Part shown: piece by piece, positions 1-32,000 of the stretch
How the letters are laid out: the number at the start of each line of letters is the position of its first letter
Position numbering within the stretch: position 1 is the first letter of the stretch
From: Planctopirus limnophila DSM 3776
Lineage (GTDB): Bacteria; Planctomycetota; Planctomycetia; Planctomycetales; Planctomycetaceae
Direction: 5' to 3'
Assembly: GCF_000092105.1 (NCBI RefSeq)
Contig: NC_014148.1
Span: forward strand, 150,001-182,000
Length of the DNA stretch: 32,000 nucleotides
Translations under genes and position numbers: made by a program
Notes under the pieces: model-generated
Told to the model about the DNA's origin: nothing
Databases searched by the model: none
The model's input: the letters and a program-made list of their open reading frames with translations, nothing else

Positions 1-270
1 CGTTCAGCGGGTTTTTGCCGATAAGCGGGAATACACCACTCTTACGAGATTTGCAACTCGACGTAAGGCATGAATTGCCAACAGCTTGTTGGCTTGGAGA
101 ACTTGGACGTTCCAGCCCGGGAATCGTTCATTTCTCGACGGGCCAAATTCCGAAAAGAGAAGCGAGTCTGATTTGTAGTCTCCGCGACGACTGGCCACGA
201 AGGCAAATCCCGTTGCGTATGGGCCTCAATTCAATTGTTGCTGTTGAATCCGTCCCACGGAGGGGATGAA

Positions 271-915
271 ATGCAATTCCTGAAATTGTCTGTCTTGATC
301 CTGCCTGCAGTCATCTGTCATTCGGCAATTGCCAATGATCCGATTTACCTGCCGGCCGAAGTGGTTGCACCCGCACCTCAGGCAGCATCCTTTGGTAACA
401 TGCCTGTGGTGACTGCACCAGCCGAACAGGTTCCACCTTCTCCACTGTATGCATACCCCACAGCTGCTGAATCGGAGTTCGCTCCGATTCCCAAAGCCCC
501 ATCGATCCATACACCGGTCATCTCTCGCCAGGTGACTCCACCTCCTGCTGCGACGACCACGATCCCACAGGGGGCAGTTGTTTCGGAAGCTCCACAAAGC
601 GGATATGTTCGCCTGGGTGCACCGCTCTATCCATCACCCTCACCACACGTGCCAGTCTGGACGGGTGGAAGCATGATTACCAATCAGGCCTTTGCACCTC
701 ACGAAATGCTGTATGCCCATAAGTACAAGGCTCTTTATCCACCTTACTATCACAAGGTGAAAGGCCACTGGTTACTAACCCCATTTGGTGTTAAATCGCA
801 CGAGCGATGGGAACTGCAGGGGACGATGGTCGAAGTGAATTATCACAGCCACTATCCACTGCTCCCGAAGTTTACAAAGCCACATACTTCGCAAAACCAT
901 GGCCCTTGGCGCTAA
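271..915 (+). CDS. secreted Pro/Tyr-rich hypothetical protein (first of a tandem trio)
   Basis: ATG at 271 is preceded by GGAGGGG (259-265). The N-terminus MQFLKLSVLILPAVICHSAIAN looks like a Sec signal peptide. The mature part is Pro/Ala/Tyr-rich with a His/Tyr-rich C-terminus (HEMLYAHKYKALYPPYYHKV). The ORF track starts at 235, but the internal ATG with an SD is preferred. Confidence 0.6.
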   Translation: MQFLKLSVLILPAVICHSAIANDPIYLPAEVVAPAPQAASFGNMPVVTAPAEQVPPSPLYAYPTAAESEFAPIPKAPSIHTPVISRQVTPPPAATTTIPQGAVVSEAPQSGYVRLGAPLYPSPSPHVPVWTGGSMITNQAFAPHEMLYAHKYKALYPPYYHKVKGHWLLTPFGVKSHERWELQGTMVEVNYHSHYPLLPKFTKPHTSQNHGPWR

Positions 916-1064
916 CCAACGACGGCATAAAAAGGTTGGCGGCCTGCCTGCGAACAGGCCACCGTTCGGCCTGAGAATGAATCCTGAATTCTGGCACTTA
1001 TTACAGCTCTCTGAACTTTGATCGCCTGGTTGATGCTCGACCAGTACACAGGAAGTGATTTGTC

Positions 1065-1781
1065 ATGAATGCATTCACACACCCGACAACAAGGTTGGTT
1101 TTCGCACTTGCTTTGTGCGGTGCCTGTGAGTGGCCCATGGCCCAGGCTGCCGAACCTGCACCAATGCCAACCGATACAGCACCGGCTGTAACGGCGCCAG
1201 CGGCAGTATCCAGCCAATCTGCCGGTGTCGTTCGAATTCGCAAAGAGCGAACTCAGGCCTTGCAGTCACAAGCTCCCGTCAGCGGGCCGGTGGCTCCTGT
1301 CGGTTTCCGTGATGCGATCTCGGAAGGGTTTGAATCCTTTCAGACACCAGCCCGCCCTGTGACGATGACACAGGCTTATGCTCAGCCTTACTCCTCTCAG
1401 GGCTATGCGGCACAGCCCGTCGCTATGCATGGTCAGGCTCACAGCTATCCTGTCGAAACAGTCTATACCGATTGCCCGAACGGCGAATGTGATCGTCACG
1501 GGTACTGCAAAGAACGATTTCACGAGTGGCTCAAATACAAGTTTGGCTACTTCATTCCGACCGGCAATGGTGGGACAGGGACTCCACTGTTTGGCAAATA
1601 TCATCGTGTCTACCCACAGGATCCTGGCTACTTTGATCAGCGGGATGGCCAGCTTTATTCCGCTCAAGGCTACGGAGTGCCAGTTTCTGTCCCTCTGGCG
1701 CCAGTTGTGGGTCACCAGTACAACTACGGTTGGGGAATTCCTTCCAGCCGCTTAACACCGATTTCTCATCCTGCGAACTGA
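1065..1781 (+). CDS. secreted Pro/Tyr/Gly-rich hypothetical protein (second of the trio)
   Basis: 238-aa ORF with a signal-like N-terminus (RLVFALALCGACEWPMAQA|AEP). It has a Cys cluster CPNGECDRHGYC and a C-terminal motif YNYGWGIPSSRLT, which I remember from planctomycete hypothetical proteins. Confidence 0.6.
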   Translation: MNAFTHPTTRLVFALALCGACEWPMAQAAEPAPMPTDTAPAVTAPAAVSSQSAGVVRIRKERTQALQSQAPVSGPVAPVGFRDAISEGFESFQTPARPVTMTQAYAQPYSSQGYAAQPVAMHGQAHSYPVETVYTDCPNGECDRHGYCKERFHEWLKYKFGYFIPTGNGGTGTPLFGKYHRVYPQDPGYFDQRDGQLYSAQGYGVPVSVPLAPVVGHQYNYGWGIPSSRLTPISHPAN

Positions 1782-1906
1782 TGTGAGAAGGTGGCGGCAC
1801 GGTGACCACAGGATGGTTACCGGGTCGTGTCCGTGAGTCTGTAATAAGTCGATTTTCACAAGGAACAACAGCGCCTTAATCCGGCCTGCGTAAAGAGGAT
1901 TCTCTT

Positions 1907-2692
1907 ATGACTTCCCAGGATACTCGATGGCTGGCACTCGCGGCCGTTTCGGCTGCAACGAGCTTGTGCGGTGGTCTTGTTGAACCCACCATCGCCAGTG
2001 CTCAGGAAGTTGGCCTTGTGCGAATTTCTGACCGTTCACCTTCCAGCGTGCAGACCACACCTGTGGGGCACAAGCACTATGCTCACGGTCCGGTCATGAC
2101 GACCACCATTCCTGCTGATGGTTCTGGTCAGTACTGCGATAATTGCGACCGCCGCGGCGGACACGGTGGCAATGCCTGGCGGATGCATCTGCCACCAGAT
2201 CATGGCTACTCTGTTCCTGCGAAGTTCCCACTTCAGCGTCGTGGTGTCGAGTACGAAAACTATTTCCCGCCACAGTGGTATGGTGCTGGCCTGACTTACC
2301 AACAGAACTACCCTATGGTCTACATGCCGACTGATACCACACAGCTTGGCTTCTACTACCAGCATGTGCCGTTCTGGCGGCCCAATCCCAATATGCTGCC
2401 ACCACGTCCAGTACCGTCACAGTGGCATATCCACGCTCCTGTGGTTTATGCGACGGATTTCCATCGCATGCATGCCGGTGCTGGCAGCCAGGGTTGGCAG
2501 GAAGTGCAAGTTCTCGATTCCACCACAGCCCCGGCGACCAATGGTGCCCAGCCCACACCTATCGATGGAAACGGCCTGCAGCCAGTTCCAGCACCCATGG
2601 TGCCACAAGTTCCTGGATCAGAAGTCCCACCCGCACCCATGCTCGATTCGGCTGCCAGTGGACACATCAAACGGGCAGCAGCTCAGCAGTAA
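1907..2692 (+). CDS. secreted Pro/Tyr-rich hypothetical protein (third of the trio)
   Basis: 261-aa ORF. AGAGGA lies 7 nt upstream of the ATG. Signal-like N-terminus WLALAAVSAATSLCGGLVEPTIASA|QE. It has a YCDNCDRRGGHGG cluster and an aromatic/Pro-rich core. A hairpin terminator follows. Confidence 0.6.
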   Translation: MTSQDTRWLALAAVSAATSLCGGLVEPTIASAQEVGLVRISDRSPSSVQTTPVGHKHYAHGPVMTTTIPADGSGQYCDNCDRRGGHGGNAWRMHLPPDHGYSVPAKFPLQRRGVEYENYFPPQWYGAGLTYQQNYPMVYMPTDTTQLGFYYQHVPFWRPNPNMLPPRPVPSQWHIHAPVVYATDFHRMHAGAGSQGWQEVQVLDSTTAPATNGAQPTPIDGNGLQPVPAPMVPQVPGSEVPPAPMLDSAASGHIKRAAAQQ

Positions 2693-2729
2693 ACTGCCTC
2701 AAAGTTCGATGAACAGTCTTAATAGACTC

Positions 2730-2765
2730 AGCCTTGGTGAAATCTTCACCAAGGCTGTTTTCGTT
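2730..2765 (+). terminator. intrinsic terminator after the secreted-protein trio
   Basis: Perfect 11-bp stem AGCCTTGGTGA / TCACCAAGGCT (2730-2740 / 2746-2756) with loop AATCT, followed by GTTTTCGTT. Confidence 0.6.
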
Positions 2766-3190
2766 ACTATGTCGAGCGTTGGAGCAGTAAATCATTTATG
2801 GCCACACACATCTGGCTTCGTGCCATGCTTGTAGCTTTGGGCTGTCCATGACACACATCTTTATCACCCAACCATGGGTGGCATGACCCTAGAGGCCCCA
2901 TAAAATAAAACACAGCGCTCAAGGGGATGGCTCTTGACCGGGTGGCAGGGGTCGGATGTCTGCATCCGCCCCCTGGTAATCAACGTTCGCAAGCACGATT
3001 TCACCTGTTACGTTCCTTCCCATGACCTGGGGGCAAACGAGGACGTTTGACCCCAGCCACGCATCCCATGAGCACTCCAGCGAAGATGCGTGTAATAGAC
3101 AGCCCAAAGCTGCAAGCATGGCACACAGCCCTTCGTGGTTTGTCTGCATTTCTTCTGCTCAACTCCCAACAAACAACTCCCAACAAACGA

Positions 3191-3227
3191 TGAACCGGGA
3201 TCAGACTCATCGTCTAACCCCGGTTCA
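3191..3227 (-). terminator. candidate terminator hairpin downstream of the oxidoreductase gene
   Basis: 9-bp stem TGAACCGGG / CCCGGTTCA (3191-3199 / 3219-3227), about 75 nt past the stop at 3301. On the minus strand it is followed by a T/G-rich tract that contains the tandem 14-mer AACTCCCAACAAAC x2 (3161-3188 on the plus strand). Confidence 0.35.
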
Positions 3228-3300
3228 CAATTCATGCACAAGCCAAGCTGTCATGACAGGCTGTTAGAAAAGCTGCACAGCCCACCAGTCACATTTCGGC

Positions 3301-4728
3301 TTAATACTCGCGAGTTGTCTTCAGACCTGGCATCGGAACTGGATACTTGCCTTCGGCGTCGGCCACTACGGGAGCTGGGCCATCTTCTGTGAGAGAGTCG
3401 ACGTTCGGTGCGAATTCGTGATCACAGTTGAGCATGGCATCGTAGGTGATGACCTGCCCGGTGTGAGCTGCCATACGCCCCATCGAGGTCACCAGACTGG
3501 CTTCCGCACCACGTCGAACCTCATTGTAAGGTCGATCTTTACGAATGGCTTCCACCAGATGATCCCATTCGAGCTGGTAAGGGCTCGGCTCTTTCGCCCC
3601 GAATTGCCAGAGAATGTTATCCTTGCTGGACATATCCTGGCTCTTGTATGTGCGGGCACGCGAAGGAGCATGGCCTGATTGCGAAATCACAGCAGAACCC
3701 TTCGAGCCATGGGCATAGCTGGCGAACTCCTGATGGCAGCCGGGCATAGTGCGGCCTTCCATCAACAGTTTCGTGCCATCAGCAAAGGTGTACTCCACGG
3801 CATACTGATCGAAGTTCTGATCGACATAATCGCCGCGGAAGTGACGTCCACCCGTTGCCTGGGCTTTCACTGGCCAGGCATTCTTCATCCAGCAGCACTC
3901 GTCAATGTTGTGAATGAGGAAGTCGCTGAAGCCGCCCCCAGAGGCCCAGAGGAAGGCATGGAAATTCTGGATCTGGTACATCAGTTCCTTCTGATTTTCC
4001 GGCTTCTTTTTCGCAAAGGCAGTCGCGGTAGGACCGGCCATACGATAAGCCCGCAGCAGCAGCAGGTCACCAATCTCACCATCCTGAATCCGCTTGAACA
4101 GCTCGCCGCGGGCATCGCAGTGCCGGCACATCAGGCCGACACCAACCTTGAGATTCTTCTTTTCGGATTCATCGGCCAGTTGCAGCATACGCTTCGTGGA
4201 AGGGCCATCCACGGTCACGGGCTTTTCCATGAACGTGTTCACGTCCTTGGCAATTGCGTAGGTGAACTGTACCCAGCGAAAGGCGGGAGGCGTGGCCATA
4301 ATCACGACATCGCCGGGCGAGAGGCAATCGATGGCCTGCTTGTAAGCCTCAAAGCCCACGAATCTTCGATCTTCCGGCACATCGACCTGATCTTTGAACT
4401 GACCTTTGAGTCCCTCGTAACTGCTGTTCAGTCGATTGGGGAAGACATCGGCCATTGCGACGAGCTTGATAGGCCCTTGATTCTTCACTGAAAGAGCATT
4501 GGCTGCCGCACCGGTTCCACGTCCACCGCAGCCCACCAGCGCCACCTTGATCGTATTGTCTTCACCAGCATAAACCGTCTGCGGGATCGCCATGCTCGCA
4601 ATCATCGATGTCGTCGCCAATGCTCCCGTGGCTCTCAGGACATCGCGGCGACTGACCACTGAATTCGAACGGGGCGGTTGTGATGTGCCGGAAGCATGAT
4701 TAGCGGATGGTGAATTCGCAGGATTCAT
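3301..4728 (-). CDS. Tat-signal Gfo/Idh/MocA-family oxidoreductase
   Basis: 475-aa ORF with the twin-arginine motif SRRDVLRATGALATTSM and the Rossmann motif KVALVGCGGRGTGAA. Length and layout are typical of periplasmic Gfo/Idh/MocA dehydrogenases, which are abundant in Planctomycetota. Confidence 0.85.
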   Translation of the reverse strand: MNPANSPSANHASGTSQPPRSNSVVSRRDVLRATGALATTSMIASMAIPQTVYAGEDNTIKVALVGCGGRGTGAAANALSVKNQGPIKLVAMADVFPNRLNSSYEGLKGQFKDQVDVPEDRRFVGFEAYKQAIDCLSPGDVVIMATPPAFRWVQFTYAIAKDVNTFMEKPVTVDGPSTKRMLQLADESEKKNLKVGVGLMCRHCDARGELFKRIQDGEIGDLLLLRAYRMAGPTATAFAKKKPENQKELMYQIQNFHAFLWASGGGFSDFLIHNIDECCWMKNAWPVKAQATGGRHFRGDYVDQNFDQYAVEYTFADGTKLLMEGRTMPGCHQEFASYAHGSKGSAVISQSGHAPSRARTYKSQDMSSKDNILWQFGAKEPSPYQLEWDHLVEAIRKDRPYNEVRRGAEASLVTSMGRMAAHTGQVITYDAMLNCDHEFAPNVDSLTEDGPAPVVADAEGKYPVPMPGLKTTREY

Positions 4729-4833
4729 CAGGAGGGATCCTAAAAACAGGAACTGAGAACGGGCTGGATGTCATTAAGCTGAGATACTTGAGCAGGTGAC
4801 CCTGTAACTAGGCTAACCTCCTCCAGGTTCGTA

Positions 4834-5712
4834 TCACAAGTCATTGATACGAGAATTCCGGCCCTCGCGTGGGATTTGCGATGGCTCTGCGTCGTCTTCT
4901 TCATAGCCAGGGTCTGTTTCGTGTTCTCTGTCAGCAGACTGCCGCTCGAATTCCCGGATGAGCAATGTCTGTTCGGCTGGTGAGAGCAGCGGGAGTTGAC
5001 CAGATTCGACGGGCTTGAGTGCCTGGGCGAGTTTCCAGCAAAATTGTGCCAGAACAAACACAATTACGTATTGCGCGACCCAGAATCCCCAGATCACAGT
5101 GGGAACCGCTGCTGGAGGAATCATTTGTGGAAAAAACCGGACAGCCAGCATCGCAATCACGAGGATATTGATGATCTTGGCCATTTTCGCGTAGGCCTCC
5201 AACAGTGATTGATCCATTCGGTAGACAGCCACTTTCTGCAGGGCGGCTGTCACGCCCAGCCAGAGCAACATGGCCAGAACCTGCACGACCAGCCACCGTT
5301 GGCCGGGATCTGGCATGAGCATCAGGATCACACTCAATAGAGGTAACAGGATCGAGGCAAAACGACCGGCCATCTCGAGTTGACTGAGCCGTTCGCGCGT
5401 CAGTTGCCACGTGACCCAGGCGAGTGGAATGGTGAGCGCAAACAGCACCCAGTTGCAGGCCAATCCCTGAGCACGCAACCGTCGAAATTCCTCCATCACT
5501 TTTTCCAGACGATCATTGAGCGCCTTCAGCTCAGGAAGATTTTTCGCCTCACTGGCCACTTTCCATTCTCGTTCAATATCGACGATCACTACCGCCAATT
5601 GACGAGCTTCTCTCTGCAGGTACTGCGAGAAATCGAGTCCCACTAGAAGTGCCAGAAACAGCAGGGGCAACAGCAGGATCGAGATTCGCCAGTATTTCCA
5701 ATAAGGCTGCAT
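4834..5712 (-). CDS. hypothetical polytopic membrane protein
   Basis: 292-aa ORF. It has an N-terminal TM (ISILLLPLLFLALLVGL), a charged helical segment, then about five further hydrophobic helices and an acidic C-terminal tail. I recognise no family. Confidence 0.55.
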   Translation of the reverse strand: MQPYWKYWRISILLLPLLFLALLVGLDFSQYLQREARQLAVVIVDIEREWKVASEAKNLPELKALNDRLEKVMEEFRRLRAQGLACNWVLFALTIPLAWVTWQLTRERLSQLEMAGRFASILLPLLSVILMLMPDPGQRWLVVQVLAMLLWLGVTAALQKVAVYRMDQSLLEAYAKMAKIINILVIAMLAVRFFPQMIPPAAVPTVIWGFWVAQYVIVFVLAQFCWKLAQALKPVESGQLPLLSPAEQTLLIREFERQSADREHETDPGYEEDDAEPSQIPREGRNSRINDL

Positions 5713-5867
5713 ACGAGGTGGCCTTCAGTGCGGCAAGCAATAGAACATGTGAGTTTGTGAGATGACTCTCGAAAGAGATCCATCCGAAAGGATCCCATAA
5801 CTCACGGCAAAACTCCACCACCTGACAAGCCTTGATAGCGGCGTAGGTCTTGAGATTGGCGATGTGC

Positions 5868-5909
5868 ATAAAACAAAACAGGCAATCCGATCATGGCCGG
5901 ATTGCCTGT
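5868..5909 (-). terminator. intrinsic terminator (minus strand, possibly bidirectional)
   Basis: 12-bp perfect stem ACAGGCAATCCG / CGGATTGCCTGT (5878-5889 / 5898-5909) with an 8-nt loop. On the minus strand it is followed by TTTGTTTTAT. On the plus strand it is followed by a weaker T-rich tract (TGTATGTTTGGTT). Confidence 0.55.
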
Positions 5910-6412
5910 TGTATGTTTGGTTCGACGTGGCTTTAAGAGCTGGGGACAGGAGAGCTTTAATCAGCAGGCCTATCCAGGACGACTCGTCATGTTGGAGAGT
6001 TGTGTGTCCTCTCGAGCCGGAAGTCTTTCGCGAGAGGAGCCCCTGAGGAGAGCCGTAGCTCTCCCCAGGTTTGGCCTCACGTTCCCGGATCCGCCGGGCT
6101 TCAAGCTGGATTCATTCTAACCAGGCTTTTGGACGACAACAGACTCTGAAGTGAGTGTCTGTTTCCATCTCGATCAGCAACCAAATCTTTCGTTGCCCCT
6201 GACATCGCTTAGACCTGATTCCATCAATTGCCTGGCATGTGCATTTGATGGAGTTGTCTCGTACTCAGTTAACAACAGCCAGAGTCGGCTATGTCGATTT
6301 TTGATCGGGTGTGACCAGTATGTTCGACTTATCATGTGATCAGGCGGAAACCAGTTGCGGCTGAAATCCGCCCAATCGACACGTTTTGTTTCACGAACCA
6401 GTCGTTTTCAAC

Positions 6413-7003
6413 TTAGTGGCAAGGTGTGGCCATAGGAGCGGCACATGTTGGAGCACAAGCGGCTGGAGCAGCACATGTGGGAGCACAGGCAGCTGGAGCA
6501 GCGCAGCTTGGGGCCACTGAGCAGCAAGAGGTCTTGCGGCTGCAGGCCTTACGGAGCTTGCACTTCATGGCAGCAAACTTTTCCTTGAGGTGGCAGCGCT
6601 TCTTGGCGCAAGGATCGCAAGCTGGAGCACATGTTGGTGCACAGGTGGCTGGAGCACAGGCAACAGGAGCAGCACAGCTAGGAGCACAAGCGGCAGGAGC
6701 TGGTGCACAGGCAGCAGGAGCTGCACATGTAGGAGCACAAGCGGCTGGAGCTGGAGCACAAGCAACAGGAGCAGCGCAAGTAGGAGCACAGGCTGCAGGA
6801 GCAGGTGCACAGGCAACAGGAGCAGCGCAGCTCGGGGCACAAGCCGCAGGAGCGGCACACGATGGGGCACATGCAGCAGGTGCAGCGCAGGTAGGCTCAG
6901 GAGCGCAACCGCAGTCGCTCTTCTTGAGCCAGTGGAAACCGGCGTCAGCCGAGTTCAAACCGGCGATACACAGCAGCACAGCGGAAATCCATGCAAACTT
7001 CAT
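6413..7003 (-). CDS. secreted hyper-cysteine Cys/Ala/Pro repeat protein (CAAPxACAPx repeats)
   Basis: ATG at 7003 is preceded by AGGAGA with about 7 nt spacing. Sec-type signal [21 protein letters not shown]. The mature part, about 175 aa, is almost entirely C/A/P repeats: [10 protein letters not shown] and [17 protein letters not shown] units. A basic non-repeat linker ([30 protein letters not shown]) interrupts the repeats. The ORF track extends to 7117, but the upstream extension lacks signal or SD support. Confidence 0.7.
6416..6900. repeat. degenerate coding tandem repeats (30-nt and 51-nt periods)
   Basis: For example, the 30-nt units 6441-6470 and 6471-6500 differ at 3 positions. The central array (about 6625-6900) repeats with 30/51-nt periods and encodes the CAAPxACAPx units. 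Copies diverge mostly at positions that keep the peptide motif. Confidence 0.8.
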
Positions 7004-7476
7004 CTCAATCTCTCCTAAACAAATCCAAGGGAACGTGAGGAACCAGGAGCGAAACAGGACACCTTGTCCCGCCATCTGAACCCCTGGCCCAACCCTGCGT
7101 GTCACAACGGACATCACACCCTACTTTTCGGACTGAAGAGACCTGGAGGTCTACGAAGTTTGCCCAAAATCTGCATGACTCACACTGCTGGCGAGAATGT
7201 GAAGAATGCACCGAATTTGCGGGCGGATTTCAGGCTGCTTTTGCATTTCACCCTTCGGGTAAGTTTTTCCACTCAAGTTGGCTCCGCCAGAACTTTTTGG
7301 CCCTTGCTCTACGATGCTCAATATTGTGGGCTGGTACTGACTCAATGAGTTCAATTGCCTGCGAATGATTGCCGTAAGTCGTATCTAATGAATCCGATAC
7401 GCATTTTGGTTCCACTCCACATCGGAAAACCAGTCAATGCCTGATACGATGCTCGTCATCAAACAGAGGCCTCACC

Positions 7477-8766
7477 ATGCACGACATCACTCACGACCAC
7501 GCCAGCCAGCATCGCATTCTTGCCTTGAGCCGCATGCTGGAACTGGTACTCAAGCTCAATGATGTCAACGACCTCGCTGCCGTCCTGAACGCGATTACCC
7601 ATGGTGCCTGCCAGGCCGTGGAATGTGATCGAGCCAGTCTTTTTCTCTACGATTCTCAAGCGGACGAACTCTACTCTCACTCGACGACCGAATTGGAAAT
7701 CCGCGAGATTCGCCTTCCCATTGATAGCGGCATCATTGGACACGTTGCCCGGGAGCGCGTGCCGCTGGTTGTCGCACAACCTCATGACGATTCGCGATGG
7801 TCACCCGTGTTTGACCAGCAGACGGGCTATCGAACTCGAAACATTCTGGCTGTGCCCGTGGTCTCCAAATCGGAGAATCGACTTCTCGGTGTTCTCCAAC
7901 TGCTCAACAAGCATGCAGACTGTTTCGAAGACTTCGATGTTCAATTGATGCAGGCCTTTGCCGTGCATGCGGGAGCCGCCATCGAAAGGCAGTGGCTGCA
8001 ATCGGCTGCCAGGCAAGCGGAGGATTACCGCCGCTCGATGGAAATGGCCCGACAGATTCAAATGGGGTTTTTGCCGAAAGAACGCCCACGCTTCCCGCAA
8101 TACGAAGTGACTGCCTGGTGGGAACCTGCCGAGTATGTGAGTGGTGACTATTACGACTGGCTCGTGGCTCCCGATGGTCGCCTGGGCATCGCTGTAGGGG
8201 ATGTCAGCGGTCATGGCATGGCTGCCAGTCTGATCATGGCGTCGGTGCGGGCCATGATTCATGCGCTGGGAAGATTGGCAACCACACCAGCCGATATGAT
8301 GGAACTTTTGCAGGATGTCGTGCAGGCCGATCTCGTCGATGGTCGATTTCTGACACTTTTACTTCTGACCATCGATCCCGTGACTCATTGCGTAGAATTT
8401 GCCAATGCGGGTCATGCACCTGCGATCTACTATCAATCGTCGAAACGCTCCTGCAGACGACTCGAAGCCACTCGCACGCCACTGGGATTTCCCGTCAATC
8501 AATCCTTGCGATTGCCCATCTATCCCGTCATGCAGCCTGGCGATCTTCTCATTCTCGGTACGGATGGACTCATTGAAGTTCATGACGAGAAAGGCAAGAT
8601 TTTTGGCATGCAACGCCTCGAAGAACTCATAGCAAAACATGCACATGAGTCCGTTGAAACGTTATCTCAGATTCTGAAACGTGAAGTTTTCGATTTCTCC
8701 ACAGAACATCCCTTTCCAGACGACATGACGTTGCTCATCATTAAGCGCGTCGACGAAGCCGCCTGA
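7477..8766 (+). CDS. GAF domain-containing PP2C/SpoIIE-family protein phosphatase (RsbU-like)
   Basis: 429-aa ORF. N-terminal GAF-like region (ITHGACQAVECDRASLFLYD ... LLGVLQLLNK). C-terminal PP2C/SpoIIE motifs GDYYDW, VGDVSGHGMAASL, LGTDGL and DDMTLLII. Confidence 0.85.
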   Translation: MHDITHDHASQHRILALSRMLELVLKLNDVNDLAAVLNAITHGACQAVECDRASLFLYDSQADELYSHSTTELEIREIRLPIDSGIIGHVARERVPLVVAQPHDDSRWSPVFDQQTGYRTRNILAVPVVSKSENRLLGVLQLLNKHADCFEDFDVQLMQAFAVHAGAAIERQWLQSAARQAEDYRRSMEMARQIQMGFLPKERPRFPQYEVTAWWEPAEYVSGDYYDWLVAPDGRLGIAVGDVSGHGMAASLIMASVRAMIHALGRLATTPADMMELLQDVVQADLVDGRFLTLLLLTIDPVTHCVEFANAGHAPAIYYQSSKRSCRRLEATRTPLGFPVNQSLRLPIYPVMQPGDLLILGTDGLIEVHDEKGKIFGMQRLEELIAKHAHESVETLSQILKREVFDFSTEHPFPDDMTLLIIKRVDEAA

Positions 8767-8854
8767 ATTTCTGGTGGCACTTCGCACGATCCCGCAGCCA
8801 TTGAAAAACAGCCTTGTCTGCGCTGCTCGATCAGATTCCTCTCTAAAGCAATAG

Positions 8855-10249
8855 ATGCCAACTTCCATGTATGTCAGCGTGTTTGATCTGTTCAAAGTAG
8901 GGATTGGACCGTCCAGTTCTCACACCGTCGGCCCTATGAAGGCGGCTCAAATCTTTGCTCAGCGACTGGTTGACCAGGGCCACCTGGAAAAGCTGGGGAT
9001 GGTGCAGGCTCACCTGTTTGGTTCGCTGGCACTCACCGGCAAAGGCCACGCGACAGATTCGGCAGTCATCTGGGGACTGGCTGGTGAAATGCCGGCGACA
9101 GCCCAGTCCGAGAATCTCGCCAGAATTCTTGATCGAGTCCAGAAGGAACATCGCCTTCCCATCGGAGGGACAGATCACGAGATCGAGTTCCTCCCCGATC
9201 GGGACATCTTCTTCCATTATAATGAGGTGTTGCCACAACACCCCAACGGCATGAAGTTCGTCGCACTCGACAAAAATGGCCTCCCACTGGCGATGGAGAG
9301 TGCGTTCTCCGTCGGCGGCGGATTCGTCATTTTTGAAGGGGAAGACCAGGCACAGACATCAACCTCACCACAAGTCGAAATCCTCTTCCCCTTCACGACG
9401 GCTGCCGAACTTCTCGAAATCGGTATCCGTGAGAAAAAGTCGATTGCTGCCATTGTCCGCGAGAATGAACGAGCCTTCCGCACGGATGCTGAGATCGATG
9501 CCGGCCTCGACCGCATCTGGGAGGTCATGCAAAGTTCCATCGATCGAGGTTGCCGCACCGAAGGGATTCTTCCTGGTGGCCTGAACGTCAAACGCCGTGC
9601 CGCGAGCATGTGCCGCACACTCATGACCTCTGGTCCTCGTCCGATTGATCCGCTGCAAAGCCTCGATTGGGTGAGTCTGTTTGCACTCGCCGTCAATGAA
9701 GAAAACGCTGCCGGTGGTCAGGTGGTGACAGCACCCACAAATGGAGCAGCCGGAGTCATTCCTGCTGTGATTGCTTATTACAAACGTTTATTGGCAGGTG
9801 CCACACAGGAAGGTGTTCGCACCTTCCTGTTGACGGCAGGTGCCATTGGTATGCTCTATAAGCGTAATGCCTCACTCTCTGCTGCCGAGATGGGTTGTCA
9901 GGGTGAAGTGGGCGTCGCCTGTTCAATGGCTGCCGGTGGCCTGGCTGCCGTCATGGGTGGCTCGAACGAACAGATCGAGAACGCTGCGGAAATTGGCATG
10001 GAGCATAACCTGGGCCTGACCTGCGATCCCATCAAAGGTCTCGTGCAGGTTCCGTGCATCGAACGCAACACGATGGGGGCTGCCAAAGCCATTAATGCCG
10101 CCCGGCTCGCTGTGCTGCATGGAGATGGCACCCACCGCGTCTCGCTCGACCGCGTCATCGAAACCATGCGCCAGACAGGTGTCGATATGCAGGTCAAATA
10201 CAAGGAAACCTCCATTGGAGGACTTGCAGTCAACGTCGTTGATTGCTGA
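8855..10249 (+). CDS. sdaA: L-serine ammonia-lyase (L-serine dehydratase), single-chain Fe-S type
   Basis: The N-terminus VSVFDLFKVGIGPSSSHTVGPM matches enterobacterial SdaA. The 464-aa length fits the fused beta+alpha form. The alternative ATG at 8867 is equally plausible. Confidence 0.92.
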   Translation: MPTSMYVSVFDLFKVGIGPSSSHTVGPMKAAQIFAQRLVDQGHLEKLGMVQAHLFGSLALTGKGHATDSAVIWGLAGEMPATAQSENLARILDRVQKEHRLPIGGTDHEIEFLPDRDIFFHYNEVLPQHPNGMKFVALDKNGLPLAMESAFSVGGGFVIFEGEDQAQTSTSPQVEILFPFTTAAELLEIGIREKKSIAAIVRENERAFRTDAEIDAGLDRIWEVMQSSIDRGCRTEGILPGGLNVKRRAASMCRTLMTSGPRPIDPLQSLDWVSLFALAVNEENAAGGQVVTAPTNGAAGVIPAVIAYYKRLLAGATQEGVRTFLLTAGAIGMLYKRNASLSAAEMGCQGEVGVACSMAAGGLAAVMGGSNEQIENAAEIGMEHNLGLTCDPIKGLVQVPCIERNTMGAAKAINAARLAVLHGDGTHRVSLDRVIETMRQTGVDMQVKYKETSIGGLAVNVVDC

Positions 10250-10313
10250 TATCACTTGCTTCCCACTGCCGGGGAAAATATCTGTGGTGGTTGATGGGTT
10301 GATCCTGGTTGTG

Positions 10314-10340
10314 GTTCAATCAGTGGATTGAACTTCCTTG
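10314..10340 (+). terminator. candidate terminator hairpin after sdaA
   Basis: 8-bp stem GTTCAATC / GATTGAAC (10314-10321 / 10326-10333) with loop AGTG, followed by TTCCTTG. The U-tract is weak. Confidence 0.35.
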
Positions 10341-10404
10341 AGCCATGCCCCTCTCAGACGACTTGAGAGCGAGCTCACATACGCATAACCTGGCAGAGTG
10401 AACG

Positions 10405-11856
10405 ATGTCGCATCACATCCCCACGCGTCGCAGCTTCCTGACAGCGGCCGTCACAACGACATCCGCAGGCTGGCTGCTGGCCACTGCTCAGAGCGCCACT
10501 GCTCAGAGCGCCACTGCTCAGAGCGTCGTAGCAAACCCCGGCGAATTCGTCGAACCAGCCCGTACGCTCCCGGTTCAACGCGATGCGGATGTCATCGTGT
10601 GTGGTGCAGGACCGGCTGGCGTCACCGCAGCCATCACAGCCGCCCGACTTGGTGCGCGTGTGCGACTTTTCGAAGCGCATGGGTCACTCGGTGGAGTCTG
10701 GACAAGTTCACTCCTGGGCTATCTCCTCGATTTTGATAAGCCCGGCTTCAACGTGGAACTTGTTCGCCACCTGCGGCAGCGCGGTGCCATTCGTGGTGAA
10801 GGGATGAATGGTCTCACCTATCACCCCGAAGAAATGAAGCTGATTCTCGAAGAACTTTGCACGCGTGCCGGCGTCAATCTGCAACTTCATACCCGCGTGA
10901 CCGCTGCTTATCGCGAAGGAATCCGGCTCTCAACAATCATCACAGAATCCAAGTCGGGCCGGGAAGCCTGGCAGGCTCCCATCTTTATCGATTCGACAGG
11001 TGATGGTGATCTGGGTGCTCAGGCGGGCTGTGAATTCGAGATTGGTCGCGATCAAGCCTGCCCCTGCCAACCGATGACGATGTACGCCCTGCTCGTCGTG
11101 AGAAATCTGGCAGAGATCGCCCCGTATCTTCACGGCGTCGGAAATGATGGCCAGCATGTCGGGCCGAAAGCCTTTCAGGAACTGCTCAAATCGGCCGGGG
11201 TGCAGCCCAGCTATGGCAAAGCCAGCCTGTTCCCGATCTCGGGCCAGCTTGTTCTCCTGATGGCGAATCATGAATACGGCATCAACGCCACGAATGCCGC
11301 TCAAGTCACGACGGCCACACTTCACGCCCGGGCAGAACTTCACCAGATTGTGAAGGCTCTGGCCAAACTTGGTGGCCCCTGGCAAGGGACAGAAATCGTC
11401 GCGACACCCGAACAGATTGGCATTCGCGATGGCCGCCGGATTCGCGGCCGCTACATCATGACTGCCGATGACCTCATTCGCGGTGCCACACAGGACGATG
11501 CCGTTGTCAGGGCGAAATTCCCGGTCGATATTCATGCACTATCGCTCGAAGAAAATCGCAAGTCGGCTTACAGCAATGCGGGGGTGAAAGCGAAGCCCTA
11601 CGATATCCCCATCAGGGCTCTCATTGCCCGCGATGTCGATGGTCTCTTGATGGCTGGCCGCTGTATCAGTGGCGATTTCATTTCACATGCCAGTTACCGC
11701 GTGACGGGGAACGCCGTCGCAATGGGCGAAGCCGCCGGCACAGTCGCAGCTCTCGCGGCAGAAACAAAGCAACTCCCGCAAGATATCCCCTTTCCCACCA
11801 CTCAAGCCGCCATCCAAAAATCCCGCACGATTGGAGAAGCGACCGTTCTGGAGTGA
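10405..11856 (+). CDS. Tat-signal FAD-dependent oxidoreductase
   Basis: 483-aa ORF with Tat motif TRRSFLTAAV and dinucleotide-binding motif DVIVCGAGPAGVTAAITAARLGARVRLFE. The overall architecture resembles the FAD_oxidored-type proteins common in Planctomycetota. Confidence 0.8.
   Translation: MSHHIPTRRSFLTAAVTTTSAGWLLATAQSATAQSATAQSVVANPGEFVEPARTLPVQRDADVIVCGAGPAGVTAAITAARLGARVRLFEAHGSLGGVWTSSLLGYLLDFDKPGFNVELVRHLRQRGAIRGEGMNGLTYHPEEMKLILEELCTRAGVNLQLHTRVTAAYREGIRLSTIITESKSGREAWQAPIFIDSTGDGDLGAQAGCEFEIGRDQACPCQPMTMYALLVVRNLAEIAPYLHGVGNDGQHVGPKAFQELLKSAGVQPSYGKASLFPISGQLVLLMANHEYGINATNAAQVTTATLHARAELHQIVKALAKLGGPWQGTEIVATPEQIGIRDGRRIRGRYIMTADDLIRGATQDDAVVRAKFPVDIHALSLEENRKSAYSNAGVKAKPYDIPIRALIARDVDGLLMAGRCISGDFISHASYRVTGNAVAMGEAAGTVAALAAETKQLPQDIPFPTTQAAIQKSRTIGEATVLE
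10480..10524 (+). repeat. perfect 15-nt tandem repeat x3 (GCCACTGCTCAGAGC) encoding (ATAQS)x3
   Basis: Three identical back-to-back copies at 10480-10494, 10495-10509 and 10510-10524. They lie in frame in the signal-peptide region of the FAD oxidoreductase. Confidence 0.95.
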
Positions 11857-11968
11857 AGATCGGCTCCAGCGATGGTGAATACGAAAATCCCTTCCGAACA
11901 CAACGCAACACTTGATTACAATAAGAACATTTGTCACCTTACTCTTCTGGAAAGGTGATGAGTATTCC

Positions 11969-12136
11969 ATGATCATTCTCGGCGACAACTCAGGCATTCA
12001 AGGATTCGTCTTCGACATTGCCGAAGAGGGCGGCGGACAGGCACAGCGCCTCCGCGCCAGATCGTTCATGTTCCAACTCATCGCCGAGGTCGCGTCAATA
12101 CGCATCCTGAACGCTTCAAATTGCCCACTCACATAA
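11969..12136 (+). pseudogene. truncated Cas10/Csm1- or mCpol-like palm-domain N-terminal fragment
   Basis: From the ATG at 11969 the ORF reads MIILGDNSGIQGFVFDIAEEGGGQAQRLRARSFMFQLIAEVASIRIL. This matches the remembered Cas10/Csm1 signature GDxSGIQxFI(F/Y) ... LRxRSFxLxxL. The ORF stops after 55 aa (TAA at 12134-12136). It sits in a 400-nt gap between convergent genes. Confidence 0.45.
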
Positions 12137-12256
12137 ACGGCCAGCGGAGAGGATACAGACCTCTACTGAATAAGGAATACAGGTAGCTCGACGACGAGCA
12201 ACCTATGCCACTCTGCGATCTGTTTCTTGTACAAGGGGAGTCTTGGATCGCGCCAA

Positions 12257-15200
12257 TCACAAGGCCCGTACGATGGATGTATAGACTTGTTGGAGTAGAT
12301 CCGCTTGAGTAAACGGCTTTTGGAGAAAGGCCTCATGAGGCTGTAATGATGCTCCGCGGGCACCGAAACTCTCTGAATATCCGCTGATATAAACCACCGG
12401 GAGATCGGCATGCATCGATCGCAATTCTCCCGCTAATTCTCGCCCACCGATTCCCGGCATGACGACATCGGTTATTAATAAGTCGATTGGATCAGGCAGC
12501 GTTCGTACCAGATCTAACGCCTCTCGACCATTCGCAGCTTCCAAGACGCGATAACCCTGTAATTCGAGCATCAGCCGCGTCGCTTTTCTCACTGCCGGTT
12601 CGTCCTCAACGAGCAGAATCGTTTCCGCCCCATGGCGGATGGTTGGTTGTTTGCTGGCTGTCACCGACGGAGGTTCCTCAGCGACACCGGGAAACAGTAA
12701 TCGAAAAGTCGTCCCGACGCCTGGCTCTGTGGTCACATGGATCTGGCCATCGTGCTGTTGCATGATGCCGTGGACGACGGCGAGCCCCAGTCCGGAACCA
12801 CTTCCGATCTCCTTCGTTGTAAAAAAGGGTTCAAAGATCCGGGCTTGGACGTCTGCGCTCATCCCGATGCCAGTGTCAGCAACTTCGAGTTGAACGTAGG
12901 GCGTCTCCAATGAAATGTTCGTTAAGAATTGTCGAGCGTCCTGTGGTGAAAGTCTGCTCGTGCGAATCGTCAGCCGGCCGCCGGCGGGCATGGCATCCCG
13001 TGCATTGACGACGAGGTTCATCAGCACCTGGTCTAGATGAGTAGTATCGGCCTTGATCGCAGGCAAGAGAGGATCGAGATGCAGGATCAATTGGATTCGT
13101 TCGCCGATCAATCGCCGCAGCAGTTTCTGCGATCCCTCGATCACATCATTCAAGTGAATGACTCTCGGCTGGAAATGCGAGCGGCGACTGAAGTCCAGCA
13201 ATTGCTTGGTCAATTGTGCGGCCCGAAGTCCTTCGTCGCGGATGTGCTGCACGGACTCCCGCCAATTCTGCGGCTGCGATTTCTGATCCAGTAGTAGCTC
13301 ACAATAGCAGTTTATGACCGTGAGGAGGTTATTGAAATCGTGGGCGATGCCTCCCGCGAACTGCCCCACGGCTTCCATTTTCTGCGACTGCCGCAACTGC
13401 TCTTCCAGCTTTCGCTGTTCCGAGACGTCGCGAAAGCTCAACACGCGTCCCACCGGTTGTCCATCCATCCATTGGGGCTGAGAAAACCGTTCGACGATGC
13501 GGCCGTCCTTGAATTCCAGCACATCGAAGGAGGATTCCTCCCGGTTCTGGTACATCTCCTGTACCCGGCGGACAAAGCCCTCCGGGTCCTTCAATTGAGC
13601 GAGCATCTTCTGAACGGCCTGATGTTGGTCGGATGATGCGATGATGTCCGACTTGTTCGCCTCGGCGATCATCTCCTCAGGAAATCTCCAGATTGAGATG
13701 AAGCGGCGATTGTAATCCAGCACGCGGCCTTCCAAGTCAACCACGAGAATGCCGTCCGCCGTCGATTCCAAGGTGGCCCGCATCCGCGACAGAGACTGCC
13801 GCATCTCCAACTCGGCCTGCTTGCGTTCCGAGATGTCACGCATGATGGCACAGTTGTATTCCTGGCCTTCATATTGCAGATAGTTGACGGTGACTTCGGT
13901 TTTCAAAGTGCGGCCGTCCTTGGTCACATGGTCGGACTCGAACGTGAATGACCCGCGGCACCGCAGTTCTTCCCAATGGGCCGGCCAGGCTTCTGGCAGA
14001 AAATTCGGATCGATGTCCGGTACTGTCTTTCCGAGCATCTCGTCGCGCGTGTAGCCCAAGGTGCGGCAGGCGGCATTGTTGACGTACAGAATCTCACTCG
14101 AAGCGTTGATCCAAAAGATGGAATCCACGGCGTGATCGACGCTGAATTGATTTAAACGCAACATCCGCTCGGCTTCCTTGCGGGCCGTGATGTCGCGAGA
14201 AATGCCGATTATTCCAATGACATTTCCAAGTTCGTCGCGATACGGAGCCTTCGACGCAAGATAGGTCCGTGTCACATAATTCGCCGTCAGCGTTTCTTCC
14301 GATGTTCTAACAAGGCCCGACCGCATGACTTCGCGATCCACTTCCAACACCAGACGGGCACCTTCGGCGTCAAACCACTCGCTATCGTCTCTTCCTAAAA
14401 CCTGCTCGAGCGGCTTGCCCATGAATTGGCAAGCCGCCTGGTTCGCGAGGAGATATTTGCCATCCCGGTCCTTGACGAAGACCGCATCCGATGTGCCTTC
14501 CGCGACCGCTCGCAGCAATTCCGCTGTTCTCCGCACCTCCGTTTCAGCCCGTTTGCGATCGGTGACATCCTGCATCGCCCCCACGACTCGGCGCGCATGT
14601 CCCGCTGCATCACGCGCAATGTACGCTCGATCATGAATTGAGGCCCAGACGCCGTCCGCGCGCAGGAACTCGTAATCGGCAGTCCAATAAGTAGCGGTCC
14701 CGTCCACCGCAGCACTCAACGACCTGGCAGTACGTTCCCGGTCTGCCGGATGGATCCTGTCGATCCACCACTGCAAGGAATCGCTGGACTCTGGCGTTCG
14801 TCCTAAGGTGGCCGCGTATTGCTCGCTCCAGGCAACGGTCCCTGCGACCGGGTCGAGATCCCAGATCAGATCATTTGTCGCGAGGATGGCCAGGCGGTAG
14901 CGTTCTTCGACTTCGAGTCGCGCCAGTTCGGCTTGTTTGCGGGCGGTGATGTCCTGAGTAACACCCACAAATTGGATGGGTCGCCCATGCTGATCAGAGG
15001 TGGCGCGGGCCCTGGAATGGAGCCAGCGTAGCTGGCCGTCGGGTCGGACAAAGCGAAACTCCGAATTGAGCGAAGTCTGCGTGGCGATCGCATTCGCCAG
15101 ATCATGACGCACGGTATCACGGTCTGCTGGGTAGACCCCGTTTAAAAAGAGCTCCTGGGAAGGTTGGTCCACTCCCGGAACATATCCCAGCAGTCGGAAG

Positions 15201-16942
15201 CCTTCATCAGACCAGGTGGCCCGATTCTGCACCAGGTCGATGATCCAGCTCCCCATGTCGCCGATCCGCATGGCCTCTTCGAGAGTCGACTCGCTCTGCT
15301 GCAGCGCAGCTTGAGTCCGCTTCAAATCATCGATATCGGTGCAGGTGCCGTACCACCTCACGATGGCTCCCGACGCATCTCGGATGGGAACCTGGCGACT
15401 GATATGCCAGCGGTAAGCTCCGTCCGTCTGGCGGATCCGGAGCTCGATGTCTCTGGGAAGTTCTTGCTCCAAAGTCGCGGTCCAACGCTCAATCGCGTTC
15501 GGCACGTCCTCCGGATGAATGACCTGCTCCCAGGACCACCCCGTCAGCTGATCCATCCCGACGCCGGTGTACTCCGTCGCCTTGGCGTTCAGGTACGTCA
15601 AGCCGCCATCCAACGCCGCGACCCAAACGATTTGCGGGATGGCATCGGCCAATTCGCGGAATCGTTGTTCGCTCTCCCGGAGCGATTGTTCGACCCGCTT
15701 GCGCTCAGTGATATCCTCGGCCGTGCCGATGATCTGGCTGACCCGACCGTCAGGCGTTCTCTCAAAAACCCGATCCCGGCTGACGAACCAACGCCAGTTG
15801 CCATGGACATCCTGCAGGCGATATTCCGCGAGCAGGACTTGTTGATCGTCGACGGTGTCCCAGCGTTGGAGAAGCGTCGTCACGTTGGCGAAATCAATCG
15901 GATGTACCAGTTCCGCCAGTTCAGCCCAACTCCGGCCTTGGATCGCTTCTGGGGTGAAACCCAGATCCCGCATGAGATAATAGTTCGAATAAGTGATACT
16001 CTGCTGCTGTAGGTCGAACACGTAAATTGTCAGGGGGGATGTCTCAGCGACGGCTTTCACGAATTTCTGGCTGGCCTGGACTTCCGCCGCGGCGAGTTTT
16101 CTGGCAGTGATGTCCTGATCCGTCCCTTCCACACGGAGAATGTTGCCGTCAGCATCGCGCGTGGCGACAGCCCGACTGTGCAGCCAGATCATTTGCCCGT
16201 CAGGACGGATGATGCGCAAATCATCTTCAAAGCGATCGGCACCCGCGAGCATCGCGTCAACCCGCGCGACAGCCGTCGGAAGGTCATCGGGATGCAGCAG
16301 TTGCAGGAACGCTTGAAAGCTGGGCTGAACGACTTGTGGATCGACACCAAACAACGCGAATACGCCGCGCGACCACCAGACTTTGCCTGACGAGGGCTCC
16401 CACACCCAACTACCGATGCGCGCGATGCGCTGCGCGTCCGCTAATTGGCGTTCGCTCTCCCGTAATGCCTGTTCCGCCCCGCTTCGCTCGAGATGGTTCG
16501 CTGCCGCGACACCAACGGTATGCGAACGATTCCCCATCGCTGCATCCGCAAAGTCCCGTGCAATCACGATCACGCCTTGTACCGTACCGTGTTGATCCTG
16601 GTACGGCTTAGTCGTCATCTGGATTGAGCGAAGATTATCTCCGATTTGGACGACATGCGTCTCCGCTGCCGGAAGACCCGATTGCATGACTCGCTGGTCC
16701 TGCGCCCGCATGATGCGCGCCGTGTCACTACCGAATACGGCGGTATCATCCTGATCGAGGATTTGCTCGCGTGTCCGATTCGTGAGCTTTGTTCCAGCGG
16801 CATTGCAAAACAAGTACCGGCCGGAGCTGTCTTTCACAAACAGTGCATCCAGCGACGCTTCGCTTACGGCGGCCAGCAAATCGAGTAGTGGCAGCGAGGG
16901 GGCTGAATTCCGAACGTCCTCGCGATCTAAGTTCGCAGTCAT
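12257..16942 (-). CDS. soluble multi-PAS hybrid sensor histidine kinase / response regulator
   Basis: About 1560 aa. About nine PAS/PAC modules, each closed by a DITxRK-type motif, with no TM segment. HisKA box GGIAHDFNNLLTVI (His codon at 13340-13342). HATPase N/G boxes NLVVNARDAM, DTGIGM and GSGSGLGLAVV. C-terminal receiver ILLVEDEPAVR ... DLLITDVVMPG (Asp codon at 12467-12469). The ORF track begins at TTG 16966; ATG 16942 (MTANLD) is preferred. Confidence 0.9.
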   Translation of the reverse strand: MTANLDREDVRNSAPSLPLLDLLAAVSEASLDALFVKDSSGRYLFCNAAGTKLTNRTREQILDQDDTAVFGSDTARIMRAQDQRVMQSGLPAAETHVVQIGDNLRSIQMTTKPYQDQHGTVQGVIVIARDFADAAMGNRSHTVGVAAANHLERSGAEQALRESERQLADAQRIARIGSWVWEPSSGKVWWSRGVFALFGVDPQVVQPSFQAFLQLLHPDDLPTAVARVDAMLAGADRFEDDLRIIRPDGQMIWLHSRAVATRDADGNILRVEGTDQDITARKLAAAEVQASQKFVKAVAETSPLTIYVFDLQQQSITYSNYYLMRDLGFTPEAIQGRSWAELAELVHPIDFANVTTLLQRWDTVDDQQVLLAEYRLQDVHGNWRWFVSRDRVFERTPDGRVSQIIGTAEDITERKRVEQSLRESEQRFRELADAIPQIVWVAALDGGLTYLNAKATEYTGVGMDQLTGWSWEQVIHPEDVPNAIERWTATLEQELPRDIELRIRQTDGAYRWHISRQVPIRDASGAIVRWYGTCTDIDDLKRTQAALQQSESTLEEAMRIGDMGSWIIDLVQNRATWSDEGFRLLGYVPGVDQPSQELFLNGVYPADRDTVRHDLANAIATQTSLNSEFRFVRPDGQLRWLHSRARATSDQHGRPIQFVGVTQDITARKQAELARLEVEERYRLAILATNDLIWDLDPVAGTVAWSEQYAATLGRTPESSDSLQWWIDRIHPADRERTARSLSAAVDGTATYWTADYEFLRADGVWASIHDRAYIARDAAGHARRVVGAMQDVTDRKRAETEVRRTAELLRAVAEGTSDAVFVKDRDGKYLLANQAACQFMGKPLEQVLGRDDSEWFDAEGARLVLEVDREVMRSGLVRTSEETLTANYVTRTYLASKAPYRDELGNVIGIIGISRDITARKEAERMLRLNQFSVDHAVDSIFWINASSEILYVNNAACRTLGYTRDEMLGKTVPDIDPNFLPEAWPAHWEELRCRGSFTFESDHVTKDGRTLKTEVTVNYLQYEGQEYNCAIMRDISERKQAELEMRQSLSRMRATLESTADGILVVDLEGRVLDYNRRFISIWRFPEEMIAEANKSDIIASSDQHQAVQKMLAQLKDPEGFVRRVQEMYQNREESSFDVLEFKDGRIVERFSQPQWMDGQPVGRVLSFRDVSEQRKLEEQLRQSQKMEAVGQFAGGIAHDFNNLLTVINCYCELLLDQKSQPQNWRESVQHIRDEGLRAAQLTKQLLDFSRRSHFQPRVIHLNDVIEGSQKLLRRLIGERIQLILHLDPLLPAIKADTTHLDQVLMNLVVNARDAMPAGGRLTIRTSRLSPQDARQFLTNISLETPYVQLEVADTGIGMSADVQARIFEPFFTTKEIGSGSGLGLAVVHGIMQQHDGQIHVTTEPGVGTTFRLLFPGVAEEPPSVTASKQPTIRHGAETILLVEDEPAVRKATRLMLELQGYRVLEAANGREALDLVRTLPDPIDLLITDVVMPGIGGRELAGELRSMHADLPVVYISGYSESFGARGASLQPHEAFLQKPFTQADLLQQVYTSIVRAL

Positions 16943-17056
16943 CAGTGGAAAAGACCTCGGTTGCAAGTACGACCTGGGCTCAAAATCCCAATGACGGGAA
17001 TCAATAACGTAGACAATGTAATCTTCACAGATGCAGAAAACACTTCAAGGTTTATC

Positions 17057-17344
17057 TCAGCTTGCAAGCTGGGGATCGCCGACTCTCCGATGCGCCACCC
17101 ATTTCGTCAATAGCCTGTCCAAAAAGGCCCAGGTTTTGGCGAGGCGTCGTGCCATGAGGTCGATCATGGCGATTTGGAAGAGGGTATCGCCGGAGGTGGT
17201 GGTGCGTTTATGGTCTTTGGAAAGTCGACGGTAGCGACCCAACCAGGCGAAGGTCCATTCGGCGATCCACCACAGGGTGGCCCAGGTTGAACTTCTGATT
17301 TCTACCGGGGTGGTATCGCCATAGGAGGCATGAGTTTTACCCAT
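17057..17344 (-). mobile_element. IS5-family (IS427/IS1031-like) DDE transposase C-terminal remnant
   Basis: [22 protein letters not shown] ... LFQIAMIDLMARRLA matches the conserved C-terminal block [22 protein letters not shown] ... IYIAMIRLMLRRLA of IS5-group transposases. Only the last roughly 75 residues are recognisable. No DDE core lies upstream, and no inverted repeats were identified. Confidence 0.7.
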
Positions 17345-17573
17345 TTGCCCAGATGATAATAGGCTTCGGTAAGGAGTGTGATTTCGGCCGGCAGGCCGTA
17401 GTTCGGTTCAAAATCCCTCGGAGTGTGGCTTCTCGATCTGAAAGCCTCTTTTGCAGTCATTGAGACGACAGACCCCTCCCATGCTGTTAAACCACCCGAT
17501 TGACTTTCTTCATTTTAAGGCGGAGAACTGTGGAAGAGTGTGGCTCTCTTCCTTTCTTGTGTCAGGTCGTGCT

Positions 17574-18923
17574 ATGCGTGTTTTTCCGTTGATTGGCTAT
17601 CTGTGGTTGGTGGTTGCCCCGGTTCTCGCGGAGGACAAAACTTCTGACCGCGTGGCGGATGTGGTGGCGGTGCCGGGGTGTGTGGCGGTTTGGGATTTTG
17701 TGAAGCGGGAACCGGGGGGTGAGCGGCGGTTTCTGGCGCATGTGCCTGCCTTCGGCAGGCCTGCGGGGGGAAAGACGGGTGGCGGGAATACGGAGAAGGT
17801 AGCGGCGGCGGGAGATGCAGTGCCGAACGAGTATCCGCTGGATGCCGGGAACTATGTGCGGGATTTCTGGGGAAGCGGGCGGGAAGCCACTTATGCGGAC
17901 TTTCCACTTTTGGGCCGGGGGCCTTTCGGCAATGCGATCCAGATTCGACAGGAGACCGATCCCGATTTTCGCCCCCTGTTGTTCGTTCCCCGCGAACGGC
18001 TGCACGATACGCCTCTCGATATCAAAGGTGCCGGAAAATCGGTGACCGTCGTTGTCTGGGCCATTCGTGAAAGTGGTAACCATGCCCTGGCCGGGATCTG
18101 GCACGAGGGAACCGACCTCAAGCAGGAAAGTACGGCTGGCATTCAGAAGGTGCAGCGTGGGCAAAGGCAGTATGCCCTTTTTGCCGGTCTCAATAAGGAA
18201 GGCTCTGCCTGTGGGCATGTTTCCGAGAATGGGGCGAGTTCGTTCCTGAATCGTTACGCCCTGCACAAGTGCAACTCGGCAGAGGTCTCGCCCAAAGTTC
18301 CGGCCAACGCTCCCCCAGAAAAGCTGGACGCCGCCTGGCAATGTTTTGCCATGACCTTCGACCACGAGAAGGATCAACTGACGGGCTGGCTCAATGGGCA
18401 TGCCGGTGATCGCTGGCTGGAGAATCCGCAGAAGGACAACCTGCTCTCTTATGCAGCCAACGCGTGGAAGCAGGGGCACTTGCGGCGTGAAGAAGGCCTT
18501 CAACCAGGCGAAGACCCGAACTTCCCCGCTGACCAGTTTTACAACCCGCCCGAAGAGACACCTGTTGCTCCCAAGGTTTTGAGTGAAAACGATGTCGAGC
18601 GAATCGAACTTCGGGAATATGGCTACACCAAAATGAAGGTCACGCTGCGTAAAGCTGGTGATGAGTGGAAACTGGCGGAACGTGAGCTGGTCGCTTTGAG
18701 ACTCAATCCGTGGTGGTATCCCCATGATCTGTACACACCGGCTAACGATGGCAGTGGTGGGCCCTTCACCATTGGCCGGGTGATCCATAGTTCAAGGAGT
18801 GTCGGCTTTACGGGCTGGATTGGCGGCGTCGCCGTCTTCGACCGGGCACTGAGTGAAGCAGAACTGAAAAAGCTGACCGAGCTGGGAAGAAAGCCAGTGA
18901 GTACAGTTCCGAGTGGGTCGTAG
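17574..18923 (+). CDS. secreted LamG (concanavalin A-like lectin/glucanase) domain protein
   Basis: Start preferred at ATG 17574, giving a signal-like N-terminus MRVFPLIGYLWLVVAPVLAEDK. The C-terminus FTGWIGGVAVFDRALSEAELKKL is the typical Laminin_G_3 ending, and an internal LTGWLNGH motif is present. The ORF track start at 17451 is probably upstream read-through. Confidence 0.7.
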   Translation: MRVFPLIGYLWLVVAPVLAEDKTSDRVADVVAVPGCVAVWDFVKREPGGERRFLAHVPAFGRPAGGKTGGGNTEKVAAAGDAVPNEYPLDAGNYVRDFWGSGREATYADFPLLGRGPFGNAIQIRQETDPDFRPLLFVPRERLHDTPLDIKGAGKSVTVVVWAIRESGNHALAGIWHEGTDLKQESTAGIQKVQRGQRQYALFAGLNKEGSACGHVSENGASSFLNRYALHKCNSAEVSPKVPANAPPEKLDAAWQCFAMTFDHEKDQLTGWLNGHAGDRWLENPQKDNLLSYAANAWKQGHLRREEGLQPGEDPNFPADQFYNPPEETPVAPKVLSENDVERIELREYGYTKMKVTLRKAGDEWKLAERELVALRLNPWWYPHDLYTPANDGSGGPFTIGRVIHSSRSVGFTGWIGGVAVFDRALSEAELKKLTELGRKPVSTVPSGS

Positions 18924-18925
18924 GG

Positions 18926-19525
18926 GTGCCGGTCATGTGGACTGCTGTTGTAGAACCGCTGAAAGGTGAAGCGGGGTTTCGCTGTTCACTTAGCAAGGCG
19001 GGTGCAGTGGGCACCTGGAGAGAGGTTGCGACGGCACTGGCCTGTGATCTCGGTTGTCGTCGATTGCTCAATCACACCTTGGCAGAAATTCCCTGCGTGG
19101 CGTTTCGTTGGGAGTGCCCGGCACTGACCCGCAACAGATTTGATCAACCTTTCGAGTGTGTGATTCTGGAAGATCGGAGCCTGCATCGAACGCCGGACAA
19201 TTCGCCCTTTGCGAGTTACTTGAAGCAGTGCCAGACACAGGTGGCTGTCTTCGACAATCTGGGAGGTGACGCAACGCTCGTTGTGCCCACAATGGCGACG
19301 GACACGAATGCCTATGGTCATCTGGCTTCGTTCGTGCGGCTGGCACCCGAAAACCAGCAGAATGAACTGTGGCAAAGGGTCGGTGAAACCCAATTGCGAA
19401 AGGTGGGGGCAGCCCCCGTCTGGTTGAATACGGCCGGTGCGGGCATCGCCTGGCTGCATGTCCGCGTCGATTCGCGTCCTAAGTATTATCATTACGGGCC
19501 ATACCGCCAGGAAAAGGTGGGTTAA
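18926..19525 (+). CDS. conserved hypothetical protein, probably co-transcribed with the LamG gene
   Basis: 199-aa ORF starting at GTG 18926 (or ATG 18935), 2 nt after the LamG stop. It looks globular, not low-complexity (VFDNLGGDATLVVPT ... WLNTAGAGIAWLHVRVDSRPKYYHYGPY). I cannot place it in a family from memory. Confidence 0.55.
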   Translation: MPVMWTAVVEPLKGEAGFRCSLSKAGAVGTWREVATALACDLGCRRLLNHTLAEIPCVAFRWECPALTRNRFDQPFECVILEDRSLHRTPDNSPFASYLKQCQTQVAVFDNLGGDATLVVPTMATDTNAYGHLASFVRLAPENQQNELWQRVGETQLRKVGAAPVWLNTAGAGIAWLHVRVDSRPKYYHYGPYRQEKVG

Positions 19526-19654
19526 CCGGGCGCCAGCATTTTCTCCGTTGAGAATTCGTCTGGAGGTGGATCGCCTTTTCGGCTATTTCTGTGCCAGTTT
19601 GATTCAGTGCGGGGCCGAAGAGAAAATCCCGGGAACTGACATGGAGGTCGGTTT

Positions 19655-20845
19655 GTGAGCCCATGGAAACATGTCCGTTTGATCCAGGCACTGGCCTTCT
19701 GGGGGCTGAGTTGCGGATTCATCCTTACCAGTGGCTGGGCCGCCTGGCAGTTTGCAAAGCCCGGCACACTCGTCGAATGGGGCTTCGTGCCCACGGGCGA
19801 GTTAATCGGTGCCGAAACTCCACCTGAGACACCCGTCCCGTACAAACCACTTCCTCAGGCTGAAGCGACGGCTCCTTTCGCGAGCTTACCCCACGTTCCC
19901 GGTGCTGCTGAGGCGACGCCTGAAGGCACTGCCCTCATGACGGCGGTCGGTGAACAAGAGCATCTGCAGCATTCGCAACTTGGTCTGGCCTCTGAGAGGA
20001 TGTCTGGGACCCAGGAGGCAATGCCGGGCAATCTCCATGAGATTCCCAGACGGTACCAGCGAAAACCTCTCAGTCGCGACCAGCTTTCCAGCTCGTTGGT
20101 GCAGCAGGTCAGTTTTCAACCGCCAGCCGAAGATCTCACGGCACAGATCTCCGACAGCCTCACAACGTCTCTGGCAGAGGTTGATGGTTTGCTGAAGGCG
20201 GGTGAGACACTCAAGGCCCACAAAAAGCTCTCACAGCTTTACTGGAGTGAACCGGCCAGCCGACCTGTTTTTCAGCAGCGCATCGAAGCCACAGCGCAGG
20301 TGATCTTTGAGCAAGCCGAGCCGCATTTTGTCCCGGCCTACACCATTCAGCCTGGTGACCAGCTTCGAAAAATTGCCGGCGAGCACAAGCTCTCGTGGGA
20401 GTACCTCGCCCGGCTCAATCGCATCGACCCCAGGCGACTGCAAGCCGGTAAGAAGCTGAAGGTCATTCGTGGCCCCTTCTCGGCTCATGTCTCGTTATCG
20501 CGATTTGAGCTTACCATTCACCTGCAGAGCTATTTCGTCAAGAAGTACAGCGTCGGCATCGGGAAGGATCGATCGTCACCACAAGGGAAACTGGCTGTTC
20601 TCGAAAAGATTGCGGATCCGCAGTACACAGATCCTGAAGGCCGGGTGATTGAAGGGAAAGACCCACGAAATCCCTTAGGCCCCCGCTGGCTTGATCTGGG
20701 CAACAGCTACGGAATTCACGGCACCATTGAGCCCGAAAGCATTGGTAAAGCCGCTTCGAGAGGCTGCATTCGCCTGCAAAACGACGACGCGATCGAAGTC
20801 TACGACTTCCTCGTCAAGGGCTCAGAAGTCGTCATCGAACCGTGA
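19655..20845 (+). CDS. LysM domain-containing L,D-transpeptidase (YkuD family)
   Basis: GTG start with GGAGG 7 nt upstream. N-terminal TM. LysM segment YTIQPGDQLRKIAGEHKLSWEYLARLNRI ... LQAGKKLKV. YkuD catalytic motif YGIHGT ... ASRGCIRL. Confidence 0.85.
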   Translation: MSPWKHVRLIQALAFWGLSCGFILTSGWAAWQFAKPGTLVEWGFVPTGELIGAETPPETPVPYKPLPQAEATAPFASLPHVPGAAEATPEGTALMTAVGEQEHLQHSQLGLASERMSGTQEAMPGNLHEIPRRYQRKPLSRDQLSSSLVQQVSFQPPAEDLTAQISDSLTTSLAEVDGLLKAGETLKAHKKLSQLYWSEPASRPVFQQRIEATAQVIFEQAEPHFVPAYTIQPGDQLRKIAGEHKLSWEYLARLNRIDPRRLQAGKKLKVIRGPFSAHVSLSRFELTIHLQSYFVKKYSVGIGKDRSSPQGKLAVLEKIADPQYTDPEGRVIEGKDPRNPLGPRWLDLGNSYGIHGTIEPESIGKAASRGCIRLQNDDAIEVYDFLVKGSEVVIEP

Positions 20846-21079
20846 TTTGCCATTTCAGCACTGGGCATACACGAGGTGCTGAGGAACACTTTTGTGTTCA
20901 GATGGCAGAAGAATCATTTGAGGCGGTCAAACTCTGCCAAAGCCATACGATCGAGCAGGAATGACTGATTGATCGCTGAGGTATCTTCCAAACAAGAGCC
21001 TCAGATCAAGTCGCTCAGTCGCCAAATCATGCCAACTTGGATACGCTCCACCAGACATTGATTTTCTGGAAGAGCCCTT

Positions 21080-21760
21080 ATGAAGCGACCTGCGCGAACT
21101 CAATCCCCTGCCTCTGCCGATTCCTCTGCCGCTGAGCAGGCGGAAGGTGAACTGCTCGAAGAAGAACTCCTGGAAGCCACTCCTCTGCCGGAACTTTACG
21201 GGGAAGTGACGCTTCCTGAAGGGAGCGACCAGCACTTTCAATGGCAGTTGGTGCGGCTGCCGACAGTCTGGCTGATGGGCTATGAAATCTCGGCCGCGGA
21301 CGAACCCTTGGCGCTCGAAACTCAGCTTCAAAGTGCCCTGCGTGAATTTCTCTCGAAACAACTGCTCCGGCGAATTCCCGGCCAGCAGACGGATCGCGTG
21401 ATCTGCCTTGCCTGGACAGCCAGGGCCAGCGAGTCAGAAGCTCTCCTCGAGAAAAAAATCCTGATTGGTGCCGAGGTCGATGCTGAGACGCCGATCCCTC
21501 AGGGAATGGCCAAGTGGGCCTTCTCGAGGGGGACCTCAGTCGTCATGTCACAACAAGCTGGTGCAGAACCTGTCGAGCCGGCCGTCTCCAGTTCGGCCAT
21601 CGAAGTTAAACCCGTCTGCCTGCAGCATGCAGGTATGTTTCCACAATGGCTCGCTCAGCAGGAATCACTGACCTGGCGCGAAGGGCCGCTCTTCGAACGG
21701 CACGATCTTAATTCCCCCGGCGAAGCCAAAATCTTCCTCCCCGTTCGCCTGAAAAACTAA
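21080..21760 (+). CDS. hypothetical protein, possibly a GyrI-like small-molecule-binding fold
   Basis: 226-aa ORF with an acidic N-terminus. The patterns VRLPTVWLMGYEI ..., IGAEVDAETPIPQGMAKWAF and PLFERHDL...EAKIFLPVR resemble the two-repeat GyrI-like/effector-binding layout. The assignment is weak. Confidence 0.45.
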   Translation: MKRPARTQSPASADSSAAEQAEGELLEEELLEATPLPELYGEVTLPEGSDQHFQWQLVRLPTVWLMGYEISAADEPLALETQLQSALREFLSKQLLRRIPGQQTDRVICLAWTARASESEALLEKKILIGAEVDAETPIPQGMAKWAFSRGTSVVMSQQAGAEPVEPAVSSSAIEVKPVCLQHAGMFPQWLAQQESLTWREGPLFERHDLNSPGEAKIFLPVRLKN

Positions 21761-21840
21761 ACCTTGAGCCGTCCTCCAGCCTTAACCTGACCTGCGAATT
21801 GTTTGTTCTGGCATGCTCATTCATGAGTGGAAAATCAACT

Positions 21841-22326
21841 ATGGAAACAATGATTACCTCTGCCCAGATTGACGCCTATGTGGCTGGTGGTGCGAAGCTG
21901 ATCGCTGCCTTCGATGGTTTAACCAAGGCCGATCTGCAGGCGGTCCCAGTCCCAGGAACCTGGAGCCTGCAACAGATTGCGACACACATTTACGATAGTG
22001 ATCTGATCGGAACAGATCGCATGAAGCGGATAGCGGCCATGCCCAACCCGCTGATCTGTGCGTACGATGAATCGGCCTTCAATACCTTGCCAGGCATGGA
22101 AGCGATTGATGCTCTGGCAGCCTGCAAAGCTGTTGCGAACAATCGGCAGTTCATGGCCGAACATCTGCGGCGATTCTCTCCCGAAATGTTTGCCCGGACG
22201 GGGATTCATACCGAAGTAGGCAAGGTGTCGCTGGCAGATCAGGTCATCAAGTACATTCACCATCTGGAGCATCATCTGAAGTTCGCTCTGCAAAAGAGAG
22301 CACTTCTGGGTAAGCCACTGGCATGA
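21841..22326 (+). CDS. DinB-family (DinB_2-like) metal-dependent four-helix-bundle protein
   Basis: WSLQQIATHIYDSD and YIHHLEHHLKF match the His-triad pattern of the DinB superfamily. Start preferred at ATG 21841 (METMIT); the track start at 21799 is a TTG. Confidence 0.7.
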   Translation: METMITSAQIDAYVAGGAKLIAAFDGLTKADLQAVPVPGTWSLQQIATHIYDSDLIGTDRMKRIAAMPNPLICAYDESAFNTLPGMEAIDALAACKAVANNRQFMAEHLRRFSPEMFARTGIHTEVGKVSLADQVIKYIHHLEHHLKFALQKRALLGKPLA

Positions 22327-22486
22327 TGAGTATGAACTGGTTGTGACAAGCTTGCCGCTTGATGCTGTTCAAGACATCCAGCCTGGCCACCCTGTGAAGG
22401 CCACGCCCTTTCGCAAAGCCTGCAGGGCCGTGCCACACAGTGAGAGCGAATAACGCAATCGCTGCATGAGATAGAGAGCCGCACGA

Positions 22487-23320
22487 TCATTCACCCTGGC
22501 ACATTTCATCGAGGGCCATGAGGTACGCGATCACTTCTTCGACTTCTGGCACCTGAGCACCGGCCACCCGTCCCTCGCGATCGGCACGGGCCAGTTCGAC
22601 GAGCAGGTCGAAATCGGGATGTTTACGAAGCGATTGCGGGAAGCGGCCTTGCCTTAAGCCGGCCGTTGCCACGGGCCGTTGTTCGATGAACCAGCGCGTT
22701 CGTTCGGAAAGCCATTCGCCCAGCACATCAAAGGTGGAAAGAATCGGTTGCCTGGGATTGATCGTCAGTCCCACGTCATGGAGCAGGCAGGCTATCAGAA
22801 ACTCTTCATCGTAAGGCTCGATGGAGCGCCCAATTTCAAAGACCTGCAGCGAATGATAAAGGGCATCCCCTTCCGGATGCTCGATCGAATCGAGCCTGAC
22901 GGACTCCAATCGATAGAGCACGTTCGCGAGCCGGATGTAGAAATCGGCAGTCGATGGTTCAGGATCAACGTGAGTGGCAGCGGCGACGCCATCTGGCTGG
23001 ATGGAGTTTTCTGCAGGTGGCGAAGTGAAATCCTCCGGGCAGATTTTGGAACTGGTCGTTGCCTGTTCGGCGAATGAGGGGTGCCCGGCACTATCGAGCT
23101 GGAGTGGCTTCAGCAGCAGGTCGATTTCCTGCTGAATTTCCTGATTGGATGGCTGGTGGGCGGCTGTCAATCGCTGTGTCGAGAGGGATCGCGCAGCCCG
23201 TTTCCGTGCAGTTGAGAAATTCTGCACCTTTCCGCGGACGAGTAATCGAGCGGCTTCGCGAGCCAGTTCGGCTCGCAGGATTCCGGGATCATCCTCTGAT
23301 GAAAATCGCCGTGTCGGCAT
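22487..23320 (-). CDS. HD domain-containing phosphohydrolase-like protein
   Basis: 277-aa ORF. HSLQVFEIGR ... FLIACLLHDVGL matches the H...HD signature. The N-terminal roughly 120 aa are unassigned. Confidence 0.7.
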   Translation of the reverse strand: MPTRRFSSEDDPGILRAELAREAARLLVRGKVQNFSTARKRAARSLSTQRLTAAHQPSNQEIQQEIDLLLKPLQLDSAGHPSFAEQATTSSKICPEDFTSPPAENSIQPDGVAAATHVDPEPSTADFYIRLANVLYRLESVRLDSIEHPEGDALYHSLQVFEIGRSIEPYDEEFLIACLLHDVGLTINPRQPILSTFDVLGEWLSERTRWFIEQRPVATAGLRQGRFPQSLRKHPDFDLLVELARADREGRVAGAQVPEVEEVIAYLMALDEMCQGE

Positions 23321-23404
23321 GATGCGCCGCCCTGAAGGCGGATATTTGAGTGATGTGGAGGCTGCGAATTTCGAGAAATATCTTTGTTGGGTTTCGAGGA
23401 GTTG

Positions 23405-24763
23405 CTATTCGTGCCGGAGTGCTTCGATCGGATCCATGCGTGCTGCCGAACGTGCGGGGTAGATGCCGAAGATTACACCAATCCCGACGGAGATTCCAAA
23501 GGCAATCGGCAGACTCCAGAAAGCGATCTGTGGCCGCATATTTCCAAAGAGCTGGCTGATTTCGGACGTTCCTGAACTTCCCGAAAGCACCGCATTTTCC
23601 ACAATCCACTGGATCCCCATAAAAGCCAGTGGTGTGCACAGGCCCAGGCCGACACCCAATAACCCACCAGTCCCGGAAAGAACTATCGTCTCTGTCAGGA
23701 ACTGGCTGATGATATCGGATTGCCTGGCGCCCAGTGCCCGCCGGATGCCAATTTCGCGTGTTCGCTCGGTGACGGTGGCGAGCATGATATTCATGATCCC
23801 AATTCCGCCCACGACCAGACTGATGGCGGCAATCGAGCCCAGCACAATGTTGAAGATCTGCTTGATCTGCTCGGCCTGCTTCAGAAGTTCGAGAGGGACA
23901 ATCACATCGTAGTCGTTTTTGCCACGATGATTGCGCATGAGTGATTCCCGCACGACGTCGGCGGTGCGGACGACATCCTGTGTTTCTGCCACCTGCAGCG
24001 TGATCTGGTTGAGTTGCACTTCTTCAGCAGAGAATGAACCACTGAGTGCCGTAATCACGCGGTCACCAATTCGTGTCTGGAATGTCTTGAGCGGGATGTA
24101 GACGTCTTTGTTGAATTCCTGCCCGGACATACTGCCACCGATCGCAGCGGAAGCTGTTCGTGAGCGCGTAACGCCCACGACGGTGAACCGAAACGAACGC
24201 ATCAGAATAGTTTTGCCAACGGGGCTTTCATAGGGGAAGAGTCTGGCGGCGACTTCACTCCCGATGACAGCGACATTGGCCATCTCGCGTTCATCCTGAT
24301 CGGTGAGAAAGCGACCTTCAGCCATCTCCAGATGATTCATATCTTTGTAGCCTGTGGTCGTCGCGACCACGCGGGCGTTGATCGTATTCTGCAGATAACG
24401 TACTTCGGATTGGATTTCCCGAATCGCAATGGTGCTGGTGATTGTGGGAATCGTCTCCGACAGCAGTCGATAGTCGGCTCGCAAAAGCCCGTAGGCTAAT
24501 ACTGAAGGACCGCGACCTGACGATCTCGATGAGTTCGACGAAGAATCGGCGGGGGGCTTGACGCTCACCACAATGATGTTTGTCGCCCCCAGTTGACGCA
24601 CCTGAGCCTGCGCCTGAGCACTGGCCCCTTCGCCAATGGCGAGCATGGCAATCACAGAAAAGACCCCAAAGACAATACCGAGCATCGTCAGGCCCGACCG
24701 CAGCTTATGCAGCAGCAGGCTCTTAAGTGCCAGACGAACAGCGCGGATCGTATTAAAAAACAT
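23405..24763 (-). CDS. ABC transporter permease, MacB/FtsX family
   Basis: 452 aa. It has an N-terminal TM ([22 protein letters not shown]), a large extracytoplasmic domain, and a C-terminal FtsX-type TM bundle with [25 protein letters not shown]. Confidence 0.85.
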
Positions 24764-24835
24764 GAGGCCAAGGTTACCCGAATGTCGGTGATGATTGATT
24801 GAAGCTCGCTCTATCCAGTGCTATTGCATTAAATG

Positions 24836-26230
24836 CTAAGCCGAAAAAACTTCCTTGATGGGGCCGGTGCTGTCGCCGAACTGATTCACGGGGCAGCCCA
24901 TGCCATCGAGCATCGAAACATACAGATTGCACAGCGGAGTGCGTGGTGCACTGGCAATATGCTGCCCGCCGGCAAATCGTCCACCGGCATGGCCACCCAC
25001 GACAATCGGCAGGTTATCAGGCTGGTGCGCATTGCCATCGGCCATGCCGCATCCCAAAAGAATCATGGAGTTATCGAGCAACGTCGATTCTCCTTCCCGA
25101 ATCTGTGACATCCGCTCCAGCATCCGGCTGAACTGCGAAACATGCCAGCGATTGATCTTCTGGTACTGCTCGATCTTTTCGGGCTTGCCTTCGTGATGCG
25201 ATAGTTCATGGTGCGAACCGCGGACACCGTCGACAAACGAGAAGTTATGACCCGAAACATCATTGGCGAACATAAAGCTCGAAACCCGCGTGGAATCGGT
25301 CTGGAAGGCCAGAATCATCAGGTCGATCATCAGGCGGACATGCTCCTGATAATCTCGAGGTGCCCCGGGGGCTTCCATTTCGGCCTGAGGTGTTTCTGGA
25401 TGCCAGACTCGAGGATCAGGCTGTGTAAAAAACTCGATCCGCTTTTCGACAGCACGAACAGAATCAAGATATTCATCGAGTTTGAACTGGTCGTCGCGGC
25501 CCAGCTGTTGCCGCAATCGCCGGGCATCGGACATCGCGAAATCGAGCAGGCTTTTGCGGTCTGCATCACGTGATGAAGCCGCCTGGCCGCGATTCTTCCC
25601 TGCCTGCTGGACATTCATCAGCCGATCAAACACTGTTCTGGGATTGATTTCCTTGGCGACGGGTCGTTCGGCTGTCTGCCACGAAATGTGCGAACCATAA
25701 AGTCGGGTGTAACCGACATTCGAATCGATCCCGGAAATGACGGGATCAATGCCTAATTCAAGTGACGGAAGTGGGGTCAAATGCCCCACCTGCTTGGCCA
25801 TGTACTGATCGAGTGAAACTCCACCTGTGCTGATGTTTTTGCCGGTGGTTTTTTCGACCCGCAGGCCTGTGAGGAAGTTGGCTGTTTTCGCGTAATGGCC
25901 ATCCCCTTCATGGCTGTGCCGCTTGTCGAGTTGAGAGAGAATTGTGACGTGCTCTTTGAGGTTTGTCAGCGGCTGCAACGAATCGGGCAGTTCGAAATCT
26001 TTCCCAGATTGTTTAGGAATCCAGGCATCCTTCCAGACACCATTGGGGAAGAACAGGCAGCCAAATCGAACAGGAGCATACTTTCCCGCCTCAAGTGCAT
26101 CTGCCGGGGTCGTCAACTCAGCCGCTTTGACAGGCGAACCCATCGCTTCCAGCCACGGCAAAGCCACAGCCACACCGGCACCTCGCAAAAACGTGCGACG
26201 AGGAATTGACCAACGGGAGGTATGAGGCAT
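24836..26230 (-). CDS. DUF1501 domain-containing protein (sulfatase-like fold, Tat-type signal)
   Basis: 464 aa with RRTFLRGAGVAVALPWLEA at the N-terminus. Length, motifs and position downstream of a PSCyt/DUF1592 gene are typical of the planctomycete DUF1501 family. Confidence 0.88.
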   Translation of the reverse strand: MPHTSRWSIPRRTFLRGAGVAVALPWLEAMGSPVKAAELTTPADALEAGKYAPVRFGCLFFPNGVWKDAWIPKQSGKDFELPDSLQPLTNLKEHVTILSQLDKRHSHEGDGHYAKTANFLTGLRVEKTTGKNISTGGVSLDQYMAKQVGHLTPLPSLELGIDPVISGIDSNVGYTRLYGSHISWQTAERPVAKEINPRTVFDRLMNVQQAGKNRGQAASSRDADRKSLLDFAMSDARRLRQQLGRDDQFKLDEYLDSVRAVEKRIEFFTQPDPRVWHPETPQAEMEAPGAPRDYQEHVRLMIDLMILAFQTDSTRVSSFMFANDVSGHNFSFVDGVRGSHHELSHHEGKPEKIEQYQKINRWHVSQFSRMLERMSQIREGESTLLDNSMILLGCGMADGNAHQPDNLPIVVGGHAGGRFAGGQHIASAPRTPLCNLYVSMLDGMGCPVNQFGDSTGPIKEVFSA

Positions 26231-26474
26231 GGGATTTACTCCGGCGGGTAGACGATGGAGATTACGTTTGATCAGAACAAACGGGTGCTTCCATCGGGCA
26301 GGTAACTAAGGTACTGGTATTATTTTACGGACAATTTGCTGGTTGTTGGGAAGTGGCGAGAACTCCAGACCCTCTGGCGGTACAGACTTCAGGTTCTTGA
26401 TATTCTATGCCAGTGGGATCGGCAATCGCTTACCGATTTAACCGTTGTGGTTCACAAAATGATCGATTTATCGT

Positions 26475-28523
26475 TTACTTCTTGGTGTAGCGGTGGCGAA
26501 ACGGATAACTCAGGACAATCTGCTCAACAAGCACCTCTGACTTATCATCATGGGATTTCAGGGCTTCGAGCGTTTCCTTGATCACACATTGGTCGAACTT
26601 GTTGAGACCACGTCCCAGGGCATAACCGAGCATTTTCTTGGTCAGATTCCGCAGAAACTCCCCTTTCCGCTTGAGCAGAATCTGCTTCATTTCGGCCGGG
26701 CCGCTGAAGTTTTCGCCACTGGGAAGTTTGCCAGAAGCATCGATGGCAAGGCCTGCTTCAGCCGTTCGAAATCGACCAAGGACATCGAAGTTTTCGAGGC
26801 CGAACCCTAATGGATCCATGCGGTTATGGCAGGCCGAACAGGCCGGATCCTGCCGATGCTTTTCCAATCGCTCTCGCAAAGACAATGGTGGAGCATTCGG
26901 ATCGTGCTCTGGCAATGGTGGCACGCCGGGAGGTGGCGGCGGGACTTTACTACCGAGCACTTCTTCAAGTACCCATCGTCCCCGCAGGACAGGACTCGTT
27001 CGAAATGGATACGAAGTGTGCACCATGACAGCCCCTTGCGTCACAATGCCGCCCCGGTACTTCTGATCATCGGTGAGCGATACCTGAACCATGGCATTTG
27101 AGCCGGGCTTGGGCAGGCCATAATGTTCTGCCAGTCGATCATTCACAAAGACATAGTCGGCCACCAGGAGTTCGCGGAGACTGCGATTCTGCCGGAAGAC
27201 CGCAGTCAAAGTCTCGATACTTTCCTGTCTCATGGCCTGGAGTAGATCACTGTCAAACTCGGGAAACAGCTTCGCATCAGGCCGGGTGGTTTCTCCGAAC
27301 TGAGATAGCCCCAGCCATTGCATGCCAAAGTTTTCACCCAGACCACGTACGCGTGGATCGGCGAGCATGCGTCGGACTTGCGCCTTCAGCACGTCGTCCT
27401 GAAGCAGTTGGCCCGATTCGGCCAGTTGCAGAAGTTCATCATCAGGCAGACTCGACCAGAGAAAGTAAGAGAGCCGCGATGCCAGTGGATATGGGGGCAG
27501 TGCATGCACCCCTTCCTGACTTGGCTCAGGCTCCGCCAGAAACAGAAAATGAGGCGAAATGAGAATCGCCATCAAGGGCAATCGCATGGCCTGTGGGAAA
27601 GGATCGCCCCTCTGATATGCCTGATCGAATAGTGCCAACAGCGGCTCTAGATCTTCCTTGTGGATGGGTCGCCGGTAGGCTCTTTTGACGAATGGCTCAA
27701 GGTTCAATCGTGCGGCTTCTCGCGGCGTTAAGGCAGCCCCCGGCCAATGTGCCAGCAGCTTCCGCCTCGCGGTTTCCAGTGGGTCGATGGATTGACTGGA
27801 CTCGCGTTGTTGTATGGCAGCAGGTTGTTCTCGCAAGCTTTCAGGAAGAAGCTGACTGGCCACATCGGTGGCGACGTCGAGATACTTTTCTGCAAGAATA
27901 GCTGAGGTGAAGAGCGACGAGCCATTGGTATCAAAACCTTCACCACCTGCCCCATCAGCCGGGATGCGAGAGAGAATCTGAAAGTCGTAATTGAACAGAT
28001 CCCGCACGCTGTTGGCGTACTCGGCCCGTGTGAGCCGGCGGCTCATCACATAGCCTTGATAAAAATTCTGGGTGGCATCGGTCGCCAGATTGCGGCATTC
28101 GTTCTCAGGCCGGGGGAGTGTGCCATACCAACTCAAGAATCGTTGGAACTCTTCCTCGGATGGCTGAGGGCTCCCTTCGGGAGGCATCTCTTTGGCTTTG
28201 ACGCGCTGGATAATCGTCTCCCATTTCGGAAGCGATTCCAGCACTCGCTGCGGTTCTTTATAGACAGCGAGATTCAGCTCGCCTTCCATTTTTTTATCGT
28301 CGTGGCAACTGAAGCAATACTTCTTGAGATAAGGCTTGGCATCGCGATCAAAGGCCACGGGATCGGCACCATGAACTATCGAAGTGAAAAGCCCAAAACA
28401 TACGATGAGCATTAACAACTGCAGACGGCACCGAAAAGAAACAACATCTCGACGTGACCAACCCTGGCTGAAAATCATCAGCATTCGGCTCATGCAGCAA
28501 TGGTCGAAATCAAGACAGCGCAT
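26475..28523 (-). CDS. PSCyt / DUF1587-DUF1592-DUF1595-DUF1588-DUF1585 family protein (planctomycete cytochrome-c-like multidomain protein)
   Basis: 682 aa. N-terminal hydrophobic segment, then CFSCHDDKK (a CxxCH heme-like motif, PSCyt). Near the C-terminus, CSACHNRMDPLGFGLENFD is typical of the DUF1588/1585 region. The gene is paired with a DUF1501 gene. Confidence 0.88.
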   Translation of the reverse strand: MRCLDFDHCCMSRMLMIFSQGWSRRDVVSFRCRLQLLMLIVCFGLFTSIVHGADPVAFDRDAKPYLKKYCFSCHDDKKMEGELNLAVYKEPQRVLESLPKWETIIQRVKAKEMPPEGSPQPSEEEFQRFLSWYGTLPRPENECRNLATDATQNFYQGYVMSRRLTRAEYANSVRDLFNYDFQILSRIPADGAGGEGFDTNGSSLFTSAILAEKYLDVATDVASQLLPESLREQPAAIQQRESSQSIDPLETARRKLLAHWPGAALTPREAARLNLEPFVKRAYRRPIHKEDLEPLLALFDQAYQRGDPFPQAMRLPLMAILISPHFLFLAEPEPSQEGVHALPPYPLASRLSYFLWSSLPDDELLQLAESGQLLQDDVLKAQVRRMLADPRVRGLGENFGMQWLGLSQFGETTRPDAKLFPEFDSDLLQAMRQESIETLTAVFRQNRSLRELLVADYVFVNDRLAEHYGLPKPGSNAMVQVSLTDDQKYRGGIVTQGAVMVHTSYPFRTSPVLRGRWVLEEVLGSKVPPPPPGVPPLPEHDPNAPPLSLRERLEKHRQDPACSACHNRMDPLGFGLENFDVLGRFRTAEAGLAIDASGKLPSGENFSGPAEMKQILLKRKGEFLRNLTKKMLGYALGRGLNKFDQCVIKETLEALKSHDDKSEVLVEQIVLSYPFRHRYTKK

Positions 28524-28873
28524 GGCAGTTGATCAATCGTGAGGAAGGCAGGATTCCGTCGGCGGGAGATCAGGCAGGTCTTTCATCAATCGTTGTTGAT
28601 GCTTATGAAGTTTAGGCTCCACAGTCTGCATTTGCAATGTTGTTTACTTGCCTCCTCTATTTCGAGAGATCTGGGGTGTGCTGTTGGGTGGAACATTGCT
28701 GTGCGATCTCTCAAAAAAACTTGGCCAAAGTCATCAAAACCTGAGACAATGAGAGTCGAATGCTTATGACGGATGCCACTGGCTCTTTCCGTAATCTCTC
28801 CAGACACTTGTCACGGATGATGGGTATTGAACGGAATGCCTTTTTAGATACAGCACAGGCAAGGAGACCAGCC

Positions 28874-29221
28874 ATGAGTTCCATTGGTTTTGGAGGTTAC
28901 GGTTCGCCATTTGTGTCGGGTGCTGCCGGTATTCCAGCGGCCCAGCCGCAGGGCTCACAGAATCAAAGGGCTACAGCCAGTAGCGATGCCAATCGCGATC
29001 TCTCGATTGCACAACTCAACGAGAAATCGATTGGCGATCTGGCCGAAAATCACGGGGTCGACGATCGCGATGCCGATGGTCGCATGCCGTGGACAGCCAA
29101 CGAAGAACCACCAGTGGAGCAGCCCGAGGCCAGCGAAAGCCAACAGCCGATCCACAAACCGCCGCTGCATCCCCTCGATGCTGACGGTGAACGTGGCACA
29201 CTCTTCGATAGCGACGCCTGA
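28874..29221 (+). CDS. small acidic, probably disordered hypothetical protein
   Basis: ATG 28874 is preceded by a strong SD, AAGGAGA (28861-28867). The 115-aa protein is Gly/Gln/Asp/Glu/Pro-rich and contains GVDDRDADGRMPW. The ORF track start at 28760 lacks SD support. Confidence 0.55.
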   Translation: MSSIGFGGYGSPFVSGAAGIPAAQPQGSQNQRATASSDANRDLSIAQLNEKSIGDLAENHGVDDRDADGRMPWTANEEPPVEQPEASESQQPIHKPPLHPLDADGERGTLFDSDA

Positions 29222-29348
29222 GCGATGATCCAGTAGCGGGCTGCAGTATTTAAGGAATGGGCGAGGGTTTTTCACCTCTGCTCCCGCTCCGACGGGAAAT
29301 GGCTTAGGGAAGAATCAGCAAAAGATGGGCTTCGATGGGGTGCTCAGC

Positions 29349-30119
29349 TCAAGCGAACCGGCTCAAAAAGGCAACCATCCTCGGTGCGGCAGCATCCGGC
29401 TCGGAATTCCACAGGGTCCCTGGAGTCGTTTCCAGGCTGATCTCGTGCGGACAACCTGTCGAACTCAATTTGGTCTGCAATGTTTGACAACCCGGATAGC
29501 AGAAGTCGTTGCCAGGGTCGCAGAGAATGAGTTGATGATTGGGACGCAGCAGTGGATTGAGCCAGACTGTCGCTTCCTGTTGGCGAACCGCTTCTGCAGT
29601 CGGGAACAATCGATCGAGAGAGGTTCCCAATCCATGGATATTGTGCAAATCGACCTTGGGAGCAATCGCGGCAACGATTGGAAACTTTCGGGGATGTCGA
29701 TAAGCCACTCTCAAGGCACCTTGTCCTCCCACCTCGTAACCTGCCAGTACATAAGGCAGGCCAGTTTCCTGCAGGTAAGGCTGAAGTTGATCTGTCAGCC
29801 AGGCCTCGGGACTGATGGGAGCCTGGGCTGTGGAAGAACTTTCATGGATTGGCATTTCCCCCGCATCGAGCCACCAGCAATAAGGAGCCGTGGTGTGATC
29901 AAGTGGCTGATCAGCGAAGACCTTGCCCAAGCCATGCGGCGCAATGATTGACACACTCGCCTTCAGTGCCTCTTGTGACCACGCTTCGCTGGCTACCAGC
30001 GTGTTGCCATCCATCCCGTGGAGGAACACAATGATTGCTTTGACCGCAGGAGGTGTGAAGACATCGCAGGTCACATTGGCGATGAGACTCGACTGCCAGA
30101 GTTCAGAAAGTTGATTCAT
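29349..30119 (-). CDS. esterase-D/alpha-beta-hydrolase-like protein with apparently substituted catalytic residues
   Basis: 256 aa. IIVFLHGMDGN and LAGYEVGGQGALRVAYRHPRKFPIVAAIAP align by eye with the esterase D segment [30 protein letters not shown]. The start overlaps the moaC stop as ATGA (30116-30119). Confidence 0.65.
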   Translation of the reverse strand: MNQLSELWQSSLIANVTCDVFTPPAVKAIIVFLHGMDGNTLVASEAWSQEALKASVSIIAPHGLGKVFADQPLDHTTAPYCWWLDAGEMPIHESSSTAQAPISPEAWLTDQLQPYLQETGLPYVLAGYEVGGQGALRVAYRHPRKFPIVAAIAPKVDLHNIHGLGTSLDRLFPTAEAVRQQEATVWLNPLLRPNHQLILCDPGNDFCYPGCQTLQTKLSSTGCPHEISLETTPGTLWNSEPDAAAPRMVAFLSRFA

Positions 30120-30592
30120 GAGGGTGCCGACCAGCTTCCGGATTTCCCACCGGTTTTGGAAAGGAGCCGAATCGGGCCGATCGTCATAGCTTTATCGATG
30201 CTTTTGCACATGTCATAGACAGTGAGAGCAGCAATCGAAACCGCCGTGAGAGCTTCCATTTCGACACCTGTTTTCGCCGTCAGGCTGGCTGTGGCCACAA
30301 TGCGAAGTTCATCGGGTGATGTGAAAGAAAATTCTATCTCGACGGAATCAAGCCCTAGAGGATGACAGAGTGGAATCAGATCGGCAGTTTTTTTAGCCGC
30401 CATGATCCCCGCCAGACGGGCGACTTCGAGTACATTACCTTTCGCGGTTCCTCCACCAGCCATGCGAGTGATCGTCTCTGGGTGAGCTGTAACAAATCCT
30501 TCGGCTGTGGCAGTTCTCTCAGTGACAGGTTTATGGCCCACATTCACCATACGTGAGTGCCCTTCGCTGTCGAAATGGGTCAAATCTGTCAT
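30116..30592 (-). CDS. moaC: cyclic pyranopterin monophosphate synthase MoaC
   Basis: HKPVTERTA, DLIPLCHPL and TGVEMEALTAVSIAALTVYDMCK are the hallmark MoaC motifs. Start preferred at ATG 30592 (MTDLTHFD); the longest ORF begins at 30628. Confidence 0.9.
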   Translation of the reverse strand: MTDLTHFDSEGHSRMVNVGHKPVTERTATAEGFVTAHPETITRMAGGGTAKGNVLEVARLAGIMAAKKTADLIPLCHPLGLDSVEIEFSFTSPDELRIVATASLTAKTGVEMEALTAVSIAALTVYDMCKSIDKAMTIGPIRLLSKTGGKSGSWSAPS

Positions 30593-30689
30593 GATCGAGG
30601 ATCCAAATTTCTGGAATGAAGCCAGCACTTAGTCATAATTCAGATTAACTATGTTTGGCTGAATCTGCCTGCCTGAAAGAGTGAAGTTG

Positions 30690-31580
30690 ATGGAGCTCCC
30701 AGCCGAAACAACTCGTCATCACCAGCACAATTCGATGCCTGGCCACGCCTCAGTCGTTGTGCCGGTTATTGATACTCGTAATGGCTGGGCAGTGCATGCG
30801 ATTGCTGGAAATCGAGCCCTTTATCGACCTTGGACAGATTCTTTTCAGCAGCCACGCAAGCCTCAACAGTTGGCCGAAGAGTTTTCCAGGGTCTGGCAAC
30901 CACGTTGGCTCTATGTCGCTGATCTCGATGGGATCATCGATGGCCAACCGCAAACAAGCAGCTGGCCTTGTTTGCCGGGAGATGGTCCGCGAATTCTGAT
31001 GGATGCCGGTTTTCGAGAAATCGATGATGTTCTAACGGCCGTGAACCTCGGCTACGAGGTCATTCTGGGAACGGAGTCGTTACCGTCGATGGCATGGCTG
31101 CAGGAACTGATCGTTCGACTGGAAGACTCACAACGATTGTGGATTTCGCTCGATTTTCGCCAGGGCCAATGGCAGGCACCTGCCGAGTTCCAGCAACTGG
31201 GCCTCACGGATTTCATCAGCCAACTCTCCAACTGGTCAATGACGCATTGGATCGTGCTGGATCTGGCAGATGTGGGTCAGGGCACCGGAGGTTCAACGGC
31301 AGAGCAGATTCGACTGCTCCGAGAAACATTGGAGAAATCGAGTCGCAACTGGAAACACCCTGCCGAAAGCTATCAAAGCAGGCTTGCCCAAAGCTGCCAG
31401 CATGGCACACAGGTAGTTCCAACAGAAAGAACCCCCACCATTCTGGCTGGTGGAGGCATGCGGACGGCCCAGGATGTTCTGCAATTGCAGACACAGGGCG
31501 TGAGTGGTGTGCTCGTGGCCACAGCGCTGATGACAGGCACCATCACACCCGATCAGTTCGCCCCTTTACGAATGCCTTAA
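30690..31580 (+). CDS. HisA/HisF-family (beta/alpha)8-barrel protein, COG1411-like
   Basis: VVPVIDTRNGWAVHAIAGNRALYRP (beta1 Asp), WIVLDLADVGQGTGG and ILAGGGMRTAQDVLQLQTQGVSGVLVATALMTG (phosphate-binding GGG) fit HisA/HisF-type barrels. The start is ambiguous between GTG 30681 and ATG 30690. Confidence 0.7.
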   Translation: MELPAETTRHHQHNSMPGHASVVVPVIDTRNGWAVHAIAGNRALYRPWTDSFQQPRKPQQLAEEFSRVWQPRWLYVADLDGIIDGQPQTSSWPCLPGDGPRILMDAGFREIDDVLTAVNLGYEVILGTESLPSMAWLQELIVRLEDSQRLWISLDFRQGQWQAPAEFQQLGLTDFISQLSNWSMTHWIVLDLADVGQGTGGSTAEQIRLLRETLEKSSRNWKHPAESYQSRLAQSCQHGTQVVPTERTPTILAGGGMRTAQDVLQLQTQGVSGVLVATALMTGTITPDQFAPLRMP

Positions 31581-31636
31581 GCGATCTGACAAGCTGTTCG
31601 ATGAGAATTGTTTACTGCTGATTGACTCGTCTGTCC

Positions 31637-32000
31637 TCAGGCGGTGACTTCAGCCGGTGTGGGATTCATTTTTTCATACGCCGAGAGAATGAGTTCTTCG
31701 GTTTCTTCCCAGCCAATACAGCCATCGGTAATGGAGACGCCGTACTTCAGATCGGCAGGGTTTTTGAGAGGCTGATTGCCAGGGAAGAGGTTACTTTCCA
31801 CCATCACCCCTGCCAGTGCAGTCTCTCCGTCAAGACGTCGCTGAATAACATCGTTCCAGACAATGTGCTGCTTGGTGTAATCCTTGTTGGAATTCGCATG
31901 GCTGCAATCCACCATGATTCGATCACAAAGATTGAGTGCCCGGAGCTTGGAAACCGCTTCCTGCACGTTTTCTGGTGCATAGTTGGGAGCTGTTCGTCCG
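31637..32000 (-). CDS. 3-deoxy-7-phosphoheptulonate (DAHP) synthase, class I AroF/G/H type, C-terminal part (5' end outside the window)
   Basis: GRTAPNYAPENV ... IMVDCSHANS ... GVMVESNLFPGNQ ... YGVSITDGCIGWEETE parallels E. coli AroG RGGKEPNYSAKHV ... MIDFSHANS ... VMVESHLVEGNQ ... YGKSITDACIGWEDT. The frame stays open to the window edge. Confidence 0.9.
   Translation of the reverse strand, partial: GRTAPNYAPENVQEAVSKLRALNLCDRIMVDCSHANSNKDYTKQHIVWNDVIQRRLDGETALAGVMVESNLFPGNQPLKNPADLKYGVSITDGCIGWEETEELILSAYEKMNPTPAEVTA

Follow-up and report, generated by a model that had tools for sequence, protein, structure and literature searches.

According to early chemistry the envelopes of planctomycetes are proteinaceous. 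In the same PVC superphylum the Cys-rich chlamydial envelope proteins OmcA and OmcB are cross-linked by disulfides; mammalian high-sulfur keratin-associated proteins are disulfide cross-linking matrix proteins, and in bacterial metallothioneins and copper storage proteins (SmtA, MymT, Csp1), which are cytoplasmic or Tat-exported helical bundles, the usual metal-thiolate motifs CxC and CxxC are plentiful. Among planctomycetes it is the YTV proteins of Rhodopirellula baltica, Gemmata and Tuwongella that have been proposed to explain the cystine-rich proteinaceous envelope, and so far only they have been tied to Cys-rich wall material (PMC8567305, PMC12673574). OmcA and OmcB are held to structure the envelope within the outer-membrane complex (PMC2811131), and the cysteine-rich domains (CRDs) of minicollagens, with the pattern CX3CX3CX3CX3CC, polymerise by intermolecular disulfide reshuffling to form a pressure-resistant wall (PMC4863159).

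The window considered here, a 32,000-nucleotide stretch of Planctopirus limnophila DSM 3776, encodes on its minus strand a protein built largely of Cys, Ala and Pro (Table 1). Like the YTV proteins of its phylum it is secreted and Cys-rich, but it lacks the YTV motif, has no Tyr and differs in repeat unit and size; moreover, wall preparations have yielded YTV proteins, whereas the Cys/Ala/Pro protein is known from its sequence. With keratin-associated proteins it shares short Cys/Pro-rich repeats and the CC and C-x3-C spacings, and it differs from them in its bacterial host, Ala-richness, Sec signal and basic linker. Their model, Keratin_B2_2 (PF13885), is the only one in Pfam that responds, at 17.3 bits (E 0.0045) against a gathering cut-off of 27 bits; it matches 4 of 18 relatives, with a best E of 4e-4, and the resemblance is one of composition and not of homology. 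Minicollagen CRDs resemble the window protein in having Pro-containing short Cys repeats, often CC-ended, but the latter alternates C-x5-C with C-x3-C, has about 30 Cys instead of 6 and lacks the CRD pattern, a collagen segment and any sequence relationship, which leaves an analogy only. OmcA is a 9-kDa lipoprotein, while no lipobox is found in the signal peptide here and there is no invariant Cys at +1; the repeat architecture is absent from OmcA and OmcB, and Pfam, NCBIfam, word and profile searches gave no similarity to either. High Cys content and possible thiolate metal binding are shared with SmtA, MymT and Csp1, but the window protein is Sec-exported, Pro-rich and predicted to be unfolded, and CxC and CxxC are rare. 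No Pfam model for metallothionein, copper-storage or YTV proteins matches even at E<=10, and NCBIfam has no metallothionein match. With NCBIfam and PDB sequence-profile searches returning nothing related, and word and profile searches retrieving no homologue outside the family described below, the repeat is not that of a described family, as the sequence-only reading had supposed.

Table 1. Features of the Cys/Ala/Pro repeat gene and its transcript in the window
Feature	Position	Strand	Remarks
Cys/Ala/Pro repeat protein CDS	6413..7003	-	ORF, inferred Plim_0114, Planctopirus limnophila DSM 3776
Sec-type signal peptide, 21 aa	6941..7003	-	Cleavage predicted after A-D-A, leaving N-terminus GFH
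Repeat array 1	6611..6889	-	Residues 39-131, CAAPxACAPx and 17-aa units
Basic Cys-containing linker, 30 aa	6521..6610	-	Residues 138-153 are the one helix predicted in the mature part
Repeat array 2 and C-terminus	6416..6520	-	Ends ...PCH, penultimate Cys
Shine-Dalgarno (SD) AGGAGA	7011..7016	-	7 nt 5′ of ATG
Conserved structured 5′ leader, ~130 nt	7004..7131	-	Covariance model and covariation
Leader 12-mer CCTCACGTTCCC	7029..7040	-	Core 10-mer CTCACGTTCC, invariant in most clades
Conserved 3′-UTR element	6028..6088	-	12-mer complement, GC-rich hairpin and CUCUCGCG
Bidirectional terminator-like hairpin with T-tails	5877..5910		Probable end of transcript

The ORF has an ATG start, 196 codons and a TAA stop, and a 196-aa gene is called on 5 contigs; exact-sequence look-ups in a cluster table gave no match for the 196-aa, the 234-aa or the antisense products. 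The locus tag Plim_0114 is inferred because its neighbours match Plim_0112, Plim_0113, ADG65968 and ADG65969 exactly, and because the gene length used in a transposon-insertion (TraDIS) study fits, its insertion index of 0.145763 being 86/590 and so in accord with a gene of 591 nt (PMC10632474 supplement). Annotated as "hypothetical", Plim_0114 was scored an orphan in that study (PMC10632474).

Much of the architecture is as first described from the letters alone: a canonical signal peptide, some 175 residues mostly of Cys, Ala and Pro with about 32 Cys, repeat units in two arrays, and a Lys/Arg-rich linker between them all hold. Read heuristically, the signal peptide has an n-region of MK, a 14-residue hydrophobic core (mean Kyte-Doolittle 2.4) and then A-D-A, so that the n-, h- and c-regions and A-x-A site of a type I Sec signal are present, and it is conserved across about 136 relatives; its h-region Cys occurs as VLLC or ALVC, and some relatives lack it (AALAAFAS). 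Of the 175 aa of the mature part exactly 32 are Cys, 62 are Ala and 30 are Pro; its mass is 16.5 kDa and its pI 8.5, and no membrane or wall anchor motif is present at either end of the protein. Tandem Repeats Finder reports a 51-nt period in 4 copies (6648-6853) and a 30-nt period in 2.3 (6435-6502). A claimed C-x7-C across the APA insert is wrong, the spacing there being C-x6-C; the spacings in the C-terminal array run 5, 5, 3, 5, 3, 7. Neither array contains Lys or Arg, some 100 residues between ...WLKK and ...CAKK being free of both, so standard trypsin proteomics would miss the protein. In the AlphaFold2 model (mean pLDDT 51) a fold is absent except for the signal-peptide helix and the linker helix, the latter with a block pLDDT of about 69 and a hydrophobic moment of 0.92, and the model is too poor to justify a fold search.

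On sequence grounds Plim_0114 is one of about 136 distinct sequences that make up a family not described before; in common they have the mature N-terminus (A-x-A, then GLF and His), CAAP/CCAP repeats, the basic linker and, as next-to-last residue, Cys. The family, termed 'AGLF-CAP', is defined by a Sec signal that ends in A-x-A and leads into G-(L/F)-(F/H), by a Cys content of 15% or more in CAAP/CCAP-type units, by a basic segment in the middle and by the penultimate Cys; the window protein has ADA followed by GFH, 18% Cys, 9 CAAP units, the K/R linker and the ending ...PCH. A word search with it gave 33 matches, a profile built around it 218 at E<=1e-3, and ORFs with intact signal peptide and repeats are found at 33 genome loci and 10 metagenome loci. 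The A-x-A/G-L-F motif is near-invariant and the basic linker occurs in all relatives, while a penultimate Cys is present in 81 of 136 members and a CC-x ending in 54. Mean composition is 19.7% Cys, 20.2% Ala and 14.4% Pro, the median net charge is +6, and Cys spacings are mostly 0, 3, 5 and 6.

Plim_0114 is a real gene. That the minus frame is non-coding, being a low-complexity artefact or lying opposite a true product encoded by ORF 6426..7079(+), is very improbable. Several frames are open at 6413..7003 because of composition, and the antisense frame, which shares wobble positions, also has a low pN/pS of 0.30, but such a value is an artefact expected from the shared third positions, and stops break the antisense frame in about 19 of 33 orthologues whereas the Cys/Ala/Pro frame is whole in all. 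The earlier choice of strand and of the AGGAGA Shine-Dalgarno thus stands, and two of its feared outcomes, conservation of the opposite frame and absence or degeneration in close relatives, are countered by those stops and by intact ORFs at >40 Planctomycetaceae loci. The ATG, the SD, with AGGAG kept at its position in all leaders compared, and the canonical signal peptide are all conserved. Leader lengths (127-137 nt) differ by non-multiples of 3, which places the translation start at the ATG with none upstream; on this ground, and because SD and ATG are invariant, a coding leader or longer N-terminus from a GTG at 7117 was rejected.

The substitution pattern indicates that the repeats are under purifying selection, with pN/pS at 0.24 and 712 of 1174 differences at third codon positions. 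The 5-6 differences between strains are all synonymous, as are the 7 of 51 nt by which the DNA of two 17-aa units of identical peptide differs; taken with conservation at >40 loci, the latter shows that the repeat ORF is not due to chance. The 27/30 identity between 6441-6470 and 6471-6500, from which selection on the protein and not recent slippage had been argued, is correct, and the argument survives. Close species differ in repeat number (136-156 aa).

Upstream of the gene the transcript has a leader in the order CCGAAAA, P1 hairpin, P2/P3 hairpin, single-stranded CUCACGUUCC and SD. The long P2/P3 hairpin, at about 7040-7090, has the apical loop AAGGU, and the P2 sequence differs from clade to clade. 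A plain MAFFT alignment put the variable stems out of register, and from it RNAalifold recovered no more than the central hairpin; the structure was assessed with a covariance model and with a duplex test that needs no alignment. As to covariation, 86.8% of cells pair as against 72.0% after shuffling, with none of 500 shuffles reaching the observed value, and 19 of 24 base pairs are altered on both sides; the covariance model, R1, matches the window at 7001..7131(-) with 35 bits (E 1.4e-5). Rfam gives no match at gathering thresholds over the window, and only noise at E<=10 over 6300-7500. By structure, covariation and fixed position this qualifies as a predicted structured, riboswitch-like cis-regulatory 5′ leader, and it appears to be a new RNA found solely upstream of the Cys/Ala/Pro family. 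Run over 377 kb, the model places a single leader at each locus, and in a metagenome scan 10 of 10 true leader matches precede a family ORF; as far as these data reach, a shared regulon was set aside on both counts. A third exact CTCACGTTCC, at 18677(-), is treated as chance because it lies in coding DNA without leader context.

Beyond the stop codon the leader 12-mer has an exact complement, GGGAACGUGAGG (6075-6086), which is fused to a GC-rich hairpin (6042-6069) that is followed by CUCUCGCG. The exact 3′ 10-mer is found in 22 of 33 loci, usually 60-70 nt past the stop and in the window 330 nt past it. In a proposed 5′-3′ pairing the counterpart of the leader CUCACGUUCC is the 3′ GGAACGUGAG. 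An invertible or mobile cassette with the inverted 10-mer at its ends seems improbable: among about 48 loci there is no copy in the other orientation, and no recombinase is nearby.

Codon bias in the gene is strong, GCT being used at 57% against 19% in neighbouring genes, AAG at 100%, and GCG, CCG and CCC being nearly absent. Together with the long structured 5′ UTR this hints at expression, though the bias could stem from repeat or RNA-structure constraints instead of expression level; no expression data on Plim_0114 were found in the literature. The gene takes dense transposon insertion (index 0.146) and is classed 'non-essential' (PMC10632474), so that in laboratory culture its product cannot be a backbone on which the wall depends. 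A conserved neighbour encodes a 7TM protein with a confident model (pLDDT 89.7), for which there is no informative PDB fold match and no family.

What best explains these features, though it is put forward tentatively and at somewhat short of an even chance, is that the Plim_0114 product is an extracytoplasmic disulfide cross-linker, an accessory wall or matrix protein analogous to keratin-associated proteins and minicollagen domains. Translation would start at the minus-strand ATG at 7003, and export by Sec and cleavage would leave a cationic polypeptide of about 16.5 kDa without stable fold, in which a Lys/Arg-rich amphipathic helix connects two Cys-Ala-Ala-Pro/Cys-Ala-Pro arrays. Under the oxidising conditions outside the cytoplasm its 32 regularly spaced thiols would form short-range disulfides (C-x3-C, C-x5-C) that could reshuffle to intermolecular bonds. 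The protein would thereby cross-link a layer of the envelope or extracellular matrix at many points, as a kind of 'cement', with the basic helix docking it on anionic polymers of the envelope. Its role would be accessory, not that of an essential scaffold, and it would be abundant and made from a stabilised, tightly controlled mRNA. What we infer here is that disulfides cross-link the protein, where it is located, how abundant it is and what the linker does; composition, the lack of a predicted fold and the absent Cys-parity constraint fit. Cys counts in the family are even in 69 members and odd in 67, a split that speaks against a fixed fold in which every disulfide is intramolecular; unpaired or intermolecular Cys are possible. 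The Cys-, Ala- and Pro-rich composition, the dominant Cys spacings, the common penultimate Cys or CC ending and the variation in repeat number between close species are likewise counted as cross-linker-like chemistry. Against cross-linking are the dispensability of the gene for envelope integrity in culture (PMC10632474 TraDIS), the fact that the wall Cys-rich proteins detected in planctomycetes are YTV, a different family (PMC8567305, PMC12673574), the lack of any link of the gene neighbours to Dsb or wall synthesis, and the His-rich mature N-terminus, which is easier to explain by metal binding.

That last point is central to the reading, on balance unlikely but with appreciable weight, of a metallothionein-like extracytoplasmic metal or redox buffer, whose thiols, reduced or reversibly oxidised, would with the His-rich N-terminus bind soft metals such as Cu(I), Zn, Cd or Ni, or scavenge oxidants and electrophiles. 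His makes up 12.2% of the first 10 mature residues against 1.7%, a sevenfold enrichment, and is present there in 95 of 136 members; the predicted N-terminus of the window protein, G-F-H with His at position 3, has what we take to be a putative ATCUN (amino-terminal Cu/Ni-binding) pattern, but this is not conserved, most relatives having GLFHH with His at 4-5. Cys at 18-20% of residues, the absence of a parity constraint and a non-essentiality that fits a stress-specific role are as this reading would have it; CxC and CxxC, however, account for 235 of about 3500 family spacings (about 7%), and metallothionein and copper-storage models are silent, as noted above. Bacterial metallothioneins known so far are cytoplasmic, whereas every member of this family has a Sec signal. 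Although feoAB adjoins the gene in one locus (L005), the adjacency is not conserved, and the gene neighbours otherwise show no link to metal. It is quite unlikely that the protein is secreted as an adhesive or as part of a biofilm matrix (holdfast), where, as a flexible, cationic polymer rich in thiols, it would glue cells to one another or to surfaces outside the outer membrane. The protein is cationic, disordered, Cys-rich, exported and anchorless, and the gene is dispensable in shaken or plated laboratory culture, all of which would suit an adhesive, but no holdfast, stalk or polysaccharide loci are linked to it, and such a role differs from cross-linking in location only.

A bolder form of the cross-linker explanation, which we regard as doubtful, is that Plim_0114 and its approximately 136 relatives form a polymerising disulfide 'cement' of Planctomycetaceae, with synthesis gated by pairing of the leader CUCACGUUCC with the 3′-UTR element. 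If so, they would be the bacterial equivalent of keratin-associated proteins and of the cysteine-rich domains of minicollagens, and the envelope or matrix layer that they build would be rich in cystine and proline and resistant to detergent; the pairing would have the effect that only complete transcripts are stabilised or translated. The family defines a second, unrelated and widespread group of exported hyper-cysteine proteins in planctomycetes, and membership in it corrects the published orphan status of Plim_0114, whose function is directly testable since P. limnophila is a model with published genetic tools and transposon libraries. The covariation-supported leader RNA uncovered here is, with its matching 3′-UTR element, a candidate for 5′-3′ UTR cross-talk in a phylum where gene regulation has received little attention.

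Several frames are open at Plim_0114, the Cys/Ala/Pro repeat gene, because of its composition, and openness alone is no proof of a gene. By word-based search 33 relatives share its architecture; one genome per species was scanned, giving 30 loci in Planctomycetaceae, Schlesneria among them; and an exhaustive profile search returned 218 matches at E≤1e-3. The locus is not lost among relatives, an intact signal-peptide-plus-repeat ORF of 136-174 amino acids being present in 29 of the 30 scanned loci (the exception is L016). For 22 close pairs pN/pS is 0.24 in the Cys/Ala/Pro frame, where third codon positions hold 712 of 1174 differences; it is 0.30 in the antisense frame sharing wobble positions, as expected from that geometry, and 1.5-2.1 in the remaining four. 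The opposite-strand ORF, 6426..7079(+), was rejected as a gene since stops occur in it in about 19 of the 33 orthologues while the sense frame is interrupted in none, and the sequence-only reading was thus right to take the minus-strand frame as the gene. Its view that selection acts on the peptide, and that the repeats are not recent slippage, is sound both by pN/pS and by synonymous differences. The coding sequences of two strains are 5 and 6 nt from that of the window, all at third positions with the protein identical, and two 17-residue units encode one peptide with 7 synonymous differences. Recomputation also gave the 27/30 identity reported for two 30-nt units.

Shine-Dalgarno AGGAGA is 7 nt 5′ of the Plim_0114 ATG, and the N-terminus, by heuristic reading a predicted signal peptide, combines a short basic n-region with a hydrophobic core of 14 residues and an A-D-A motif for cleavage. 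The 175-residue mature part (16.5 kDa, pI 8.5) has 62 Ala, 30 Pro and exactly the 32 Cys that had been estimated by hand. The regular units described earlier stand, with the spacing at the APA insert being C-x6-C and not C-x7-C. At the DNA level the periods are 51 nt (four copies) and 30 nt (2.3 copies) by Tandem Repeats Finder. Lys and Arg are absent for about 100 residues, from ...WLKK to ...CAKK (window 6611-6922(-), roughly mature residues 7-110), and so trypsin-based proteomics would be almost blind to the protein. AlphaFold2 with the family alignment gave a mean pLDDT of 51, the only helices being the signal and linker residues 138-153.

Coordinates of Plim_0114, its mRNA elements and other features (window positions unless a locus is named)
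Feature	Position	Strand	Comment
Plim_0114 ORF	7003..6413	-	ATG to TAA, 196 codons
Array 1			CAAPxACAPx units and 17-residue units; before linker
Linker			30 residues, Lys/Arg/Cys; between array 1 and array 2
Array 2			after linker; C-terminal end ...PCH
5′ leader	7004-7131, probably to ~7190	-	covariance model, covariation
3′-UTR element	6028-6088	-	complement of leader 12-mer (7029-7040)
Plim_0113	5893-6120	+	annotated 75-aa ORF, entirely over conserved 3′-UTR element
Terminator-like hairpin	5877-5910	both	13-14 bp, bidirectional, T-tails on both strands; between Plim_0112 and 3′ element
GAF-SpoIIE phosphatase	7477-8766	+	conserved divergent neighbour of repeat gene
Membrane protein (example)	L005 4855-5736	-	equivalent position in ~31 loci
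Hybrid histidine kinase	12257-16966	-	1569 aa, at least 6 PAS domains and receiver domain
DUF6940 protein	18926-20845 (with adjoining gene)	+	adjoins LysM-YkuD L,D-transpeptidase

The claim that the repeat is not a described family is confirmed and much enlarged. No Pfam model passes, the best, Keratin_B2_2, scoring 17.3 bits where the cut-off is 27, and that in only 4 of 18 members; neither NCBIfam nor a sequence-profile search of the PDB found a relative, and all family relatives are named ‘hypothetical protein’ in their sources. In 136 distinct mature sequences the signal peptide ends A-x-A and is followed by G-L-F, and composition is 19.7% Cys, 20.2% Ala and 14.4% Pro, in CAAP, CCAP or CEP units around a central basic segment of median net charge +6. 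Histidine makes up 12.2% of the first ten mature residues versus 1.7% elsewhere, and occurs there in 95 members. The penultimate residue is Cys in 81 of the 136 and the end is CC-x in 54. The commonest Cys spacings are 0, 3, 5 and 6, CxC and CxxC seldom occur, 69 members have an even and 67 an odd number of Cys, and repeat copy number differs among close species.

Gene callers extended many homologues in frame, and the conserved upstream ‘peptide’ that this exposed is really a conserved nucleotide leader. Nearly every clade has 127-137 nt from CCGAAA to ATG (one sequence is shortened to 116 nt), made up in turn of CCGAAAAyyuAGGgCAGUGA, a P1 hairpin, a long P2/P3 hairpin, the invariant single-stranded motif CUCACGUUCC, about 25 nt, AGGAG and AUG. 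The long hairpin has a P2 of 7-11 bp, a P3 of 6 bp and an apical loop A/G-A-G-G-U, AAGGU in the window. P2 strands vary by clade with each pair complementary (GUCGAGG/CCUCGGC; GAAUUGAGG/CCUCAGUUC; GGUCC..GCCA/UGGC..GGGCC; GGACUCUCCC/GGGAGAGGCC; in the window GGCCAGGGG/CUCCUGGUUC), and P2 duplex energies are mostly 1-4 SD below those of shuffles, with a few clades lacking the excess. With a covariance model made from 15 sequences, every locus in 38 sources yields a single leader and the remainder of 377 kb none; in the window the match is 7001..7131(-), at 35 bits and E 1.4e-5. With an alignment that was fitted to the model, 86.8% of cells pair versus 72.0% in shuffles (reached by 0 of 500), both sides change in 19 of 24 pairs, and covariation scores 0.408, where shuffles give 0.167 and slid controls 0.04-0.11. 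Of 19 matches to two leader blocks in metagenomes, 10 are true leaders, each with a family ORF 27-31 nt after it, and the other 9, which lack leader context, are chance. Rfam has no family matching the leader, which is previously undescribed and present in more than 40 loci, only upstream of the repeat gene family.

The complement of the core 10-mer of the single-stranded leader 12-mer, GGAACGUGAG, is in the 3′ UTR of 22 of the 33 loci, with near-matches in several more, usually 60-70 nt after the stop codon. Fused to it is a strong GC hairpin with arms that covary between clades, and CUCUCGCG follows. The window has the exact complement of the 12-mer, GGGAACGUGAGG, at 6075-6086, 330 nt beyond the stop, and the repeat gene is therefore bracketed by an inverted repeat. 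By hand reading the 11th position appears to change in concert on the two sides: C in the leader faces G in the 3′ element in some clades and G faces C in others, and locus L025 would have a G·U pair. The arrangement would agree with long-range 5′-3′ RNA pairing; it is also consistent with a single motif serving at both places in opposite orientations, or with recombination sites, and among about 48 loci no inverted copy was seen. Plim_0113 is probably a spurious gene call. Specific to the window is a perfect 13-nt inverted repeat, CTGAAATCCGCCC/GGGCGGATTTCAG, at 6361-6373 and 7221-7233, one copy just after the Plim_0114 stop and the other some 220 nt before the ATG, interleaving with the 12-mer pair. 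The window 3′ UTR is about 270 nt longer than in relatives (6090-6412). A small hairpin soon past the stop (~6343-6373(-)) recurs in the 3′ UTRs of L008, L026, L030, L035 and L036, several clades sharing a conserved loop CCGCAA(C) and another having CTGAAC or TTGAAC.

The proteins encoded on either side match exactly those of P. limnophila DSM 3776: Plim_0112 (ADG65965), Plim_0113 (ADG65966), the GAF-SpoIIE phosphatase (ADG65968) and L-serine dehydratase (ADG65969). The TraDIS insertion index listed for Plim_0114, 0.145763 (PMC10632474, Supplementary Data 2), equals 86/590; that of Plim_0113, 0.167401, is 38/227 for an ORF of 228 nt, and the same arithmetic makes Plim_0114 591 nt, the length of the repeat ORF. 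By accession order and this arithmetic, rather than by direct look-up, the repeat gene must be Plim_0114. That study scored it ‘non-essential’ (PMC10632474), and with matches in 1 of 45 Planctomycetes, 1 of 79 PVC and 0 of 4655 prokaryotic genomes (PMC10632474, Supplementary Data 6) it was handled there as an orphan.

No functional link was found among the window neighbours of Plim_0114. The GAF-SpoIIE (RsbU-like PP2C) phosphatase lies upstream in divergent orientation at about 22 species-level loci, the window among them, with 45-52% identity, which hints that a partner-switching stress pathway controls the repeat gene. In nearly all relatives (about 31 loci) the immediate divergent neighbour of the repeat gene is a membrane protein of some 294 amino acids, absent beside Plim_0114 in the window; it has no Pfam or NCBIfam family, and its 271 homologues are all ‘hypothetical’. 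AlphaFold2 confidently predicts for it (pLDDT 89.7) a helical transmembrane bundle and a conserved, basic C-terminal domain. For this model the PDB gave no specific fold relative, the best matches being GPCRs at E 0.2, a generic 7TM likeness.

On the favoured but tentative reading the Plim_0114 protein would be a disulfide cross-linking matrix protein, since it is exported, has no predicted fold and has many regularly spaced cysteines with Pro-containing turns between them, in a family with no Cys parity constraint, variable repeat number and terminal CC. Keratin-associated proteins provide the sole database model responding to the family at all, if below cut-off, and the cysteine-rich domains of minicollagens (CX3CX3CX3CX3CC) form polymers as their disulfides reshuffle (PMC4863159). 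Through its basic amphipathic linker the protein could be anchored to anionic polymers of the envelope. An abundant product would agree with the long structured leader and strong codon bias, for which there are other explanations: Ala is GCT in 57% of cases versus 19% in neighbouring genes, GC3 is 0.42 versus 0.60, Pro is CCT or CCA in 94% of cases, GCG, CCG and CCC hardly occur, and Lys is always AAG. The GCT/GCC preference is family-wide, also in genomes of 60-65% GC.

An indispensable wall role is disfavoured because the gene is non-essential. The Cys-rich planctomycete wall proteins actually detected are YTV proteins (PMC8567305, PMC12673574), and the absence of Tyr from the Plim_0114 protein also counts against such a role. 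The main rival to cross-linking, a metal or redox buffer, is rather unlikely: the His-rich mature N-terminus and high Cys content would suit it, but CxC and CxxC are scarce, export is by Sec and there is no metallothionein match. As a single non-essential gene the locus is ordinary; its chemistry, family-wide conservation and dedicated structured mRNA are unusual, and its host is a model organism with published genetic tools.
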